IMG/VR virus record: IMGVR_UViG_2974646296_000001
Coordinates: 4,965 to 68,964 of that record
Source of the DNA: a virus
Taxonomy: Duplodnaviria; Caudoviricetes
Direction: 5' to 3' (one strand)
Length of the DNA stretch: 64,000 bases
Notes under the pieces: model-generated
What the model was told of the DNA's origin: nothing
The model's database searches: none
Seen by the model: the letters and a program-made list of their open reading frames with translations, nothing else
Made by a program: the position numbers and the translations under genes
In this document: in pieces, positions 1 to 64,000 of the stretch
Numbering within the stretch: the first letter of the stretch is position 1
Layout: every line of letters begins with the position of its first letter

Positions 1-1
1 T

Positions 2-421
2 GCAAGAGAGTCTGGTTATTTAACTAAACAGAAGTTCTCTATTATAAAGTCAAAGCATATGCACAACTACCCAATCAACCTATCTTCAATTAATAAATTC
101 AATTCAACCCCTTTGAGTTTGGATATGGAATTTCTGAAGATGGTTGAAGATGAAATAAGTATTACTGTGGATTCAGAGAAAGAAGTGGAAATGCAAACCA
201 AGAACTTCAATAAGTTTCGATTAGAGACTTATGATGTTTGTTTGGAAATGTATAAAGCTGGTAATCAGTTTTACCTAACTACTTTCTATGATGCCCGTGG
301 ACGTACCTATTCAAGAGGGTATCACATCAACTATCAAGGTAACTCTTACCGTAAAGCAATGATCAACATGATGCCAGCAGACATTAATGAAGACATTGAA
401 CAATACAAGGATTTGTTCTGA
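2..421 (+). CDS. N4-like RNA polymerase II subunit 1 (RNAP1), 5'-truncated by the window edge
   Basis: Frame is open from position 2. T7-like RNAP motif FYDARGRTYSRGYHINYQG; lies just upstream of RNAP2. Confidence 0.9.
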   Translation, partial: ARESGYLTKQKFSIIKSKHMHNYPINLSSINKFNSTPLSLDMEFLKMVEDEISITVDSEKEVEMQTKNFNKFRLETYDVCLEMYKAGNQFYLTTFYDARGRTYSRGYHINYQGNSYRKAMINMMPADINEDIEQYKDLF

Positions 422-636
422 TGCAACTACATAAGACTTACTATGACAGTGTTGATAAGAAACCTGAAGGTATTTGGGTCAGGTTTCAAAATAGAACTTG
501 GATTTATGGGGTATATCGGAATGACTTTGATTGGTGCTTACAAGATTATTTAAACCCAACTCATAAAGAACACCACGACATGAAACCAATACCACGTAAT
601 TGGATTATTGGTACTCAAGGGCAAACTACTAACTAA
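421..636 (+). CDS. Mini-ORF family member (MQLHKTY), between the RNAP subunits
   Basis: N-terminus MQLHKTY, internal IWVRF and C-terminal KPIPR match other family members. Confidence 0.7.
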   Translation: MQLHKTYYDSVDKKPEGIWVRFQNRTWIYGVYRNDFDWCLQDYLNPTHKEHHDMKPIPRNWIIGTQGQTTN

Positions 637-654
637 CTTAATAGGACTACCAAA

Positions 655-1881
655 ATGAATAAATACACTCCAATCCAATACATCATGATTCAAATCGCTA
701 ACTCATTTGGTAAAGATAAATTACTGTTTGAAGAACGAATTGAATGGGTTAAAACCAATGGTAAGAAACTACGTACATTAGCTGATGAAGCTGATGATAA
801 AGCTCAATACATTCGTGCTGTACTTGAATTAGAACGTGTATTGAATGGTCAGAAGTTTACTAATCTACCAATTGGTTTAGATGCAACTGCATCTGGTCTA
901 CAAATCCTATCTATCCTATCTGGTTGTGTAACTACTGGTTCTCAAGTTGGTTTGGTTATTCCAAATAAACGCTGTGATGTATATACAGCATTGGGTAACC
1001 ATATGAATGAATATCTACCAGAAGATAAACAGATTGTACTCTCAGGTACTCCAAGAGAAGGTCAGTTCACTAGGAGTGACTTGAAGCAACCCCTGATGAC
1101 ACATTTTTATTTCTCTAAGGAGCAACCAAAGAAAGTATTTGGTGATAATACTGTTGAACTAATTGCTTTCTATAAAGCTGTAGAACAAATGGCACCGGGA
1201 GCTAATGCATTGATGCATGATATCTATGGAGCTATGCGTAAAGAAGCTACAGAGTACAAATGGACACTTCCTGATGGTCATACAGCATTTACTCGTGTAT
1301 TCGTTGAGAAAGATTTCAAGGTTGAACTTGAAGAGTTGAAGAACCGTTCTGGCAATTCATCTACCTTTACTCACCGTATGAATGTAAATGCACCAAATGA
1401 GCGAGATGTAGCTCTAGTAGCTAACGTAGTTCACTCAGTGGATGGATTCCTTGTACGTGAGATGCAAGGACGTATGAACCATAACAAGAAACAGTTACTG
1501 AAAGTATTGGATGTAACAGCAGGATGTAAAGTAACCAATAGAGATGAAATGGTTTCTATCTATGAAGCTGAACATCTACTAAATGGTAAAACTCAATACA
1601 CTGATAATACTCTTGGTTTACTAAGAGAAGTAATTGAATCAATTATTGAGAACCCAGTTGCACCAATGACTTCAGTACATGACCAGTTCAATACTGTTGC
1701 ACCATTCTGTAATCAAATGCGTCAATATTATATTGATATTTGTGCCCAAATGACTGAATCAAATATGATTCAAAATATTCTACGTGAATTATACTTCAAC
1801 CCAAACCTACGGTATGTGAAAGAGGGTAAGCACCTAGAACTGGCTAAAGCTATTCGTAATTCAAATTACAGTATTTGTTGA
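655..1881 (+). CDS. N4-like RNA polymerase II subunit 2 (RNAP2)
   Basis: Motif A DATASGLQ, motif B RSDLKQPLMTHFY, motif C SVHDQF. Confidence 0.95.
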   Translation: MNKYTPIQYIMIQIANSFGKDKLLFEERIEWVKTNGKKLRTLADEADDKAQYIRAVLELERVLNGQKFTNLPIGLDATASGLQILSILSGCVTTGSQVGLVIPNKRCDVYTALGNHMNEYLPEDKQIVLSGTPREGQFTRSDLKQPLMTHFYFSKEQPKKVFGDNTVELIAFYKAVEQMAPGANALMHDIYGAMRKEATEYKWTLPDGHTAFTRVFVEKDFKVELEELKNRSGNSSTFTHRMNVNAPNERDVALVANVVHSVDGFLVREMQGRMNHNKKQLLKVLDVTAGCKVTNRDEMVSIYEAEHLLNGKTQYTDNTLGLLREVIESIIENPVAPMTSVHDQFNTVAPFCNQMRQYYIDICAQMTESNMIQNILRELYFNPNLRYVKEGKHLELAKAIRNSNYSIC

Positions 1882-1888
1882 GGTAACT

Positions 1889-2047
1889 ATGGAATTTAAA
1901 GTTGGTGATGAAGTATTAAACACATCTAGTTTACGTATAGGTAGAGTAATTGAAGTTTTTACTGCTCATTGTTTAATTCAATACCGTGATGAACAAAGAT
2001 TAGTTCACAAAGACAATATATTACCATTGTCTTACTTATATCGTTAA
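1889..2047 (+). CDS. Small hypothetical protein (52 aa, MEFKVGDEV; SH3/KOW-like)
   Basis: Hand-translated; GAGG RBS; FKVGDxV start is common in small phage beta-barrel proteins. Confidence 0.6.
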   Translation: MEFKVGDEVLNTSSLRIGRVIEVFTAHCLIQYRDEQRLVHKDNILPLSYLYR

Positions 2048-2055
2048 ACAATATT

Positions 2056-2087
2056 CGGTACTCTTCGGAGTACCGGTATTTTTTTTT
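2056..2087 (+). terminator. Rho-independent terminator
   Basis: CGGTACTC-TTCG-GAGTACCG followed by a T run. Confidence 0.85.
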
Positions 2088-2099
2088 AGGAACCGTTAA

Positions 2100-3498
2100 A
2101 TGAAATTAATAAATACTTATAAAAGCTTTGATAGTCAAAGACCTTGGTTAATAGAAATTCCTATTACTAATAAAAATTTAATTACTTTAAATAAATTAAA
2201 AATGGGGTTTGATGTATATCATTTTAGAAACACAAACTCACTAGAGTGGTGCGGGGATATAATTAAGAAGGGAAAATAAATGAAATTATTAAATGTGTAC
2301 TACAACAAAGATTCTAGTAGAGATTATCCTTTATTAGAGATACCAAATGGAATTAAATTAATTTCTGTACCTTGTTATACCTATACAGCAATTCAAGAAT
2401 ATACTTTTGCGCGTCCTCAACAAGCTAAACAATGGTGTGGTGATAAATTAACAAGGAAAGATAATGAAATTATTTCCAACTTACAAAAATGATTACGATT
2501 CAGCTATGATTGAATTTGTAACTAATAAATATACATGTACTTTATATTGGGATGATCTTGTAAATCACAATAATGATGTAGGGCATTACAAAACTAGCTA
2601 TTGTAAATTTAGAATAACCAAGGATTCAAATGAAATTACTTAATGTTTGGGTACATCCTACTGAACCTGAAAGTTGGTTCCACTATTTTAAAGTAAATAA
2701 CCAAGTAATAAGATTTATACCTTCACCAAAACATAGAATAAATAATTGCCCTCTTAGAATAATACCAAATCATTTCGTTAAACTAGATAAACAATTAACA
2801 GTTCTTCGAACTGTTTAGTGGAGGTAATTTTATGAAATTATTATCAACTTATTATAACCAAAATGTTGATTTTGCTATTTGGAATGTAACTGGAAGGTAC
2901 GTTAAATTTTAAAGTGAAGATAAAATTTTAACTAGAACTTTGGGTGTAGATAAGGAACGTTGGATATATATTAATAGTTATAAACGTATTCCACGTAAAA
3001 TTAATACCCAACAAGATAGTCTAGATTAACTATATGAAACTAATTAAAAATACTTCTGCTTGGAATAATAATTGTTGGTTTAAAATTAATTTAATTGAAA
3101 CTAAAGCTATAGCTTTCAGTAAATTCTTTAAAAGATTTATTGTATACAGGAAAGTAAATTATGAAGTTAATTAAAAACTCAGCAATCAATAAACCGTTAT
3201 ACCCATAACTATATATGATAGGGTTATCTATCACGGATTACGTTTGGTTCAGACCTTGGAATAAAGATTTTAAAATTAAAACAACAAAAGGAAGTTATTT
3301 ATAAAAATGCAACTTCTACTTATTTATGAAGATAACAAGTACCCTAATGATTATTGTTGGTTACTTAAATATAAGTTATCTATATTTGCCTTAGATACTT
3401 CTGCAAAGAAACTTATAAGTTATTGGGGTATTCATCCATTGCCTACTGACTTTGTTAAAAAACAAAAGGAAATTATTTATAATAATGAAAATAACTAA
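2100..3498 (+). CDS. Cluster A of mini-ORFs: 2100-2279, 2280-2492, 2464-2643, 2630-2818, 2832-3029 (internal stop), 3034-3174, 3161-3304 (internal stop), 3307-3498
   Basis: Hand-translated starts: MKLINTY, MKLLNVY, MKLFPTY, MKLLNVW, MKLLSTY, MKLIKNT, MKLIKNS, MQLLLIY. The first two are clear paralogues (PWLIEIP/PLLEIP, EWCGD/QWCGD). Confidence 0.75.
2832..3029 (+). pseudogene. Mini-ORF with in-frame TAA at 2910-2912
   Basis: Frame continues past the stop to YKRIPRK, the family's IPR motif. Confidence 0.65.
3161..3304 (+). pseudogene. Mini-ORF with in-frame TAA at 3206-3208
   Basis: MKLIKNSAINKPLYP*LYMIGLSITDYVWFRPW...; frame preserved after the stop. Confidence 0.55.
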
Positions 3499-3730
3499 AT
3501 ATAATATTCACCATTTTCTAGATAAAATTGAATATGATTATTCAACAGAAACCTTAACTTTCTATACTAATATTAATGGTTATTACTTACCTGTAAGTAT
3601 TATCAATATTAGTTTAGAACCAACAGTAGTAATTACTACTAATATTAAACAATTAGATAGTCTAGGCATTACTAGAGATAAACTGTTTGAAGGTGCTATA
3701 CGATGCAAGAATTTAAGAGGGTACTCGTAA
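3452..3730 (+). CDS. Hypothetical protein (likely start MKITKY at about 3485)
   Basis: ORF track; ATG overlaps the end of the upstream mini-ORF. Confidence 0.55.
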   Translation: MLKNKRKLFIIMKITKYNIHHFLDKIEYDYSTETLTFYTNINGYYLPVSIINISLEPTVVITTNIKQLDSLGITRDKLFEGAIRCKNLRGYS

Positions 3731-3975
3731 AAGTAAATGTAGATAAGTTACAAATCGGTTTATCTATTAATAGTTTTGGTGCTAAACCAAAGTACTGTAC
3801 TGGTTACAAATATGGTTCAATTCGCTTTTATATACCTTTAAAGAGTTTACTTGAACAAGGATTTAGTTTTCCAGATAAGTCACCAGAGTGGTATGAACAA
3901 GGCAGTGCCCTAATAGACAACATACCTTGTTACTGTCTCTGGGATAGTGAAGTAGAGGTACTAGCGGAGAGTTAA
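3703..3975 (+). CDS. Hypothetical protein
   Basis: ORF track; overlaps the preceding gene. Confidence 0.55.
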   Translation: MQEFKRVLVKVNVDKLQIGLSINSFGAKPKYCTGYKYGSIRFYIPLKSLLEQGFSFPDKSPEWYEQGSALIDNIPCYCLWDSEVEVLAES

Positions 3976-4485
3976 ACTGTATTCATGAATACCACTAGCA
4001 ATAGCTAATGCTAATTCTTCTTTATGGTTTTTCATAAGCAGATAGTCTACATCATTGTCAATGAATCCCGGCTCTAAAATTACACAAGGCATACTAGTAG
4101 CTCGTAGGATTAGTTCACGTTCACTTGGTTTAACACCTCTATCACGTAAATCTAGAATATCTACAATTGAATCCTGAATGAACTGTGCAAGTTTAGCACC
4201 ACGTTTACTTGAAGGGTAATGAAGTACTTCAGTGCCAGAAGCAATCTTATTGAAAGCGTTACAGTGAAGCTCTACAGCTACATCTGCACCGGTAGCATTA
4301 ATTTTCTTAGGTAAGTCTTTCAGACTTTCCCGCCAAACCAATACAACTTCATGACCAAGTTTATGTAGTTGTTCTTTAATCAATGGTGCAAGTGCACTAT
4401 TAAATTGAAACTCAGTAACACCATATGTTTGGTTTACTGCTCCTTGTTCCTTTTCTGAATGTCCTACAGAAAGACAAATTTTCAT
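3961..4485 (-). CDS. Endolysin, N-acetylmuramoyl-L-alanine amidase (Amidase_3)
   Basis: LSVGHS...E, VELHCNA, ASGTEV and PCVILEPGFIDN zinc-amidase motifs. Confidence 0.93.
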   Translation of the reverse strand: MKICLSVGHSEKEQGAVNQTYGVTEFQFNSALAPLIKEQLHKLGHEVVLVWRESLKDLPKKINATGADVAVELHCNAFNKIASGTEVLHYPSSKRGAKLAQFIQDSIVDILDLRDRGVKPSERELILRATSMPCVILEPGFIDNDVDYLLMKNHKEELALAIASGIHEYSLTLR

Positions 4486-4508
4486 TTAATTACCTTTAGG
4501 AGTTTACT

Positions 4509-4805
4509 ATGAATCTGAAACACATTATTACCTTACGTGACCAAAAAATTCAAACACCTCGTTTAGTAATTCTTTGTATGGTTCACCATTTACAAATGAA
4601 AACTAACTCTGCATTTGTAGGTGAACTATCTGCTTTGTATTCACAAGTAGGTCGTGGAACTTACAGTTACACAGCAGTAAATGTTATGTGCAATAAACTG
4701 GTTAAGTATGGTTTGTTACATAAAACTAAAGAAGGTATTTATCCTTCATATAGTCTTACTCAACAAGCAGAGAAACTTATCAAACCTTTTGTAGAAGAGT
4801 TCTAA
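4509..4805 (+). CDS. Winged-helix DNA-binding protein (PadR/MarR-like)
   Basis: SYTAVNVMCNKLVKYGLL...YSLTQQAEKL resembles a wHTH recognition helix and wing. Confidence 0.6.
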   Translation: MNLKHIITLRDQKIQTPRLVILCMVHHLQMKTNSAFVGELSALYSQVGRGTYSYTAVNVMCNKLVKYGLLHKTKEGIYPSYSLTQQAEKLIKPFVEEF

Positions 4806-4806
4806 T

Positions 4807-5013
4807 ATGGAATTACTACCTACTTATAAGTACCTTCAAGTACCTTTTTCAGAAAGTACTGTTTGGTTTTCTTTCAATGGGTGGGATGTTGGAATCTTAG
4901 ATATTTTGGATAGACATCATAATTACCTAAGAGTAGACCAAACCAGTGAAGAAGAAGCTCTATTAACTTGTTCGGATGAAAGATTCGAAAGAAGAACTAA
5001 ACAGGACAACTAA
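4807..5013 (+). CDS. Mini-ORF family member (MELLPTY)
   Basis: Family N-terminus and VWFSF motif. Confidence 0.65.
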   Translation: MELLPTYKYLQVPFSESTVWFSFNGWDVGILDILDRHHNYLRVDQTSEEEALLTCSDERFERRTKQDN

Positions 5014-5014
5014 T

Positions 5015-5329
5015 ATGCTCTTTGACAGTGTTAGAAAAGCAAACCAATTAGAGTTACCCATTAACTACAATACTTCTCATTGGTCTGTTAGAAAACAAGC
5101 CAGAGAGTAATATGTAGCTCTACAAGATGGTAAATGTTGGTTCTGTAAGAATTTACTTAAAGAGGAACCAACAGAAGAAATACTATCTAAACCAATCAAC
5201 ATGAAACTATTCCCTAAGAATATGTTTCAATATCCAATTCATTTACATCATGACCACAATACTGGAATGACAATTGGTGCAGTACATGCACGTTGTAATG
5301 CAGTGTTATGGGAGTACTATGGAGAATAG
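5015..5329 (+). pseudogene. Endonuclease VII-like HNH protein with in-frame TAA at 5108-5110
   Basis: ...ARE*YVALQDGKCWFC...IHLHHDHNTGMTIGAVHARCNAVLW; CxxC plus HxDH...GxxH/CN pattern; frame intact. Confidence 0.75.
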
Positions 5330-5338
5330 GAGTCTACT

Positions 5339-5758
5339 ATGGCTATTAAATTACACTTGGTTCGGGATGATGAAACTAAAGTTGTTCCTTATGGTTTCTC
5401 TTGGACTACATTTATCTTTTCATTCTGGCCTTCACTAATTCGTAAAGATTGGGGGAGTGCTTTCAAAATTCTACTAGTAAGTTTCTGTACCACGCTAGGT
5501 TTGACTCTTGCTGGTTCATTGATTTATCACTACGAAAGTATGCATGGTGTATATCTACTTATTTACCTGTTAACTGTACTAATTGATTGGGTAATTGCAG
5601 ATAAGGTAAACAATTGGTATTCGCGTAAACTTGCTTATCTTGGTTGGAAAGTAGATTGGGTTAAAACACTTGAATCCAATGAACGTATCCGTGAACCAAG
5701 AACAGTATTAAATCTGTTAGCAGTAGATGGTTATTCATTTAAGGGTGATTATTCATGA
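5339..5758 (+). CDS. Membrane protein (DUF2628-like)
   Basis: VPYGFSWTTFIFSFWPSLIRKDW followed by hydrophobic helices. Confidence 0.6.
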   Translation: MAIKLHLVRDDETKVVPYGFSWTTFIFSFWPSLIRKDWGSAFKILLVSFCTTLGLTLAGSLIYHYESMHGVYLLIYLLTVLIDWVIADKVNNWYSRKLAYLGWKVDWVKTLESNERIREPRTVLNLLAVDGYSFKGDYS

Positions 5759-6057
5759 AACAATTAAGTTTGTTTATTTTACTTTTCCTATCTGTATTTA
5801 TCTTTGGCTGTAAATCTGAAGCTTCAGATATTCCAAGAAAATCATTACTTCAACTTGGTTTTGAACAGAAGTTAAGTACCGATAACATGCGTATATACCA
5901 AAATGTGTATAGTGGTAATTGTTACGTATGGAATAACTGGGCACATGGTGGTGAAATGTCATCGGTTCCTTGTTCTGACTTTGGATTACAAACCAAAGAA
6001 GAATTAGAACTACTTGAGAAACAGCAATACTTAAAGTTAAAGGAAAAGTTTGAATGA
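5755..6057 (+). CDS. Putative lipoprotein
   Basis: Signal peptide ending VFIFGC (lipobox-like). Confidence 0.6.
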   Translation: MKQLSLFILLFLSVFIFGCKSEASDIPRKSLLQLGFEQKLSTDNMRIYQNVYSGNCYVWNNWAHGGEMSSVPCSDFGLQTKEELELLEKQQYLKLKEKFE

Positions 6058-6905
6058 TTGATTACCAGTACATCCAACTATGTAAACGTATCTTAGCTGA
6101 AGGTAAATGGGTAACTAACCAACGCACTGGTAAACGTTGTTTAACTATTCGTAATGCAACCTTCCACTACACACCACTACTCTACGGTAATGGTTGGTAT
6201 GGTAATTTCCCTTTGGATACCACTCGGAAAAGCTTCTGGAAAGCAGCTATTGCAGAGTTACTTGGTTATCTGAAGGGTTACACCAATGCACATGAATTCC
6301 AAGCTCTAGGTGCTCCTACGTGGATTAATAATGCATACAATCCTGTATGGTTAGAGAATCCTAACTGTAAAGGTGGTGGGGATATGGGACATTGTTATGG
6401 TTCTGTAGGTCATAACTTTGGTGGGGTAAACCAATTCAAGAAAGTATATGATGATTTATCTGCTGGTATTGATGACAGGGGTGAGATTATTACCTTCTGG
6501 AAACCAGATGACTTCGATAAAGCTTGTCTACGTCCTTGTATGTTCCAACATCATTTCACTTTGATTGATGACCAACTATCACTTACTTCGTATCAGCGTA
6601 GTTGTGATGTTCCGTTAGGGCTAAACTTTAACATGATTCAAGTATATGTATTCTTGGTTCTAATGGCTCAGATTACAGGTAATCAACCATTGGGTGCTAC
6701 GCACCATATTGTGAATGCTCATATGTATGAAGACCAAGTAGAGCTAATGGAAGAACAAGTTAAACGTCAACCATTAGATATGCCTAAGCTTTGGGTAAAT
6801 CCAAACATTACTACATGGGATGATTTGATGAATGCAACTTTAGATGATTTCAAAGTTGAAGATTACAAACACCACCCTGCAATCAAATATCCATTTACTA
6901 CTTAA
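6054..6905 (+). CDS. thyA: Thymidylate synthase
   Basis: RTG, LRPC (catalytic Cys), YQRSCDVPLGLNFN, NAHMYEDQ. Confidence 0.97.
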   Translation: MIDYQYIQLCKRILAEGKWVTNQRTGKRCLTIRNATFHYTPLLYGNGWYGNFPLDTTRKSFWKAAIAELLGYLKGYTNAHEFQALGAPTWINNAYNPVWLENPNCKGGGDMGHCYGSVGHNFGGVNQFKKVYDDLSAGIDDRGEIITFWKPDDFDKACLRPCMFQHHFTLIDDQLSLTSYQRSCDVPLGLNFNMIQVYVFLVLMAQITGNQPLGATHHIVNAHMYEDQVELMEEQVKRQPLDMPKLWVNPNITTWDDLMNATLDDFKVEDYKHHPAIKYPFTT

Positions 6906-6914
6906 GGAACTGTA

Positions 6915-7091
6915 ATGGAACGTGATGATAAATTAATGGATGCTATTGATGTCCTGGTTCAATCTTTTATTGATAGCGGTGCACCTAACTTTCAAGGTCA
7001 TCGTGTACAAGATACAGAAACAGGGCAACAGTACACTATTGTTGTACATAAACTAGGTGGTTTAATTCCTGACCAATCTAAGTTTGAATAA
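6915..7091 (+). CDS. Small hypothetical protein (58 aa)
   Basis: Hand-translated; AAGGA RBS. Confidence 0.55.
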   Translation: MERDDKLMDAIDVLVQSFIDSGAPNFQGHRVQDTETGQQYTIVVHKLGGLIPDQSKFE

Positions 7092-7100
7092 GGTGAACCA

Positions 7101-7259
7101 ATGAAATCTAAAATACCACAAGATATTAAAATCTATATTGAAGGTTTTGGTGGTAAACAAGACCGTAAAAAATTAGGTAAGTATTACCATGCTAAACCTG
7201 AAGTACTTACCCGAGTAAATCAAAACACTAAAGACTTCTTTAATAACCGTGTTGAATAA
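7101..7259 (+). CDS. Small basic hypothetical protein (52 aa)
   Basis: Hand-translated; AGGTG RBS. Confidence 0.55.
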   Translation: MKSKIPQDIKIYIEGFGGKQDRKKLGKYYHAKPEVLTRVNQNTKDFFNNRVE

Positions 7260-7317
7260 TAACTAATCTAGGGTAGTATCTATATGGCTGTTCCAACAAT
7301 CTAATGAGGTAAGTTAC

Positions 7318-7518
7318 ATGGATACTGTTCTATATTGGTTTCAAATTGTTCTAACTGTATTTGGTGCTGCATCTGTAATCGTAGCTGCTCTTAAACCAAT
7401 TGCAGCTCTTACAGAAACCAAGAAAGATGATGAACTGTTGTATAAGATTGGCAAAGGTCTAGATGTAGTTATCAAAGTTCTAGATAAACTAGCTGTCAAT
7501 ACAACTCCTAAGAAGTAA
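7318..7518 (+). CDS. Putative holin
   Basis: N-terminal transmembrane helix, TETKKDD motif, basic tail; precedes a spanin-like pair. Confidence 0.55.
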   Translation: MDTVLYWFQIVLTVFGAASVIVAALKPIAALTETKKDDELLYKIGKGLDVVIKVLDKLAVNTTPKK

Positions 7519-7524
7519 TCTCTT

Positions 7525-7740
7525 ATGGATTATTCAAAAATTCTAAGTGCTATCAGTGAGGTAGCACTTTTTATTATTAGGTTAGTTAAGAAATCTAATA
7601 AGGATGATTATGAAAACAATCGTCTTAAAGAAGAATATGATGCTGCTGATGCTTTTGAGTCTAAGTTCAACCCTCACGGGTTGTCAGGTGGTAAATCAGA
7701 AGTGTCAGGTAACAACACCAATCCTAGTGAAAGGAGTTGA
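7525..7740 (+). CDS. Putative i-spanin (Rz-like)
   Basis: Hydrophobic N-terminus; overlaps a lipoprotein gene in another frame. Confidence 0.5.
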   Translation: MDYSKILSAISEVALFIIRLVKKSNKDDYENNRLKEEYDAADAFESKFNPHGLSGGKSEVSGNNTNPSERS

Positions 7741-7834
7741 TTACCAAAGGGTAGGTAATGAAATCTTTCTAATGCCTATTGGAACTCAACGACTATTAGA
7801 CTATATTCATGACTTAGAAGAATGTAGTTTATAA
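7604..7834 (+). CDS. Putative o-spanin (Rz1-like lipoprotein)
   Basis: Lipobox LTGC after a signal peptide; overlapping arrangement as in Rz/Rz1. Confidence 0.65.
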   Translation: MIMKTIVLKKNMMLLMLLSLSSTLTGCQVVNQKCQVTTPILVKGVDYQRVGNEIFLMPIGTQRLLDYIHDLEECSL

Positions 7835-7997
7835 AGGAATTACATGAGAAAGAACAAGAGATACAAAAGAGATTTAAACAATCGTATCAATCATCGTTCT
7901 TATGTGAATACTGTATTCAAACGCCGCCGTGTATCGCTACCTGTGGCAAACTAAAACAACTGTCAGTGTAAATAAACGAGTTGTTTAACCCTAGACT

Positions 7998-8024
7998 AGC
8001 CTACCAAGTGTAGGCTTTTCTTTT
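7998..8024 (+). terminator. Rho-independent terminator
   Basis: AGCCTAC/GTAGGCT stem plus T run. Confidence 0.7.
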
Positions 8025-8046
8025 ACCATTAAATAGGAACCAACAT

Positions 8047-8373
8047 ATGAACAATGAATTCGTAGCAATGGCTACATATACCTGTCCTGTTTGTTTTAAA
8101 GAACACTCACGTAATGCTGAGATTCTGATTCACAAACAAATGAAACCAATCAAAAATACTAAAGCTGGTTTTCATCTATGTGATGAACATTACAAAGATG
8201 GTTATGTATGTTTGGTTGAAGTTAATCCTGTAACTGAATACACTACTGGAACTTACATGCATGTACGTGAAGAAGTGTATCCCCGGTTGTTTAATGTTGA
8301 ACGTGGTGAGCATGAATTTGTATTCATCGAACCAAGTGCTACTGAAAAGTTACGTTCAATGATTCCTGAATAA
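8047..8373 (+). CDS. Zinc-binding hypothetical protein
   Basis: CPVC...LCDEH...VC. Confidence 0.6.
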   Translation: MNNEFVAMATYTCPVCFKEHSRNAEILIHKQMKPIKNTKAGFHLCDEHYKDGYVCLVEVNPVTEYTTGTYMHVREEVYPRLFNVERGEHEFVFIEPSATEKLRSMIPE

Positions 8374-8381
8374 ATTAATGT

Positions 8382-8458
8382 GTCCTGTTAGCTCAATTGG
8401 ATAGAGCAAGATGTTTCTACCGTCTAGGTTATAGGTTCGAATCCTATACGGGATGCCA
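8382..8458 (+). tRNA. trnR: tRNA-Arg(TCT)
   Basis: Full cloverleaf: GTCCTGT/ACGGGAT acceptor, GCTC/GAGC D arm, loop TTTCTAC, ATAGG-TTCGAAT-CCTAT T arm, encoded CCA. Confidence 0.95.
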
Positions 8459-8464
8459 CTTCTT

Positions 8465-9270
8465 ATGTGAGGCTTCGCCTCTAATGTGATGATTGATTAA
8501 CTAAGATAACTTTGCCTATCGGTTCCATTGGTTCGCAGATAAAAGGTTCCAGCTAAGTAAGCGATTCTTAGGTCTTGGTTAATCACACCCTTCGGGTGTT
8601 AATGTGAAAACATAATCAAGTCTCGTGTTGTGCATGTCACACAGCAAGTAGATGCTGCTAATTGGTCTACAGAGTGAGTGAGAGGCTCACACCTATGGAT
8701 AAGAACGGTAAGGCACAATAACCAATATGATTCTAGAAAGTATTGGGGAAATCCGTGAAGTATAGTTGCAAATATATGAGTGATGGTTCGAGTCCATCTC
8801 TTATCCACTTGTTAACCTAAATGAATTTACACATACAGATTATCTATCTCCTCGATTTCTCATCTGCCATGTCAACGTAGGTAGTCTGTAGTTGTAAATT
8901 CATTTGTTAGTCCTAAGTAAATAAGTGATCTTGGTTCTGTAAAAGGAACCAAGTGATCTTATATTTAAGTATATTTACATCTATATCTGTTCACCTTTGT
9001 CTTTCCAGATGAGAGGCAATGAACCCATTCCAAAAAGAACATTACCAGCCGTAGTGTTTACACTGTTGGTTGAGTGTACAGGGTGGAACCTGCATCGTGA
9101 TTCGGGTATAGACTGTAAATGTATTTTGTAATACCTACCTATTTAACTTTAAACATTATTTATGAACTAAACACCCATATGTAATGCTTACAGAAAATCC
9201 ACTAAGGGTAATATTCTATTAGCTGACACTATATGAATCTTACTGGTAGGTATTACCACATACATTTATT
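8465..9270 (+). ncRNA. Cluster of long stem-loops, candidate structured ncRNA(s)
   Basis: Stems 8495-8506/8573-8584, 8819-8846/8878-8905, 9117-9139/9245-9267; no credible ORF. Confidence 0.55.
8697..8807 (+). ncRNA. tRNA-like RNA with an expanded D-arm region
   Basis: GGATAAGA/TCTTATCC acceptor-like stem, GATGG-TTCGAGT-CCATC T arm, GTATA-GTTGCAAA-TATAT arm; about 55 nt in place of the D arm. Confidence 0.55.
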
Positions 9271-9346
9271 TGAGTGTATGTGAATTAACATTAACTTTTA
9301 TCGTTTAGAAATAAACTGATTTTGATTGAGTTATTCAGTGTTCATT

Positions 9347-9372
9347 GCCCTACGTAAGTAGGGCTATTTTTT
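9347..9372 (+). terminator. Rho-independent terminator
   Basis: GCCCTAC/GTAGGGC stem plus T run. Confidence 0.8.
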
Positions 9373-9387
9373 ATATAGGAGATATAC

Positions 9388-9699
9388 ATGTGCTCTAAAT
9401 GTGGTCAATCAGACTGTCTAGGTATTGAACCAACTTTTGAAGTTACTCAAGCTGAAAAGATTACTCTTATGAAGCTTGGTATTTTGTTAGAGACTGGGAT
9501 GGGTACCAGTATCCCACCTGAAGCGAAGAAATCTTTGATGTTTGTAACTAAAATCATCGAAGGTGTAGTTGCAGGTAAAGCACCATTTGTAACTATTGAG
9601 AAAGAAGATAAAGCATTTGAACTTTATCAAGAATTCATTTCTCAAGATGAAGTAATCCAAGATTTACCTTCATCACCAAACCAACCAATTTTACATTAA
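9388..9699 (+). CDS. Hypothetical protein
   Basis: AGGAG RBS; N-terminal CxxC...C. Confidence 0.65.
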   Translation: MCSKCGQSDCLGIEPTFEVTQAEKITLMKLGILLETGMGTSIPPEAKKSLMFVTKIIEGVVAGKAPFVTIEKEDKAFELYQEFISQDEVIQDLPSSPNQPILH

Positions 9700-9700
9700 T

Positions 9701-10177
9701 ATGGTTAGTCTGTTCTTACTCACAGCAATCCTATTTACACCATGTTCCTTTGCTCTTACACAAGAGTGTAAGGAACTCATGCTTACTATTTCTTCTAATG
9801 ATTTATACGATGAAACAGGCAGTATTACTAATACCTATGACTGCACTACTAAAACAATAGTAGTAGATACCAGTATAGATTTCAGTATCTCATCAGAAGT
9901 CTACAATAGTTATAAAGAGAAATTCTTTGATAATTATTGTTTTAATATGGGTAAGATTTATTACTCATCTACTTACTTACAACAAGCTTGGTTAAAACAT
10001 ACTTACTCCACAATCATCTATGTTATTAGACATCCACTTGTTCCAAGGACTGTTTATAACATCAGTTATGATGATTGCATTGCTAAGATTGAACCAAACT
10101 TAATTGATTTATCCGCTGATGAATTTGAACGGATAAAGCAAGTACAACAATTAAAATACAAAGCCAGCAGTCAGTAA
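9701..10177 (+). CDS. Putative secreted/periplasmic protein
   Basis: Signal-peptide-like start ending SFA; several cysteines. Confidence 0.55.
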   Translation: MVSLFLLTAILFTPCSFALTQECKELMLTISSNDLYDETGSITNTYDCTTKTIVVDTSIDFSISSEVYNSYKEKFFDNYCFNMGKIYYSSTYLQQAWLKHTYSTIIYVIRHPLVPRTVYNISYDDCIAKIEPNLIDLSADEFERIKQVQQLKYKASSQ

Positions 10178-10180
10178 TTT

Positions 10181-10430
10181 GAGGCGTGTATGGCGCATGA
10201 AAGATGGTGTCCCAGCTAAACCGTGGTAACCCATGCCTATAGTTTCGAGGAAGCACTTGACCAAGAGGTTTACACGTTGAGGTGTAAATACGTGGTTTCC
10301 CTACTTGGTTCGTTGAAGGGGTGTAATAACGGATAGCAGTAAGTGAACCCTTCCTCCTATTGGGGTGCGAGCTTACCGTAAATCCTACGCTACAGGATAG
10401 AATAGTCTCCTAGAGACTATTCTTAAGTTT
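10181..10430 (+). ncRNA. Candidate structured ncRNA
   Basis: GC-richer intergenic stretch with several stems (AGGCGTG/CATGCCT, GTTTACAC/GTGTAAAT, GAAGGG/CCCTTC, AATAGTCTC/GAGACTATT). Confidence 0.4.
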
Positions 10431-10489
10431 ATTATTAATAGATTTAAGTGTAGTCTCTAGAGTCTTTGTATAAGTGTATGGAGATTATT

Positions 10490-10630
10490 ATGAAAGCTTG
10501 GTATGAGAAAATGGTAAACCAAAAGAAAGAAGAATATCAGAAGTTGTTAGATGAGGGTAAAACCGATGAAGCAATGAAAGTATTCACTGAAATGGAAGAT
10601 TATCAGAAACTCTTAAACAAATATTCATAA
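10490..10630 (+). CDS. Small helical protein (46 aa)
   Basis: Hand-translated; GGAG RBS; internal repeat EYQKLL/DYQKLL. Confidence 0.65.
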   Translation: MKAWYEKMVNQKKEEYQKLLDEGKTDEAMKVFTEMEDYQKLLNKYS

Positions 10631-10637
10631 TGTTTAT

Positions 10638-10664
10638 TAGCCTCTTCGGAGGCTATTTTTATTT
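10638..10664 (+). terminator. Rho-independent terminator
   Basis: TAGCCTC-TTCG-GAGGCTA plus T run. Confidence 0.85.
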
Positions 10665-10676
10665 GGAGAACTAAAG

Positions 10677-11132
10677 TTGAAATATGTAACTAATCTAGAT
10701 GCAGATTCAATTGTAGATATGCGAGATAACCGAGGATATACATGGGAAGTAATTTCACTGTTAATGGGTTATTCCACATCTACTTGCCAGCATCACTACA
10801 ATAAACGTAAGTATGATAATCATAAGTACTTTGGTGATTTTCTACCTTACTTAAAAGAGTACGAGTTTAAAAGTGATAACACAATTCATCATGTTACTGA
10901 AGCTTATGAATTAGCTAAGTCACTTGGTTTAAAAATGTCTAGGAGACAATTCAGATTAAACCTAATTAAACATAGAATTCCGATTGGTAATATTGCTACG
11001 AATTTACGTATGGAAGAGTTACAACAGTTAATCAACACAGCCAATGAACCATTAGATAGTCTAGTTAATAAAGTATTTCATGATTACTCTTATCAGCGTA
11101 GACGTTCTTTAATTAGGAAATTATCTAAATGA
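10677..11132 (+). CDS. Hypothetical protein, possibly HTH-containing
   Basis: GYTWEVISLLMGYSTSTCQHHY resembles a helix-turn-helix. Confidence 0.5.
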   Translation: MKYVTNLDADSIVDMRDNRGYTWEVISLLMGYSTSTCQHHYNKRKYDNHKYFGDFLPYLKEYEFKSDNTIHHVTEAYELAKSLGLKMSRRQFRLNLIKHRIPIGNIATNLRMEELQQLINTANEPLDSLVNKVFHDYSYQRRRSLIRKLSK

Positions 11133-11422
11133 ATACAGACTATATTGAAACCAAGAATACTGAGTTTCATTCTAAGCACTATGAAACACAAGGTATCGAA
11201 CCAATTGAATACATTAGTAGTAATAAACTAGATTTCAACCGTGGTTCTATCGTTAAGTATGCTCATCGAGCTGGTGATAAAGCAGGTCAAGAAGTCTTAG
11301 ATATTAAAAAGATTATTGACTATGCGATGCTACTAGGATTTCAAGAAGGTATTCAAATTAACCGGGAAGATATTATTCAACTGGTTAATTACAGATTTGA
11401 TTGGATTGAAAAGAGAAAGTAA
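11129..11422 (+). CDS. DUF3310-like phage protein
   Basis: HYETQGIEPIEYI...FNRGSIVKYAHRAGDK. Confidence 0.8.
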   Translation: MNTDYIETKNTEFHSKHYETQGIEPIEYISSNKLDFNRGSIVKYAHRAGDKAGQEVLDIKKIIDYAMLLGFQEGIQINREDIIQLVNYRFDWIEKRK

Positions 11423-11424
11423 CT

Positions 11425-11607
11425 ATGTACTTTAATGTTGAATATTCTAAACATGCTAATGGTTTTGTACCTTCTTGTGTAGATATGAATAAATTAGCTA
11501 GACGTTTCAATCAAGAAACTAAGAAGCTTCTTTCAGAAGCTAATGTGAAAACTAAAGTATTCATTCGTAAAAGACCTGCGAAAGATTACTTCCCTATTAT
11601 TACGTAA
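11425..11607 (+). CDS. Hypothetical protein
   Basis: ORF track; operon-like packing. Confidence 0.55.
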   Translation: MYFNVEYSKHANGFVPSCVDMNKLARRFNQETKKLLSEANVKTKVFIRKRPAKDYFPIIT

Positions 11608-11620
11608 TAAAGGAAATACA

Positions 11621-12262
11621 ATGTCTAAAATTAATTGGGATAATGCACCAGAAGGTACAACTCATGCACATTCTCAAACCGGTATGTTTTACAAAGTAGA
11701 AGGTACTACTGTACTTGTCTATGGTGAAAATGGTTGGGGTAAATCACGAGTTCAAGCTGGTGCTTCTACTCTTGTGGAAATTCCTAAACAATCTGAACCA
11801 ATGGTTAAAACTATTAAAACTTCTTCTAAAGAAGATTTGATTCGTCAGTTGAAAGCTATTGGTTTGCCTTCTGAGCTAATCCAAGCAATGGTAGGTATGG
11901 GTGAAGAAGATGAAGAACCAACTTCTCACCATGTACGTGCTCCTGAATCTATTTCAGAAAAAGAAGCAGAAACGGTAACTAACCATTTAGAAATTGCTTT
12001 CAATGCTCTACCTAAGTTTGGTGGTGCTAATGAAGAAACCAAAGATGTACTAATTGATTTTGGTGTAGATTTGGTTCGTGAACTGTGGGCAATGGGTTGG
12101 GAACCAAAACAACCTAAGAAATCAATGAATGACGATGAACTTGCTGAGGTCATCAAACAAGTATCTGAATTGTTGATTCGTAAAACTAACGCACCTGTTA
12201 AAGCTACACTAGGTAGTGTTACTTTTATCCTAGCTGCACTACGTGAACTAGGTCATATCTAA
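11621..12262 (+). CDS. Hypothetical protein
   Basis: AAGGA RBS; INWDNAPEGTTH start is a common phage motif. Confidence 0.7.
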   Translation: MSKINWDNAPEGTTHAHSQTGMFYKVEGTTVLVYGENGWGKSRVQAGASTLVEIPKQSEPMVKTIKTSSKEDLIRQLKAIGLPSELIQAMVGMGEEDEEPTSHHVRAPESISEKEAETVTNHLEIAFNALPKFGGANEETKDVLIDFGVDLVRELWAMGWEPKQPKKSMNDDELAEVIKQVSELLIRKTNAPVKATLGSVTFILAALRELGHI

Positions 12263-12274
12263 GTACAAATTAAA

Positions 12275-12305
12275 AGGGAACCAATTAGGTTCCCTATTTT
12301 TATTT
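12275..12305 (+). terminator. Rho-independent terminator
   Basis: AGGGAACC/GGTTCCCT plus ATTTTTATTT. Confidence 0.8.
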
Positions 12306-12322
12306 CAAATAGGAACTACAAA

Positions 12323-12778
12323 ATGATATTCAAATTAAAAAATAAATTATGGAACCAAGTATACGAAACTGTAATTGATAAAACTCCTACCCAATCTATA
12401 GTAATACTTACTGGTTCACCTTTCATGCAACACCCTCCACTAGTTAACTGGAGATGTCACCATAACTCTGCTTGGTATTTAAAGAATAATGAAAATGTAG
12501 TAGCAGTTGCTAAAGGATTTTACATTGATACTAGTGGTAATAACCCAATAGCTCACTTTGTATGTTTAGATTCTTTAGGTAACTGGTTCGACCCAACATT
12601 ACCATTGGAATTTATTAAAGATAAAAAGTTCTACATTCACACAGTCTTTAAATCCGCAGAACACTTTAATAGCAAGAATGCTTCTGAACACTTAATTCAA
12701 ATGAAGTATACTATGTATAACACTTTAAGTAAGTATCAGAAATTACTCTTGGTTCAACACAAAGAAGATAACTTCTAG
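12323..12778 (+). CDS. Hypothetical protein
   Basis: RCHHNSAW...AHFVCLDSLGNWFDPT; possible Cys-His-Asp fold, unverified. Confidence 0.6.
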   Translation: MIFKLKNKLWNQVYETVIDKTPTQSIVILTGSPFMQHPPLVNWRCHHNSAWYLKNNENVVAVAKGFYIDTSGNNPIAHFVCLDSLGNWFDPTLPLEFIKDKKFYIHTVFKSAEHFNSKNASEHLIQMKYTMYNTLSKYQKLLLVQHKEDNF

Positions 12779-12782
12779 AAAT

Positions 12783-12816
12783 AAATAGGTCACTTAATTG
12801 TGACCTATTTTTATTT
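12783..12816 (+). terminator. Rho-independent terminator
   Basis: AAATAGGTCAC/GTGACCTATTT plus T run. Confidence 0.8.
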
Positions 12817-13225
12817 ACGCTATGTAAATATATGCTGCTACTAGAGGACTTGATATTAACATCAGACTAATAGCATAGATTAAATTAAACATATTATCTC
12901 TCCTTGATAATTAGTTTACAGTAAACATTGAAACAATAACTCCTGCACTAGATGGATGTATCTCAAAAGAATATGTAAGGTTATCCCCTGCGGTTGTGTA
13001 GGACACTTCAATAGGTGATGTTAGTGTTATACCCAACATAAATAACATTAAGGAAATACAACCCTTCGGGTTGTTAGGCGGTTTACTAGAAGTGAACTAC
13101 CCATATTGTATTTATGCGCTTCCTTTGCATCTAAACAATTATCTAACCATAACTTTTAAAGTCAACTTCGTTGACTCATTCGAAAATCTTTTATTTAACT
13201 TAATTAAACTTATTGGAGAACATAC

Positions 13226-16021
13226 ATGTCCCTTAATCGCGTAACACTGAAACAAGCTGAAAAATATGCAAAAGCAGTTATCCAAGCTAAACGAGTACCT
13301 TATGTGGCAGGTAGTCCCGGTGTTTAAGATTTAAAGACACCTTTTATCGTAAGATATCAAAATAAATCCCTTGAATTGCTGGAAACTCTCTAAGGCAGTA
13401 AAACTACAATAACTAAGAAATTGGTTATGAATGTTTAAAAATTTACTGTTATGTGACAATCAGCAGCGAAGCACCTAAGGACAGTCGAGATGATTGACTA
13501 TGGTGAACGTTCAACGACTATTCCGAAAGGAAGTACAACTCAAGTGAGTTGGAAGCGGGGGAGTCCTTGACTTTCCTTTTTAGGTCAGCCTATTATACGG
13601 TTAACCTAAGGGGGAAAGTTATGCATGAAATATATTTACCAATTCCAGAATTTGAAAACTATGAAGTTTCTAATTTTGGTAATGTCCGTTCAACTAAAAG
13701 AACTAAACCAATTCTATTAAAACCAGATGTAACTAATCATCAACACACTCAATATGCAAGAGTAACCTTAAGTAAAGAAGGTATTACTTATCGCATAGCT
13801 GTTCATAGATTAGTTGCTAAAGTGTTTATTCCCAATCCCCATAACAAACCGCATGTTAATCACATAGATAACAACGGTATAAATAATCATGTATCTAACT
13901 TGGAATGGTGTACTCATGTTGAAAACATGCAGCACTCTGCAAAACAAGGTAGACAAGATTTAGCACGTAAGCTTGGTTGTGAAGCTGCAAGTGCAAAGTG
14001 CGAGTTGGAAATGAACCAAAGATTTAAAATAGAAATGGGCGATAGGTTTATTAAATCAGAAACTGAAGGTAACCGTAGATATGTTACTTATGTTTGCAAG
14101 TTTTGTAGATACACTTATAAAACTCGTTCAGATTTAATGCCTATAAAAAGACATGGTATTTGTAACTCTTGTGCTAAGGAACAAGATATAGTCTAGCCTA
14201 TACAGAGATGTATAGCTGCATGTAATGATGCGGGGGAAGTGTAACGAACTTCCCTGAATATTCGGGTAAATCTAAAATGTTTGAAGCTATTGCGCGCCAA
14301 GCAAATCTAAAAATGGTAGATATTCGCCTAGCTCAAGAAGACCCAACTACCATTAATGGCTTTCCCACTCTAGATGGTGGTCGTTCTCGTTATCTACCTC
14401 CTGCACTATTTCCATTGAAAGGTGATTCACTACCTGTTAAAGAAGGTATGGAAGCACAATACAAACAAATGGTTGATGCAGCACAAGGTGATAAAACCAA
14501 ACTGAAGCAAGCTGTAGAAACTTGCTGTTATTCTGGTTGGTTAATCTTCTTTGATGAATTACCTTCTGCACCTCGTTCAGTTCAAGCTGCTGCTTAATTG
14601 TAGGCATTCATACCAGTAATGGTATGTCTAAAATTACCTAAAACGGGGAACCCCTAAAACCTTATTGATAGTTGTTAGACAATATGTCAAAATGTCTAAA
14701 CACTATTATATAAGGATATTACAATGGGCAATCCGTTAGTAAAGAATTTAGTTTTACCTATCAACGAACATATTACTTATACAGTGGATTTTGGGGGGAA
14801 TGTGTACTCGCACAAACCAAGCGGAATTAAACTATTAAGTAAATATAAACATAAAGCGAGAGGAGATAAGTTATACGAAGGCGTAAGGGCCGGTAGTAAA
14901 ACATATCTAGTACATCGTTTAATGATAGCAGCAAAGCTCGGAAGAATGTTAAAACCTTCCGAGCAAGTGAACCATATAAATGGAAATACACAAGATAACC
15001 GTATGTGTAATCTTGAATTAGTAACCCACGCGCAGAATGTACAACATGCTGTAGCAAATAATTTATATTGTTCAGGCGAAGCTTGGCATAAAGCTCGCTC
15101 TAAAAACTAAAAGAAAAACTCCAACGACTATCCCTCGGCACACAGCTTAAAATATGTGCAATAGGAGTACGGCCCAAGTATATGGGGTGGGTGAAAATCC
15201 CTTAAATGGAAATGGTAATCTTCCTTAATGGAAGTTGATATAGTCTGCTCTACATGGTGACATGTAGCTGTGATTTATTCACGGGGAGAGTGTTACGAAC
15301 TCTCCTGAACATAGGGTATAAGATTATTCTTGACCGTTTGATTGGCAATACTCCATTACATGATCGTTGTTACCTAGCAGCCGCAGGTAACCTTGCTACT
15401 GATAATGCAATCGTAAATGAAATTGGTACTGCACTGCGTTCACGTATGGTACATATCCATGTTGAATCTAACCCAGATGATTACATCAAACTGGCTTCTA
15501 AACTAGGTGTAGATACTCGTATTATATCTTACTTGGCTTATAAGAAGGATGTAGTAAACAACTTCGATAAGTTTAACTCTGGTTCGGCAGATGAAACGTT
15601 TGCTTGTGAACGTACTTGGGAATTTGCCTCAGATATTCTTAAATGTATTTCATCAAACCAAGCATCCCCAATTGATGATGAGTGGGCAGACCTACTAGCA
15701 GGTACTGTGGGTTCAGTTGCTTATGAATTTGTTACCTTTACCCATGCATTTAAAGATCTCCCAACTATTGAAGAGATTCTTAAAAATCCAACTACAGCAA
15801 TGATTCCAGATAAACCCGCAGTTCGTTGGTTGCTTACTGGTATGCTTGTAGGCCATGCAAAGATGGATAACATTGATGTATTGATGGATTACATTAACCG
15901 CCTACCTAAAGAGTTTATCTTTGTAGCAGTTAAAATGCTTTGGGGTAAAGCTGATGAGTTCCTAAGCAATCCGAAAGTTGAAGCAGCATTCTCTGAAATT
16001 GGTGACCTACTTCTAGGTTAA
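13226..16021 (+). CDS. MoxR-like AAA+ ATPase (N4 gp24-like), three exons: 13226-13324, 14265-14594, 15317-16021 (about 377 aa)
   Basis: Joining restores Walker A GSPGV|GKS and FFDELPSAPRSVQAAA|YKIILDR; all exons stay in frame. Confidence 0.9.
13325..14264 (+). mobile_element. Group I intron 1 in the AAA ATPase (inside Walker A)
   Basis: P1 GGUGUU/GACACC with U-G at the splice site; AATTGCTGGAAA, AATCAGCAG, GTTCAACGACTA, AAGATATAGTCT core elements; terminal G14264. Confidence 0.9.
13621..14196 (+). CDS. Intron-encoded NUMOD4-HNH homing endonuclease
   Basis: YEVSNFGNVRS; HRLVA...VNHIDNNGINNHVSNLEW; C-terminal CxxC pairs. Confidence 0.92.
   Translation: MHEIYLPIPEFENYEVSNFGNVRSTKRTKPILLKPDVTNHQHTQYARVTLSKEGITYRIAVHRLVAKVFIPNPHNKPHVNHIDNNGINNHVSNLEWCTHVENMQHSAKQGRQDLARKLGCEAASAKCELEMNQRFKIEMGDRFIKSETEGNRRYVTYVCKFCRYTYKTRSDLMPIKRHGICNSCAKEQDIV
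14595..15316 (+). mobile_element. Group I intron 2 in the AAA ATPase
   Basis: P1 UGCU/GGCA with U-G; AAACGGGGAACC, AATCCGTTAG, TCCAACGACTA, GATATAGTCT; terminal G15316. Confidence 0.88.
14724..15110 (+). CDS. Intron-encoded HNH endonuclease (short)
   Basis: LVHRLM...VNHINGNTQDNRMCNLELVT. Confidence 0.9.
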   Translation: MGNPLVKNLVLPINEHITYTVDFGGNVYSHKPSGIKLLSKYKHKARGDKLYEGVRAGSKTYLVHRLMIAAKLGRMLKPSEQVNHINGNTQDNRMCNLELVTHAQNVQHAVANNLYCSGEAWHKARSKN

Positions 16022-16077
16022 TTTATCTCTATTGGTTCCCTCAATGCAGGGAACCTTTCTTTTATTAGGAGTCTATA

Positions 16078-17307
16078 ATGGAATTCGATACTGAGCTTCT
16101 AAAGGCAGTAGAATTAAAAATCTCTAAGAATATTATGCAGCTCATGCGTACCAGTCATAATGCTTTCATTGTGAATATTCTTTTAAATATGCATCGTGAA
16201 CCAACAAGTAAAGTAGAAGCAATGGAATTAGCTGGTATTACTTTACGTTTCAATCCTCAATTCATTGTTGAAAGTTCTGATACAGATATTCGATTCTCTT
16301 TACTACACGAAGCTTGGCATATTCCATTCTTTGATGTGATTCGTGGTAAAGGAAAAGAAGCTGATATTTGGAACCAAGCTTGTGACCATTACAACAACTT
16401 GATGATTCAAGATGATAAATCAAATGGTGTAACATTACCTGATTGGGCTACTTGTAATAAGCAATTTAAAGGTAAAGAGAAAGATGATATTTACCAATAC
16501 TTATTACAACAGCAACAGAATGGTGGTGGTAACCAGAACCAAGAAGATAAACTATCTGGTGACTTAGGCGGTGGTAAACCTCAGCAGGGTGAAGGTGATG
16601 AAGATGGTAATGGGGATAGTGATTCTCAGAACCAAGGTAATCAACCACAAATGTCTGAAGCAGAATACCAACAGCTACAGAAGCAAATGGAAAGTATGGT
16701 TCAGCAATCTGCTATGCAAGCTAAAATGGCAGGTGGTCAAGTACCAGCACATATCCAAAATTGGTTAGAGGATTTGTATAATCCTAAGTTACCTTGGCAT
16801 CGTATTCTTCAGAAGTATATGAATGATTACTCTACTGAAGATTATTCTTATCAAAAAGTTAATCGTAAGTTCTTCCCACATGGAATTATCTTACCAACTA
16901 CTTTCAGTGAAGGTTTAGGTAAGATTGCTATCGCCAATGATGAATCATGTTCTGTAAGTGATGAAGAGTTTAAAACTTATCTAGGAGCTATCAAAGATAT
17001 CAAAGATAAGCTTAACCCTGAATCTATGGAAATTTTAGCTTTCACTACTCAGATTACGAAAACATTCTTAATTGATCGTGATGCTGATATTGATAAAATT
17101 AAGTTCCGTGGTCACGGTGGTACTCATATTCCTTGTGTATTTGAATACTACGAAAAGCAACCAGTTAAACCACAAGTACTGATTATCTTCTCTGATATGG
17201 AATCTGCATTACCTACTAAGAAACCAAGCTTTGATACTATTTGGATTGCTGTTAACAATAAACGATTCAAACCTCCATTTGGTCGAGCTATCCATATTGA
17301 AGTTTAA
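16078..17307 (+). CDS. Metallopeptidase-like/vWA domain protein (N4 gp25-like)
   Basis: LLHEAWH, Q/G/D-rich linker, LPW, DESCS MIDAS-like motif, GHGGT, FSDM. Confidence 0.88.
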   Translation: MEFDTELLKAVELKISKNIMQLMRTSHNAFIVNILLNMHREPTSKVEAMELAGITLRFNPQFIVESSDTDIRFSLLHEAWHIPFFDVIRGKGKEADIWNQACDHYNNLMIQDDKSNGVTLPDWATCNKQFKGKEKDDIYQYLLQQQQNGGGNQNQEDKLSGDLGGGKPQQGEGDEDGNGDSDSQNQGNQPQMSEAEYQQLQKQMESMVQQSAMQAKMAGGQVPAHIQNWLEDLYNPKLPWHRILQKYMNDYSTEDYSYQKVNRKFFPHGIILPTTFSEGLGKIAIANDESCSVSDEEFKTYLGAIKDIKDKLNPESMEILAFTTQITKTFLIDRDADIDKIKFRGHGGTHIPCVFEYYEKQPVKPQVLIIFSDMESALPTKKPSFDTIWIAVNNKRFKPPFGRAIHIEV

Positions 17308-17312
17308 TTTAG

Positions 17313-17346
17313 ATAGGGTGAACTTAGGTTTACCCTATTTTTATTT
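17313..17346 (+). terminator. Rho-independent terminator
   Basis: ATAGGGTGAAC/GTTTACCCTAT plus T run. Confidence 0.8.
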
Positions 17347-17358
17347 GAGAGATAGTCT

Positions 17359-18068
17359 ATGCAACTTAAACCAATATATGAAGAAACATTCCTTAAAAAT
17401 ATAATTTATTATTTTAATTTTAATCGAAATTATAATTACACTTTTAACCCTAGGTTAAGATTTTTTACACGACATGATTATATAAAACCATTAAGTGAAT
17501 ACACTTGGTTAAGGAAAGTTAAATGAATTTACTTCCTACCTATACCAATATTAATGCCCCTACTCAAATTTGGTTTGATATTTTACCTCATAGTTATTCT
17601 TTTAAACTTAGTGATTGGTTTCATCTAATTGTTGCATCGCCTTTAAGTGAAACAGAAGGATTTATAAGGATTAAACCAAATGGAATTACTTAATACCTAT
17701 TGGTTAACTTCAAACAACTTACGTGTTTCTTTTGATTATTTAATAGATGGTTTTGATTTTATTCGAGACTCTAAAGAATTCAAAACTTATACCAATGCAG
17801 TAGAAAAAAGACTACAAATTAAAGATTTCCCTGAAGCTAGAAGGATTACAAGAAATTGAAATTGTTACCTGTGTTTAACTTTTCAAGTTCTGAGTTAATT
17901 TCATTTGATTACCCTGATTTAGACATTGGATTAGACTTTAATTTTTATAGATTAAAATTTACGAGTACATCTAATATATCTAACTCAGGTACTTCAATTA
18001 AGGATGCAAAATATTTCAAAAGAGTTATTAAAAATGAAATTAAACCAAGACCAAGAACAAGTACTTAA
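17359..18068 (+). CDS. Cluster C of mini-ORFs: 17359-17526, 17523-17693, 17680-17859, 17856-18068
   Basis: Starts MQLKPIY, MNLLPTY, MELLNTY, (TTG)KLLPVF; each overlaps the next. Confidence 0.75.
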
Positions 18069-19194
18069 AAGCTTAGTTACCTTTATGGCTATGCCTTCAG
18101 CTAAAGATATTATTGTTGATGCACCTGCTGGCTGCGGTAAAGGTTACTTAATTAATTATATTGAAAAGAACAGAAGTAATATCATTGATAGAGTTAAAAT
18201 GGTTTATGAACAATTTAACCAGCAATTTTATTACACAGCTACAACCAATGAAGCAGTGTCTAATTTACCTAGTACAGCTTCTACTATTTATTCCTTTACC
18301 GGTTTAAGACCTAATTACGATGGGTCATTCTTTAAAAAAATTAATTCTAATTTAACAGCTTCAGTAGTTATTATTGATGAAGCTAGTTATATAGACGAAC
18401 AAGCTTATAAAGCTATTCGTAAACAATTACCTAATGCAAAGATTATTTGGGTAATGGATCAATACCAGTTAGCTCCAGTTAAATCTGATGAACCATATAT
18501 ACCTACACTTGGTTTTAAAGTTTTACCAATGAATACTGTTGAACGTAACAAAGGACATATTCAATCAGTGAGTATGTTATTACGTGATGCAGTAGCTAAT
18601 AAAACCAATATTGATTTAACTAGATATACTGATGGTTTATCTGTTGAATTACTTAGCCCAACTGAATTTGATAATAAGATTATTCATGAATACTCTACTA
18701 GACCTAATGAAGAGTTGAAGTATCTTGGCTTTACTAATGAAACTGTAAAGCTATATAACAATGCAATTCATAAGAATGTATTCAAGAATCCATCATTCCC
18801 TCATGTTGGTGCTAGAGCACTAATCAATAAATATAATGACAATATTCGTCATCGTGTAGGTACACCTCTTAATATTCTTTCAGTGAACTATGTAAATGTA
18901 ACTTTGGACTATGGCATAGAAATTACTGAAGTACATTTAGATACTTCATTGGGTAGTCTCATTCTATGTGATTCCAAAGTACCTGCTAAGGTTTATAACC
19001 CTAACAAGTTTCTGTACTCAGAGATTACTTTACCTTATGCATGTACTGTTCATAAGTCCCAAGGACAATCTATAGATACTATCTTTATAGATTTACCAGA
19101 CATTGAAAGATGTTGGGATAAAGAAATGGTACGTAGACTTAGATATGTAGCTTGGTCTAGAGCTATTAATAAGATTTATTTAAAAGGTTATTAA
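18034..19194 (+). CDS. SF1 (Dda/RecD-like) DNA helicase
   Basis: APAGCGKG, IIDEAS, DQYQLAPV, YACTVHKSQGQS, YVAWSRA; start MKLNQDQ at 18034 preferred over 18004. Confidence 0.93.
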   Translation: MKLNQDQEQVLKSLVTFMAMPSAKDIIVDAPAGCGKGYLINYIEKNRSNIIDRVKMVYEQFNQQFYYTATTNEAVSNLPSTASTIYSFTGLRPNYDGSFFKKINSNLTASVVIIDEASYIDEQAYKAIRKQLPNAKIIWVMDQYQLAPVKSDEPYIPTLGFKVLPMNTVERNKGHIQSVSMLLRDAVANKTNIDLTRYTDGLSVELLSPTEFDNKIIHEYSTRPNEELKYLGFTNETVKLYNNAIHKNVFKNPSFPHVGARALINKYNDNIRHRVGTPLNILSVNYVNVTLDYGIEITEVHLDTSLGSLILCDSKVPAKVYNPNKFLYSEITLPYACTVHKSQGQSIDTIFIDLPDIERCWDKEMVRRLRYVAWSRAINKIYLKGY

Positions 19195-19195
19195 A

Positions 19196-19645
19196 ATGAA
19201 ACCAAGATTAGATAAAGCAAAGATTAAGGAACATCATTTAAATTATCTATTTAGTAAACGTTTAAAAGCAGCAAAAGAAGAATACTCAGATGCTGTTAGA
19301 GATAGTATTTATGCTACACAGATAGTTTCATATAGAAACAATACTTTTAATCCTTTGGATTTAAAACCAAAAGACATTACTAGTATCTATGAACTTAAAC
19401 CTGATACAGAACATGCTCGTAGATTAGATAGATATATCCGAGTAATGGATGATTTAACTGAGAGTACTGGACACCTTACTTATATTCTCAACTTCGTTGA
19501 GTCAGTAGCGGAGTTTAATTTAATTGTTAATGGTTCTGGAACTATATATTCAGATAGAGAAGAAGAAGTACTTAACTTTATCAAACAGAACCAAGATAAA
19601 TTAAGACAACTTAAACGAATGAAACTATTATCTGAAATGGTTTAG
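19196..19645 (+). CDS. Hypothetical protein between helicase and polymerase
   Basis: ORF track; position matches N4-like gene order. Confidence 0.7.
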   Translation: MKPRLDKAKIKEHHLNYLFSKRLKAAKEEYSDAVRDSIYATQIVSYRNNTFNPLDLKPKDITSIYELKPDTEHARRLDRYIRVMDDLTESTGHLTYILNFVESVAEFNLIVNGSGTIYSDREEEVLNFIKQNQDKLRQLKRMKLLSEMV

Positions 19646-19654
19646 GAGGTTGTT

Positions 19655-22600
19655 ATTTATCATATCATTCATGAACATTCTGATAGTTATCTAGTAGCTA
19701 TTCTTACTAAAGAAGATGCTCTAAATAAAACAGCTATAGAACAATACTATATTAACCCAATGGTTAAATTAGGTATGAGTTCTCATCAATTTATTAGCTT
19801 TAGTCTTACCTATGACAATCCAAAGAAAGTTACTGCTAAAGGTGGTAGAGAATATTTGGATGAATTACTCCCAATACTAAAAGAACTTAATATTAAGTAC
19901 CTGTATTGTACTGATGGTAATTATTTCAAATTACTAACCAAGTGTAAGAAAGCAGAACCTAATTATGGTTATGTCTTGGATTGTGCTATTGAAGGTTATA
20001 CTCATATGAAAGTTGTATTGAGTGCTAACCATAGAGGTTTATTTATTAATGATAAACTTCAAGACAAGATAGACTTAGCTAATTATAAATTGGTTGAACA
20101 TAAGCTTGGTAACTATCAAGAAATTGGAACCAATATAATTAAACATGCTGAATATATTCCTGCTGACCCAGTAAGAATTAAAGAAGCATTGGATAGGTTA
20201 CATCAATATGATTCTATTACCTGTGACACAGAGACATTCTCACTTAAACATACTAGAGCTGGGCTGGGAACGATTGGATTCGCTTGGTCTGAAAACGAAG
20301 GTATCTGTATCGACATTGAACACTTTAGTAAGACCAGAGGAATGGGCATACTTAAGTTTAAATCAACTATACTTTCACTGCTCAAAGAGTTTTTTGAAAA
20401 TTATAAAGGTAATGTTAAATACCACAACGCATCGTATGACATAAAGATTCTTATCTATTTACTCTGGATGGATAATCTTTTAGATACTGCTGGTTTAATT
20501 AAAGGATTAAATGTTTTAACCAGAAACTTTGATGACACCAAGATTATTGCTTACCTAGCTACCAATAGTTGCGCAGAAAATAAGTTAAGTTTAAAAGACT
20601 TAGCGCATGAATTTGCAGGTAACTATGCTCAATCAGATATCAATGACATAACCAAAATACCTAACGATAAACTTATGGAATATAACTTAGTGGATTGTTT
20701 ATCTACTTGGTTCGTATTCAATAAGTATTATCCAATTATGCTTCAGGATAATCAGTTACATGTTTATGAGTTCTTTAAGAAGATATTAAAAAATATTATT
20801 CAAATGGAACTTACAGGTATGCCTATAAACATGCAACGAGTATTGGAAGTTAAAGCTGAGATATCTGGTATTGTTGATAAGTATCGTAAAGTACTTAATG
20901 AATCACCATTGATGAAGAAGTTTACTTTAGCAACCAGACAGAAACTCTATGAAGAGAAGCAAGCTAGCCTAAAGCAAAAAATAATCACCATTGACGATAT
21001 TAAGTATGAATTCAACACTAACAGTAATAAACAGTTAATTGAATTACTTCATGAGTTCTTTGGTTTTGAAGTATTTTCTACAACTGACACTGGCCAACCT
21101 GCGGTTGGTAGTGATGAGTTAAAAGGTCACATTGGTAGAACTGAGAACCAAGAAATAAAAGATATTCTAAAAGCTATTATTAAAATCCAAGAAGGTGAAA
21201 AGATTCTTGGAACATTTATTAGTAAGTTTGAAGAAGCTGAACTTGGTCCTGATGGTTGGTATTATCTATTTGGTTCATTGAACCTTGGGTCAGTAGTGTC
21301 GGGCAGATTATCTAGCAGCAACCCTAATCTCCAAAACCTTCCCAGTGGCAGTTCCTATGGCAAGTTAGTTAAGTCTTGTTTCCAAGCTCCTCCCGGCTGG
21401 TTATTCTGTGGGTTAGATTTCAACTCGTTAATACACTAGCGACTTCACATAGTAATATGTGTCGAAAAACTTTTTGAATTCGGTAAAAATCTTACTGCGT
21501 GATGGCAAAGACAATACCGAGCGAAGCTTGTAAACTTATCTTACTTAAGTTAAAGTCTAATTTTAACCAAAGAGGGTAAGTAAATGGAAAAAATTATTGA
21601 AGGGTTTCCCAACTACAAAATTACAGATGAAGGTAAAGTACTAACTTGTTACGTCAATAAGCATCACACCGATGTTACACAGTGGCGAGAACTTACCCCA
21701 GTCTTGGATAAAAGTTGTGGATATTATTTAGTTACTCTTTGTCATGAAGGGGTTAGAAAAAATAAACGCATACATCGTCTTTTGATGGAAGCCTTTGTAC
21801 CTAACCCAGAAAACAAAGATCACGTTAACCACATAGATGGTAATAAACTAAATAATTCTCTAAGCAACCTCGAATGGGCAACTTGCAAAGAAAACTCTAA
21901 CCATGCTATTAAGTTGGGTTTATGTGATAAACGTAATGAAAAACTTAACAAAGCTGTTGAACAATACTCTGCTGATGGCTCTGAATTTATTCAGGAACAT
22001 GTATCACTACATGAAGCAAGTAGATCAACCGGTATTGCATGGCAAAATATTTCTAAAGTAGTTAGAGGTTTAAGACCTCGTGCCGGAGGATTCCATTGGA
22101 AATACAAGAACGTGTAGAGACTATCCCGAAAGGGAGTAGGGTATAAGCTATTGATGCCCGAAGCGGAAAGCATCTCATTGAGATGGTGATATAGTCCCAT
22201 CTATGTAGAAATACATAGCAGCATATAATGATGCGGTGGGTAGAGTAGCGTCTACCTATGAAGATAATGTAGAGGATAATGTAAACATTCTACTAACTCG
22301 TGACCCAAACAAACTTAAGATTAGGTTACAAGGATTTGATGGACATAGTTATCGTTGTTATAACTTCTGGCCTGAGATGTTTCCTAACATTAATCCTGAA
22401 TCCCCAGAGAGTATTAACTCGATAAAAGATACAAATGATGCGCAGCGTAGTAAGGCGAAGGCACCTCACTTTGCGTTACAATATCTTGGTACATGGGCAA
22501 CTCTCGTTACCAACTGTGGATTCTCTAAAGATGAAGCTAAACGTATTGAAGAACGTTATAAGCGAATGTTTAAAGTATCTTACGATTGGGTTGAAGCTAA

Positions 22601-23234
22601 ACTAGACCAAGCCAGTATAGATGGGTATGTAACATTAGCGTTTGGTTTACGCTTGCGTACTCCAATCTTAGCTAAGACTATTCTTGGTAATGGATTTACC
22701 CCTAAACAAGCAGCAGCAGAATCCAGAACAGCAGGTAATGCTGTTAGTGGTCAAAGCTATGGTTTGTTAAATAGTCGTGCTGGTGTAGAGTTTCAAGAAA
22801 GAGTATTTAATTCAGAATATGCATTGGATATTAGACCTTCAGTACATATTCATGATGCCCAATATTTCATGATTCGTGATGATGTCAAAATAGTAGAGTG
22901 GGTTAATAATAACCTAGTCGAATGTGTAGAGTGGCAAGACTTACCTGAGTTACATCACCCTGAGATTAAATTAACAGGTGAATTAGGTATCTTCTATCCT
23001 GCTTGGCATAACGAAATCACCTTGAAACATAATTCATCTCAAATTGATTTACTTAATACTTGTGCAAAAGGTAAAGCTAAGTATTACGTGAAGAAATATC
23101 TAAGCTCATTGAACCAAACAGAATTAAATGAATTAACTAGTAAATACACAACTGAAGTATTTAGTGAATCTAAAGACTCTATTGAATATTTAATGGGTAA
23201 TCATTTATTTGATGTTTATAAATTAATTAAATAA
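19655..23234 (+). CDS. Family A DNA polymerase (N4 gp39-like), exons about 19655-21428 and 22270-23234
   Basis: Exonuclease DTET/HNASYD; GRLSSSNPNLQNLP; joining gives DFNS|LEDNVN; RSKAKAPHFALQYLG; HIHDA. Start uncertain (ATT 19655 vs ATG 19760). Confidence 0.92.
21429..22269 (+). mobile_element. Group I intron in the DNA polymerase (motif A)
   Basis: P1 UCGU/GCGA; GAATTCGGTAAAA, AATACCGAG, GTGTAGAGACTA, GATATAGTCC; terminal G22269. Confidence 0.88.
21584..22117 (+). CDS. Intron-encoded HNH endonuclease with a NUMOD1-like C-terminus
   Basis: IHRLL...VNHIDGNKLNNSLSNLEW; SLHEASRSTG. Confidence 0.92.
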   Translation: MEKIIEGFPNYKITDEGKVLTCYVNKHHTDVTQWRELTPVLDKSCGYYLVTLCHEGVRKNKRIHRLLMEAFVPNPENKDHVNHIDGNKLNNSLSNLEWATCKENSNHAIKLGLCDKRNEKLNKAVEQYSADGSEFIQEHVSLHEASRSTGIAWQNISKVVRGLRPRAGGFHWKYKNV

Positions 23235-23282
23235 AAAGAAGGGTATATCAATCCGGATATACCCTGTAACACCATTTATTAA

Positions 23283-23918
23283 ATGGTTAATCGTCATGGA
23301 GAAATATACGTGAAATCTATCACTTTGAATAGCGAAATTCGTCAAGCAATCCTAGATAACATTGCAACTGCTTACGACAAAGCTAACCCAAAACCAGAAT
23401 TAACAATTGATACCAAAGGTATTCTTGAGAAAGCTGTACGTACTCATTACCTAAAGCAATCACTTGCTCTACGTAAACTTGTAGAAGAAAATCCAGAACT
23501 ACAAGGTGCAATGAATACTCGTAAATATATTCGATACACAACTCCTACTGGAAATTGGGAAGAAATTCGAACTGAAGAAAATGAAGTATTCTATTCTAAG
23601 TATGCAGATACAACTCGTGATTTCCGCAATACAGAATACTTAGCTAAGAATCCAAGCCTGAAGAAAGCAGCAGAAGAATTTACTTCACTTCAGAAAGCAG
23701 CACGTCTAGAACGTCAAGCACTATCTAATTGGGAAAATGAACGTACTAAGTATCTTGATGAAATCATGCAAGTACTTAAAGGTGTTCGTACTACCAAACA
23801 ACTTATTGAACAGTGGGAAGAAGTTAAAGAGTACATTCCTCAAGCTTACTTTAACCCAAGTAAGATTGCTCTACCTGCTATCAATACAGCAGCACTTAAC
23901 TCTAAGTTAGGTAAGTAA
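23283..23918 (+). CDS. Nmad5-like protein (likely start GTG at about 23310)
   Basis: LNSEIRQAI...VRTTKQLIEQWEEV pattern; GGAG RBS before GTG. Confidence 0.6.
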   Translation: MVNRHGEIYVKSITLNSEIRQAILDNIATAYDKANPKPELTIDTKGILEKAVRTHYLKQSLALRKLVEENPELQGAMNTRKYIRYTTPTGNWEEIRTEENEVFYSKYADTTRDFRNTEYLAKNPSLKKAAEEFTSLQKAARLERQALSNWENERTKYLDEIMQVLKGVRTTKQLIEQWEEVKEYIPQAYFNPSKIALPAINTAALNSKLGK

Positions 23919-23934
23919 TAAAACTAGTAGGGGA

Positions 23935-24417
23935 GTGCATACTCCCCTTAAATTATCTAAGGAACTTATGTCTACTTTAAATGAAATGTTCGATGAGTTT
24001 AATTCTACTTATGATTACAAACCAGTAGAGCTAACTCCAGAGTCTCTCACTAAAACTCTAAAATTAATCCAAGATGAAGTTGATGAGATTGGTGAAGAAA
24101 TTAAAGAACCCTTAGTTAAACCAAATATAGCTAAAGAATTAGCTGATAACTTATATATCACTATGCAGCAAATGCGAGCATATGGTATGGATATTGATGG
24201 GTTACTTAAAGAACTACATCGTTCTAATCTATCTAAAACAGTCCCTGCTTCTCTTGCTGACTTCTATGTACAAGAAGCTAAACCTCGTTATCCAAAAGCA
24301 TATGCAATGATTAAAGGTGACAGAGCTATTCTACGCTGCACTGAAACCAATAAAGTAATTAAACCAAGTATCTACTCACCAGCAGTTATTGGTAAACACT
24401 TATATGGGGAAGCATAA
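23935..24417 (+). CDS. MazG-like NTP pyrophosphohydrolase
   Basis: IQDEVDEI...KELADNLY...LHRSNLSK. Confidence 0.75.
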   Translation: MHTPLKLSKELMSTLNEMFDEFNSTYDYKPVELTPESLTKTLKLIQDEVDEIGEEIKEPLVKPNIAKELADNLYITMQQMRAYGMDIDGLLKELHRSNLSKTVPASLADFYVQEAKPRYPKAYAMIKGDRAILRCTETNKVIKPSIYSPAVIGKHLYGEA

Positions 24418-25430
24418 TGCCAGCATCAGTAACCAATAATAGTAATATCCCATTATCTGTTGCAGTGTTCCTTGCAAGTAACTCTTATGATTTTAAACCA
24501 AATCCAAAATCATTAAGTGCTACTGACTTTAACCGTTCTATTCGTCAGATTATTTTACGTAACCGTATCAATGGTGGTGCTCTAGCAACTGAACCAACAG
24601 ATATTATTAACTTAGTTAAGTCTAAGAATGGTGTATCAATCCATGATTCTATTGAGAAGACTTGGCTAGATGACAAGGTACGCAAAGCTGCATTAGAAGC
24701 TCTTGGTTACCCAGAAGCAGTAATTAATCGTATTGTGGTTAACCCTACAGATGATCACCTAAAAGACAATCCAGACTGTATTCCAGTTTATATGGAACTA
24801 CGTAACTCAATTGAGTTAGATGGTTATACAATTTCAGGTAAGTTTGATTTTGTAGCTGAAGGGGGATTAACTGACTTTAAATCTACTGGCACTTGGAAGT
24901 ACAAAGATTTAGAGAAAGCAGATAAAGATTATCGAACTCAAGGTTCAATCTATAAAGTAATCCATAAAGATAAGATTACCCAAGACCACATGACTATTGT
25001 TTTCTGGTTCACAGATTGGTCTAAGAATCGTTCTTTATCTGACCCAAATTATCCTAAAGCTCCAATTGTACCCCATAAAGTTAAGTTGCTTAATGGAGCT
25101 GAAACTATTAACTTTATGCGAGCATTTATTGCTGAAATTGAAAAACATAAAGATACTCCTGAACATCTATTACCTGATTGTACAGCAGAACAATTATGGC
25201 AAGACGAACCAACCTATAAGTATTACAAGAACCCTGAGAAGCGTACTCGTTCAACAGCTAACTTCGATACCTTTGCTGAAGCTCAGAAAAGATTTATTGA
25301 AGATGGTGCTGTAGGTGTTGTAGTTACTGTTCCCGGTAAAGCTAAAGCTTGTCTGTATTGTAAAGCATTTGATGCTTGTACTCAGAAAGATAGATTAATT
25401 GAAGCAGGGTTATTAGAAATAGAAGACTAG
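24417..25430 (+). CDS. PD-(D/E)XK exonuclease (N4 gp42-like)
   Basis: SGKFDF...TDFKST, TQGSIY, C-terminal CLYC...C. Confidence 0.8.
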   Translation: MPASVTNNSNIPLSVAVFLASNSYDFKPNPKSLSATDFNRSIRQIILRNRINGGALATEPTDIINLVKSKNGVSIHDSIEKTWLDDKVRKAALEALGYPEAVINRIVVNPTDDHLKDNPDCIPVYMELRNSIELDGYTISGKFDFVAEGGLTDFKSTGTWKYKDLEKADKDYRTQGSIYKVIHKDKITQDHMTIVFWFTDWSKNRSLSDPNYPKAPIVPHKVKLLNGAETINFMRAFIAEIEKHKDTPEHLLPDCTAEQLWQDEPTYKYYKNPEKRTRSTANFDTFAEAQKRFIEDGAVGVVVTVPGKAKACLYCKAFDACTQKDRLIEAGLLEIED

Positions 25431-25437
25431 AGGAACT

Positions 25438-28400
25438 ATGAAACCTGTAGAGCAATTAAAACATCACCCAACAGTAGAAACCTTAGTAGATATTTTATCT
25501 GCTCGTACTCAAAACCCAGATAAGAGTTTCTTTACTATCTTGGTTTGTTACCACTTAACTAAATTAGCTTCAATGATGAGAGCTAAAGTAGATGCCCAAG
25601 GATTTGGTAATCTGCATTGTAATTTCTATGGTATAAACACAGCTCCCAGCGGGTATGGTTTGCAAAAGCCCACAGTATAAACTGTGAATGTTACTTAATT
25701 GTCGGGGAAATCCTTAGAGCTTCATATACCAAGCTACGATAGTAATATACGTAGTGGCGGGAATAATTACCCCGGTATGGTAAAAAGTATGAAGATTGGA
25801 CAATCCGCAGCTAACGCCCTGTAAAGGGTACAAGTTCAACGACTATCCCTTGGACACACCGCTAATAAAGAAGTGTCATTAGGAGTACGGCTCAAGTGAG
25901 TGGGTGAAAATCCCTTAAATGGAAATGGTAACTCTTTTAGTTGACACTTTCCTGAGATGGTTCTAGATTATAATCTGATCCCAACTTAGGAAAGTGTTAT
26001 GGAAATTTGGAAAGACATAGAAGGTTATGAAGGACTTTATCAAGTCAGTTCACTAGGTAATGTAAAATCTTTAGAAAGATCAATTTTAAATAAAAATGGT
26101 AAACCTCAAAGATACCCTGAAAAATTATTAAAATTTGACTTAACTAAAATGGAAAATACTACATATTATCGTGTCACTTTAAGTAAAAATCATGTGACAA
26201 CCCGATATTTAGTGCATCGCCTAGTAGCTTCTGCTTTTATAAATAATCCTTCACATAAGCCTTTTATAAACCACATAGACAATGATGGTACAAACAATTC
26301 AATTAACAATCTTGAATGGTGTACACACTCAGAAAATATGAAACATGCCCAAAACCAAGGTAGATTATTTAATGCCCAATCAAAAGGCGGTAAGTTAGGC
26401 AGTATAAAAGAAGTTCAAGCTGCAATAATTAAATCGCAAAGTATTGTTGGAAATATCTATGGGAACTGGGAAGTTCTTAAACCTTTAGGTAAACAAGGTA
26501 AAGGTAAGGGAAAATATTATGTTGAATGTATTTGTAGAGGGTGCAGTAGTACACATTCTGTAGAAGTTGGAAGACTTTTAAGGAATGAAACAACTCAATG
26601 TCGTAAATGTGGGCAAGCTAAAAGAAAGATATAGTCTAGTATCCTAACGAAAGTTAGGGAAGTTCATAAGAGAACTGTAGGGGTTAACGCCCCCTATGAA
26701 TTTACGAAAGGTCATGCCACCAAGATTATGGAAGAACAAGTATTACATTTATTCAGAAATGAATTCATGGAATACACTTTACCGACCATTGCAGAGAAAT
26801 CCCTAACTGATTTAGCTAATAAACGTGCATTACGTAAAGGTGTAGATGAAGCAGAAGAATTAGATAAAGTTAAACAAGAGTACCGTAGAATTGGTGCTTA
26901 TCTAACTTCATTTGATTCAGGTACTACACCAGCTCTTAAACAATTTAGACATGGTTTACTTATGTCTGAAATTGGTTCTATAAACTTTGAGAGCGATGAA
27001 ATGGCTAATAATCTACTCAGCAATAAAGAAATACTAGATACCTATCTAGAACTTTATGACGGAGTAGTTAAACCAAAGTTAACCAAGAATACTGCTGAAT
27101 CTGTACGTAATGAAGAAATTGAAGGTAAGACACCAACTAATATGTTGATGTATGGTACTGCTTCAATGCTTCTAGATGGTTCAACAACAGAGAAGATGTT
27201 CTTTGATATGTTGACTACTGGGTATGCTCGCAGATGTTTCTTTGGTTATTCTTCAATTGAAGCTTGCACTAAAAAGCTAACTGTAGCTGAAAGATTAGCT
27301 AACTTAACTGATACTACATCAGACACTAAGTTACATAACATTGCTATTCAGTTACATAAATTAGCTGATCCAGTAAACCATAACTTCCAAGTACGTATTC
27401 CTAATGATGTTATGCAAGCAATCATTGAGTATCAAATCTACTGTGAAGAACTCATGGAGTCATTTAGACAAAGTGATGAAATACGTAGGGCTGAAGCTCG
27501 TGGTAGATATTTCAAAACTATTCGTCTAGCAGGTGCATTTGCATTCTTGGATTCTGCTGCTCAAATGACAATGGAACATTGGGAAGCAGCAGTTAAAGTA
27601 GCTGAAATGTCTGCTAAGTGTTTCAATGATTTGTTATCTCGTGACCCAGCATTTGCAAGACTTGCATTATTCCTATCTGAATGTAAGGAACCAATGACAC
27701 ATGCAGATTTAATGGAAGAAGTACCATATTTCCCTAAAGCATCTAATGCTCAGAAGGATATGATTAAACATGCTACTGCTTGGGGTTATAAGAATAACGT
27801 AATCATTAAGAAAACATTTACTGATGATATTGAATTCCTCCAAGGTGAGAGCTTACAAGCTACTAACCTAGACCAACTAATGTTGAGTTGGAGTAAAGAT
27901 ATTGCAGTAGGTTATACACCTGAATTAAAAGTACCATTCTCTAAATTAGATATCATTACTAAGATGGATGGTGGTAACTGGTGTAACCATAGGTTCTTGG
28001 AAGGTTTACGTAGACAGACACACGTAATCAAAGGATTTAATTTATTGGTTCTTGATATTGATGGTACTGCTACATTAGATGAAACCAAGAAGATTCTTGA
28101 AGATTACACATATTACATTTACACAACTAAACGTCACCAACTAGCTGAAGATGGTAAACCAGCAGCGGACAGATTTCGGATTATTCTACCTATGAGTCAT
28201 GTTCTTAAATTGAACATAGATGAATATAAAGAATTTATGCACAACGTGTTGGAAACTCTTCCCTTTGAAACTGATGAGCAAACTACTCAAGCCAACCGTA
28301 AATGGTTAGCTAATAAAAATGCTCAAGTGTTTACAAATGAAGGTAAGTTATTTGATGTATTACCATTCATCCCTAAAACCAAGAAGAACGAAGAACGTAA

Positions 28401-28650
28401 GCAGTTTATTGATACTACTGGTTCAATGGATAAGTTAGAACGTTACTTCTTCTCTAAGATTGAGGAAGGTAACCGTAATAACACTATCTTCAAGTATGGT
28501 GCAGCATTAGTTGATTCTGGCAGAGGATTAGATGACTTGGTTCTAAAGATTAAATCTTTTAACTCTAAGTTACCTAAACCAATTCCAGATGAAGAATTAA
28601 ACAATACTGTAATTCAATCTGTCACAAGACAGTTTTATAAGAAAGGTTAA
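25438..28650 (+). CDS. DNA primase (N4 gp43-like), exons 25438-25659 and 26707-28650 (about 721 aa)
   Basis: Joining gives APSGYG|KGHATKIME; LVLDID, YTTKRH, EGNRNN primase and PriCT-like motifs. Confidence 0.9.
25660..26706 (+). mobile_element. Group I intron in the primase (P-loop)
   Basis: P1 GGUUU-GCAA-AAGCC with U-G; GTCGGGGAAA, AATCCGCAG, GTTCAACGACTA, AAGATATAGTCT; terminal G26706. Confidence 0.9.
25999..26634 (+). CDS. Intron-encoded NUMOD4-HNH homing endonuclease
   Basis: WKDIEGYEGLYQVSSLGNVKS; INHIDNDGTNNSINNLEW. Confidence 0.93.
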   Translation: MEIWKDIEGYEGLYQVSSLGNVKSLERSILNKNGKPQRYPEKLLKFDLTKMENTTYYRVTLSKNHVTTRYLVHRLVASAFINNPSHKPFINHIDNDGTNNSINNLEWCTHSENMKHAQNQGRLFNAQSKGGKLGSIKEVQAAIIKSQSIVGNIYGNWEVLKPLGKQGKGKGKYYVECICRGCSSTHSVEVGRLLRNETTQCRKCGQAKRKI

Positions 28651-28653
28651 ATT

Positions 28654-28941
28654 ATGCTTACCCCTGAACAGGAATCAAAGATACTTCGAGCTACCAAGTT
28701 AATAATCTCCTCCGGAACTAACACACTGGTCAAATACTTCATTATTGGTTTAGTTATAGTGCAAATTGCTACATTAGCGTTAAACCAACTAAGAATTGGT
28801 TTTGACAGTACTGATGGTGAAAAACGTTCAGGCATGGCATTACGAATTGACTATGGTACTGGCTGTCATTATTTAGAATCCTCTAGGGGTAACCTTATTC
28901 AGAGATTTAACCCCGATGGTACTCAATATTGTGAGAAATAA
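28654..28941 (+). CDS. Small membrane protein
   Basis: One hydrophobic helix; DYGTGCHYL motif. Confidence 0.6.
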   Translation: MLTPEQESKILRATKLIISSGTNTLVKYFIIGLVIVQIATLALNQLRIGFDSTDGEKRSGMALRIDYGTGCHYLESSRGNLIQRFNPDGTQYCEK

Positions 28942-28944
28942 ATA

Positions 28945-29682
28945 ATGTCTGAAAATACTGAAAATACACAATTAGTATTAATTGCAGGTAAATCAGCAAC
29001 TGGCAAATCAGCTTCTTTACGTAACTTACGTAACCCAGAGAAGGTTGCTTATCTAAATTGTGAAAACAATAAAAGATTACCTTTTCCAGCTAAGTTTAAG
29101 CAAGCTAACGTAACAGACCCAAACCAAGTATTAACCACCATTAAAGCACTTACTGGTAATCCTGAGTATGGTCCAATCATTGTAGATACTCTTACATTTA
29201 TGATGGACATGTTTGAAACTCAGTATGTACTTACTGCCTCTAACGGTATGAAAGCATGGGGTGAGTATGAGCAGTTCTTTAAACGATTAATGCAAGATGG
29301 TGTAGCTAAATCAGATAAACCAATTGTATTCATGGCACACACTTCTGATGTGTATAATGAGAATGAAATGGTCAATGAAACTATGGTCAAAGTGAAAGGT
29401 TCACTTATGACTAAAGGTGTTGAATCATTTTTCTCTACTGTCATTGCATCAAAGAAAATGCCAGTTAGTAAATTGGAACCATATGAAAAAGATAACAAAC
29501 TTCTAAACATCACTGATGAGGAACGTATGTTAGGCTTTAAATATGTCTACCAAACGAAGCTAACTAAAGAAACTGTTAATGAACGTATTCGTTCACCTTT
29601 GGGTATGTGGACAAACCAAGAAACATTCATTGATAATGATGTTCAATTGGTTCTAGACCGTCTTCAAGAATATTACGCTTAA
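28945..29682 (+). CDS. AAA_24 / Sak4-like ATPase (N4 gp44-like)
   Basis: GKSATGKS, IVDTLT, FMAH; conserved position. Confidence 0.85.
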   Translation: MSENTENTQLVLIAGKSATGKSASLRNLRNPEKVAYLNCENNKRLPFPAKFKQANVTDPNQVLTTIKALTGNPEYGPIIVDTLTFMMDMFETQYVLTASNGMKAWGEYEQFFKRLMQDGVAKSDKPIVFMAHTSDVYNENEMVNETMVKVKGSLMTKGVESFFSTVIASKKMPVSKLEPYEKDNKLLNITDEERMLGFKYVYQTKLTKETVNERIRSPLGMWTNQETFIDNDVQLVLDRLQEYYA

Positions 29683-29743
29683 TCCAAACTTCGTTTGGTT
29701 CTGTGGTTATAACAAACTAATTAATTAGTAAAAGGAAATAATA

Positions 29744-30466
29744 ATGTCTCTATTTGCATCTGCACAACAAAAAGCACAAACAGTTAAAGCAGAAGAAAAA
29801 GACGTACTAGGTGGCAGCTTTACTATTCCATCTGGTATCTACCCATCTGGTATCAAGATGGCTTATCTAGATAAATGGGATAGTGGTGCTCTTTATGTTG
29901 GTTTTGAATTTGCTGTCCTAGTTGATGGTAAAGAAATGAACCATAAAGAACTAATCACCATCTCTAACAAAGCAGGTGAATTCACTTATGAGAAGAATGG
30001 TGAAGTACATCCAATGCCCGGTTTCAGTATGGTTGATTCAATCTTCCGTCTTGCTACTGGTAAAGGTTTCAAAGAGCAAACTGGTGTAGAAGTTAAACAA
30101 ATTAAACTCTACGACAAAGAAGCTAAAGCTGAAGTACCTAAACCAAAAGAAGTATTCATGGAAGCATTGGGTAAGAAACTTAAACTTGGTATCCTTGCTC
30201 AAACAGTCGATAAGACTGAGAAGCAAGGTGACAAGTATGTACCTACCGGTGAGACTCGTGAAGAGAATGTAATCTCTAAAGCATTCCACTTTGAATCTGA
30301 TAAAACTGTTAGTGAAATTGATTCTAATGGTGGTGCTGAATTCTTCAAAGCTTGGGAAGAGAAATTCAAAGGTAAAACTATTAACAAAGCCAAAGGTAAA
30401 CCAGCAGGTTCTTCTGGTGGTACCGCAGGTGCACCAAACCAAAGTGCATCATCTTTGTTTAACTAA
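29744..30466 (+). CDS. Single-stranded DNA-binding protein (N4 gp45-like)
   Basis: Position after gp44; EKDVLGG start, flexible tail ending SLFN. Confidence 0.8.
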   Translation: MSLFASAQQKAQTVKAEEKDVLGGSFTIPSGIYPSGIKMAYLDKWDSGALYVGFEFAVLVDGKEMNHKELITISNKAGEFTYEKNGEVHPMPGFSMVDSIFRLATGKGFKEQTGVEVKQIKLYDKEAKAEVPKPKEVFMEALGKKLKLGILAQTVDKTEKQGDKYVPTGETREENVISKAFHFESDKTVSEIDSNGGAEFFKAWEEKFKGKTINKAKGKPAGSSGGTAGAPNQSASSLFN

Positions 30467-31263
30467 TGCCTAACAGCAGAATAGAATTAATATCTGCACC
30501 CTTGGAGGTTCCGGTAAGTAGAAAGAATAAGTTTATAATTAACTTAAATAACTACCGGAACACTCATTTTCAAGTATTGAACAAAGCTAAGAAGGTATAT
30601 AAGGGGCACCTCACTGAAAGACTCCTTAAACTTCAACCATTCAATACTGTATCACTTGAGTTTATTCTTTACCCTAAATCCAATAGATTGACGGACTTAG
30701 ACAACGTTACTTCTATTCATGCTAAGTTCTTTCAGGATGCTTTGACTGAGACTGGTGTACTACCGGATGACAATTACAACTATGTAATAAGTACTACTAG
30801 TAGGTTTGGATATGTGGATAAGAATAACCCAAGGGTGGATATTATCATTAAGGAAATAGAACCAATGAATGTAACAGTAATTAAACCTTCTCAAGAAGTA
30901 ATTATTAAAGCTCTTACACAATACTTCAACTTCCCTGAAGGATTACAAGTAGAGTTTGATTTAGGTATCCAATCGGAACCAGTAAATACTCATGAAGTAG
31001 TTGCTGATGAATCTGAAGAAGATACCAAACCAAAACGTAAACGCCGTACTAAAGCAGAAATGGAACAGGAAACTAAACCTGAACCAATTCAAGAAGAAGT
31101 TATTGAACCAGTCGTAGAAGAATTTACAGAAGCTGTAGAACAATCATTTGAAGACCGTGAAATGTCTTTGATTGATGAGGTACTAGCAGAAGCTGAAGGT
31201 ATGGAACTACCTGAGATTGATAACTCAGATTTGTTAGATACTTCTAAATCATTGTTCGGTTAA
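30466..31263 (+). CDS. RusA-like resolvase domain in frame with an acidic phage protein
   Basis: DLDN...KFFQDAL...LPDDN...PRVDI; second start AAGGA...ATG at 30865. Confidence 0.7.
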   Translation: MPNSRIELISAPLEVPVSRKNKFIINLNNYRNTHFQVLNKAKKVYKGHLTERLLKLQPFNTVSLEFILYPKSNRLTDLDNVTSIHAKFFQDALTETGVLPDDNYNYVISTTSRFGYVDKNNPRVDIIIKEIEPMNVTVIKPSQEVIIKALTQYFNFPEGLQVEFDLGIQSEPVNTHEVVADESEEDTKPKRKRRTKAEMEQETKPEPIQEEVIEPVVEEFTEAVEQSFEDREMSLIDEVLAEAEGMELPEIDNSDLLDTSKSLFG

Positions 31264-31460
31264 TGAAACTACTTAAGATTCTAGGGATTATTCTTGGTTC
31301 ATTACTTATAGGTATTATAGTTGTATCTGTATTACCTTTTCTATTTGCAATCTCTATTGGTCTATTAGTTATAGGTAGTGCTTACACTATCTATAAAATA
31401 GATTCACCTGAGATTAGTGAATTAGTTGAGAAAATGAAACAAGAAAGGGAGTCCAAGTGA
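31263..31460 (+). CDS. Small membrane protein
   Basis: Two hydrophobic helices. Confidence 0.65.
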   Translation: MKLLKILGIILGSLLIGIIVVSVLPFLFAISIGLLVIGSAYTIYKIDSPEISELVEKMKQERESK

Positions 31461-31490
31461 CTCCCTATTTTTATTTAAAGGTTTAAACAT

Positions 31491-31694
31491 ATGAGTTTAG
31501 AACGTATTGATAATTTCTCTACAAGTAATGAAACAGTATTTGTAGACCCACATAAAGGTTTTATTGAACTAACTTTATGTCCAGTAGCTGAACCAGAAGA
31601 ATCAGTAAGTGTATCTTACTCTTGTTCTAGTGAAGATATTGGTAAACTAATTGCAGCACTACAACGTGCTAAAGATAAATTTGATAATGCTTAA
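31491..31694 (+). CDS. Hypothetical protein
   Basis: ORF flanked by terminators. Confidence 0.6.
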   Translation: MSLERIDNFSTSNETVFVDPHKGFIELTLCPVAEPEESVSVSYSCSSEDIGKLIAALQRAKDKFDNA

Positions 31695-31706
31695 GCATTA
31701 AAATAT

Positions 31707-31737
31707 TAGGGACTCAATTGAGTCCCTATTTTTATTT
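31707..31737. terminator. Terminator at the middle/late convergence
   Basis: TAGGGACTC-AATT-GAGTCCCTA between convergent genes. Confidence 0.8.
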
Positions 31738-34700
31738 AACTAAATACTTTAGCAGTGATGATATCAGGTGCAGCATTAATAAAGCTTTCAACTGGATTAG
31801 CCAATCTAGTTAATGGATTGGTTTCAATAATCATAGTTGAATCCATAATATCTGGAACATCACCAAAGAAGTTCTGTAGAAGCATAATACTCAATGCTCT
31901 TGCAGGATTCTCTAAGAATGTTTTAGCAATGATACGTTGTACACGAACCAAGTATTTACTAAACATCAACAAACCAAGGTCATTTAAGTATTGAATACCT
32001 TTGTGAGTAGGTAAGTCATAATCAATGAAGATATCCATTACTTGCCCTGCTGCTTCATCTTTAGCAATTCCCTTATTCTTAGTCATGTGCTGGAACAACA
32101 CATATCTAGCACCAAAGTCAGAGAACTGTGCAGCTTCACTTAAAAAGTCATACAGGTTAGAACCTTGCATTACTAATGCTTCTTTAAATACATCTTTCAC
32201 GCTGTTAGGAATACGGTTAGTTGCATCTTCTAAACGTTCTGCCCAGCTGGTTTCAGCATACTTACGTTTGATACGTTGGCTCAGTTTATATTCTTGAACT
32301 TCAGTATCTACATCCTCTACGATAGTTGATAGCAAACCAGCATCAATCAAATCAATTACTGGATTGTTAGCTAATCTATCTTCAAGCTGAACCAACTTAG
32401 ATTCATATACACTTCTCTGTGCTCTTGTAAGGTTAGCATTACTTAGTTTAAGTCTTACTTGTTCAGTCTCTTGGTTCAACTTCTTGTATTCGCGCATAGC
32501 TACAAATGAATCTTTATGACCTACGATAATATCTTTAATAGATACACCCATCATCTTTAGTAGAACCATGTTAGACACCATGTTACCTAATGTAACAATA
32601 CCTGTTTTAATGACAATGATATCTTTAACTGTCTTAGCTAATGCTTCTAAAAGTTCTTCTCCTTGTCTTACTCGCATTGCTGCTTTCTTACCGAAAATCA
32701 TATTAACAAACATTACAAAAGCTTCTTGTACTAAACCACGTTCAGCTTTAGATAACTTCCATAGGTTAGCTGCTGTATATTTGTGATAGCCAAATAGTAA
32801 GTCTACAGAGTCTTTACGAACCAACATAGAATCACTACCCCATACTTTACGAATCTCTTCTTTCATATCTTCTGGTAGCAGTCTGAATATCTCACGATAT
32901 TCTTCATTGGTTGATTGTGGTGAAATCTCTATAAACTCAGCTTTGTTAGGTGTGTTGGTATACATCTCTTTTAATACTTTAACGAGTTCTTTGTTCTCTT
33001 TCTTGATGTCATTCTTAACAGCTAAACCAGAGAACATAATACCCATCACATCATCAAAAGATGTATCACGTTGTAGAATGTCATTCTTAGTGTTGTCATT
33101 CATTACATAACGGTAATCAACAATCTCACCTGCTTCATTCACTAGGGGAACTGCATACGTAGTACTATCTAATGTACGTTTATTCCAATTAGCAGATACT
33201 TTCTTAGCATTCTTAGTTTTCCAAGTATCTAACGTACCAGTACGAGAACCATTGAAAGAACCAGTAGTATTCAAGGTTACTGATGTACCTCTTGCAGCAT
33301 CATTCAGCAGGTAAGCTACACCACCAATGTTAGCTGGTTGACCACCATGACCATTTACAAATAAGTATTTAGTTTCTGTATCTGGGTCACTTGGGTCTTT
33401 AGGTAAAGCTGAACCAATAGCATAACCTTGTGCTTCAAATTCTTCTTGGTCATCAATAGTACCTACTTTGATAGCAATATCTGGATTCACCTTATCAGTC
33501 ATAAATCCTTTTTGGATATGTCTACTGTTCTCTCTAAACTCTTCCAGAGTTTTACTACGAAACTCTTTCATTAAGTTCATTGTGAAAGTAATACCATTAC
33601 CCCCATCTGTTCTAGATACTTCTTTAGAAGCTAAACCATTAATTAAACGTCTGTGGTTATCGCTCAGATTGCTAATTGCGTAAAGAGAAGCTAACACATC
33701 AATTGTTGGTTCTGCTTGTCTAGCGAACGTAGGCATTGTTCTAGGAGTACCAATTGCATCTGCAATATTCTTAGCATTCATCAAACCATTAGGAATACTA
33801 GATACACCTGTAATCATAAACTTACCTAGGTTCTTAGCTTGTCTAATATAAAAAGCAGTATAACCAGTGTATTGGTTTAGGTTGGTTTCATACTGTTGAA
33901 TAGTTTGTGCTAAGTATTGTTTATCACGCATTAGTTCAATGATTTGGTCTTGAGAGAAATCATTGAACAATGAAGTGATATCTGTTTTAAGGAATGCATA
34001 AGACAATGCATCTTTCTCTTGAACAGTTAACTTCTCAGCAAATGCTTCATTGATAGTAGTTCTATAATTATTACGTACTTGCATACGGTATCTGTCGATA
34101 TTCTTGTTAGCTAAACGTTTCATATCATGTAGAACTGCTACAGCATTAAATCTACCTTTAGATTCAGTAACCAAACTTAAGAATAAGTTAGCAGCAGTAG
34201 AATTAGATTGTCTTAGTTTATTGTACGTTTCATTAGTAATCTCAGTTACTGTTTGAACCTTACCATTCTTAACAGCTTCTTTAATTTGCTTCTTAGTTAA
34301 CTTTTTAAACTTATCTAAAGGCTGAACCAAGTTACGTTCAATACCCGGTTGAACTCTATTAATTACTTCTTGTACTGGTTTAGTAAATACTTCAGTAACT
34401 CTTTCCATATGCTTACGTAATTGAGCTTTGTTACTACTATCAATACCAGCAAATGATTGGAATAGTTGTGCTAACTGTTGGTCTACAGGTTTACCATAAG
34501 TACCCAGTAATTTAGCATTAAGAGTGTTTAACAGTTTATTGAACCAATTGTAGATACCTTGAACCAATCTACCTAATGAACCTGCAGCTGTATTAAGTTC
34601 ACTAGCTTTGTTCTGGTATTCAATTTTCGACAATGCTTTTCTAAAGTTATTGTTAGTTAAACCAAGTGCTACAAACTCATGTAAGTAGTTAGATTTAGCT

Positions 34701-37700
34701 CTACCATTAACTACATTATCTCTTTTTGGTTCAAACACATGTTTGTATCTTTGTTCTGCTGCTTGATATTCATCTGCAAATCTTGGGTCAGATTCAAGCA
34801 TAGAAGGGTCATTCATGAAATCACGAACAGTTACTACTTTCTTAGCTTGTAACCATAGTTTGTATAGTTCATTACGTTCAGCATATTTGTTATCAATACC
34901 AAACATAGATACATTATGAACCAACTCATGAACAAATACTTCAGAAGCAGACATACGAATACCATTTGCTAATGAACCTGACAGTGGTTGTGAACCTTGT
35001 GTTTGATTCACAATAAACATATCTACACCATCAGTAGCACCAATAGTTTCTGTTTGGTCTGAAGCTCCTAAGTGTAAATCAAATGGTTGAACTACTTTGT
35101 TTACCACATTGTTTAATACACCCCGTAGATACTCTAAGTGTTCTGGTTCATCTTTGATTAAAGATACTTGTTGTAACTCATCAAATACTTGTTCTGAGTT
35201 ATAACCATCAATTCTTCTAGCTTCATCAAATGTGAAGTCATTTCGAATATCATTATATGCTGATGAACCAAGATTATTAGTAGGTCTTACATAAGCTGAA
35301 TCTTCACCATTAGAATATTGTTCACTTCTAACAATGTTATTCATTACTTTGTTTTTATTATTTACGTGGTCTTGTCCAAGGCTAGTAATGAAACTATTAA
35401 TGTCATTCAAAGTCTGTTGTAAACCACGTTGAGCTACCCACTTAGCATCTCTACCAAGTACAGTTTTAGCTGCTTTAATAATTGGTTCTTCTAATTCTTT
35501 AATATCACCATCAAAACCAGTAACTACTCTATTCAACATTACTCCAATCTCTTGAGGGATTGAGTAAAGCGAGTTAACAAGTAAGAAACCTTTGTTATAA
35601 GCTTCTTTAATTGCCTTAAAGGCACTACCAGCAATATAGGCAGCATCATGTACGTTCAAAATCCTAGCAATATTCATAATAACTAATTGAACAGCCGCAT
35701 CTATAGATTGAGTCATAGTAGGAATTGCAGCAGCACCCGGTTCACTATATGTACGTAATTGTCCATTAGTAGTTCTAGATTTCTTACCTGATTTAAGATT
35801 CTTTGGATTAATAGTTACTTGAACACTTCTATCAGTGATAGGTGTCATTTCATAACCAGACAACATCAAACCAGTCTCTAACTGTTTAGTTAAATCTTTA
35901 CTAGAAATCTTACTAGTAGCTGTATTCACAATAGGTGTAACTGTTTTAAGAGATTCAACTAAGTTCTTCTCTTCTTCTACAGTTAGTTGTTTATTACCGG
36001 TTTGTTTAAGAATCTCTGCTTTACGTTTGTTATACATATTCACAAACAAAGCATGAGCTAAGTTAGTAGCAGCGTTCAGTTTATTACGTGAATCAAAAGA
36101 TACTTTGTATTCTTTATCCATCGCTTCTTTCAATGGATTCTGATAAATACCACTAACTACCTTCTTGAAGTTCTTAACTTCATTTGGTCTAAGTTTAAAT
36201 TCTTTTAAGTCTTTAGTATTTCTAATTACACGTTTACTACCAGTTAAGTAGTTAACAATACTAAGTACTTCATTTACTTCTGCTCTTGCAGCTTCTTGAG
36301 TAAGAGTACGTTCAATTAAACCTTTATACACAGCTTCTAAACGTTCATATACTTTCTCAATACCTTGTGAACCAATGTTATCTGCAATGGTTCCAATTGA
36401 AGCCCCATAGATAGAAGTCATTAGAGGGTTCTTAGCAATGTTACGACCTTGCTTAGTTACTTCTTCTTTACCAGTAAGTTCATTTACTTTAATGAATGAA
36501 CCAAACAATTTAGATACTACATTATAATCTTTAGCATATTTAGCATCTTCCATTGCTTTAAGTTGAATAGCTTTCTCCCAATCTCTTGCAAGAGTCTTAT
36601 ATGAATCTTGGTTAGCTGGGTTAGCAATCCATTCGTTATAGGTAATATTTGAATTATAAATACCCATACGTTGAAGCATATTGAACATTGCTTCTACATT
36701 ATCTGAAGCAAACTGAAGAGTAGTGATAGCTACACCATTCGTAATACCATCCACTTCACGAGCAAGATTATGAGTAAATTCAGTAGCGTCAGATTCTTTA
36801 GCTAATTCATATTCAGCCATTGCTACAATACTCAAGTAACCTTTCATATTGGTTCCAATAGCTTTCACACCATCAGCAATAACTGTTTGTAGTTCCACTG
36901 TTAATTCACGTTCACCAGATAAACGTAATACATCTTTCATTGCATCAATCGCATTACGTACTTTTGGTTTAGCTAATTGTTTCTGTACTTCTTCCAAAGC
37001 TTTATCAGAAGCTAGACCATTCTGGTCAGAACCAAACTTAGGTACTTCTACATCTAACCCTTCACCTACAGCTAGTAAGAAGAAGTTCTCTTCTGGGGAG
37101 CCAAAAGTAAATGTAGTATTCCATTCACGGTTAACTAAGTAACGGTGAATCTTAGAAGCTTGTGGGTTAAATTTATTACCAATACCCATACGACCTTGCT
37201 TCCAAACAGTATGTTCTAAGTAGAAAGGTGTATTGATGCCCTTATCTTGTACTTCTTCATACCATTCTTGAGCAATCTCTAGTTCACGTTCAATACTACG
37301 ATTCTTACCTTCTACACTTGGTTTATTCACATCAATTACAGTATCTAGATTACTTACATAACCCATCATCTCTTTCTGTAATTCTGAGTTAAAACCAAAG
37401 AATGTTTGAACAGTATTCTCTCTAAAGAAATATGGCTTAGCTTGGTCAGCTTCCAATACTCTCTTCTGTGATTCAGGTACTTGTTGTACAGATTTAGCTA
37501 CTTTTAAATTACCTTTAACTGGTTTAAAGCTAGGCATTGGTCTTTCATAAGATGAACCAAACACATCCTGCATAAATGAAGATTGCTTTTTATTAGCTGC
37601 AAAGATGTTATCAATGTCGTTGGTTAAATCTAATTGCACCAATTGAAATGTAGTTCTATCACCAAGTTTCTTAATTGAATCTGGAGCTTCTGAACCATAC

Positions 37701-40700
37701 AAAGATTTAATCTGAGCGCCAGTAACACTCTCTGCTTCATTTAATACACCTGAGTTCTCTAGAGCTGAGTAAGCCCACAAACCAAGTGAAGTCTCTAAGT
37801 TAGTTTGAGCATCAATTGGAGCATTATTATCTAACTTAAGATTTAATGTTTTAAATGCAGCAGTACCCATAGAGTTAACTACTGATTGAAAACGTACACC
37901 TTTAGGGATTAAGTTATACAATTCTGGTTCAACATAATCTTCATCAGATAAACCAAGTAAACCTCTCATACTTTCTTCTGATTGGTAATTTGATTCTTTA
38001 CCTGATGAAACAATCCATTGATATGCTCCAGCTGCCATAGCAGTTTTTACATTCTCTGGTAGGTTACCTGATTCATCTACCAAGTACTGAGTAAAGTCAT
38101 TACCAATAAACTCTTTCTTAACTGCAAAGATTTCATCTAAAGCTTTACCAAATGAATCATTAAACTTAGTAAATTCAGTAGCTACTTCCATAGCACCAGT
38201 AGGAACTACAGAACCATAGAACTGTTTAAGAATATTTTCTGTATCTAGTTTTAGTTTAGAACTAAAGTTAGCAATCTTATTTAAAGCAGATTGTTTATTA
38301 CTTGGTTTGAAATACTCACTAACCAAGTTACCTTCTTTACTGGTTAACTCTTTAGCTAATGAATAATCTTTATCTTCAGTAATATCCAACGCAGGTTCAA
38401 CTGTAGTAGTCACTGGAGAAGCTTCAGCTTCGACAGGTGTAACTACGGAAGGTTGAACCGGAGTGTCAGTTACTTGTTCAACAGTTTCAGAAACAACCTC
38501 TGGTTGTTGTGGTTGAGTAACTTCTTCTACTGTTTGTTCACTTACAGTATCTACAATTGGTTGTTCAGTGGTAACTTCTTCAGTCGGGCTCTGAACAGCA
38601 GGTTCTACAGAAGGAATAGAAGAGTATTGTTGATACACTTGGTTCAACAGATTAGCTTCTTCACGTACTTTAGATACTAGTCGTTTAGAGTTATTGCTAA
38701 TCTTCAGTGAACCAACTTGTACTGGTTTACCAGTATTAGTTGCTTTAACCAATGCATCTTCTAATTGAGTAGCTTTACTTGTTTGTCTTTCAGCAAACAG
38801 TTTTAAACCTTCTAAACCTTTAGTCTTAATAGCTTCATCACCAGAAAGAATCATATTTTGGTAATCTTTAATACCAAGCATCTTTCTTTTAGTTTGTGGG
38901 TCTGTACCACCATTGATGATGTTATCTGATACCTGACTAAAAGTGCGTAGGTTCTTCTGAACTTCTGCATATGTTTTAAGTATTTGATTCTCTTCTTCAG
39001 ATAAACCATTATCAGCTTCTGCTAGAGCAATAGCTTGAGATTCAGATAAGCTAGTAGGGTTATCTCTAAATGAACCAAATACACGTCTAGCAGCTTCTGT
39101 ATCATTCTTTGTTGCTGCTTCAATATCATTGGATACCTGTTCAGCATTTACCACTGTAGGACGCATTGCACGAACAATTGGAGCTGCTTTACTAATTGAT
39201 TCTTCTAACTTAGGAACCAAAGTATCTAATTCTTGTAAACGAGTTTGTTCTTCGGGTGTACGCTCAGTCTTAGATTCAAGTTCAACATATTCATTGGTTA
39301 ACTGAACCAACTCAGCTTGTTTACTTAATACTTGTTCTTTAGCTGTTTCATAATTTTGAGTACGTTCTTCAGGAGTAACACCCTCTACCTGATTACGTTT
39401 AGACAAAGTATCTACAGAAGTATTTAAATCAAATGTAGGTGATTCAGTATTGGTTACTGGTTCTAAGTTACCAGTTTCAATAGCTTCTTTTTGAACTTTA
39501 CGTTTCTGTACAAATTCAGTGTTCTTTACTTTATTAGATACAGCTTCACCAGCTTTACCTGTAACTGCTTTAGCAGCTTCAATAGTAGGACGTACACTTG
39601 CTGCACCGCCACCTGCTAATGCACCCATTAAACCAGAAGTAAATGCACCTTTATAGTTAGGTTCTTCTAATTTAATTAAACTTTCTTCTACAATAGTTTG
39701 GTAAGCTTCAGTAGCAGCTTCAGTTAAAGAAGTAGTACTTACCTTTGCAGCAGCGTCTAAAGCTTTACGTCCTTTGGTTAATGCATCGAGTGCAAATAAA
39801 TCACCTGCTTGTTCAGCAAGTGTTAGTGAACTAGCTAACTTAAGTTGTTTTTGTAATTCTTCAGTAGTAGGTAATCTTCCATTCTTTTCATGGAAATCAA
39901 CAATTGCAGTTGCAAATGCATCTGAACCATAACCAATAGAAGATACTATTTGTAATGCTGAGCCAGTCTTACCTAACAAACCAAGAGCAACATCACCAAT
40001 TACTTCAGCAGTTAATTCACCTACAGCTTTAGCAGCAGCTAAGGGGTCTTCTACTTTATCAAAAGTATCAAACACTGCATCAGCAGCGCCAGCAGCAATA
40101 TCACTTACACCATCTAATACTTTACCTTCTTTAATCTTAGAGATAGCAGTATCTAGGGTTGCAGCAAACTTAGCATCAGCAACTTCAGCAGCTTTAGTAA
40201 TTACATCTTGGTTTTCTTTGTTAACAATGGATTCCAAGTTAAAGAAGTCTTTAATATCTTTCTGTAAGTTAGCAGCACCTAAACCATACTCAATAGCTTC
40301 TAGGTTAGTCTTACTACCTTCACGTTCTACTGATTGAGCTTCAGGAGCAACATCAACACCATAAGTATATGTGTTACTCATAGTGCCAGTTGAAGTTACT
40401 TTACGTTTAACCTTTTGGTTCAGTAATGCTTCATCTTTATCAATACCTTCATAGGTAGTACCACTATCCTTAGCATTACGATAACGGATATAAGCAGCTT
40501 TAGCTTCATCAGATACAGTAAGTAAATCCATAGTACCTAAACCAATAGGTGCTGAAACTACATAACCAACAGTCTCACTTACACCAGCTAGTGCAGTTGC
40601 AGCTACGTTAGTTAAATAACTCAAAGGATTATCTGTATCTTCTGCTAATAGTGCTTGTCGTCTTTGTGCTTCTTGTGCAGCAGCTTGTTGAGCACTTTCT

Positions 40701-40804
40701 ACATAACTAGTAGAACGTAAGGAGGCTAATGCCTCCTCACTTACTTTACTCAGATTTTGATTAGTACTTGCTGACAAGGATTCTAGAAAATCAATGCTTG
40801 GCAT
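31736..40804 (-). CDS. Virion-encapsidated RNA polymerase (N4 gp50-like), 3022 aa
   Basis: EVDGITNG, RNIAKNPLMTSIYG, NVHDA motifs; I saw no cysteine on reading; very large - strand ORF. Confidence 0.97.
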   Translation of the reverse strand: MPSIDFLESLSASTNQNLSKVSEEALASLRSTSYVESAQQAAAQEAQRRQALLAEDTDNPLSYLTNVAATALAGVSETVGYVVSAPIGLGTMDLLTVSDEAKAAYIRYRNAKDSGTTYEGIDKDEALLNQKVKRKVTSTGTMSNTYTYGVDVAPEAQSVEREGSKTNLEAIEYGLGAANLQKDIKDFFNLESIVNKENQDVITKAAEVADAKFAATLDTAISKIKEGKVLDGVSDIAAGAADAVFDTFDKVEDPLAAAKAVGELTAEVIGDVALGLLGKTGSALQIVSSIGYGSDAFATAIVDFHEKNGRLPTTEELQKQLKLASSLTLAEQAGDLFALDALTKGRKALDAAAKVSTTSLTEAATEAYQTIVEESLIKLEEPNYKGAFTSGLMGALAGGGAASVRPTIEAAKAVTGKAGEAVSNKVKNTEFVQKRKVQKEAIETGNLEPVTNTESPTFDLNTSVDTLSKRNQVEGVTPEERTQNYETAKEQVLSKQAELVQLTNEYVELESKTERTPEEQTRLQELDTLVPKLEESISKAAPIVRAMRPTVVNAEQVSNDIEAATKNDTEAARRVFGSFRDNPTSLSESQAIALAEADNGLSEEENQILKTYAEVQKNLRTFSQVSDNIINGGTDPQTKRKMLGIKDYQNMILSGDEAIKTKGLEGLKLFAERQTSKATQLEDALVKATNTGKPVQVGSLKISNNSKRLVSKVREEANLLNQVYQQYSSIPSVEPAVQSPTEEVTTEQPIVDTVSEQTVEEVTQPQQPEVVSETVEQVTDTPVQPSVVTPVEAEASPVTTTVEPALDITEDKDYSLAKELTSKEGNLVSEYFKPSNKQSALNKIANFSSKLKLDTENILKQFYGSVVPTGAMEVATEFTKFNDSFGKALDEIFAVKKEFIGNDFTQYLVDESGNLPENVKTAMAAGAYQWIVSSGKESNYQSEESMRGLLGLSDEDYVEPELYNLIPKGVRFQSVVNSMGTAAFKTLNLKLDNNAPIDAQTNLETSLGLWAYSALENSGVLNEAESVTGAQIKSLYGSEAPDSIKKLGDRTTFQLVQLDLTNDIDNIFAANKKQSSFMQDVFGSSYERPMPSFKPVKGNLKVAKSVQQVPESQKRVLEADQAKPYFFRENTVQTFFGFNSELQKEMMGYVSNLDTVIDVNKPSVEGKNRSIERELEIAQEWYEEVQDKGINTPFYLEHTVWKQGRMGIGNKFNPQASKIHRYLVNREWNTTFTFGSPEENFFLLAVGEGLDVEVPKFGSDQNGLASDKALEEVQKQLAKPKVRNAIDAMKDVLRLSGERELTVELQTVIADGVKAIGTNMKGYLSIVAMAEYELAKESDATEFTHNLAREVDGITNGVAITTLQFASDNVEAMFNMLQRMGIYNSNITYNEWIANPANQDSYKTLARDWEKAIQLKAMEDAKYAKDYNVVSKLFGSFIKVNELTGKEEVTKQGRNIAKNPLMTSIYGASIGTIADNIGSQGIEKVYERLEAVYKGLIERTLTQEAARAEVNEVLSIVNYLTGSKRVIRNTKDLKEFKLRPNEVKNFKKVVSGIYQNPLKEAMDKEYKVSFDSRNKLNAATNLAHALFVNMYNKRKAEILKQTGNKQLTVEEEKNLVESLKTVTPIVNTATSKISSKDLTKQLETGLMLSGYEMTPITDRSVQVTINPKNLKSGKKSRTTNGQLRTYSEPGAAAIPTMTQSIDAAVQLVIMNIARILNVHDAAYIAGSAFKAIKEAYNKGFLLVNSLYSIPQEIGVMLNRVVTGFDGDIKELEEPIIKAAKTVLGRDAKWVAQRGLQQTLNDINSFITSLGQDHVNNKNKVMNNIVRSEQYSNGEDSAYVRPTNNLGSSAYNDIRNDFTFDEARRIDGYNSEQVFDELQQVSLIKDEPEHLEYLRGVLNNVVNKVVQPFDLHLGASDQTETIGATDGVDMFIVNQTQGSQPLSGSLANGIRMSASEVFVHELVHNVSMFGIDNKYAERNELYKLWLQAKKVVTVRDFMNDPSMLESDPRFADEYQAAEQRYKHVFEPKRDNVVNGRAKSNYLHEFVALGLTNNNFRKALSKIEYQNKASELNTAAGSLGRLVQGIYNWFNKLLNTLNAKLLGTYGKPVDQQLAQLFQSFAGIDSSNKAQLRKHMERVTEVFTKPVQEVINRVQPGIERNLVQPLDKFKKLTKKQIKEAVKNGKVQTVTEITNETYNKLRQSNSTAANLFLSLVTESKGRFNAVAVLHDMKRLANKNIDRYRMQVRNNYRTTINEAFAEKLTVQEKDALSYAFLKTDITSLFNDFSQDQIIELMRDKQYLAQTIQQYETNLNQYTGYTAFYIRQAKNLGKFMITGVSSIPNGLMNAKNIADAIGTPRTMPTFARQAEPTIDVLASLYAISNLSDNHRRLINGLASKEVSRTDGGNGITFTMNLMKEFRSKTLEEFRENSRHIQKGFMTDKVNPDIAIKVGTIDDQEEFEAQGYAIGSALPKDPSDPDTETKYLFVNGHGGQPANIGGVAYLLNDAARGTSVTLNTTGSFNGSRTGTLDTWKTKNAKKVSANWNKRTLDSTTYAVPLVNEAGEIVDYRYVMNDNTKNDILQRDTSFDDVMGIMFSGLAVKNDIKKENKELVKVLKEMYTNTPNKAEFIEISPQSTNEEYREIFRLLPEDMKEEIRKVWGSDSMLVRKDSVDLLFGYHKYTAANLWKLSKAERGLVQEAFVMFVNMIFGKKAAMRVRQGEELLEALAKTVKDIIVIKTGIVTLGNMVSNMVLLKMMGVSIKDIIVGHKDSFVAMREYKKLNQETEQVRLKLSNANLTRAQRSVYESKLVQLEDRLANNPVIDLIDAGLLSTIVEDVDTEVQEYKLSQRIKRKYAETSWAERLEDATNRIPNSVKDVFKEALVMQGSNLYDFLSEAAQFSDFGARYVLFQHMTKNKGIAKDEAAGQVMDIFIDYDLPTHKGIQYLNDLGLLMFSKYLVRVQRIIAKTFLENPARALSIMLLQNFFGDVPDIMDSTMIIETNPLTRLANPVESFINAAPDIITAKVFS

Positions 40805-42072
40805 TACTGAGTTCCTTTTAAAATATTTTCATTAGTTTTTTGGTTCTTTATAGCATCACGTAACCGTAATACTTCCTTGGATTTCATATTACTTAATTCA
40901 ATCTGCTTTTGTCGAATACTCTTTAAGTTCTCTTGAGCATTCTTTGCATCTTGCCCATAAGCAAAGTATTCAATAGCAGTATTCTTAAGTTTATTTTTAA
41001 TCTGTGAAGTCGAACCAAGAGCAATACCACCATCAGCTGTAACTGGTGCACTCATAACCAAATGGGTAACCACATCATCAGGAATTCGGTTATATTTTTT
41101 AGCTTCTGCTTCAGGAATACCTAAAGCTATTAAGCCATTACGAACTTCTTTCAGTACATCCTTGTCATTCTTAAGGTCATCAAACTTATTGGTAATGTCT
41201 TCACCTTCGTATTCACCACCTAAGAAATCAGGCCATGATAAAGATGCCTTATCCGGTGCAAATTTGTTAATGTACTGACTTAGTGTTAACTGACTACGTA
41301 AGTTAGTTGTATCTCTTAATGGGTCTTTCTGAATAATAGCTTCCTGTTGTGCAGCAGAATCCAATAGGTTTTGTTGTTCAACTTGGAAAGCAGATTCAAT
41401 ACCCTGAATACCGGTATCGAATAGAACCTTACCTTCTGGTGTAAGTTGGTTCATGTACTGTAGTTGATTCATAGCATTGGTTCGTATAGCACTTTTAACT
41501 TCGATTGGTTTACCTTGAATCAAAGCTTCAACACCTTGACGAATTTCTTCTTGAGATTTACCTCCAAGTAAACCTTCAGAAATAAATGCATCAACAGTAG
41601 TAGCTGTACTTTTAATATCATTATCTAATGCTTTACGAGCCAACATATCATCACGTTGTTCAAGTTTAATAGTGCGGTCTAGTTCCTTATCTTTATCTGC
41701 ATAGATAAGGTCATCTTGGTAATCAAATGCTTTAAACAATTCACTACGGTTAACCTTATCACCATACTTAAGAAGTAAGTCATCAAAGGAAGTATTCTGA
41801 TATTGTTCAATTGTTTTGATACCTCTAATTGCTTCTAAAGCTCTTTGAGTATTATCAGCAATTGTTTTCTCTTCTTCCTGTTTTAGCTTTAGTTCAGCTT
41901 CTTGTGCTTCTTTGGTAATTCTATCTTCTTCAGCAATGTTAGCTGTCCGTTGAGCTGAACCAATGTTAGTTAACCCTTGGAATGCTCTATCAAAAGATTC
42001 ACCAGCATCAGCTAAACCTTGTTGTACACCTCCAAATGAAGGTGCATCAATATTACGCCAAGTAATTGCCAT
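40804..42072 (-). CDS. Virion protein (N4 gp51 position)
   Basis: MAITWRNI start; synteny. Confidence 0.7.
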   Translation of the reverse strand: MAITWRNIDAPSFGGVQQGLADAGESFDRAFQGLTNIGSAQRTANIAEEDRITKEAQEAELKLKQEEEKTIADNTQRALEAIRGIKTIEQYQNTSFDDLLLKYGDKVNRSELFKAFDYQDDLIYADKDKELDRTIKLEQRDDMLARKALDNDIKSTATTVDAFISEGLLGGKSQEEIRQGVEALIQGKPIEVKSAIRTNAMNQLQYMNQLTPEGKVLFDTGIQGIESAFQVEQQNLLDSAAQQEAIIQKDPLRDTTNLRSQLTLSQYINKFAPDKASLSWPDFLGGEYEGEDITNKFDDLKNDKDVLKEVRNGLIALGIPEAEAKKYNRIPDDVVTHLVMSAPVTADGGIALGSTSQIKNKLKNTAIEYFAYGQDAKNAQENLKSIRQKQIELSNMKSKEVLRLRDAIKNQKTNENILKGTQ

Positions 42073-42074
42073 AA

Positions 42075-42482
42075 TTATTTAACTCCACTGGTATTGATGA
42101 ACTCAGTCTTGTCCATCGGGTTCTGCCCATAAGCAGCTCTACGAGCTACATCACGGTCATACAATTGTTGGTTAGTTAGTTGTACTTGGTTCGACCAGTT
42201 CTTAGCAAATGCATCTTTCTGGAATGCTAATTGTTGTTTAGCTAAATCTAGTTGTTGCATACCTAACCAAGCATTAGCAGCAGTCCCTAAACCTTGTACA
42301 GTAGGTGAGAACCAACCAGTACTTTCACCATTACCAAACATGTTGGTCTTATCTGTAGCACTCCCCATCCAATTACGGAAAGAATCTAATAAACTAGTAT
42401 CTTGTGGTGTATTGCCAAAATTAAATTCAGGAGTCTTGTATTGTAATTCTAGGCTAGGAAATGCCCATTGATTTTCGTTCAT
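42075..42482 (-). CDS. Structural protein (N4 gp52-like)
   Basis: NAWLGMQQLDLAKQQLAFQKDAF...WSNQ; synteny. Confidence 0.75.
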   Translation of the reverse strand: MNENQWAFPSLELQYKTPEFNFGNTPQDTSLLDSFRNWMGSATDKTNMFGNGESTGWFSPTVQGLGTAANAWLGMQQLDLAKQQLAFQKDAFAKNWSNQVQLTNQQLYDRDVARRAAYGQNPMDKTEFINTSGVK

Positions 42483-42491
42483 ATGTATTCC

Positions 42492-44600
42492 TTAACTTGT
42501 TCTTAAAGTAAGCATATTATCTACAAAGTTACTCACAGCATCAATTGTAAGAATACCGGGATTAACTAACTCTATTTTACGTTGAAGATACATTTCTGAA
42601 CTTTCATTTGGAAACATACCTATATCTGTGTACAAACCAATTGGGTCTAAGATATTTGTTTTATTGGTTTGTAGTTCTTCTTGCACTGAAAATAGTTCAT
42701 CAAACTTTAAACCATAGTACTCTTGTAATGCTGTTAATTCATCTTGAATACCAATAGCTTCTTCTTGGATTACTTGACCAACTCCTTGACCTAAACCAGT
42801 ACCAACATTTAAAAATATATCTGCATTAGGTAATGAGTTAAGACTGGCAATGGAACCACCAATAACTAGAACCAAAGCTAATACAAATGCTAAGTCTATT
42901 CCTAATGCTTCAGCTACTTTCTCAAAGCTATATTTAAATACATAACTAGTTAAATATAATTCAGCAATAAAAATACCTAGACTAATTACACCAGCAGTAG
43001 CAGCACTAATTAAACCAGTAATAAATGAAGCAGCACCCCCAGTATAAATACTAATAGCAATCACAAGTACAATAGTAAAAACTTTAAAAATACCTGTTTG
43101 ATACCATTTAAGTTTAATTTTCTCATAAGCATTTAAAACCAAATTAAAACACTTATAGTATAAATCATCTCTATCCCATAGTTTCATTTGATTAATAATA
43201 GAGATGTTTAAGGGTATGATAAAACTTTCTGTATTAGCAGAATCTAGTGTAGTTATCTCATCCCTATTTACACCGTATATATTATTAAAATGCACTAAAC
43301 CAGTAATGATTAACTCACTGTAAGTGTTAGTAGTTATTTGTTTTTTAAGTACTACTCTGTTATCTGGAGATTCAGTTGTATAACTGACATTATCATTCTC
43401 AAAAGTAATGTCTTGGTTACCTGAATAAACTTCTTTAATTACTTTACCAATCTTAGTTAAGTTACCTACTTTAATTTCACGAGTAATGTAGTAATACATT
43501 ATCTTAGTTTTGTAGGTATCATCTTCTATTTGTATAACATTTACGGGTGGTGTGGTTTTTTCAGTTTCACTAGAAAACCAATTATCAAAATCAGTTTTAG
43601 TAAAAATATTTCTGTCATGTAAATCATTAAAGTATTCATATAAATATTCATTACCCACATCCGATTCAACTCTGATTGGGTAACCAAATACAAAGTAAGC
43701 ATGGTCTAATGAACCAATATCAGGACTAGCATTAATACTTTCTCTTAATTGGTTCGCATCAATATCTACATACTTAAGTATCTTTACACTGGTTCTATAT
43801 AAATCAGTTGTCAGATTAGGATCTAACATATCTTGGTTCTGTATACGTACAGGAACAATAGGTAAGTACTGAGTGTACTTAGAGTATTCAGGTAATTTTA
43901 ATTCTACATAGATATCTTCAGCAGCGTTGTAAATCCAATAATAAGGATTACCTATAGCATCTTCTGTATCTTTATCTACGATGTTGTATGTAACCATGTA
44001 ATACAGTTCATCCGTAATACTAGGTACAGCGGGAATTGTAATACTGTAAACATTTGGTTCAGGTGATAAATCATTTTGTTCATTAAAATTAAGTTTAATC
44101 AGGTTTTCAGATAAAACATCAAAACCAGCATAAACTAAATTATTTGTACCAATACCGGGTACTGTAGTTACATAGTTATCTTTATAGTTCCAATCTGTAT
44201 TTCCCCTTAACCATTTGAAACCATAGAAAGCAGGATTGATTTCACCAATTACATAACTAATTAAACTTACTTCTTCATTAGGCTGTAAGGTTAATACATA
44301 GTTAGTAAGTACATCTATTACTGCATCGGCATCAGCTTTAAAGTAACCAAATGAACCTTCGGGCAATCCATTGGTAAAATCTGTAATACCATACTTATAG
44401 TACCTATTCACTCTACTGGATAATCTGTTTAGTGTTGTATCCATTAAGTTAGGTACAATCTCTTTGTTACCAAGTATTGAATTGGTTACTGATTGTTTAA
44501 CAACATCAGGTGTATCCTCAATTAGTGATACTGTCTGACTGTATGTATATATCCTAGTCTTACTAAATAATCCCATAATAAAAAAGGGATGGTTATCCAT
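42492..44600 (-). CDS. Virion protein (N4 gp53-like)
   Basis: MGLFSK likely start; C-terminal hydrophobic region; synteny. Confidence 0.7.
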   Translation of the reverse strand: MDNHPFFIMGLFSKTRIYTYSQTVSLIEDTPDVVKQSVTNSILGNKEIVPNLMDTTLNRLSSRVNRYYKYGITDFTNGLPEGSFGYFKADADAVIDVLTNYVLTLQPNEEVSLISYVIGEINPAFYGFKWLRGNTDWNYKDNYVTTVPGIGTNNLVYAGFDVLSENLIKLNFNEQNDLSPEPNVYSITIPAVPSITDELYYMVTYNIVDKDTEDAIGNPYYWIYNAAEDIYVELKLPEYSKYTQYLPIVPVRIQNQDMLDPNLTTDLYRTSVKILKYVDIDANQLRESINASPDIGSLDHAYFVFGYPIRVESDVGNEYLYEYFNDLHDRNIFTKTDFDNWFSSETEKTTPPVNVIQIEDDTYKTKIMYYYITREIKVGNLTKIGKVIKEVYSGNQDITFENDNVSYTTESPDNRVVLKKQITTNTYSELIITGLVHFNNIYGVNRDEITTLDSANTESFIIPLNISIINQMKLWDRDDLYYKCFNLVLNAYEKIKLKWYQTGIFKVFTIVLVIAISIYTGGAASFITGLISAATAGVISLGIFIAELYLTSYVFKYSFEKVAEALGIDLAFVLALVLVIGGSIASLNSLPNADIFLNVGTGLGQGVGQVIQEEAIGIQDELTALQEYYGLKFDELFSVQEELQTNKTNILDPIGLYTDIGMFPNESSEMYLQRKIELVNPGILTIDAVSNFVDNMLTLRTS

Positions 44601-44622
44601 CCCTCCTCCAATTAAGTACCTA

Positions 44623-45099
44623 TTAAATAGGTGATTTAATTTGTGTAATCAGTTCATCATATCGTGTACTGATTGCATCATTGGTGAATGCACTTGGTGG
44701 TGTAATTGCTTCATCAGTTGAACGTTGTACGTTCCAAACATCTACAGCAATCTTAGCAGCTTTATTAAATGCATCATCTTTAAAACCTTTAATCTGCGCG
44801 GCATATACTTGTTTCTGTTTACCAATTAAACCAGTAACAGGTACACCATCAACTGTATCAGAAATCTGAGCTTGTTCAGTTTTAACTTTCTGGTCAGTTA
44901 GAATACCTTGAAGACTATAACCTACTGCTTGAGTTAAAGCTAAGTTAGTCATCGCAATATAAGCTTCAGCATAGTTGTCACCAGTAATACGACCAGCAGT
45001 TACTTCACCTTGTAGATGTAGTTTAAGTACCTGCATGAACTTATCAAAGATACCGTCACCATCAATTATACCAGTCGTAATATTAGTTACATCAGTCAT
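44623..45099 (-). CDS. Structural protein (N4 gp54-like)
   Basis: GDGIFD...GRITG...GLIGKQKQVYAAQIKGF. Confidence 0.8.
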   Translation of the reverse strand: MTDVTNITTGIIDGDGIFDKFMQVLKLHLQGEVTAGRITGDNYAEAYIAMTNLALTQAVGYSLQGILTDQKVKTEQAQISDTVDGVPVTGLIGKQKQVYAAQIKGFKDDAFNKAAKIAVDVWNVQRSTDEAITPPSAFTNDAISTRYDELITQIKSPI

Positions 45100-45101
45100 A
45101 G

Positions 45102-45701
45102 TTAGTTACCTGCATATTGGTTTGGTGCACTAATAGAATAACCAAGTGCTTTCTGAGTTTCTGCTAACTCTTTCAACTCTTCAGGAGTTAATGGAGGTAG
45201 TTCTACAATGTCAAATGCTTTACCAATTTGAACATCATCTAGAGTACTATGTTGATGCCCTTTATCTACTTGGCGAACATTCTTAATACAAGTTTTACGT
45301 TTAAGAATATCAACTACGATACGGGGAATATGCCATACAACATCTTGTGTACCATTGTAAGGAACAAACACACGGAATGTGCCAATGATAGAGTTACCTA
45401 CTGTAATGAATTCACCTTTACGTGATTTACGCATCGGGTCATGACAAATAACATTACAACGAACCAACTTCATAGCTTCTTCACGAATCTGTTTAGCAGT
45501 TTTCTTAACTACATTAGTAGATTCTTTTACTTCTTCTTTTGGTTCTAGAGCTTCTGCTAGAAGCTTCTTAAGAGTTTCAAGGTTAGCATTATGATGAAAT
45601 TTAACCTTCATCATAGTTAGCTGTTCTTTAATACGTACTAGTTCTTCTTTTTCTAATTCTTTATCTAGGTTTAGTTCTTCTGACATGGTGTTATCTCTCA
45701 A
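45102..45701 (-). CDS. Conserved protein (N4 gp55-like)
   Basis: REEAMKLVRC...GEFITVGN...LPPLTPEELKELA. Confidence 0.8.
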   Translation of the reverse strand: MRDNTMSEELNLDKELEKEELVRIKEQLTMMKVKFHHNANLETLKKLLAEALEPKEEVKESTNVVKKTAKQIREEAMKLVRCNVICHDPMRKSRKGEFITVGNSIIGTFRVFVPYNGTQDVVWHIPRIVVDILKRKTCIKNVRQVDKGHQHSTLDDVQIGKAFDIVELPPLTPEELKELAETQKALGYSISAPNQYAGN

Positions 45702-45712
45702 TAGTTAAAATA

Positions 45713-45730
45713 GAGTCCCCGAAGGGACTC
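45713..45730 (-). terminator. Terminator after the capsid gene
   Basis: On the - strand GAGTCCC-TTCG-GGGACTC then TATTTT. Confidence 0.8.
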
Positions 45731-45742
45731 ATTTAATTTAAA

Positions 45743-47056
45743 TTACTTCTCGCCAAGAGTCCACAATACTGCAATCCATTCTGGACGCTCTACTAGCATA
45801 CCATGTACCCACTGTAGTGAGTGGAAACCAGATTGACCATATGGGTCTGTACGGTCAGCAGTTTCCATACCCGGCAGTTTAGTAATCATCTTGAAGTTAC
45901 CCTTACCCCCGAATGCACCCTCTGGAGCAAAACCTAGGTGAGAGAATGCTTCAGATGCTACAGCAAGCATTGGGTAAGCATTGTAGTACTGTTTAGCAGT
46001 ATCAGTGTTAGCTGGGTTATTTGGGTTGCCTGTGAAACCAGCGGAGGTTGCGTAAGTAGAATCACCACCTACGTCTTCTGCACCAATTGCATTGTACTCA
46101 GGCATCTCAGGTACAACAATGATACGGAAACCGGCAATAGAACCAATCTCACCACGTAGTACTTGCGTACCAGCAGCAGCATACTTCTCTACTGGAATAA
46201 ACACAGGATTACCAGCAGCATCTTTCATGTTACGCATTTGCATCTCTAATGGATAACCAACATAGAGAGCATAACCTGAACCAATGATTACTGAATCAAT
46301 CTTACCAGTGCCTTTAGATGCCATTAGACGGTTAGGTGCACGGTTCTCTTTAAGAGTTAGCGCTAGACGTTGTAGATCTTTGTAAGTAACTACAGAAGCA
46401 TTTGAACCACCTTCAGCAGTAAATGCAGTTAGACTTACAGCACCACCAGTAAAGATTTCTACACCAGCAGCTTTAATCAAGTCGATACCAATCATATCTT
46501 CTTGGATTTCCATTGCACCACGCATAGATTCTTTCATCAGGTGACGTAGCAATGCTGGGTCATCATCAAAGTGTAGAGACTCTTTGGTAAACTCAGAGAA
46601 GAAACCAAGACGATATGCAGTACCTTCTAGTTCTAGACGAGTAAAACCAACACGGTTTACACGGCCACCAATCTCAGTAAGAGTAGGTAGTTTACCTTCA
46701 ATGATACCAATGTCTTTACTTGAGCCATATAGGTTACCAGAACCAGCAGTAGTAGAAGCTACACCAGCAGCATTAATACCTTGTGTTGATACGTTACGAT
46801 CATCCAACAGAGGCATATAGTGATGTTTCTTAATCTTCTTACCTGAGTTAGCAGGAAGATTAACTACAGAACCCATTTGAGAGAAATAACGTTCTTTCTC
46901 TAGTTCTTCTAGAGCTTCACGAATATAAACATCCAAACGGATTTGGGAACCAATAGAAGATTTATCAGCTTGTACAACTTGACCACCAGATACTGCCCAG
47001 TGGGGGGAGTTATAAATCATTTGTCCAGTATTTGAACCAACAGATGGTAATGCCAT
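45743..47056 (-). CDS. Major capsid protein (N4 gp56-like)
   Basis: GKKIKKHHYMPLLDDRN, LPTLTEIGGRVNRVGFTR, DPYG; ATG at 47056 follows an AAAGGTGA RBS. Confidence 0.95.
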   Translation of the reverse strand: MALPSVGSNTGQMIYNSPHWAVSGGQVVQADKSSIGSQIRLDVYIREALEELEKERYFSQMGSVVNLPANSGKKIKKHHYMPLLDDRNVSTQGINAAGVASTTAGSGNLYGSSKDIGIIEGKLPTLTEIGGRVNRVGFTRLELEGTAYRLGFFSEFTKESLHFDDDPALLRHLMKESMRGAMEIQEDMIGIDLIKAAGVEIFTGGAVSLTAFTAEGGSNASVVTYKDLQRLALTLKENRAPNRLMASKGTGKIDSVIIGSGYALYVGYPLEMQMRNMKDAAGNPVFIPVEKYAAAGTQVLRGEIGSIAGFRIIVVPEMPEYNAIGAEDVGGDSTYATSAGFTGNPNNPANTDTAKQYYNAYPMLAVASEAFSHLGFAPEGAFGGKGNFKMITKLPGMETADRTDPYGQSGFHSLQWVHGMLVERPEWIAVLWTLGEK

Positions 47057-47068
47057 AGTATTCACCTT

Positions 47069-48160
47069 TTACTTTAAATATTTCTTTTTAAACGTTTCCG
47101 AATCCAAAGCAAAAATATCTTCGAATTGTTCAGTCACAGTACTTTGTTTAGCTTTAGGTTTACCCGCAGCTAGTTTATCTTTTTTAACTGTTTCACTTGG
47201 TTTTCGAATGGGTGGTACTACTGCATTGGCCTTTAGCTGATTAATCTGTTGACCTAATTGCGCGTTAGGTGCAGATGAATTATTACCTTGAGCATACAGT
47301 TCATCACCAACAAGTTTATAAGCTACGATGGCAGGTGTTCCTACTGGAATTGACCCAAGCATCTTACGCCTTTCTACTTCCGCAGTGACAGCATCAAACA
47401 TACCATTACCCATATGCGAATTAATTACTTCAATGAGTGCAGGTGTTTGTTGAATCATCTTACGAGATTCAGCATCCCATTCTTTACCTAGAACATTGAC
47501 TGTACGTGCATACGTAGGAGTGTGTTCAATTTGTTTGAGAGCTTCATCTACATTTAATTCTGTTTCACTTACCGAATAATTCTTAGGGGAATATTGACTA
47601 TTCTTTTCATCAACAATTTCCTCTAAATCCAAATCCGAAATAAGTTTATTAATAGCTTGAGGATTTTTATTTAATAAGTCAATAGCAAAACTTAATTGAC
47701 TTTCATCCATTAAATTATGTTTCTCAAGCATCGCAATAACTTTACGAGCAGGTTTAAGTGCTTCCATATTCTTATAATAGCCAGCACCTAATTGAATTAA
47801 CTTCTCTGCTTCTTCAATTGAATTAATTGTAATTTCACGACCATTAGCTTTAATAGGTGTACCAATTAATTTTTTATATTCTTGTTCATAATTAATTGAA
47901 GATTCTTCAGATGACTCAGTAGTCTCTCCCTGTTCTTCAGTTTCTTCCTCATCTGATAATTCATCATCAGCACCTTCAACATCAATAAATTCTTCAGATT
48001 CTTCTTGAGCTTCTTCTACCTGTTCATCAAGAGTTGAGTCTACCTTTTCGGTAGACTCTTCTTCAGAAACTTCTGAACCAATAGTAGATAAATCTAAGTT
48101 AGCAAACTCATCAGAACCCATAGAGAAAATATCTACAGTTTCATTTGTTTGGTCACTCAT
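47069..48160 (-). CDS. N4 gp57-like protein (acidic N-terminus)
   Basis: PIKANGREI...QLGAGY; between portal and capsid. Confidence 0.8.
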   Translation of the reverse strand: MSDQTNETVDIFSMGSDEFANLDLSTIGSEVSEEESTEKVDSTLDEQVEEAQEESEEFIDVEGADDELSDEEETEEQGETTESSEESSINYEQEYKKLIGTPIKANGREITINSIEEAEKLIQLGAGYYKNMEALKPARKVIAMLEKHNLMDESQLSFAIDLLNKNPQAINKLISDLDLEEIVDEKNSQYSPKNYSVSETELNVDEALKQIEHTPTYARTVNVLGKEWDAESRKMIQQTPALIEVINSHMGNGMFDAVTAEVERRKMLGSIPVGTPAIVAYKLVGDELYAQGNNSSAPNAQLGQQINQLKANAVVPPIRKPSETVKKDKLAAGKPKAKQSTVTEQFEDIFALDSETFKKKYLK

Positions 48161-48163
48161 CTA

Positions 48164-48475
48164 TTAGCCCTCGTACTCTTGATTGAATTCAGATTCAGGA
48201 ATTTCTTCTGCTTGTGCTAATTCAGCTTTGGCAATTTCACCTTCACGCTGAATATAATCCAAATGCTGTTTGAACCAAGCAACAGATTTAACTGTAGTCA
48301 AACCAGCTTCTTTCAATACTTCATGACCACTAATAATTTGCTTACCACCATCAAGAGCTTCTTTATCTAGAAGTTCCATCAACAGTTTAAATGCTTTATT
48401 AGATTGAAGCTTAGCAATTGATTCTGATTTCTCAACAATTACTTTACGTGATTCAATATATTGGTTCTTATCCAT
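48164..48475 (-). CDS. N4 gp58-position protein
   Basis: Synteny. Confidence 0.65.
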   Translation of the reverse strand: MDKNQYIESRKVIVEKSESIAKLQSNKAFKLLMELLDKEALDGGKQIISGHEVLKEAGLTTVKSVAWFKQHLDYIQREGEIAKAELAQAEEIPESEFNQEYEG

Positions 48476-50592
48476 TATTGGTTACCTTGTTTATTGGTGT
48501 CTAAAAAAGTTTTAACAATATCTCGTTGAGTATTGCCTTTGGCTTGAGCTTGCATTAACTCAAGTTCTCTTTCTTGTTTTACACCTGTTTCTTGTTCAAC
48601 AAAATCAAGTGTGTTCAAATCTGCTTCGGTATTTGCTTTACGTGCTTTAGCTGCTTCAGCTTGAGCTTCATAAGGCATCAATTGAATTTCAGCTTGTAGT
48701 TTAGCAATACGCATTTGTAATTCTTGTGCTTCCAATTGTTTAATTTGTATTTCCAATTGTGCTTGTGGTGATGGTTCAGGATTATATTTACTAATCATCT
48801 TAGATAAATCTGGCATACCACGTAGCTTAGCAATTTCACCCAATATAAGTTTTGTCATATCAAATGGCAAGCTTTGACCCATAGTTTGAAGCATAAAACT
48901 AAGTTCTTGAGCTTTAATTGCATCAGTTTCTGCATTAGAAATACTTAATTTAATATCAAATGAACCAACTAAGTTATCTCTGTTAATCTGCACAAACTCT
49001 TCATCAGTGATACGAATTACTTCTTCATCTGATAACCAAACAGAATTCATAGCTAAAATCTTCTTAGCTACTTCAGTTAATCCATTAGCTAATCTACGAA
49101 GAATACCTAATTCACGTTTACCACTTGCACCAATTACACCTTGTACCCCAGTAGCAGTTGTACCTAATGAATCACCAGTTAAACCTTGTGAGAATGATTT
49201 AACACCAGATAATGCATCTGCCTCTAAAGTAAACATTTGGAGCATATTGTAACTACTTGCAGGTAACTCTGGATACTTATGTTCAATGATATCTGTTACA
49301 GGATTGGTTCCCGGATTATATTTATAATCCTCACCCATTTTAAACTTACGCTCATTTACCGGGTCTAATAAGTTCTTAGACATTCCTCGTTGACCATTAG
49401 CACTACGTGCCATTGCATCAATCATTCCACGAGTTAATGCACCAATTAATTTTTGGTTATCTGATATTAATTCAGCATCTGCTTCACCATATACAGAATC
49501 TTTAACAGGTAAGTAAGGAACTACTACAAATGGTAATTTACCATCAGGGTATGGATTCTTCTCTAAACGAATCATTACATCGTCAACCCAAGATGCAACA
49601 ATAGGTGTAGTTACACCTGAACCATCAATATCCCAGTATCCCCAATACTCATAAACTACAATTTTCTTACGTGCTTTATCACTAAACGTAAATGAAGTAT
49701 CAGAAGAGTAATGGTCACTACTAGTGCTAGTTGAGGAATCTTCTTTAATATATTCAAGATTAGAGTAAATACCATACTTCTCTAAATCACTACGAGAACT
49801 CTCAAAAGAATAAATAACAAACTTAGCTTCATCTAAGTTACCATTGCATGTTGGGTCAATAGTTACATTGTGGTAATCACAGATAGTCACTTCAGGTTGG
49901 TTCTTAACTGTTTTAATTACTTCCTGTTCTTCGTAACCATTAATAATAGCTAAGATTGGTCTATTATTAGCTACCGAGTATCTAACAGATTCAGCTAATG
50001 CTTCTGGCATAGTATCTAAGATACTTGGATTCATTTGGTACATTTGTACAGCTTGGTTAATTAAATCTATTGATTCACCAGTAGCTTCTACATATTGAAA
50101 TACAGGAACATTCTCAGTTACCTTGGTTTCTTCTAAACACCAAGATGTTCTGAAAATAACTGTACCTTCATTAACAGCAGTACGAACCATAGTATCAATT
50201 AACTTAACCTTATCTAATTGGTTATTAAATTGATAATTGAGAATAGCTTCATTCTGTCTAGCTGCTTCTCTATCTTGCCAAGTTTTAGGTGCAATACTAA
50301 AAATATTTTCATCATTCAGAAATGGTTCACTTAAAGCTGAATATCTCCACTCTGCTTGCTTACGGATAAGCTTAGGTTGTACAGAACTTCTACCTACTTG
50401 TTGCTTAGGTTTATAAGCACCAGTTACATTTAACTGAGCCAACCAATCATCAATAATTGCTACCTGTGTATCTTTAGTAGACTTAGCATTATTAAAATCA
50501 TTTAGTAAATCACTTACTTTCGGCTTATTTTTCCAGTCTTCTTGAAGACTAGGAACTGTATCTTCTAAGAATTCTTCGTTAATATCAGACAT
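48475..50592 (-). CDS. Portal protein (N4 gp59-like)
   Basis: WKNKPKVSDL, GRSSVQPKLIRKQAEWRY, VYEYWG. Confidence 0.95.
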   Translation of the reverse strand: MSDINEEFLEDTVPSLQEDWKNKPKVSDLLNDFNNAKSTKDTQVAIIDDWLAQLNVTGAYKPKQQVGRSSVQPKLIRKQAEWRYSALSEPFLNDENIFSIAPKTWQDREAARQNEAILNYQFNNQLDKVKLIDTMVRTAVNEGTVIFRTSWCLEETKVTENVPVFQYVEATGESIDLINQAVQMYQMNPSILDTMPEALAESVRYSVANNRPILAIINGYEEQEVIKTVKNQPEVTICDYHNVTIDPTCNGNLDEAKFVIYSFESSRSDLEKYGIYSNLEYIKEDSSTSTSSDHYSSDTSFTFSDKARKKIVVYEYWGYWDIDGSGVTTPIVASWVDDVMIRLEKNPYPDGKLPFVVVPYLPVKDSVYGEADAELISDNQKLIGALTRGMIDAMARSANGQRGMSKNLLDPVNERKFKMGEDYKYNPGTNPVTDIIEHKYPELPASSYNMLQMFTLEADALSGVKSFSQGLTGDSLGTTATGVQGVIGASGKRELGILRRLANGLTEVAKKILAMNSVWLSDEEVIRITDEEFVQINRDNLVGSFDIKLSISNAETDAIKAQELSFMLQTMGQSLPFDMTKLILGEIAKLRGMPDLSKMISKYNPEPSPQAQLEIQIKQLEAQELQMRIAKLQAEIQLMPYEAQAEAAKARKANTEADLNTLDFVEQETGVKQERELELMQAQAKGNTQRDIVKTFLDTNKQGNQ

Positions 50593-50661
50593 ATCTAATA
50601 CCTAGTGTTAGTTAAATTGAATTAAATATACTATTTAAATCTTTATAAGGAAACTTTTCAT

Positions 50662-50949
50662 ATGTTTGAGTCCATAGCTATTCAGGTTATAGCAGGGGTA
50701 ACCATTGCTGCAATAGTAGGTATCTTAGGTTGGTTTTTACTACTTAAGAAACTAGAAATAAAATTATCCCAACTAGAAGAGGAATTTAGTAAAAGTTTTA
50801 CCTCTATGGATAAACGTGTAGTTTTGCTTGAAGAACATCTTCGTCAACAAACTGAGATTAACTATTCATTACGTGCTGAACTTCAAATAATAAACGTTAA
50901 GTTTAGTAACCTTCTAGATAATCTTGATAGATTACTCCCAAACAAATAA
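50662..50949 (+). CDS. Membrane-anchored coiled-coil protein
   Basis: N-terminal TM helix followed by heptad-rich sequence. Confidence 0.6.
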   Translation: MFESIAIQVIAGVTIAAIVGILGWFLLLKKLEIKLSQLEEEFSKSFTSMDKRVVLLEEHLRQQTEINYSLRAELQIINVKFSNLLDNLDRLLPNK

Positions 50950-51251
50950 GCCACTTTTGTGGCTTTATTTATATATAAAAAATACCTCCACATGTGTAGA
51001 GGTATTTTAGGTTAGTTATTGGTTTGGCGGTAAAGTTAACTGCTAGCGGGAATATACATAATAAACCTATAACAGGTACCCCAAGTTTTGTAAAAGTGGT
51101 GCCTAACTGTTGTTTTGGTTACCATATCCAGTAATGAGCAATAGTATTAATATAAGTGATGTCAATATTGATTTCTATGTTGCCGAAACCAGAAAGTTGG
51201 TTAATGAACTGGTGTTAAAAAGCCCTCGTGATTGAGGGCTTTAGTTTTAGG

Positions 51252-51455
51252 TTAGTAACCAAATCTAGACATTACAGCCTGGTCAATGACGGTTTCTTCT
51301 TCCCAGACAGGAGCTATATATCCGTCATCACCCTCTTTTAGCAACACATCATAATCTTCTGGATAAACAGCGCGATCATGACGAACGGTGATTGTTGCGA
51401 TTTCTAGCGCCTGATCACGAGTAATGCCCGCTTGTTTTGCATCGGTAGGGCTGAC
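51252..51455 (-). pseudogene. Startless 3' gene remnant, probably the C-terminus of a former tail fibre
   Basis: Open - frame VSPTDAKQAGITRDQALEIATITVRHD...DQAVMSRFGY*, no start codon before stop 51477-51479; followed by a hairpin at about 51220-51245. Confidence 0.55.
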
Positions 51456-52055
51456 GAAAACCCTGCGACACGTGAATTACCTTGGCATAAAAACCACAGT
51501 GCTATCGTCGTAGCCAAAGCTGCTGAGGCTCATATGGTTTATGGTAAGGATATTACTCAGTTTATTATCAATCACGCTAAGACTGACCCTTGGGACTTCC
51601 TCCTACGGGTCAAAGCACCTCGGTCAGCACGTGTAGTAGCATGTGAATCAAACGAGAAAGTGACCACCGAGTACGTCGAGGATATCGATCTTGTTGAACT
51701 ACGTGACGGCGAAACCTTGGTTCCTAATATCACCCGTTACTACGCGAGTATCGACGGTGTTTACCTTTATAAGATAATGGCACCAACTGCTGTACAGATT
51801 GATAACTGGAACAACGTACCTCACTGGTATCACGTTGACACCGGTACTCACAAGTGCGCTAAGAAAGCACCTAGTGGTAAGTGGGTTGAGGGAACCAAGC
51901 CTAGTGACATGCCACCGATGATACGTATAGGTATTGACAGTGGAGTTAAGTTGAGACTATGTAACACTATTGTTGGTGAGTTAGCTCTACATTGTTTAGA
52001 CATTAACTATTACGTCAAACAAGCTGAGAAGTTGGTAATAAAAAACCCCTCGTAG
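51456..52055 (+). pseudogene. C-terminal fragment of a foreign phage DNA polymerase
   Basis: WHKNHSAIVVAKAAEA, DFLLRVKAPRS, NITRYY, DINYYVKQAEKL resemble the end of siphoviral family-B-like polymerases; no RBS and no catalytic core. Confidence 0.65.
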
Positions 52056-52079
52056 TGAGGGGCTGTACAAGATGTGGGT

Positions 52080-54506
52080 TTATTTAATCCTTTCTAACTG
52101 CTCCACTCTGTCCATCAAATCCTGTATAACCTTAGTTAAATAAGGTACGATTTTAGAGTGATCTACAGCTTGATAAACAGGCTCTCCATCTTGATTTAGC
52201 TCATCTTTAGTTCCTGTTACCGCCTCTGGAATTTGCTCAGCCAATTCGTGCGCTAAAAACCCTGTTGTAGTAGACCCGTCTCTAATCCAATCAAAAGTAA
52301 CAGGGTTAAGATTTTTTACAATGCTTAACGCATTATCGCACTCTCGAATGTTTGTTTTTAGTCTATAGTCAGAACTTGTATTGTATGCTGTTGCATTAGA
52401 GGAAACCGAGATACCACCTACCGCCGACCCATTTTTATAAAAAGACGTAACTGCGCCGTCAGTTCCTGTTCTGTTTAGTAATTGAATTACGTTGCTGTCA
52501 GATGATGCCCCAAAAGTTCCAGATGGAGTTAAAACAAACTTCCCAGAGCTTGATCCGTTGATCCAAGGTACATTGTCTGAATCATTCCTTAACCCCCCTG
52601 CATTCATAAAGATAGACTTGGCAGACGCTCGAGTTACAACGTCATCTTCCGTCCCAGCGGCGTAAAAATGAAAGTAAATGTTACCATCTGCACTTAAACT
52701 TAGACCACTAGCCGTGCCGTCAGATTTATACCGACGATGGTTATCAGCAGACTGATAGTTATTCCTGTCCAGTGTCAAATTCTTGCCGTTACTGCCCGAT
52801 ACAAAACAATAATCACCCAACTGTGTGAACACGGAGTCGGTATTGAGGGGTTTAACTCCATCCAATAAAGTTTCTGTGCTACCAAAATTAGTAGTTCGCT
52901 TCAGCAGTAGGTTATTGTCTCTGAGTAAAGGAATTTGGTTATAAACAGAGTAAGAATACTCTCCTGTATCTCTGTTTATTACTGTTGATGTTCCGTCAAC
53001 ATCGGCCCATGTACCACTGGACTTAGTAAAAGTATGATTTCCTGAAACTACACCAGAACCTTCGTATGACACAATGACTCGATCACCAGTGAAATCGCCA
53101 GTGCAAAATCTAATATGAACCTCTGCACCACGCTTTGCTCTCACCAAAACGTCTAAGTTTGTTACATCTATAGTTCGTGCTTCAACTTTAGATCCGTATG
53201 CCAAGATCCCGGCGCCAACAAATCCAGCGCTGTATTTAATGTTACTGCAACTGACTTCCCCACTACAAAACCAGTATGCCAAACCACCAGATTCACCGCT
53301 GTACAGCGGGGTGGTATGATCTATCGTAATATCTTGGGTGTTTGAACCCCCAGCGTTTACAAAGAAAATAGACCCTACCAATACATCATCGGGATTTCCT
53401 GTTGCACTTTTTATTGTTGCGCTGCATGGTTCATGTAAATTTTGGTTAGTTGCTCTGCTAGTTGATGGCACTTTAACATCTTCAGCCGAGTAGTCCCCCG
53501 GTTCAATTTCAATCGAAAATTTGAAATCAAGGTAACGTGGAAATAGATTTGCTGCTTTTTGTATCGTGGAAATCTGCGATGTAGACACAACGAAAGTCGT
53601 GTCTTTTTCATAACCGCTTACGCGCTCTTTGCTTAGTTCCACATGATTAGCCACTGCTTTAAAAGTTTCATTGTTGTTGGAGTCTTTTAAATATCCGAAA
53701 TAACTTACGTTAATATCATTTTCATAGGTACGACTCCACCCGCCCACGTCACTACTCGATTCAGCAAACCAAGTCTTAAGCTGACCTTGATCATTCCAAT
53801 CAGTCGGAAAAGGTCTGTTGGGGTCAATAAAAGTTCCACCATTGTGACGACCAGTACCCCATACAAACGTACCCCCACCCGATAAGTAATCAAGATCGTG
53901 GTAAGAAGCAACACTAACCTGAATACCTCCCACACCTACTAATCCTTGCAAGTCCTTAACCGTACCAACGTGCCACATTGCTCCATCAATAGCACTAGCA
54001 GGATGTGCCCCTACCTCATCACGATTATTCAACTTCGAGTGGTCGTTTGCATCAAACGGCCCAACAAAGGCTAAATCGGGCGTAGCTCCAGTAGGTTCGT
54101 AGGGCAACGTCGTGGTCGTTAGGGGTTTGTACGCTATGCCGTTATACACCATAAACTGATTGTACGCGGTGAACGTCTGTCCAGCTTGCCAAGAACCATT
54201 CCCAAGTGGAACTGCTTCTAAATCACTCACAATATCTTTAATTTGTTCTAAAACATCATTAGCTAAAATCGCACTATTATTTGCATTCTCCGCCGCAATA
54301 GGGGCATTTTTAATTTCATCTATATTTTCTGCACATGCTTTAATATTATCTAATTCTGGTATAAGTAAATTTACCTGAGTTAAGTTATCAGCTACGGAAG
54401 ACACTTTTTCTAAGTTGTCAGACACGTCTTTAACTTTATCGTAAGCTGACCCAATATATTTCTGAACTAAGCAATCATAAGCCCTACTGCTAGTTACTTT
54501 TTTCAT
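52080..54506 (-). CDS. Tail fibre/tailspike with C-terminal peptidase S74 chaperone
   Basis: N4-type start LVQKYIGSAYDKVK; SDYRLKTNI...GFLAHEL...VDHSKIVPYL. Confidence 0.9.
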   Translation of the reverse strand: MKKVTSSRAYDCLVQKYIGSAYDKVKDVSDNLEKVSSVADNLTQVNLLIPELDNIKACAENIDEIKNAPIAAENANNSAILANDVLEQIKDIVSDLEAVPLGNGSWQAGQTFTAYNQFMVYNGIAYKPLTTTTLPYEPTGATPDLAFVGPFDANDHSKLNNRDEVGAHPASAIDGAMWHVGTVKDLQGLVGVGGIQVSVASYHDLDYLSGGGTFVWGTGRHNGGTFIDPNRPFPTDWNDQGQLKTWFAESSSDVGGWSRTYENDINVSYFGYLKDSNNNETFKAVANHVELSKERVSGYEKDTTFVVSTSQISTIQKAANLFPRYLDFKFSIEIEPGDYSAEDVKVPSTSRATNQNLHEPCSATIKSATGNPDDVLVGSIFFVNAGGSNTQDITIDHTTPLYSGESGGLAYWFCSGEVSCSNIKYSAGFVGAGILAYGSKVEARTIDVTNLDVLVRAKRGAEVHIRFCTGDFTGDRVIVSYEGSGVVSGNHTFTKSSGTWADVDGTSTVINRDTGEYSYSVYNQIPLLRDNNLLLKRTTNFGSTETLLDGVKPLNTDSVFTQLGDYCFVSGSNGKNLTLDRNNYQSADNHRRYKSDGTASGLSLSADGNIYFHFYAAGTEDDVVTRASAKSIFMNAGGLRNDSDNVPWINGSSSGKFVLTPSGTFGASSDSNVIQLLNRTGTDGAVTSFYKNGSAVGGISVSSNATAYNTSSDYRLKTNIRECDNALSIVKNLNPVTFDWIRDGSTTTGFLAHELAEQIPEAVTGTKDELNQDGEPVYQAVDHSKIVPYLTKVIQDLMDRVEQLERIK

Positions 54507-55189
54507 ATCCAACCCCCCATACAAGGTTTAATGTTTCTATCGTAATCATTAGAATTCTCTGTACCTAGATTAATTTGTTGGGTACATAGCAACTCAAACT
54601 TCTGTAGCATTGTATTAGCTAACATAATATGTTCTTGGGTAGTACCCCCTGAATAAACCCTGTAAGCAACATAAGCTAATAGTAATGGTTTTAAATGTAG
54701 TGGTAAGTACAAAGCAGTATTTGCTTCATCTACTTTTGGATGTTTAGCTTGGTAAATAACAAACAATGCATCACCATCTACAGGTTGTGGTACTTCCAAT
54801 ACATCTATTGCAGGAGTAGCTACTACAGGGCAAGCTGTCCAATCATTCAAACGTATCTCATTACCTTCTTCATCATATACTGATAGAACTCTAATCAAAT
54901 CCCCTGTAAAAGGATAATCCAATACGTAATCAATATATTTATTGTAAGAAGGTAGTTCACCCTGTACTAAAGTATTTTCTACCTTTAACGGGTAAAGTGT
55001 TCTACCCTCAACTTGAATTAAAGTTAGTTCCCGAGTAAGTAACGGAAAACGAGTATACAGTTCAGTTAAACCAATATTAATACAAGCAATCAACTTACGC
55101 TTATTGTTCGCATCTAATGTACCCATGAACCAACCATGTTGTTGAAGTTCACCAATACTTAAATCAGTAATAATCTCATCTAAATCCAT
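54503..55189 (-). CDS. Head-tail adaptor-like protein (N4 gp67-like)
   Basis: LSIGEL, INIGLTELYTRF, DALFVIYQAKHP; position next to TerL. Confidence 0.8.
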   Translation of the reverse strand: MDLDEIITDLSIGELQQHGWFMGTLDANNKRKLIACINIGLTELYTRFPLLTRELTLIQVEGRTLYPLKVENTLVQGELPSYNKYIDYVLDYPFTGDLIRVLSVYDEEGNEIRLNDWTACPVVATPAIDVLEVPQPVDGDALFVIYQAKHPKVDEANTALYLPLHLKPLLLAYVAYRVYSGGTTQEHIMLANTMLQKFELLCTQQINLGTENSNDYDRNIKPCMGGWI

Positions 55190-55196
55190 AGTAACC

Positions 55197-57809
55197 TCAT
55201 ACTATATAAGAAGACATTGCATAAGATTCAGTCTGTACTTCATCTTCCCACAAGCCAGAAGCATCATTATATTTCAATTCAATGCTTTCACTTGGTTTCC
55301 AAATCTTCATTAAACTCAACATAGAAATAGTATCTATAAAGTCATCATGTTTAGATTTAAAACCACTACGTGAAACCAATGATAATTCATTATGAGCTTC
55401 TACCATTGCAGGATGTTCAGACATATCTTCAGGGAAGTATATCATTCTTTGTTTGAACCAAGGTAATACAGTTAAGAATCTAGTGAACTTCTGGTTCGTA
55501 GGTCTTATACCCGGTTTATTATTGTTACCTTCTGAAGCAATATTAAAGAAGATATTCTTATCCATCATCATAGATTTGATAAGAGATACAAACCCACCCT
55601 GTTGACCGGTAACCTCTATACCTACATCAATTGGTTTATATATCTGAACCAACCTAAATAAATCTTCAATAGTTACATCTATGGTTTGTCTCTTACAAAT
55701 ACCGTCAATCCAATAGAGATACCCTTTATTATTTACTGCCCATACAGATATCACACTAAAGTCAGCTTGTTTCTTCTCGCTAGTAGCAAAGTCAGTAGTA
55801 ATGTAAATATTAAAGTTACCTAAGTTTCGGATTACATCCGACCTTACAAAGTATTGGATATCACCTTGCTCAATTAGCTTATCTTCTTCAGACATAATAC
55901 GTAACATTAACTCTTGGTTAAATGCATCCAGTTTATGCAGTCCTTTCATCTTGTTATAGAGTTTTAGAATAGAATCATAATCAAACCGATCTTCCCAACT
56001 ACCTCTAAACTCTTCTCTACTACAAGGAAATGTTTCACATACTGGATATACGTTTACTGCCCAAGCCCCGGATTCAACTGCTTTATACAATGGGTCACTT
56101 GCATTAAATGGCGTACCTGACCAGATTACTTTTCTCTTGTTTGGGTGCAGAGCAAATTCAATAGCATTGTATACGGTCTCTTCAATAGCTTTAATTACTG
56201 TTGGTGAACGTGCATCTTTATCACTAACCAAGTCATCCAATAAAGCTAATACTGGTCGACTGTTGTTTTCACGAGTTCCACGTACACCTGTCTGTGCGCC
56301 ATGACCACTAACTACAAAAGACTTACCTTCTTTATTTATAAACTCCCAACGTATATCTGTGAAACGTTTATCAGGTATATATTGTTGTAAGAATTCACTA
56401 TTATTCCAACGCTTCTCTAAGGATAACCGCATTTTCTTCACACCATTATCTATAGAGTCAGAAACATATAATGCATAAGGGACTGAACCAAGATTAGGTA
56501 ATTCATTAAATATAGCAATGTACCAAATCAAGTATTCTTTCAAGGTCGTATTGTGTGTAACTATAAAAGATTCTGCTAAAAAGGAGTGTGTAATATCATC
56601 AACAGCTATACATTGGGAAGGTTCCAATTCTATTGTAGTGATAGATTTAATAGCTATTCTTCCTTTTTTATTAGGTACCCACCTATTCACTTTACGGGGC
56701 AACCTAAAAATGCATTTATCAGCATAAATGTAAATACGAAAATATGTTTTTTCGTTGCACAACTTAGCCTCAAAACCAAGACTTCTAACTAACCATAATA
56801 CATCATTAGCTAAACCCTTAGACACTGTACAAAAACTGGATGAATTATTGTACACAGTGCCATCGGTGTCCATTAAACCTTGTAGTAGACTCAAACGTTG
56901 TACAGCACTCCCCCACAACAATTCTTGAGGGATTCGTTTATTATATACGTTTGCTGTTCCTACATACTTTTTGATTACTTTTCCAAGACCTTTGAGGGAA
57001 AATCTAACCCCGTTTGGATTCTTAGAATCAAACCGAACACTATTTTCGTCAGCTCCTTGTAGTTCTGATAAAAAAAACTTCAAATCATCTTTATGTGTGT
57101 GAAATCTAGTAAAACCTGTGTATTTATCTATAGAACCATCACCCAAAATACATCCAACAGTATAAGGGTCTAAAGGAAATTCTACAGGGTCTAGATTTAT
57201 ACATTCTATGGTAGGGATGAACCATTTGGACTCATAACCATTTGGATTCCTATCCGACACGTGACGAGTGTATACAACACCTTTATCCAATAATTGATTT
57301 GTTGTTAGCTCAAATTCTGCAAAACCCCCTAGACTTCTTTTGCCTGTTCTACGTTTCTGGACAATGTTTATATGGTCTTCTGAAACTTTTAATTCTCTGC
57401 CATCTTCCAAAATAATTTTATACATTGGTTTGTGGAAAACTTCTGATTTATGGGTAACTTTAGTTTTCTTACCATTTCGAGTAAAAATAGTATCACCCAC
57501 TTTTAAATCGCTTATAGTAATATTTCCGGTTGGCGTGGGTATTTGTGTATCTAAGCTCAAAGCTTTTGCTATACCACGATGGCACATGTTGATAGTATCT
57601 AAACCTTTTTTAACAAAGTTATCCAACATACGTAGATGGACTACTGGTGTTTTGTTTTCAGGATTACCACCTTCAATTAACTTAATTAAGTTAACCATCT
57701 TCACAGCAAATTCTGAAGGTACATAATCGTTGATATCCGAATAATCACAGTTATTCAGATAATCCTCTACTGTCATTGCTACTTTCGTTTTCTCTGGTAA
57801 ATCACTCAT
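55197..57809 (-). CDS. terL: Terminase large subunit containing an intein
   Basis: HRGIAK|TT Walker A, GVRG, LALLDDL, TDFA...ADFS, HDDFID; likely start MSDLP overlaps the terS stop. Confidence 0.95.
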   Translation of the reverse strand: MSDLPEKTKVAMTVEDYLNNCDYSDINDYVPSEFAVKMVNLIKLIEGGNPENKTPVVHLRMLDNFVKKGLDTINMCHRGIAKALSLDTQIPTPTGNITISDLKVGDTIFTRNGKKTKVTHKSEVFHKPMYKIILEDGRELKVSEDHINIVQKRRTGKRSLGGFAEFELTTNQLLDKGVVYTRHVSDRNPNGYESKWFIPTIECINLDPVEFPLDPYTVGCILGDGSIDKYTGFTRFHTHKDDLKFFLSELQGADENSVRFDSKNPNGVRFSLKGLGKVIKKYVGTANVYNKRIPQELLWGSAVQRLSLLQGLMDTDGTVYNNSSSFCTVSKGLANDVLWLVRSLGFEAKLCNEKTYFRIYIYADKCIFRLPRKVNRWVPNKKGRIAIKSITTIELEPSQCIAVDDITHSFLAESFIVTHNTTLKEYLIWYIAIFNELPNLGSVPYALYVSDSIDNGVKKMRLSLEKRWNNSEFLQQYIPDKRFTDIRWEFINKEGKSFVVSGHGAQTGVRGTRENNSRPVLALLDDLVSDKDARSPTVIKAIEETVYNAIEFALHPNKRKVIWSGTPFNASDPLYKAVESGAWAVNVYPVCETFPCSREEFRGSWEDRFDYDSILKLYNKMKGLHKLDAFNQELMLRIMSEEDKLIEQGDIQYFVRSDVIRNLGNFNIYITTDFATSEKKQADFSVISVWAVNNKGYLYWIDGICKRQTIDVTIEDLFRLVQIYKPIDVGIEVTGQQGGFVSLIKSMMMDKNIFFNIASEGNNNKPGIRPTNQKFTRFLTVLPWFKQRMIYFPEDMSEHPAMVEAHNELSLVSRSGFKSKHDDFIDTISMLSLMKIWKPSESIELKYNDASGLWEDEVQTESYAMSSYIV
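56550..57563 (-). mobile_element. Intein (338 aa, Ala1) with LAGLIDADG endonuclease
   Basis: Begins ALSLDTQIPTP, ends FIVTHN with +1 Thr; GCILGDGS and LQGLMDTDG blocks. Confidence 0.93.
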
Positions 57810-58479
57810 CTTCTTTACCACTCGTAATTGCAGCATGGGCTATGTCTTTAGCAGTCATTTCACCACTTTGAACCAATGCTACTTGTTGTTTACTTAGGTT
57901 AGCTAATGCAGCACTCAAATCTGCAATTACACCTGTATCTGTAGTACCAATCTCTACATTTATCTTAGCTGACTCTGGTGCTTTCAACTCTTTCAATAGA
58001 GTAGCAGCAGCTTGTACTTGGTCACGTTCACACTTAGCATTCTCCATTAAGTCAGCTAATCGAGCTATAGACTTATACCGGATAGAAGCATACATGATAT
58101 GGTCAGGAATAAGCGTTTGCTCATAAATAAGAGTAACCAACTTAGTCTTATTGTAGGTACTTGCGTAAGCAGCCATATCTTTATTAGAGATATTTCTATT
58201 TACCATATCCTGTACTCTAGTAGGGAATACCTTTTGGTAAGCTGCCATATTGCTCATACCCATTGTCTTATAGGATACAAACATTACAGCATTGAAATAG
58301 TCATCTAATTTGAATCTACCTTCTTGCAGTACCTTAGAATAAGTAAGAATATTATCTGTATAAACATTAGCCATTTGTGGGTCAGCAATCATCTTGTTCA
58401 AATCATCTACAAATTGCTGAGTAATTCTGCTCTTATGTTGTTTAGGAACTGAATCTCTAAGTTCTTCTACTGTAAGCAT
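57802..58479 (-). CDS. terS: Terminase small subunit (N4 gp69-like)
   Basis: YSKVLQEGRFKLDDY...AVMFVSYK...YNKTKLV...LKAPE. Confidence 0.85.
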   Translation of the reverse strand: MLTVEELRDSVPKQHKSRITQQFVDDLNKMIADPQMANVYTDNILTYSKVLQEGRFKLDDYFNAVMFVSYKTMGMSNMAAYQKVFPTRVQDMVNRNISNKDMAAYASTYNKTKLVTLIYEQTLIPDHIMYASIRYKSIARLADLMENAKCERDQVQAAATLLKELKAPESAKINVEIGTTDTGVIADLSAALANLSKQQVALVQSGEMTAKDIAHAAITSGKEDE

Positions 58480-58529
58480 GTTACACCTTAATAGAATATT
58501 GGGTTGATATAGTTAAGTAAGGATACAAT

Positions 58530-58718
58530 ATGAATGAAATAAAAATCAAACCTTCTAAGATTGGTTCACTTCGAGCTATCGCTCGTTCTGAGGGAGCTGT
58601 AAATGAAGATGGAAAGATATCAGTTAGGTGTATGTAAAGAAAACTAAAAGACCCAAAGACTTCTACAACAGTAAAGAAAAAGATTAACTTTGCATTGAAG
58701 GCAAGAGAAGGGAATTAA
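58530..58718 (+). pseudogene. Small basic protein with an in-frame TAA
   Basis: MNEIKIKPSKIGSLRAIARSEGAVNEDGKISVRCM*RKLKDPKTSTTVKKKINFALKAREGN*. Confidence 0.6.
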
Positions 58719-61411
58719 ATGAAACTAATTAAAACTATTTTAGAAAAAGAAGATATACATTGCTTTAAGCCTACGCGACTTAACAAGTATGACTCAGGTA
58801 TGTTTAATGAATGGGGTTCTAACTATTTACTTGGATTTGTTTATGAAATTAATTAATACAAAATCCATAAGATACATTAAGTTTAAACCCAATAACCAAC
58901 TACGTAAAGATGTGAATTGGGTTTATTCATTTGGTTACCAAATAGGTTACGAACATACAGATTATAGGTTTATATATGAAACTAATTAAAACCAAACATG
59001 TGAAATATTCTTCACCCAAATTCCCAATACCTTTAGTTAACATTGGCGAGGCTTACCAATTATGGGAAAGATACTCTTTAACGGAATTTACTTATGAGAT
59101 TAATTAAAACTCGCCCTTACCAAGGACAACTTAACCTGCACCAACCCAAACGATTAATAAAATATTACGATAATTTTTATGAATTATGGGGTGTTGATTA
59201 CCTGGTGGCATTTAAATATGCAGTTAATTAAAACCAATGTTGAAAAGTACTCTAGTCCTTTATTTAAACCCTATAAGTTAGCACCCCAATTCCAACATGA
59301 ATATGATCTATGGGGTGCTAACTTTGTAGTGGAATTTGAATATGTACCTAACCAAGAATAGATATGCCTTTGGAATAACCAATAGGTATTTCACTAAGAT
59401 AACTAAACATGTAATTGGTGGTTACTGTTTTGATACCTTTGATGGAAGGAGATTGTTTATAAATGACATTACATAAAGTAACTAAACAAACTAAAGTTTA
59501 CACTGAATATACCTATTACGTGTACGGTACTTTTCCGATTGCTTACAATATATTTTTTGAAAGGTTAACCTACTAATGAAACCACTTAAAGATGTTTTAT
59601 CTTTTTGGTACTTAGATAAGTGGTATGTACAAGAATTGTATAAGACACCAGCAAGATACATAAGTTTTAATAAATTTTGGAGTATTGCTGAATTTGATGA
59701 ATTCACCAACCCACAAGACCCATATAGATGGACGGTGAGAAGTAAATGAAATTACTAAACACTTATGAGAATAAAGATTTTAAAGCAAAAGATTATGATA
59801 ATTTAATTTTAAACCACAACAATAAAACTTGGGTTATGTGTGGATTACCTGTAACCACATTTAGTTTAAGAAAAGCATTTTGGGATAAGCATGATTTTCA
59901 ATTATTCACAAACCCTAAAACAACTAACCCTTGGACAATTAGAACCAAATGAAACTATATAAATCAATGGAAGGTACATGGGCACTTTCTTACACAATTA
60001 TATCTATAAATAGAATCTTATTTATAGACAGCCTAGGAGTTTACTACGCATGAAACTAGTACAAACTTACGCAGTATTACCAGACTTAAAAAGGTTAATT
60101 GGATTCAAGTTAGAATATTTAGGTACTTGGTTTACTGTATTTAAATTCGAAATAGAACCTTCTTACAACAGGTATGCACCAGATAATATTATCCCAATAC
60201 CTAGAAGAACTACTTGGAGTGATTTCAGTGAAACTGCATGAACTGGATAAACCAAAAGAGATGATTGGTATATGGAAGTATTACTACTTACCTAAGTACC
60301 GTGTAAGAGTTTACATAAGTGAGTTAATTGGTTCAGTTGGTTTAGATAACTAATATGACTTTACACAAGACAATTCAAAATAAACCAGATGTATTTGTAA
60401 TATACAAAGGAAAATGGATATGGCTCTTATAGAAACATATGACTACAACGGTATAGTGGTGAAAGGTGAGAAACCATACATACCTTACTTGGGTAGATGG
60501 TATACAGGTAATAAACAACTAAGATTATCCTTTAATCCTCACAGCCCTAATGCATTACTAAGAGTATACACATGGTAATACTACCTACGACTAAAGGTAT
60601 ATTTATGAGTAAATTACTTATAGATGTACCTTATAAACTTAATACTTACTTATTTATCCTATGAAACTAGCACACACTTATATACAGAATCTTTTCGCAC
60701 TGAACTTTGTAATCTCAGGTTACCCTTCCACTTTTTATACCAAAGGTAAACTTAAAACATTTTTATATAGTCCTACATCATTCACTGATCAATTCTGTAA
60801 GCCTTACCCTAGATTTACAAAAGAGATGAACCAATGAGATTACTTAAACAAAGAACTAAATATCATACTCAGAAAGAGCCAACATTATTAGTAAAAGTCA
60901 TTAAACCTTTCTATTTATATCATTCCAATTCTGTCACGGTAACATTTAAATATGAGATTAATTAAACACTCTGAACTAATTCCAACTACCACAAGTAAGT
61001 CAAAGTTATCTGCTTACCCTAGGGGCTTTTACTTAATAAACAATTTTAAGATTTATACATATGAGATTAATTAAACCATACAAACAATCCGATAGTCGTA
61101 GTAGTTCAAATATAAAATTGCATTGGGTTCTAAGGAATATTTATACAATCACTATTAGCTACCAATGGAGAGCTTTCTACTATGTACCTAATAAAAACTA
61201 AACAAGACCTTCTTGATAATCGTTGTTTTAGATATGGGTGCGAGTTTTGGGCTTATATAGTAAAAGGAGGCAGATTATTATGAAATTACTAAAGACAACT
61301 AAACTTAAATTTATGTTTACCACCCCCAGTAAGTTAGATAATCCATTTAAGTGTTTATATTGGTTTAGAAGTAATACTGAAGGTTGGGAATTTAAATATG
61401 AAATTAATTAA
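58718..61411 (+). repeat. Junction repeat TATGARRYTAATTAA
   Basis: Copies at about 58718, 58842, 58975, 59093, 59217 (variant), 60951, 61060, 61397; also 3033 and 3160. Confidence 0.85.
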
Positions 61412-61971
61412 ACACTACAAAGATCAACTTAACTTTATTCAATATACTCAAACGTATTTAGCTAAGTATAGTAGTGATATTGGATTTATCCTCGTACTCA
61501 ACTCAGGTAACTATTCTAAGTGGTACTTGAACCAATGAAGCTAACAGATACTTACATAAATAATGGTAACGTTAATCCTAAGACATGTATTTGGTTTAGG
61601 TTTAATAGTTACTACTTAGCTTTTCCTTTTAGAAGTAATACTGCACCAAACCAACTAATAGTAGCTGAAGGATTTGGTTATAGAACTTGGGATTATTGGT
61701 TAGGAGATAAATCAATACTTAAATTAACTAAACAAAAAGGAAAAGAGTTATGCAGTTGATTGAGACTTATGTAAGCAAAAGTAGAAAATCTATTTGGGTA
61801 CCTTATTTAAATAGCGCTTATAGTTCTTGGATAGAAGGTAAAAACTATTTAGATGATTTAGTGACTACAGAAGATTGGTCTATTGGGAATTTTAATACTT
61901 GGGTTTTAGAAGCTAGGGTACATAAACCAAGCAGAAAAGAATGGAAAGAGATAGTTGATAGTCTCGCGTAG
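58719..61971 (+). CDS. Cluster D: 24 chained mini-ORFs (25-74 aa)
   Basis: Starts at 58719, 58843, 58976, 59094, 59218, 59342, 59463, 59576, 59746, 59949, 60050, 60228, 60355, 60420, 60572, 60661, 60834, 60952, 61061, 61182, 61280, 61398, 61535, 61750. Hand-translated; each overlaps or abuts the next. Confidence 0.8.
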
Positions 61972-62109
61972 GAAATACTTAAATAATTTTAGAAACGACC
62001 TTAATGTAATTTTACTAAATTAAGTATAGCCGTAGTACTCCCATTTCCAGCTCGCAAAATCCAAGCATACCCCCCCGGTACCTCAGAGCTAGCTATACCA
62101 AACCTCTAC

Positions 62110-62126
62110 ATATTCCTTCGGAATAT
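62110..62126 (+). promoter_or_regulatory. Candidate vRNAP hairpin promoter
   Basis: ATATTCC-TTC-GGAATAT; template strand gives a C-GAA-G triloop, matching the N4 C-GDA-G promoter hairpin. Confidence 0.65.
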
Positions 62127-62168
62127 CTGTGGAAATTAATCCATTCATTTAACTATAGGAACTTCACC

Positions 62169-62390
62169 ATGAAACATTTACTAGCAGCACTAACTCTAAC
62201 CATCACTACTCTGTTCTCAGTATTCACTACTCTACTTGAGTGCATTGGTTTGCTATCTACTTCAGCTAAGAACGTAGCTCACGTAGTAGAAGATGCATCA
62301 GCTACATTCCGTATGGAAGAGAAACTGTTGAATGCTGATAAAATCAAGAAGCTTCAACAAGAACTATCAGCTAAAGATATCGAACTATAA
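62169..62390 (+). CDS. Early protein with hydrophobic N-terminus
   Basis: AGGA RBS; between a hairpin promoter and a terminator. Confidence 0.7.
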   Translation: MKHLLAALTLTITTLFSVFTTLLECIGLLSTSAKNVAHVVEDASATFRMEEKLLNADKIKKLQQELSAKDIEL

Positions 62391-62398
62391 CTATATAA

Positions 62399-62430
62399 CT
62401 AAAGGACTCTTCGGAGTCCTTTAGTTCTTT
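62399..62430 (+). terminator. Rho-independent terminator
   Basis: CTAAAGGACTC-TTCG-GAGTCCTTTAG plus T run. Confidence 0.85.
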
Positions 62431-62446
62431 TATTCCTTCGGAATAA
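62430..62446 (+). promoter_or_regulatory. Candidate vRNAP hairpin promoter
   Basis: TTATTCC-TTC-GGAATAA; same core as 62110. Confidence 0.65.
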
Positions 62447-62602
62447 TTATGGATAAACGGTTTACGTCAATGTCCAAGGTGAATGTTCCTATCAACATTC
62501 CTGCGGTGAGCAGCTACTCACCACTTATTTTTTTTTTTTACACAATACACATTACACATTACACATTACAGAGATAGTTTATCTAACTTTAAGAGGAACC
62601 AA

Positions 62603-62917
62603 ATGACATTACATAAAACTGTACCATACAATTCATTTAAGTTACCTCATGTACTTAAATGGGAATATCTCCATGAGATTTACTGTTATGATTACAGAAC
62701 CAAGGAACTGTACTAAATGAAACTACTACATACACTCGCAAAGTATCCTAACCCAAGAGATGCAATAGTAATTATTAATGGATACAGTTATAAGTACGTC
62801 TTGAATTATAACGGGGGTTATAAATACCTAGATAACCGTAAACTATCTAGTACTGATTGGTTAGTTAAATTTAAACCAACGACTAAAGGATTTGTTTGGA
62901 TAGATAGTATGTATTAG
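62603..62917 (+). CDS. Cluster E mini-ORFs: 62603-62716 (MTLHKTV) and 62717-62917 (MKLLHTL)
   Basis: Family N-termini; GAGG RBS before the first. Confidence 0.7.
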
Positions 62918-63447
62918 TTAAACAACATAGATGCTTCAATGATTTCTTCATAACTCTTAGTTGCCATTACTTCTTCCCAAGAAGATAAACCAAAATGATT
63001 CATAATTGATTTGCGTTTGCTTTCAACACTCGAAAACTCCTCAGCAGTAGTAACTAATCTGCACATCTCCTTGCCAACATAGAATACTGTTATCTTTGCT
63101 TTAGTAGTTGGCTGGGTAAATGTAATTCGTTTTAACCAGCCACTATTCACCAGTGCTAGTCGAGTTTTCTTAGTCTTACTTACACTCCAACCTAGTGCTT
63201 TAGCCACTAGAGCATCAGCAAAGAAGTCGAACTTAGGTGTCTTAACCTTACGGAAATAGTAAGTCATTAGTACTACAGCAGCATCATTAACTTCTTCTGA
63301 TAATTCAGACATCTCTTTGATAGTTAAATATGCTGTAGTACCTCCTAAAGGTTTATCTTTGGGGATGAATCTTACTTCCCGATCAACCATATAATCATAA
63401 CCCAATAAGAATTCACGTTGGGTAGGTAATTCAGTAACATTATTCAT
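62914..63447 (-). CDS. Winged-helix DNA-binding protein (Rep/initiator-like)
   Basis: DALVAKALGWSVSKTKKTRLALVNSGWLKR is HTH-like; AAGGA RBS. Confidence 0.6.
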   Translation of the reverse strand: MNNVTELPTQREFLLGYDYMVDREVRFIPKDKPLGGTTAYLTIKEMSELSEEVNDAAVVLMTYYFRKVKTPKFDFFADALVAKALGWSVSKTKKTRLALVNSGWLKRITFTQPTTKAKITVFYVGKEMCRLVTTAEEFSSVESKRKSIMNHFGLSSWEEVMATKSYEEIIEASMLFN

Positions 63448-63519
63448 ATTGTTTTCCTTTACTACTAGTCTATGACCCTACTATGTAGATTCCAATACGG
63501 AATGTCAACACCAGTTTAT

Positions 63520-63828
63520 AACCCTAATCTGGTCTATCAAGTGTGTCCAATACATGTTTATATAGGGGTGATATATAAAAAGACCTAATTTGGTCTACAC
63601 TCACATTGAAAAGACCTAATCTGGGCTACTGTATACTAAAAAAGACCTGATTTGGTCTCATTAAAATTAGCGCTGAAGCCTTATATACCAAGGGCTACAA
63701 GCTTTTTAAGCTGAAAAAAATACCCTATATAATAAAATATAAAGTAACGTTACACGAATCGTGTAAACCAAAGCTCTTAATTACACAAATCATGTATCTT
63801 TACCTAAGTCGTTACGTAAATCGTGTAA
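63520..63828. repeat. Two sets of phased palindromes (iteron/operator-like)
   Basis: AGACC-N6-GGTCT-type at 63520, 63581, 63612, 63643; TTACAC-N5-GTGTAA-type at 63750, 63781, 63812. Confidence 0.8.
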
Positions 63829-64000
63829 CACCTAAATTAGCTCAAACCCTTGTGCCACAAGGCTTCAGGGGGTGTTTGAACCAAAAGGTACCCTTATAGT
63901 ATTTATATAATATACGTTGTATTTACCTGTATAAATATACATGCCTCTAAAACTCTCTGTATGCTTCTATATGAAGAGATAGTAGAGAGATAGGGGATAG

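Follow-up and report, generated by a model that had tools for sequence, protein, structure and literature searches.

Tail fibres are exchanged among phages such as P2 and the T-even phages, and in the illegitimate-recombination model of Hendrix and Hatfull the joints are usually inferred to lie at gene boundaries after selective trimming. Fibre exchange is usually read from protein mosaicism alone, and donor, direction and mechanism are then unknown. In the modular exchange of receptor-binding proteins (RBPs) by phages unrelated to one another, described for Klebsiella RBPs (PMC8262889) and E. coli tailspikes (PMC10408124), a conserved N-terminal anchor is kept and the distal part swapped, as it is at the locus analysed here. 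Fibre swapping is ordinary; a footprint as clear as the one at this locus is unusual.

The locus lies in a 64-kb stretch of DNA (the window) from a Vibrio cholerae O139 phage of the VchO139-I/JA-1 type (Pacinivirus, Schitoviridae; N4-like), the ORF sizes and masses of which equal the VCO139 values in Table S1 of PMC3670811. This phage defines O139-specific typing, and the search for its capsule lyase gene goes back to 2001. The published genome lists JA1_0064/VCO139_0065 (624 nt) as a 'hypothetical protein' and JA1_0065/VCO139_0066 (2,427 nt) as the gene of an 87-kDa virion protein with pfam13884, the proposed O139 capsule lyase; its authors describe the genes from portal to terminase as variable in content (Fouts et al. 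2013, PMC3670811). Searches of main text and supplement of that paper found no reference to a polymerase fragment, to remnants, to an origin in siphophages or to an island of deviating composition. To the left, the variable locus is bordered by a 95-aa backbone ORF (JA1_0063/VCO139_0064; 50662..50949, plus strand, phrog_18138) with about 93–97% nucleotide identity to phi 1 and 12VC501. Similarity to phi 1 stops at 50949, and two terminator-like hairpins that are common to 12VC501 follow the ORF at its 3' end, one bidirectional (50948–50965) and one on the minus strand (50979–51008). The right border is a conserved 228-aa virion structural gene (54503..55189, minus strand, phrog_2125), present across N4-like phages and 96.5% identical in amino acids to phi 1 and 90.8% to 12VC501. 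We consider it probable that the receptor-binding cassette between these borders was rebuilt by recombination with Vibrio siphophages of about 45 kb, through a donor block extending over a point of gene convergence.

The block differs from its surroundings in base composition. Positions 51253–54242 had a GC content of 0.432 and a CpG observed/expected ratio of 0.93, compared with 0.343 ± 0.019 (maximum 0.389) and 0.49 ± 0.09 (maximum 0.72) for the remaining 3-kb segments, and ranked first among the 3-kb segments of the 64 kb for both; GC3 was 0.35–0.43 in the block versus 0.19–0.27 in core genes. An earlier note, made from the letters alone, had judged by eye that the fibre gene becomes richer in GC and CG dinucleotides past an N4-type N-terminus, which these values bear out. 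The foreign block it proposed also held, with an end at 54200 that was slightly short, as the right edge falls at ~54210–54258. The foreign part of the fibre has GC 0.426 and CpG 0.92, whereas the N4-type anchor is backbone-like (GC 0.341); a minus-strand remnant at the other end of the block (51252..51446) has foreign composition too (GC 0.446, CpG 1.15). The siphophage loci that we compared have GC 0.40–0.45 and CpG of about 1.0, which the block matches. That the rise in GC reflects the amino-acid composition of the fibre, or that the block is an assembly chimera, has next to no chance of being right in our estimate: the remnants outside the fibre are high in GC3 and CpG as well, every join is crossed by contigs from two runs (the two samples belong to a single study, which may itself be the source), and the ORFs of two isolates agree (PMC3670811). 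The event is thus fixed in both sequenced samples. No alternative joints were seen, and the arrangement has identical ORF sizes in JA-1 (1992) and VchO139-I (1999) (PMC3670811, Table S1), so the earlier description of a swap 'caught in the act' was overstated.

Judged by its sequence, the fibre is a chimera, with an N4-type anchor and foreign from there on. With the TTG at 54524 taken as codon 1 (annotation places the start at an ATG, 54506), the Schitoviridae-type anchor comprises codons 1–89 (54258..54524, minus strand), assigned by homology to N4-like fibres. In tblastn, all 20 records matching residues 1–88 were N4-like phages of 59–78 kb, in agreement with the N-terminus proposed before, and residues 9–89 are 51% identical to gp086 of phi 1. 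The neighbours of the gene are the large terminase and the conserved 228-aa virion gene; 12VC501 encodes the anchor in an ORF of its own, of 140 aa.

The anchor also bears on where the cassette was put together. Its DNA (54271–54535) shares 63–71% nucleotide identity with phi 1 while the next gene shares at least 96% and the left flank about 93–97%, its GC of 0.34 is like that of the backbone, and the three Paciniviruses compared carry three different cassettes with GC 0.42–0.44. These observations make it a real, if somewhat doubtful, possibility that the cassette was built in an unsampled N4-like phage and reached the present backbone by homologous recombination in the conserved flanks, although selection for rapid change in anchors could be another way to account for the drop in identity. 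Assembly elsewhere alters the place of the cross-family join, not its occurrence.

Codons 90–814 (52080..54257, minus strand) make up the foreign part, a candidate O139 capsule lyase, which we mapped into module A (codons about 90–184), module B (185–287), a unique core (about 288–640) and an S74 intramolecular chaperone domain (codons 718–770; 52215–52373, minus strand). The last of these matched Pfam PF13884 over residues 718–770 with an E-value of 8.5e-13 and a score of 48.8 bits, the gathering cut-off being 22. The reported virion band of 87 kDa (PMC3670811) corresponds to the mass of the uncleaved fibre. Residues 105–157, in module A, match residues 65–120 of the tail protein of the siphophage LMAVpS1 (54%, E 4e-12), and the tail gene of the siphophage L009 also matches the foreign part; the S74 domain was absent from all sampled siphophage tail genes. 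When residues 95–715 were searched against 5.8 billion proteins, the only full-length relative was the fibre's own cluster. A parallel beta-helix domain of the kind that polysaccharide lyase or depolymerase tailspikes carry was looked for: Pfam gave no match in residues 100–700 and NCBIfam none for the fibre, and there was weak similarity (27–31%) to PF27114/PF12708 proteins. The fibre gave no more than marginal matches in the PDB (9lc0_A, '60 kDa protein', weak at E 0.004). AlphaFold2 models had a mean pLDDT of 31 for residues 95–720 from a single sequence and of 33 for residues 185–640 from a seven-homologue alignment.

Convergent with the fibre gene is a plus-strand ORF (51432–52055) that matches phrog_15833, annotated 'DNA polymerase', with an E-value of 4e-103. 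Homology begins at 51447, and 51447..52055 corresponds to the 3'-terminal 203 codons of a polymerase gene from the siphophage family (JA1_0064/VCO139_0065), with 73% amino-acid identity over 201 residues and 76% nucleotide identity to the C-terminal polymerase ORF of vB_VpS_LMAVpS1. The likeness to the C-terminus of a foreign DNA polymerase, recognized in the earlier note, was thus borne out. The name itself comes only from PHROG and GenBank annotation (phrog_1252/phrog_15833): full-length homologues had no significant match in Pfam (PF10108 was sub-threshold, E 0.008), and NCBIfam and PDB sequence searches gave no match. A whole gene of this family encodes about 670–750 residues behind its own start; here the first 480 or so are missing, and a conserved K-R-I-G-A-Y motif just upstream of the point at which homology begins has been cut off. 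As only the last 203 codons are present, we regard this as a fragment and not as a member gene of the polymerase family. Nothing similar occurs elsewhere in the window.

The family in question consists of Vibrio siphophages of about 45 kb, in which LMAVpS1 has the layout of a siphovirus; the modules for structure and for replication converge in these phages. In L002 and L006–L012 a plus-strand polymerase gene (674–747 aa) is followed by a convergent minus-strand tail gene (625–1,022 aa), so that polymerase and last tail gene converge on one terminator, and the same geometry is found in the window. Homology to the polymerase family and the convergent geometry support an origin of the fragment in an unrelated, siphovirus-type Vibrio phage family, as had been suspected; the foreign part of the fibre has a module that occurs in the family's own fibres too. 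Scans of IMG/VR and JGI metagenomes with the polymerase fragment gave at most about 51% identity. A donor with this fibre beside this polymerase was not found, the best polymerase match being at 73% of amino acids.

Could the 207-codon ORF (JA1_0064) be a domesticated, expressed gene? It is annotated as a CDS, its frame is free of stop codons, all 39 residues that do not vary among six full-length homologues are kept, and the LMAVpS1 annotation gives the corresponding region an ORF of its own (220 aa). We nevertheless think domestication very improbable, given that about 480 residues are missing from the start of the protein, that three terminator-like hairpins and no promoter-like site precede the ORF, and that five other family members have an uninterrupted polymerase ORF. 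The sole start, moreover, is a TTG at 51432 that was created by the junction, lies inside the reverse complement of the neighbouring remnant's sequence and has no evident ribosome-binding site. The intactness of the fragment (P<0.08 for unconstrained substitution of 2%, and 0.002 for 5%) suggests that it is young.

The fragment runs into the first of two related hairpins. The right hairpin (52044..52064), with a U-run on the minus strand only, is the putative terminator of the fibre gene; the TAG stop codon of the polymerase fragment lies within its loop, and the fibre does end here, facing the plus-strand ORF, as the earlier note had seen. The hairpin is contiguous with the polymerase 3' end, an arrangement that recurs in phages VPALA and SUMAE at about 83% nucleotide identity. 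The similar hairpin described on the left was also found, with its coordinates corrected from 51223–51241 to 51219–51242; it is terminator-like and bidirectional, with a U-run on both strands, is homologous to the right hairpin and is common to 12VC501, which has a different fibre gene to the right of it. In both, a GC-rich stem followed by a U-run resembles intrinsic (rho-independent) terminators, with predicted stabilities of -11 to -16 kcal/mol (z -2.8 to -6.5), and the motif CCCTC-N-GAGGG occurs at just these two sites in the window versus 0.05 expected.

The left hairpin is not a native terminator: it sits after a second polymerase-end remnant. Positions 51143..51235 (plus strand) match the last 25–30 codons of the siphophage-family polymerase, with the stop codon TGA (51233–51235) within the hairpin loop. 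The matches are to the extreme C-terminus of four polymerases reported as full-length (L007–L010): residues 298–322 of 323 in L009 (56%, E 6e-7), 715–747 of 747 in L008, 665–688 of 688 in L007 and 649–672 of 674 in L010. Because a second polymerase end precedes the left hairpin, both hairpins are best read as homologous scars of repeated imports.

Between the two scars lies the minus-strand remnant (51252..51446, phrog_30757; stop codon 51252–51254), the frame of which is open without a start codon at 51255–51449. In phmmer searches, which returned 22 matches, mostly of 73–91 aa, residues 2–65 aligned to residues 12–75 of a 79-aa protein (56% identity, E 3e-16), with homology over the family core YP-DYD...GYI-P; the first 10 or so codons of a gene of about 77 aa are gone. 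Members of this family adjoin DGR target fibres and DGR reverse transcriptases. NCBIfam had no match for the small protein. The remnant had been attributed to the end of a replaced, older fibre, an attribution that we rejected on its clear homology to these proteins of about 77 aa and its lack of similarity to phi 1 gp085/gp086 or to the 12VC501 fibre; its composition is foreign too. It does abut the polymerase ORF as described, with the junction not at ~51455 but at 51446|51447, where two 5'-truncated genes are fused head-to-head. Such a fusion marks the left join as illegitimate, in keeping with the earlier proposal, whereas the homologous exchange proposed for the fibre side was not demonstrated.

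Whether the polymerase fragment and the distal fibre came together is a separate matter. They could have arrived in two events, the fragment and its hairpin with an earlier cassette and the distal fibre later, bounded on the left by the hairpin; the later swap might have been a homologous recombination in which the scar already in place paired with the polymerase end of a donor. 12VC501 shares the shorter polymerase end with the window, and directly to the right of it the two carry unrelated genes. In VPALA, a different phage, a polymerase 3' remnant is followed by a hairpin and a convergent chimeric tail fibre, and its polymerase end and hairpin match those of the window, while its fibre 3' end does not. 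Module A, too, occurs in LP.1 and 1.291.O, phages without a polymerase homologue, so the fibre is not tied uniquely to the polymerase family. We still consider two arrivals unlikely, as they require one extra event, the composition is uniform over fragment, hairpin and fibre, and a fragment without decay probably did not arrive long before the fibre.

On the reading that we prefer, recombination with the siphophage family, the donor segment would have begun behind the fibre anchor, crossed the fibre 3' end and then the hairpin, and taken in the final 203 codons of the polymerase gene. At its fibre end it may have been joined to the resident anchor of N4 type at codons 89–105, with the reading frame kept, to give a working chimeric fibre; at its other end an illegitimate join at 51446|51447 would have fallen within a small gene ending the previous cassette. 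That cassette was itself presumably an earlier import by the same route, which would have left 51143–51242, a shorter polymerase end with its homologous hairpin. The polymerase pieces and the small-gene remnant would now be inert passengers between terminators. The data show the homologies, the gene geometry, the composition, where the joins lie and that assemblies run through them. What we infer is that fibre and polymerase fragment arrived together, which way and in what sequence the exchanges went, that the remnants are silent and that host range was affected; a cross-family host-range switch is plausible.

The passenger polymerase ends name the donor family and put the recombination endpoints outside the fibre gene; they also suggest that the last event was recent and that the locus was struck at least twice. 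Three separate scars, two nested in the window (one of them common to 12VC501) and one in VPALA/SUMAE, lead us to propose, tentatively, that the siphophage junction of polymerase end, terminator and fibre end is a recurrent export point for receptor-binding modules, with a resident scar serving as homology arm for later swaps. If so, the O139-specific fibre would be very recent, neutral change having stayed below about 2% from the time when the fragment was still part of a working gene, and its acquisition could coincide in time with the emergence of serogroup O139. A search for truncated polymerase ends beside fibre terminators could map the flow of host-range genes among Vibrio phages.

Among described systems, the fibre occupies what we take to be the position of the N4 gp66-type appendage gene, beside a gp67-like '30 kDa protein' and the terminase, but its N-terminus is only weakly similar to that appendage and similarity ends past about 90 residues. 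As in modular RBP exchange, the boundary comes directly after the anchor, and the C-terminal S74 domain is one that many exchangeable fibres have. The window differs in that the imported DNA overshoots the fibre and carries the 3' end of the donor's neighbouring gene, an overshoot that points to the donor family and to the orientation of the donor segment, and in its two nested scars. With the Hendrix/Hatfull model it shares an arbitrary intragenic joint, tolerated in dispensable DNA, and truncated gene pieces; here, however, the intragenic joints are untrimmed and still visible.

A 9069-nt virion RNA polymerase gene (31736–40804), a portal of N4 type and an intein-split large terminase are present in the window, and searches that excluded records of its own phage returned the Paciniviruses phi 1 and 12VC501 as its nearest relatives. 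ORF lengths and masses at the fibre locus (10.93, 23.36, 87.43 and 25.88 kDa) equal those of VchO139-I (PMC3670811, Table S1). The fibre gene is JA1_0065/VCO139_0066, an 87-kDa virion protein found by mass fingerprinting and proposed to be an O139 capsule lyase, and the 624-nt plus-strand ORF facing it is JA1_0064/VCO139_0065, annotated merely as 'hypothetical protein' (PMC3670811). That genome paper makes no mention of a cross-family fibre-exchange footprint.

The plus-strand ORF, 51432–52055, matches phrog_15833 'DNA polymerase' over its whole length (E = 4e-103), bearing out an earlier note that read it as a foreign polymerase C-terminus. Its DNA is 76% identical to a gene in five Vibrio parahaemolyticus phages of about 45 kb (the vB_VpS_LMAVpS1 group) and 71–75% identical to its counterparts in numerous 42–47-kb phages of Vibrio lentus and crassostreae; the protein is 73% identical to that of LMAVpS1. 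Full-length members of the family comprise 674–747 amino acids, and the window therefore holds only the final 203 codons, with homology beginning abruptly at 51447, where a conserved motif is cut, and no second copy or relative of the fragment elsewhere in the 64 kb. 'DNA polymerase' is the PHROG/GenBank label for this siphophage-family gene; Pfam, NCBIfam and PDB searches gave the name no support. In LMAVpS1 and four sister phages the gene is annotated as two ORFs of 474 and 220 amino acids (L002:2518–3942 and L002:3947–4609), which a frameshift or a true split would explain; the same region is a single continuous ORF in five other family members.

The siphoviral source suspected for the polymerase piece is upheld by layout, geometry and composition. 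LMAVpS1 is laid out like a siphovirus, having a tape measure and a major tail protein but no sheath, and in the inspected family loci (L002 of LMAVpS1 and L006–L012) a large opposite-strand tail gene comes next after the polymerase gene. The two meet tail-to-tail in L002, L006, L008 and L009, and are separated by about 0.9–2 kb in L007/L011, L010 and L012; the order of polymerase end, hairpin (52044–52064) and fibre end in the window has the same geometry. The stretch 51253–54242, with a GC content of 0.432 and a CpG observed/expected ratio of 0.93, is the compositional extreme of the 64 kb (other 3-kb windows, GC 0.343 ± 0.019, maximum 0.389; CpG 0.49 ± 0.09, maximum 0.72), which puts figures on an enrichment of the fibre gene first noticed by eye. 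Its third-position GC is 0.35–0.43 versus 0.19–0.27 in core genes, and its composition agrees with that of the siphophage-family loci (GC 0.40–0.45, CpG about 1.0).

GC starts to increase inside the minus-strand fibre gene, at about 54240; the 814 codons of this gene are counted here from the TTG at 54524. As had been proposed, the fibre N terminus is N4-type: residues 1–88 match N4-like phages only, and residues 9–89 align with phi 1 gp086 (51%) and with an anchor that in 12VC501 is a separate 140-aa ORF (L004:7564–7986) ahead of an S74 fibre gene of 749 aa (L004:5305–7554); anchor and distal part are fused as one gene in the window and phi 1. Residues 90–184 (module A) align with residues about 50–140 of Vibrio siphophage fibres, among them the tail genes beside the polymerase in LMAVpS1 (54%, E = 4e-12) and L009; residues 185–287 (module B) match the N termini of PF27114 tailspike-like proteins; for residues about 288–640 a search of 5.8 billion proteins gave no close relative; and residues 718–770 form an S74 chaperone domain. 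These alignments place the in-frame join between codons 89 and 105 (about 54210–54258), coinciding exactly with the GC jump. The anchor is 63–71% identical to phi 1 in nucleotides versus at least 96% for the flanks; the chimera may have been built in this backbone or in another N4-like phage.

S74 intramolecular chaperone domains are normally removed by cleavage once folded. Despite this domain, the virion band given to the fibre (52080–54506) lies at the uncleaved mass of 87 kDa (PMC3670811). Given the reported JA-1-associated lyase and strict dependence on O139 and capsule (PMC3670811), its presence in virions and its being the sole receptor-binding candidate at the locus, the foreign part of the fibre is a likely candidate for an O139 capsule-binding and capsule-degrading module. 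No donor with this fibre was found by scanning IMG/VR and JGI metagenomes with the polymerase fragment or 5.8 billion proteins with the fibre. Five of the six fibre differences between JA-1 and VchO139-I are non-synonymous (PMC3670811). Across 50900–54600, the window differs from contigs of runs X1 and X2 at four positions (53011, 53012, 53103 and 54013), all in the fibre gene and yielding two residue changes, V171A and T505V; none falls in remnants or spacers.

To the left, the polymerase fragment abuts a minus-strand open frame (51255–51446, stop 51252–51254) that, as described earlier, has no start codon. The idea that it is the end of the old fibre is ruled out by an exhaustive phmmer search, in which its residues 2–65 align to positions 12–75 of 73–91-aa proteins (best 56%, E = 3e-16). 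The frame thus represents a small gene that has lost about its first ten codons, and its composition is foreign (GC 0.446, CpG 1.15). Some homologues (L014:5001–5237, L015:4001–4234, L019:4001–4228) lie directly after Mtd-like (PF21916) target fibres of diversity-generating retroelements (DGRs), and others (L016:4001–4219, L021/L022:4001–4231, L023:1053–1211) after DGR reverse transcriptases. This family of about 77 aa, phrog_30757-like and without a Pfam entry, could represent a DGR accessory gene that has not yet been described; the truncated copy is all that the window has of it, and no reverse transcriptase was seen there. The preferred reading of the remnant makes it the closing gene of an earlier fibre cassette. 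Small-gene homology stops at 51446 and polymerase homology begins at 51447, so the join suspected at about 51455 exists but lies slightly to its left. Here two 5'-truncated genes are fused head-to-head, an arrangement that can only arise in a genome needing neither, and the joint is therefore illegitimate and was made in the recipient, as had been suggested for one side. The fibre and polymerase fragment probably arrived in one event; otherwise, an exchange at the hairpin boundary would have brought in the present fibre after the fragment's arrival.

An assembly chimera at the junction had been a concern. Contigs of two DNA runs (two samples of one study, possibly the source data) span all junctions and contain no alternative joints, and the ORFs are identical in JA-1 (1992) and VchO139-I (1999) (PMC3670811), which makes the arrangement genuine and fixed rather than a swap caught in the act. 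The polymerase fragment is free of stop codons and retains 39/39 residues invariant in six full-length homologues, an outcome whose probability under unconstrained substitution is less than 0.08 for 2% change and 0.002 for 5%, and the block's CpG and GC show no drift toward the backbone. By these sequence measures the arrangement appears young. Because the remnants lie between terminator-like hairpins, lack an upstream promoter-like site and offer the plus-strand ORF only a TTG start created by the junction, we infer that they are silent passengers.

The resemblance of the two hairpins (51219–51242 and 52044–52064) was also borne out: both fold well and score as terminator-like, and the window contains no CCCTC-N-GAGGG site apart from these two. 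About 30 residues encoded on the plus strand at about 51143–51235, immediately to the left of this pair's left member, match the extreme C terminus of four of the family's full-length polymerases (best, L009 residues 298–322 of 323; 56%, E = 6e-7). The hairpins are alike because in both scars the stem is built from the last polymerase codons (K-[N/S]-P-[S/R]), with the stop codon in the loop. This shorter scar has a backbone-like GC of 0.35, consistent with its being the older. An exact 12-nt repeat, TTTTAGGTTAGT, follows the hairpins at 50979–51008 and 51219–51242 (51005–51016 and 51245–51256) and may be a trace of how the short scar was inserted; an indel sets a 110-nt stretch, 51037–51150, apart from 12VC501.

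At least two events have thus struck this locus in the lineage. The phage 12VC501 has the same short polymerase remnant and hairpin, directly followed by its own unrelated S74 fibre; phi 1 has neither, and its cassette directly faces the terminator of the 95-aa ORF. Cassettes differ in all three Paciniviruses (GC 0.42–0.44 within a 0.33–0.35 backbone), which marks a standing hot spot. Outside the genus, VPALA (130 kb, taxonomy stated only as 'Viruses') is a parallel case: a 180-nt polymerase end and the same hairpin (83% nucleotide identity) face a tail fibre whose residues 268–361 match a siphophage-family fibre and whose anchor is of a different, tail-collar type. SUMAE keeps the polymerase-end scar without the VPALA fibre gene. 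To either side of the scar, VPALA (L025:3925–6979) and SUMAE (L005:3925–4348) share 99% identity, and what SUMAE is missing is precisely the gene for the 876-aa tail protein; the VPALA record may be a composite assembly. The locus is not a new kind of system but a well-documented case of a known process, the cross-family exchange of receptor-binding modules, with an unusually complete footprint.

Follow-up and report, generated by a model that had tools for sequence, protein, structure and literature searches.

A dual-coded stop/start joint in a mini-gene array of N4-like vibriophages as a probable substrate of short-homology recombination

Background

T4-type phages carry PeSLs, intergenic cassettes of about 100 bp that consist of an early promoter and a stem-loop terminator and for which excised mini-circles have been demonstrated (Arbiol et al. 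2010, PMC2839356; Comeau et al. 2014, PMC4122927). Phage T4 recombines at homologies of 2-10 bp, which results in tandem amplifications and deletions (the T4 "accordion"; Srikant et al. 2022, PMC9391042), and the ip locus of T-even phages encodes diverse small accessory proteins that have little in common apart from an N-terminal leader (Repoila 1994, as cited in PMC12373910). The closest analogue of the locus analyzed here is PeSL-mediated modular shuffling. We describe a 15-nt repeat that most likely joins, head to tail, the members of a mini-gene family expanded in tandem in the early/accessory block of N4-like vibriophages, with short-homology recombination channeled into this joint; we found no description of such a dual-coded joint in the N4-like vibriophage papers searched. 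If this reading holds, modular shuffling, known from the intergenic cassettes of T4-type phages, would extend to coding sequence and to the Schitoviridae.

Results and discussion

The phage and its relatives

The window, that is, the whole stretch of 64,000 nucleotides that was analyzed, matches positions 4965-68964 of the 68,964-bp genome of the N4-like Vibrio cholerae phage phiVchO139-I, and its terminal 12-mer (63989-64000) agrees with that genome. This podovirus has a direct terminal repeat of ~1974 bp, of which the record retains the 3'-end copy only, and its original annotation includes only 79 CDS (Fouts et al. 2013, PMC3670811), so that most of the mini-ORFs considered below were probably not called. 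The close relatives used for comparison were phi 1 (Pacinivirus, ~90% identity in this region) and 12VC501; JA-1, for which the single published indel relative to phiVchO139-I is VCO139_0077, was left out. For a second genus, we examined MS02, BUCT194 and PhiImVa-1, so the comparisons involve only two close relatives per clade. Phages pVco-5 and pVco-7 are 99.5% identical with zero indels, and breakpoint comparison is therefore not possible for this pair. In the circular record of MS02, the block of small ORFs runs unbroken from the terminase-adjacent gene to RNAP1, which indicates that a single plus strand accessory block comprises both the right-end array (58.5-62.9 kb) and the left-hand clusters.

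Table 1. Features of the mini-gene array and of related loci (positions in the window)
Feature	Position	Strand	Remarks
g0, first array gene	58530..58718	+	conserved in pVco-5, MS02 and BUCT194
W1-W4	within 58718..59231	+	45, 48, 43 and 45 aa; all junctions are 14-nt overlaps except the first
Two units, 257 nt, ATG to ATG	58719..58975	+	missing from phi 1
W5-W11	59218..60241	+	joined by 20-nt (YVPNQE-stop / MYL), 14-nt (NDIT-stop / MTLHK), 1-nt and ATGA overlaps
W9	59746-59952	+	missing from phi 1
W12-W14 (MTLHK.., MDMALIETY.., MKLAHTY..)	60355..60837	+	12VC501 has an extra 130-nt gene at the W12 start
W15 and W16, 227 nt, ATG to ATG	60834..61060	+	missing from 12VC501
W16 cassette	60952-61060	+	bracketed by copies 60951 and 61060 (60951..61074); swapped relative to phi 1
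W17-W22	61061..61971	+	variant junction at 61181
Terminator-like hairpin	62397..62426	+	13-bp stem and T run; first on the plus strand past the array
Exact copies of TATGARRYTAATTAA	3033, 3160, 58842, 58975, 59093, 60951, 61060, 61397	+
One-mismatch copies of TATGARRYTAATTAA	58718 (AATG...), 59217 (TATGCAG...)	+
Five tandem junction copies	58718, 58842, 58975, 59093, 59217 (span 58718-59231)	+	bound units W1-W4 and the W5 start
Variant junction, 20-nt overlap	59341, 61181	+	YVPNQE-stop / MYL
Third junction type, 14-nt overlap	59463-59476	+	..NDIT-stop / MTLHK
Left-hand cluster, MKL[IL]xT(Y) family	2100..3498	+	eight ORFs, two decayed
Two junction copies (3033, 3160)	3033..3174	+	flank a 127-nt unit, 3034-3160
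Gene of the left cluster	3307-3498	+	missing from phi 1 and 12VC501; ~30-nt SD-spacer-ATG repeat on its flanks
AAA_24 (Sak4-like) ATPase	28945..29682	+	candidate single-strand-annealing helper

A family of mini-proteins

The array belongs to a family of roughly 30 plus strand ORFs of 33-80 aa that start with M-K-L-[I/L]-x-T(-Y), of which about 25 are chained head to tail. They occupy the two ends of the genome and form small clusters ahead of core genes, with satellite clusters at 2100-3498, 4807 and 17359-18068. In a subfamily of 40-54 aa (PHROGs 11073 and 25913), the C-terminus is F-x-Y-E-x-N, the last variable position being I, T or V (FxYE[ITV]N). The units lie head to tail on one strand and are homologous to one another: their alignment (A1) reveals a common N-terminus, P/L/Y/W positions and a common C-terminus, and the BLASTP E-values between paralogues range from 1e-4 to 1e-9. 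The preliminary description of this locus as a repeat-spacer (CRISPR-like) architecture can be retained as a metaphor only, given that the "spacers" are mutually homologous ORFs, the repeat itself is coding, and a search of Rfam returned no match.

The units look like real genes. All orthologous units in phi 1 remain open at 5-15% nucleotide divergence, and the pooled pN/pS of units compared with these orthologues is 0.41. An AlphaFold (AF2) model of W1, built from the 19-sequence alignment A1, has a mean pLDDT of 89 and is a four-strand beta meander (strands 2-10, 22-24, 28-32 and 36-43); because strands are found at both ends of the model, both conserved termini correspond to strands of the predicted fold. 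The sparse original annotation, in which the mini-ORFs probably went mostly uncalled (PMC3670811), would be expected if the locus were a non-coding tandem repeat with accidental ORFs, but the open frames, the pN/pS value, the confident model and the retention of the frame architecture in distant phages with unrelated interiors make this extremely improbable.

A profile search of 1.8 billion representatives recovered 18 relatives only; judging by their sequences, all apparently come from the same vibriophage group, and many are identical or nearly identical to units in the window, in phi 1, in 12VC501 or in pVco-5-type loci. A wider MxL[LIV]xTY family fills the MS02/BUCT194 block, where the frame architecture is kept and the interiors are unrelated. 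The units matched no Pfam family, and Foldseek detected no match in the PDB at E <= 0.001; the VIA wide structure search returned only generic beta-meander and propeller-blade rows with Z < 5, and scores in the ESM Atlas were 0.80 or below.

Some genes of the arrays are decayed or interrupted. In phiVchO139-I, g0 is interrupted in frame by a TAA (58635-58637) at the site of CGA in phi 1; in the left-hand cluster, the ORF upstream of the 3033 copy is interrupted by in-frame stops at 2910-2912 and 3027-3029, and the ORF downstream of the 3160 copy has 15 codons only. Reading of the in-frame TAA codons by a suppressor tRNA was rejected as an explanation because the sole tRNA gene is Arg(UCU).

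Anatomy of the dual-coded joint

The sequence TATGARRYTAATTAA is found in 8 exact copies in the window, compared with 0.01 expected from dinucleotide shuffles, and in 10 copies when up to one mismatch is allowed (0.31 expected); all are on the plus strand, and one more copy lies outside the window, at genome position 2310. Thus, the roughly ten copies reported in the preliminary description were recovered, as was the tandem run of five copies, for which a spacing of 118-133 bp had been given; the measured spacings are 124, 133, 118 and 124 nt. Each of these is 3n+1, in agreement with a +1 frame step per junction. A scan of IMG/VR with an 18-nt version of the motif produced >116 single matches in unrelated AT-rich contigs, which are chance matches.

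The motif is a 14-nt stop/start overlap that joins neighboring mini-genes. According to the ORF list, upstream ORFs end in Y-E-[I/T/V]-N-stop, or in Y-A-V-N-stop where the next gene starts with MQ, and downstream ORFs start with M-[K/R/Q]-L-I-K and have 14 nt in common with the upstream ORF. The two readings proposed at the outset (Y-E-[I/T/V]-N-stop and M-[K/R]-L-I-K) are accordingly correct, with the MQ starts and YAVN ends as additions. The M-K/R/Q-L-I-K start of the next gene, with a YTA leucine codon, wholly fixes the upstream E-x-N-stop: lysine dictates GAA (E), arginine GAG (E) and glutamine GCA (A), hence the YAVN end at 59217. In the subfamily with the F-x-Y-E-x-N end, the upstream stop sits within codons 4-5 of the following gene. 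The proposal that the motif encodes a stop and a start at once stands for most junctions but not for the 58718 copy, which starts a gene only, the stop of the upstream gene being located immediately before its ATG. The YVPN/MYL variant was found at both of the sites where it had been reported. Throughout W1-W11 and W14-W22, each junction overlaps, by 14, 20, 10, 4 or 1 nt. A programmed frameshift that would fuse units was considered and dropped: the joint contains no slippery heptamer, and an ATG of its own is present at the start of each unit.

Conservation within the units is highest, by a wide margin, at the joint. In the information profile of the 14-nt joints, the conserved core extends over positions -8 to +16 relative to the ATG; at family starts that lack the 14-nt overlap, the pattern ATG-AAA-YTA-..-ACT-TAT is conserved as well, but more weakly. 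The interiors have diverged to 35-45% protein identity between paralogues, so that the joint is the sole near-identical stretch between neighbors. The same 14-nt overlap, with unrelated interiors, is present in pVco-5 and in two metagenomic contigs. A metagenome scan anchored on the neighboring 225-aa protein yielded contigs of <=2.6 kb only. The motif corresponds to the first five codons, conserved among the paralogues of the family, and is not a specialized recombination site.

The conservation of the first six codons across the family, even where no upstream gene overlaps, together with the leucine codon at position 3, which is TTA or CTA in 32 of the 37 family starts compared with 60% genome-wide, could also point to a cis-regulatory element. 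On this account, the AU-rich starts of some 30 early genes would be the site of a translational repressor, an RNase or a polymerase factor, similar to the targets of T4 RegA/RegB, and recombination would be incidental. We consider this quite unlikely: the pattern of conservation makes sense at the amino-acid level (K/R/Q, L, I/L, T, Y), these residues form part of a core beta strand in the AF2 model, and neither an Rfam match nor a candidate regulator was found. A regulatory role would, moreover, be compatible with recombination at the joint rather than exclusive of it.

Expression context

Between 58530 and 62390, no terminator-like hairpin was detected on the plus strand, a strong one following at 62397-62426, and sigma-70-like promoter sites are fewer in the array than in shuffled sequences. 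Given the lack of a detectable internal terminator, the array is probably one polycistron, and on this predicted single transcript, the stop lies within or beside the next start throughout W1-W11 and W14-W22. The simplest reading is a single polycistron of coupled mini-cistrons, the coupling being our inference from this arrangement. In silico proxies for Shine-Dalgarno (SD) strength and accessibility do not support coupling: the mean anti-SD pairing energy at the joints is -3.7 kcal/mol, compared with -1.4 at random positions and -3.4 to -5.2 for long genes, so that the SD strength is weak and not distinctive, and the predicted RNA accessibility of the joints, at the 68th percentile, is unremarkable.

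Differences between relatives break at the joint

Global alignments of the region 58500-62000 with phi 1 and 12VC501 present a mosaic in which most units are 90-100% identical but others are missing or cannot be aligned. Four differences of whole units (indels or swaps) relative to these phages break within the motif, and each motif-breaking indel is flanked by a 9-17-nt direct repeat of which one copy is retained. The 257-nt, two-unit indel (58719-58975) has the perfect 17-nt direct repeat ATGAAACTAATTAAAAC on both flanks, and phi 1 possesses a single repeat copy that combines the left flank of copy 1 with the right flank of copy 3. The crossover of the 227-nt W15/W16 indel in 12VC501 lies inside the common 9-mer ATGAGATTA. 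The W16 cassette and its counterpart in phi 1 show 50% identity and differ in length, compared with 96% and 94% identity for the flanking units, and at either end the change in identity coincides precisely with the motif. Phi 1 and 12VC501 have other units in place of W18 and W19, the right-hand change falling precisely on the 61397 motif, and W22 is replaced with a switch just past its first six codons. Instead of W1-W4, 12VC501 contains one different unit between the 58718 and 59217 copies. In the left-hand cluster, the 127-nt unit between the 3033 and 3160 copies is missing in both phi 1 and 12VC501; these two copies were among those listed in the preliminary description.

At the whole-unit differences, the shift from ~95% identity to no alignment occurs inside the motif. 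A two-state HMM assigned 17 of 44 transitions in identity to the -3..+20 interval around a family ATG, compared with 16% expected (P = 2e-4), and nearly all unit-scale events have both ends in this interval; however, in a tandem array, every precise indel of whole units appears broken at the joint, so that these comparisons cannot tell crossover at the joint from the survival of such products only. A comparable event was detected in the second genus, where two joint copies enclose a 130-nt unit in BUCT194 and PhiImVa-1; in MS02, a single copy connects the outer flanks. Other events do not involve the motif: phi 1 lacks W9 through a crossover in the similar C-terminal parts of the paralogues W8 and W9, and in MS02, two identical 15-nt SD-ATG boundaries enclose a macro-domain gene as a cassette. 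For each event, the direction (gain or loss) is one that we infer.

The original proposal was that recombination between the repeats adds, deletes or reorders whole genes. Whole-unit indels and replacements with breakpoints at the motif are observed in two genera, but a search for reordered units among relatives found none, the orthologues being syntenic. The opposite outcome, in which breakpoints miss the motif and units do not vary, is the reverse of what was found in phi 1, in 12VC501 and in the second genus.

The joint might nevertheless be a passenger, kept by selection on both protein termini and on the overlap, with the differences between relatives resulting from random illegitimate recombination or divergence filtered for intact ORFs, and the motif would then not be a crossover substrate. 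The terminal strands are indeed conserved past the overlap itself (F-x-Y upstream and T-Y downstream), the pN/pS of 0.41 indicates that the proteins are under selection, and some indels break outside the motif. We regard this possibility as unlikely since the indel endpoints coincide with perfect 9-17-nt direct repeats of which one copy is kept, the signature of a repeat-mediated process. Furthermore, the mini-genes are individually dispensable, as indicated by their presence or absence among relatives, and decayed units are tolerated, so that a strong filter against out-of-frame deletions does not appear plausible.

A model of recombination at the joint

We favor short-homology recombination at the dual-coded joint as the explanation of these observations. 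Each unit is predicted to fold into a four-strand beta meander of 40-50 aa with MKLIKT.. in the first strand and ..FxYE[ITV]N in the last. Since neighboring genes share the 14 nt at which one ends and the next begins, the DNA at this position is constrained in two frames, and the joint also carries the stop/start overlap of a predicted terminator-free polycistron, probably supporting coupling by termination-reinitiation. Ordinary short-homology recombination, by the annealing and recombination functions of the phage or by replication slippage, would then be channeled into the joint with no need for a dedicated recombinase, and the products would always be in frame, with whole units deleted, duplicated or replaced and the gene ends intact. 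By analogy with T4, a joint of 9-17 nt is ample for recombination of this type. The Sak4-like ATPase named in the preliminary description is encoded in the window and contains an AAA_24 domain; its participation in unit recombination is a guess.

The regular layout of repeats and units, and the presence of the palindrome TTAATTAA in 7 of the 10 motif copies, bring to mind a dedicated cassette system (integron-, shufflon- or CRISPR-like), in which the motif would be an att-like site of a specific recombinase that mobilizes coding cassettes. This appears very improbable. No recombinase or integrase domain was identified in the ten proteins of the replication module and its flanks that were scanned, including the sole sizeable array-adjacent ORF, in line with the initial remark that no dedicated recombinase is adjacent, and the array is flanked just by a terminase-neighbor gene and a protein of 177 aa that matched no Pfam family. 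Three motif copies lack the palindrome, the units are homologous to one another rather than foreign inserts, and equivalent whole-gene indels occur at unrelated short repeats in the same arrays. Because these other indels break at SD-ATG repeats or paralogous C-termini, the process seems to be generic and homology-driven rather than the work of a dedicated site-specific system; the dual-coded joint is the commonest and longest shared boundary in the arrays.

Implications

The array provides a natural example of how a phage keeps a large, fast-turnover set of tiny accessory genes unbroken: the sole long identity between units is the dual-coded stop/start joint, so that recombination yields whole, in-frame and still-chained genes. 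A more far-reaching possibility, which we consider doubtful, is that the array is a self-shuffling arsenal, in which the joint is kept partly because mini-protein cassettes can be exchanged, amplified or dropped in frame; if so, it would generate lineage-specific repertoires of host-takeover or counter-defense mini-proteins. On the basis of the structural model, the conserved edge strands (N-terminal KLIKT and C-terminal FxYExN) might pair units edge to edge into mixed oligomers, an idea behind which the blade-like fold matches reach Z < 5 only, and in that case, the shuffling of units would amount to the shuffling of subunits of an assembly. Roughly 30 mini-proteins per genome are probably under-annotated in cholera and aquaculture vibriophages, which are considered for therapy.

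Comparison with known systems

As in PeSL-mediated shuffling, copies of a short conserved element mark the borders of ORFs that are small, non-essential and fast-evolving and that lie in a hyperplastic region, the insertions, deletions and replacements that distinguish close relatives are bounded by this element, and recombinants stay viable since the joints fall at acceptable places. Unlike the PeSLs, which are ~100 bp long and intergenic, the vibriophage element comprises 15-25 nt inside coding sequence and is read in two frames; and whereas PeSLs combine a sigma-70 early promoter with a terminator, the vibriophage array shows no excess of promoter-like sites and no internal plus strand terminator. 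Integron attC sites and shufflons differ from the array in that no tyrosine or serine recombinase was found in the ten proteins scanned and exchange also occurs at other sites, and CRISPR arrays, with non-coding repeats, foreign spacers and cas genes, are unlike it in that here the repeat is coding and the "spacers" are mutually homologous ORFs.

Translationally coupled overlapping genes (ATGA, TAATG) occur in phage and bacterial operons. Similarly, in the vibriophage array, the upstream stop overlaps the downstream start on one predicted transcript, but the overlap is 14 nt, or 20 nt in the variant, rather than 1 or 4 nt, and the same sequence is found at many junctions, having been inherited by duplication; coupling itself is putative here. 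A looser parallel is offered by the ip genes of T-even phages, where, as in the array, a conserved N-terminal coding segment is found on otherwise dissimilar small proteins that vary among related phages. The T4 leader, however, is a capsid-targeting signal that is cleaved on maturation, whereas the vibriophage N-terminus is a predicted core beta strand of a 45-aa fold. Finally, like the T4 accordion, the array shows tandem gain and loss of accessory genes at very short repeats without a dedicated recombinase; in T4, the endpoints are arbitrary microhomologies of 2-10 bp that differ between populations, whereas the vibriophages reuse one conserved joint, with whole genes as the outcome.

Truncation and decay of mini-protein genes

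In the conserved first gene of the right-end array of phiVchO139-I, the product is shortened to 35 aa by a TAA codon where the near relative phi 1 reads CGA, and the frame beyond this stop is still open. At array unit W8, compared with window position 59576, phi 1 (L001 3320-3436) contains 33 nt more, a stretch that is flanked by TGAAAC repeats and gives the W8 orthologue a preceding family-type N-terminus, MKLLNTYEKKA; the phi 1 gene with this added start is then truncated at 38 aa. The left-hand cluster of the same family contains two decayed members, the first of which retains an intact joint at its end despite its stops; the second corresponds to intact ORFs of 42-45 aa in phi 1 and in another near relative, 12VC501.

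Features of phiVchO139-I (window coordinates) and of Vibrio phage MS02
Feature	Position	Strand	Remark
First array gene, conserved	58530-58718	+	in-frame TAA at 58635-58637
Decayed family member	2832-3047		two in-frame TAA stops
Decayed family member	3161-3208		only 15 codons left
Repeat of ~30 nt either side of gene 3307-3498	3276-3508		spans SD, spacer and ATG
MS02 gene annotated "ADP ribose binding protein"	L131 5572-6098		between two identical 15-nt SD-ATG boundaries
Large terminase ORF	55197-57836		879 aa

The 8-nt palindrome TTAATTAA is present in 7 of the 10 copies of the joint motif in the window, namely those with a TTA leucine codon, and is missing from the CTA copies; it probably arises only as a consequence of how L-I-K is encoded.

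Terminase and genome end

The large terminase comprises 879 aa in phiVchO139-I versus 532 aa in phi 1, a difference consistent with the intein reported for phiVchO139-I by Fouts et al. (PMC3670811). The window ends (63989-64000) with the 12-nt terminal motif that has been described for JA-1-type phages at their 3' genome end; the direct terminal repeat should therefore occupy the final ~1974 bp.

Another class of boundary repeat

Gene 3307-3498 is missing from both phi 1 and 12VC501, and the SD-spacer-ATG repeat on either side of it represents a second kind of boundary repeat, through which whole genes are inserted or deleted. In MS02, which belongs to a second genus, the similarly bounded gene is absent from PhiImVa-1 and replaced in BUCT194, which makes it an accessory cassette within an array of this kind.

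What the first reader, a model, noticed from the sequence alone, without database searches (positions are those of the whole stretch)
58719..61971. Gap-free array of 24 translationally chained, hypervariable mini-proteins (lead candidate for a new system)
Seen: 3.25 kb fully tiled by ORFs of 25-74 aa, of which the ORF track shows only a few. Almost all start M-x-L-[I/L/H]-[K/E/N]-T. Middles are highly divergent and aromatic-rich, yet paralogy is visible (EWGSNYLLGFVYEIN, LWGVDYLVAFKYAVN, LWGANFVVEFEYVPN; RWTVRSK/PWTIRTK). 22 of the 24 have no internal stop and an overlap or abutment on both sides (the other two are the array ends), which suggests selection for coding. The array lies between terS and the candidate early promoters. 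Inference: an expandable library of small effectors (anti-defence, decoys or host takeover) that diversifies by duplication and cassette exchange. With the satellites the family has about 40 members.
Basis: partly seen in the sequence, partly recalled or inferred. Interest (0 to 1): 0.92.

Follow-up and report, generated by a model that had tools for sequence, protein, structure and literature searches.

The report
Mini-protein gene array, N4-like vibriophage
The 3.25-kb block at the right end of this N4-like cholera phage is a real chain of 24 tiny overlapping genes that close relatives gain, lose and replace as whole units at a shared stop/start joint; it is the Vibrio version of the unexplained small-gene clusters already known next to the terminal repeat of other N4-like phages, and its function is still untested.

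Summary
Observation confirmed. The window is the last 64 kb of a 68,964-bp N4-like Vibrio cholerae podophage record (the size published for phiVchO139-I). On the + strand, 58719-61971 is tiled by 24 ATG-ORFs of 25-74 aa. ORF coverage is 99.97%, against 20% in shuffles. Coding is supported by dN/dS of 0.34 in the called frame (0.81 and 1.03 in shifted frames), by codon usage, and by SD-like sites at the called starts.

The array stops about 56 nt before the right terminal repeat, which carries the hairpin early promoters. Three phages about 91% identical hold 24, 23 and 23 units, but only 11 of 39 unit types are common to all three. All 16 rearrangement breakpoints lie within 23 nt of a unit start, in the conserved stop/start joint.

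"One family of 40" is only partly true. About 45 ORFs share the N-terminal M-x-L-(I/L)-x-T motif, but demonstrable paralogy is limited to subgroups.

No known family or fold matches. The kind is known: LUZ7 has 29 small ORFans at the same locus, transcribed mid-infection. This scan has also noted right-end paralog arrays in other N4-like phages. Function is inferred, not shown: accessory host-directed proteins. I rate it a new variant of a known kind, of moderate interest.

The parts
58530..58718 (+). Conserved 62-aa leader gene of the operon. Here it is cut by a nonsense codon at 58635-58637. Its TAA stop abuts the ATG of unit 1.
   Evidence: It is intact (62 aa) in phi 1, 12VC501, BUCT194, PhiImVa-1, pVco-5 and L014. 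The alignment shows CGA in phi 1 and 12VC501 (AGA in BUCT194) where the window has TAA. It matches PHROG 25798, function unknown.
58719..58856 (+). Unit 1, 45 aa, short type (MKLIKT...YEIN). Found only in this phage among the three compared.
58843..58989 (+). Unit 2, 48 aa (MKLINT...YETN), 14-nt overlap with unit 1. Found only in this phage.
58976..59107 (+). Unit 3, 43 aa, short type, 14-nt overlap.
59094..59231 (+). Unit 4, 45 aa, short type, 14-nt overlap. This unit was the one folded.
   Evidence: four beta strands, pLDDT 73
59218..59361 (+). Unit 5, 47 aa, short type, 14-nt overlap.
59342..59476 (+). Unit 6, 44 aa (MYLTKN...), 20-nt overlap. Present in all three phages.
   Evidence: dN/dS 0.10 against 12VC501
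59463..59576 (+). Unit 7, 37 aa (MTLHKV...), with a good SD-like site. Present in all three phages.
59576..59749 (+). Unit 8, 57 aa (...RWTVRSK). It is absent from 12VC501. In phi 1 it is split by a stop codon and has a longer N-terminus.
59746..59952 (+). Unit 9, 68 aa (MKLLNTY...PWTIRTK), a paralogue of unit 8 and of the satellites at 2100 and 2280. Absent from phi 1.
59949..60053 (+). Unit 10, 34 aa, ATGA overlap.
60050..60241 (+). Unit 11, 63 aa (MKLVQTY...), ATGA overlap.
60261..60353 (+). Unit 12, 30 aa (or 59 aa from 60174). It lacks the N-terminal motif. No counterpart was found among the ATG-ORFs of phi 1.
60355..60432 (+). Unit 13, 25 aa (MTLHKT...). Present and conserved in all three phages.
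60420..60578 (+). Unit 14, 52 aa (MALIETY...), strongly constrained.
   Evidence: dN/dS 0.06-0.07
60572..60664 (+). Unit 15, 30 aa, hydrophobic, without the motif. The protein is identical in all three phages.
   Evidence: Only synonymous changes: 2 against phi 1, 3 against 12VC501. GRAVY 1.03.
60661..60837 (+). Unit 16, 58 aa (MKLAHTY...), fast-diverging.
60834..60965 (+). Unit 17, 43 aa, short type. Absent from 12VC501.
60952..61074 (+). Unit 18, 40 aa (MRLIKH...YEIN). Found only in this phage.
61061..61201 (+). Unit 19, 46 aa (MRLIKP...).
61182..61283 (+). Unit 20, 33 aa (MYLIKT...), 20-nt overlap.
61280..61411 (+). Unit 21, 43 aa, short type, with a strong SD-like site. It shares a 16-nt identical stretch with unit 23.
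   Evidence: (family D11)
61398..61538 (+). Unit 22, 46 aa (MKLIKH...).
61535..61759 (+). Unit 23, 74 aa, long type (MKLTDTY...IWF...).
61750..61971 (+). Unit 24, 73 aa, long type. In phi 1 its body is replaced by three other long-type units, and in 12VC501 by four.
60944..60970 (+). Reference copy of the 27-nt stop/start joint, whose core is TATGARATTAATTAAA. In one frame the joint reads ...Y-E-I-N-stop. In the other frame it reads M-K/R-L-I-K.
   Evidence: Six copies in register (family D1). All 16 rearrangement breakpoints lie at such joints.
62027..64000 (.). Right direct terminal repeat. The start is approximate. It ends in GATAGGGGATAG, the physical 3' end of the genome.
   Evidence: The motif is at 63989-64000. 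The repeat length of at least 1,974 bp comes from PMC3670811.
62112..62124 (+). Hairpin ATTCC-TTC-GGAAT, a candidate virion-RNA-polymerase early promoter, downstream of the array.
   Evidence: Exact copies at 62112 and 62432. A third copy lies at about base 1260 of the record.
62432..62444 (+). Second copy of the hairpin promoter, directly after a terminator-like hairpin at 62397-62426.
62603..62917 (+). Two motif-bearing ORFs inside the terminal repeat: MTLHKT... (37 aa) and MKLLHT... (66 aa).
421..636 (+).
2100..3498 (+). Seven motif-bearing ORFs start at 2100, 2280, 2464, 2630, 2832, 3034 and 3307.
17359..17859 (+). Three chained satellite members lying before the large ORF at 18004-19194.

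Best explanation
Shown.
- The block is a protein-coding, polycistronic array of 24 mini-genes at the right end of the unique sequence of an N4-like (Schitoviridae, Pacinivirus) Vibrio cholerae phage.
- It starts behind a conserved 62-aa leader gene and stops just before the right terminal repeat.
- It has no terminator-like site on the + strand and fewer sigma-70-like sites than chance.
- Consecutive cistrons overlap, by ATGA or by a 14-nt ATGARATTAATTAA. Many units carry a weak SD-like site inside the preceding cistron.
- The same 15-27-nt joint ends one ORF (...Y-E-I-N-stop) and begins the next (M-K-L-I-K-T).
- Among close relatives whole units are inserted, deleted or replaced, and the breaks lie at this joint. 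Unit order is kept.

Inferred.
- The units are read by translational coupling and re-initiation.
- The joint acts as a portable recombination site. Every body placed behind it inherits the N-terminal motif, which would explain why otherwise unrelated bodies share it.
- The products are small, basic, aromatic-rich, mostly beta-strand proteins made in the early to middle phase. They serve as dispensable, fast-turning-over accessory proteins aimed at host components: takeover or counter-defence.
- By analogy with LUZ7, transcription is most likely by the phage RNAPII in the middle phase.
For: - Coding: coverage 99.97% against 20% in shuffles. dN/dS is 0.34 in the called frame against 0.81 and 1.03 in shifted frames.
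- Codon usage: the frame model favours the called frame in 21 of 24 units, against 24 of 120 decoy ORFs (p = 4e-9).
- Start sites: SD-like matches of 4 nt or more precede 15 of 24 called starts, against 11 of 45 other ATGs in the array.
- Motif: second codon positions are conserved and Leu and Thr codons vary synonymously, which points to protein-level constraint.
- Operon shape: no terminator-like site on the + strand within the array; 12 promoter-like sites against 28.7 expected.
- Turnover: 39 unit types in three phages, 11 shared by all and 19 private.
- Breakpoints: 16 of 16 lie within 23 nt of a unit start; mean distance 10 nt against 41 nt at random, p <= 1e-5.
- Faster divergence: shared array blocks are 77-91% identical, against 91-97% in terL and terS.
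- Persistence of the design: it recurs in the genera Varunavirus (BUCT194) and Vicoquintavirus (pVco-5), in the unassigned PhiImVa-1, and in two metagenomic contigs.
- Early context of other members: motif-bearing ORFs sit in the terminal repeat behind hairpin promoters and in the first 5 kb of the record.
- Analogue: the LUZ7 cluster is at the same locus and is covered by mid-infection transcripts (PMC3715699, PMC9163698).
Against: - There are no expression or proteomic data for this phage.
- No homologue, domain or fold hints at a target.
- No ortholog pair has dN/dS above 1 (maximum 0.74), so positive selection is not shown.
- Several units look decayed. Unit 8 is split in phi 1. A satellite is truncated relative to a 68-aa relative. 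The leader gene carries a nonsense codon here.
- The codon-usage margin is much weaker than for core genes: 0.10 against 0.40 per codon.
- BLAST block ends are drawn a few bases into the shared motif. The exact breakpoint positions are therefore biased, though their falling at unit boundaries is not.
- The promoter of the array was not found.
Confidence: 0.6

Rival explanations
1. ORFan nursery. The array is mostly selectively neutral or selfish. Junction-mediated unequal recombination keeps copying and reshuffling short ORFs. Weak purifying selection reflects only the need to keep ribosomes moving through a coupled operon toward a few useful members (units 13-15). Most units would have no function of their own.
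For: Constraint is very uneven. Units 13-15 have dN/dS of 0-0.13, while units 3, 4, 10, 11, 12 and 16 reach 0.54-0.74 in at least one comparison. Nineteen of 39 unit types are private to one phage. There are split and truncated members. The coding signal is weak relative to core genes. No relatives exist beyond this phage group among 1.84 billion representatives.
Against: Pooled dN/dS of 0.34 is well below the shifted-frame controls. Trp is threefold enriched, which AT-rich drift would not give. SD-like sites are enriched at the called starts. Unit number is held at 23-24 in the three close phages. The design has persisted across at least three genera.
Confidence: 0.2
2. Phage-directed nucleic-acid-binding proteins. 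The small, basic, aromatic-rich beta proteins bind DNA or RNA and act in the phage's own replication or transcription programme. This was suggested for the LUZ7 cluster because it is a middle-phase transcript.
For: Median pI 9.4 and 18% aromatic residues. The authors' suggestion for LUZ7 is in PMC9163698.
Against: Core replication or transcription factors are not expected to differ in 28 of 39 types among phages 91% identical. No match to any known nucleic-acid-binding fold.
Confidence: 0.1
3. Tagged cargo. The shared N-terminal hexapeptide is an address label that sends otherwise unrelated mini-proteins to one place, for example into the capsid for co-ejection with the DNA. The parallel is the capsid-targeting sequence shared by the polymorphic internal proteins of T-even phages (from my own knowledge, not checked here).
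For: Short and long members share only the first 13 profile columns. The motif is conserved at the protein level. The virion gel analysis of this phage could not see 3-9 kDa proteins, so it does not exclude them.
Against: The array is on the strand opposite the late structural genes. Other members sit behind early hairpin promoters. AlphaFold places residues 2-9 as the first strand of the strand array predicted for the unit, not as a free tag. About 45 cargo species would be unprecedented. No protease site or late promoter was identified.
Confidence: 0.06
4. RNA or DNA signal rather than proteins. The repeated joint is a regulatory or translational-ramp element, and the ORFs and the N-terminal motif are by-products.
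For: The motif is A/T-rich and follows the start codon directly. Leu is nearly always TTA or CTA. The same sequence is also the recombination joint.
Against: Conservation peaks at second codon positions, including the C of Thr, while third positions are free. The bodies between the joints show frame-specific purifying selection. No Rfam family or tRNA was found. Promoter-like sites are depleted.
Confidence: 0.04

Closest known systems
[quoted passage not shown]
   Same: Same locus: after the N4 gp69-like gene, on the opposite strand, running up to the right terminal repeat. Same size class: 40-75 aa. Cistrons abut or overlap tightly, often by ATGA. No database similarity and unknown function. 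The LUZ7 cluster is also a paralogous expansion: 17 plus 4 of 29 genes link by BLAST.
   Different: No sequence relationship. The LUZ7 proteins carry a different internal motif (around KY-x-KE) and no common N-terminal hexapeptide. They lack the 14-nt stop/start joint. The Vibrio units are shorter, and the one confident model is all beta.
N4 gp70/gp71/gp72 and the G7C-type right-end paralog arrays
   Same: Rightward small genes between the gp69-like gene and the right end of an N4-like genome. They are expanded into tandem paralogs in some lineages.
   Different: Those proteins are 95-130 aa, in 2-7 copies, separated by intergenic spacers. The Vibrio profiles give bit scores near zero against N4 gp70-72.
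PeSL-mediated modular shuffling in the hyperplastic regions of T4-type phages (PMC2839356, PMC4122927)
   Same: Short conserved sequences repeated at the boundaries of small non-essential ORFan genes serve as crossover points. Close relatives therefore differ by insertion, deletion and replacement of whole genes.
   Different: PeSLs are non-coding promoter-plus-terminator cassettes, so each gene is its own transcription unit. Here the joint is coding (stop of one ORF, start and first codons of the next), without promoter or terminator features. The genes form one coupled operon. Mini-circles were not looked for.
Polymorphic internal-protein locus of T-even phages with a shared N-terminal capsid-targeting sequence
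   Same: Otherwise unrelated small basic proteins in a hypervariable locus share a short N-terminal sequence.
   Different: Those are late, packaged, protease-processed proteins. Timing, packaging and processing are unknown here, and the gene context argues for early or middle expression.
Host-takeover module of Bacillus phage SPO1 (24 small genes in the terminal redundancy; recalled from memory, not checked)
   Same: About two dozen small, tightly packed, non-structural genes at a genome end of a virulent phage.
   Different: The SPO1 genes are not a repeat family with a common joint. They lie inside the terminal repeat and are read from host-type early promoters.

Membership tests
N4-like 'extra module' of small ORFan genes next to the terminal repeat (LUZ7 type) | Lies directly upstream of the right direct terminal repeat, downstream of and divergent from the gp69-like (terS) gene | tested here: met
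   terS-like gene at 57802-58479 on the - strand; array at 58719-61971 on the + strand. The record ends in the published end motif, and the repeat of at least 1,974 bp starts near 62027.
N4-like 'extra module' of small ORFan genes next to the terminal repeat (LUZ7 type) | Many small genes without similarity to characterised proteins | tested here: met
   No Pfam family. Only unknown-function PHROGs built from these same phages. 12 hits among 1.84 billion representatives and 19 among 5.8 billion proteins, all close relatives.
N4-like 'extra module' of small ORFan genes next to the terminal repeat (LUZ7 type) | Sequence homology to the LUZ7 gp87-gp115 proteins | tested here: not met
   The best BLAST E-value is 0.027. 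Profile E-values are 0.047 or worse in a 29-sequence set. The resemblance is of kind and locus, not of family.
N4-like 'extra module' of small ORFan genes next to the terminal repeat (LUZ7 type) | Transcribed in the middle phase | not testable with these tools
   Three RNA-seq runs carrying the species label of the best DNA holders held no reads on this stretch. One sediment metatranscriptome holds contigs of a relative, but DNA carry-over cannot be excluded.
N4 gp70/gp71 family | Sequence similarity to N4 gp70, gp71 or gp72 | tested here: not met
   hmmsearch bit scores range from -2.4 to 1.5.
PeSL-type modular shuffling (T4-type hyperplastic regions) | Conserved short repeats at gene boundaries | tested here: met
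   A 27-nt joint in six copies, plus looser copies at most unit starts.
PeSL-type modular shuffling (T4-type hyperplastic regions) | Indel and replacement breakpoints between close relatives fall in the repeats | tested here: met
   16 of 16 breakpoints lie within 23 nt of a unit start, p <= 1e-5.
PeSL-type modular shuffling (T4-type hyperplastic regions) | The repeat is a sigma-70 early promoter plus a stem-loop terminator | tested here: not met
   No + strand terminator-like site in the array, and promoter-like sites below expectation. The joint is coding.
T-even internal proteins with capsid-targeting sequence | Shared N-terminal peptide on otherwise unrelated small proteins | tested here: inconclusive
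   A shared motif is present. It is predicted to be a strand of the folded unit.
T-even internal proteins with capsid-targeting sequence | Late expression, packaging into virions, proteolytic removal of the tag | not testable with these tools
   The published virion gel (8-18% SDS-PAGE, four bands identified) could not detect 3-9 kDa proteins.
Anti-defence (anti-CRISPR-like) gene loci | Homology to a known anti-defence protein, or an adjacent Aca-type HTH regulator in the same operon | tested here: not met
No family hit. The operon contains only the mini-ORFs. No dedicated anti-defence library was available.

The most novel reading that the evidence does not exclude
The stop/start joint may be a coding recombination cassette site. 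It would be a protein-coding counterpart of T4 PeSLs or integron attC sites, letting N4-like vibriophages exchange mini-gene bodies in frame. Every acquired body would then be automatically expressed in a coupled operon and would automatically receive the same N-terminal beta-strand 'handle'. That handle would dock a changing repertoire of about 45 effectors onto one common partner: a host hub protein, or the phage's own ejection or transcription machinery.
Probability: 0.15. Interest if true: 0.8.

Novelty: new variant of a known kind. Interest (0 to 1): 0.55.

Why it matters
Clusters of tiny ORFan genes next to the terminal repeats are a recurrent, unexplained feature of N4-like phages. These phages include candidates for therapy against Pseudomonas, Vibrio and Acinetobacter.

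This Vibrio array is an unusually clean case. About 45 motif-bearing mini-genes make up roughly a tenth of the genome. Most are missing from some published annotations: 12VC501 has 8 CDS features for 23 units.

Three near-identical phages show whole-unit turnover at a defined coding joint. That gives a concrete, testable mechanism for how such accessory repertoires are built. It also gives a ready panel of natural gain and loss variants for linking single units to host range or defence escape in V. cholerae.

It further warns that gene callers with length cut-offs miss a large share of the coding content of these phages.

Tried and rejected
- Pfam and PHROGs on 20 units and neighbours: only unknown-function PHROGs made from these same phages.
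- Profile search of 1.84 billion representatives with the long-type alignment: 12 hits, all near relatives. Word-indexed searches: 4 and 19 hits.
- tblastn of a unit against 50,697 phage records: only phi 1 and 12VC501, because the query is too short for this method.
- ESM Atlas: no usable hit for two units.
- AlphaFold of the short type: four strands, pLDDT 73. Foldseek against PDB gave nothing below E = 1. Against viral models it found only family members in vibriophages.
- AlphaFold of the long type: pLDDT 64, with the other four models below 50. This was too poor to search with.
- hhalign of short against long type: only 13 N-terminal columns aligned, probability 17%. A single superfamily is therefore not demonstrated.
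- Iterated HMM of the short type against all window ORFs did not grow beyond its seeds at E < 1e-3, although nearly all sub-threshold hits were other units.
- Expression: three RNA-seq runs carrying the species label of the best DNA holders had no reads on the stretch, so they are no test. One sediment metatranscriptome holds contigs of a related array at depth 9-13, similar to the flanking terS and terminal-repeat parts, so DNA carry-over cannot be excluded.
- Promoter of the array: none recognised in the 50-nt gap before the leader gene. Its conserved motif has no convincing second copy in the window. There is no third hairpin promoter upstream of the array.
- Rfam and tRNA scans: nothing.
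- A polyprotein made by serial frameshifting was rejected. Every unit has its own ATG at the conserved joint, and the motif restarts there.
Full report
IDENTITY AND PLACE

The window is bases 4965-68964 of a 68,964-base virus record. That length equals the non-redundant genome size published for Vibrio cholerae O139 phage phiVchO139-I. The record ends in GATAGGGGATAG, the motif reported at the physical 3' end (PMC3670811).

The nearest records available are Vibrio phages phi 1 and 12VC501 (Schitoviridae, Pacinivirus). They are about 91% identical over 55000-62500.

The paper places a direct terminal repeat of at least 1,974 bp at the 3' end of the JA1 assembly and reports similar repeats for phiVchO139-I. 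The repeat therefore starts near window base 62027. The array ends at 61971.

Upstream lie terL (55197-57836, - strand, with an intein) and the gp69-like terS gene (57802-58479, - strand). The two exact hairpins ATTCC-TTC-GGAAT at 62112 and 62432 are inside the repeat, downstream of the array. A third copy sits near base 1260 of the record. In the virion the array is therefore the last unique DNA before the right repeat. The hairpin promoters cannot drive it.

Yes. Twenty-four ATG-ORFs of 25-74 aa tile 58719-61971 on the + strand.
- ATG-ORFs of 25 aa or more cover 99.97% of the bases. In 200 shuffles the mean is 20% and the maximum 36%. The opposite strand gives 14%.
- Twenty-one of 23 junctions overlap. 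Eight overlap by the same 14 nt (ATGARATTAATTAA) and seven by ATGA.
- One junction has a 1-nt spacer. One has a 19-nt gap, or a 68-nt overlap if the upstream ATG at 60174 is used.
M-x-L fits 21 of 24.
- The first unit abuts the stop codon of a conserved 62-aa gene that leads the operon in all relatives. In this phage that gene carries a nonsense codon.

ARE THE UNITS GENES?

Four independent lines say so.
1. For 27 ortholog pairs against phi 1 and 12VC501, pooled dN/dS is 0.34 in the called frame. On the same alignments it is 0.81 and 1.03 in the two shifted frames. Units 13-15 are under strong constraint: dN/dS 0-0.13, and unit 15 has only synonymous changes. No pair exceeds 0.74.
2. A codon-frame model trained on the phage's large genes, with stop codons excluded, favours the called frame in 21 of 24 units. 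It does so in only 24 of 120 decoy ORFs inside large genes (Mann-Whitney p = 4e-9). The margin is smaller than for core genes: 0.10 against 0.40 per codon.
3. SD-like matches of 4 nt or more precede 15 of 24 called starts, against 11 of 45 other ATGs in the array. Matches of 5 nt or more are 6 of 24 against 0 of 45.
4. In the conserved N-terminal codons the information sits at second positions: T of Leu and Ile, A of Lys/Asn/Glu, C of Thr. Leu varies between TTA and CTA, and the third base of Thr is free. That is the signature of amino-acid conservation, not DNA conservation.

There is no + strand terminator-like site inside the array, and promoter-like sites are fewer than chance: 12 against 28.7 +/- 5.3. 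No Rfam family or tRNA is present. The simplest reading is one long polycistronic message read by translational coupling.

ONE FAMILY?

Only in part. BLAST links three groups:
- six 43-47-aa units (MKLIKT...L...Y..W...F.YEIN);
- the two 73-74-aa units;
- units 8 and 9, together with the satellites at 2100 and 2280.

Twelve short-type members of this genome align with invariant Met1, Leu3, Leu21 and Tyr42.

A profile of the short type pulls mostly other units as its best sub-threshold hits but does not grow at E < 1e-3. Profile-profile comparison of the short and long types aligns only the first 13 columns, at probability 17%.

Counting by motif gives 24 array units, 14 further ORFs in the window and 7 in the first 4,964 bases of the record. 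That is about 45 in all. What unites them demonstrably is the N-terminal hexapeptide, not the whole protein.

The products are basic (median pI 9.4). They are twice as aromatic as the large proteins, with Trp threefold enriched. Trp is encoded by TGG, so AT-rich drift would not produce that.

AlphaFold gives the short type four beta strands at pLDDT 73, with residues 2-9 as the first strand. The long-type model is unreliable.

COMPARISON WITH RELATIVES

This is the most informative result. The three Pacinivirus genomes carry 24, 23 and 23 units in collinear order. At 50% identity or more these are 39 unit types: 11 in all three phages, 9 in two, and 19 in one only.

Nucleotide alignments break the arrays into blocks. 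All 16 block ends lie within 23 nt of a unit start codon. The mean distance is 10 nt, against 41 nt for random positions (p <= 1e-5). Examples:
- Units 1-2 are present only here and are bounded by two copies of ATGAAACTAATTAAAAC.
- Unit 8 is missing from 12VC501, and unit 9 from phi 1.
- Units 17-18 are missing from 12VC501, between two ATGAGATTA... joints.
- 12VC501 has an extra unit inserted exactly at the start of unit 13.
- The body of unit 24 is replaced by three (phi 1) or four (12VC501) other long-type units.

BLAST extends a few bases into the shared motif. That biases the exact coordinates, but not the fact that homology breaks at unit boundaries.

Where units are shared they are 77-91% identical, against 91-97% for terL and terS next door. 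A 16-nt identical patch shared by units 21 and 23 hints at short conversion tracts.

The same design occurs in several more distant relatives whose terS is only 61-66% identical:
- BUCT194 (Varunavirus) and PhiImVa-1;
- pVco-5 (Vicoquintavirus), with about 25-30 units;
- two metagenomic viral contigs (L012 and L014).

In each case the leader gene is followed by chained MKLIKT...YE(I/T)N units with the 14-nt joint. The unit bodies are entirely different. The joint and the architecture are therefore old, while the contents are young.

MECHANISM

Shown:
- The block is a coding, coupled multi-cistron array.
- Units are inserted, deleted and replaced whole, with breaks at a conserved joint.
- Divergence is faster than in the flanking genes.
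- The array lies directly before the right terminal repeat.

Inferred:
- The joint encodes the stop of one ORF and the start plus first five codons of the next. I infer that it serves as the homology patch for unequal or inter-phage recombination. Any body moved this way stays in frame, stays coupled, and inherits the N-terminal motif. This explains why unrelated bodies share that motif. It also explains why the C-terminal YEIN is fixed: it is the other reading frame of MKLIK.
- By analogy with LUZ7, transcription is most likely by phage RNAPII in the middle phase. I could not find the promoter.
- Function is inferred only from pattern: small, non-enzymatic, dispensable-looking proteins with high turnover between near-identical phages, and other members sitting behind early hairpin promoters. 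That is the profile of host-directed accessory proteins (takeover or counter-defence).
- Nothing identifies a target. Positive selection is not demonstrated, and some units are visibly decaying.

WHAT IS KNOWN

The kind is not new.
- Putzeys et al. found this rightmost ORFan region (gp87-gp115) covered by mid-infection transcripts (PMC9163698).
- Garcia-Heredia et al. state that N4-like phages differ by extra clusters of small genes next to the right or left terminal repeat (PMC3821669).

I found that the LUZ7 cluster is itself a paralogous expansion: 17 plus 4 of 29 genes link by BLAST. It uses ATGA overlaps and is unrelated to the Vibrio units. N4 gp70-72 are also unrelated.

Earlier notes of this scan describe right-end paralog arrays in several other N4-like phages. 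One describes a mini-protein array with reused gene boundaries. The same locus in different Schitoviridae lineages therefore hosts independent tandem expansions of lineage-specific small proteins.

The closest mechanistic analogue is PeSL-mediated modular shuffling in T4-type hyperplastic regions (PMC2839356, PMC4122927). There the boundary repeat is a non-coding promoter-terminator cassette. Here it is coding.

VERDICT

The effector function is untested. The 'new system' label is too strong.

What appears new:
- the coding stop/start joint as the unit boundary and crossover point;
- the size of the motif-sharing set, about 45 ORFs in a 69-kb genome;
- the documented unit-wise turnover.

I rate it a new variant of a known kind, with interest 0.55.

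Noticed in passing
window 58530-58718: The conserved 62-aa gene that leads the array operon has an in-frame TAA at 58635-58637, where phi 1 and 12VC501 read CGA and BUCT194 reads AGA. The rest of the frame is intact. It is either a recent nonsense mutation or a sequencing error.
   Followed up: partly
window 55197-57836 (- strand): terL is 879 aa with an intein here and is also long (2,613 nt) in 12VC501. In phi 1 the gene is 1,599 nt without the insertion. The intein is reported in PMC3670811.
   Followed up: partly
window 62397-62444, and L006 about 1223-1275: Twice, a GC-rich terminator-like hairpin is followed directly by the ATTCC-TTC-GGAAT promoter hairpin. This gives a terminator-promoter tandem arrangement in the early region.
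   Followed up: no
window 62528-62566: A run of 12 T is followed by three and a half copies of ACACATT, between the second hairpin promoter and the MTLHKT ORF.
   Followed up: no
window 61364-61379 and 61628-61643: A 16-nt stretch is identical in units 21 and 23 and encodes F-R-S-N-T in both. The units are otherwise unrelated. It may be a short conversion tract.
   Followed up: no
window 60572-60664: Unit 15 is a hydrophobic 30-aa peptide without the family motif. The protein is identical in all three phages, with only synonymous changes. It may be a small membrane peptide with a function of its own.
   Followed up: partly
L007 6699-12346 (LUZ7 gp87-gp115): The published '29 small ORFans' of LUZ7 form a paralogous family. 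Seventeen link in one BLAST cluster and four in another. I did not find this stated in the passages of the papers I read.
   Followed up: partly
L011 (reverse strand, first 650 nt beyond terS): A metagenomic relative with terS 67% identical carries three chained ORFs of about 40 aa at the same locus. They appear to belong to a different small family (...HFKYR...Y...G.KLM.W).
   Followed up: no
L008 1203-1838 (pVco-5): A gene annotated as PagP-like (lipid A acylation protein) sits inside the pVco-5 mini-gene array. Its annotated ORF starts with a family-like N-terminal stretch.
   Followed up: no
L006 4219-4326: This motif-bearing ORF is 35 aa here, but a close relative in the protein library is 68 aa (P0015). 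The copy in this phage is therefore truncated.
   Followed up: partly
window 58300-62600 against run X12: A sediment metatranscriptome assembly holds contigs of a related phage. Its array lacks unit 8 and units 17-18 and differs at other unit boundaries.
   Followed up: partly
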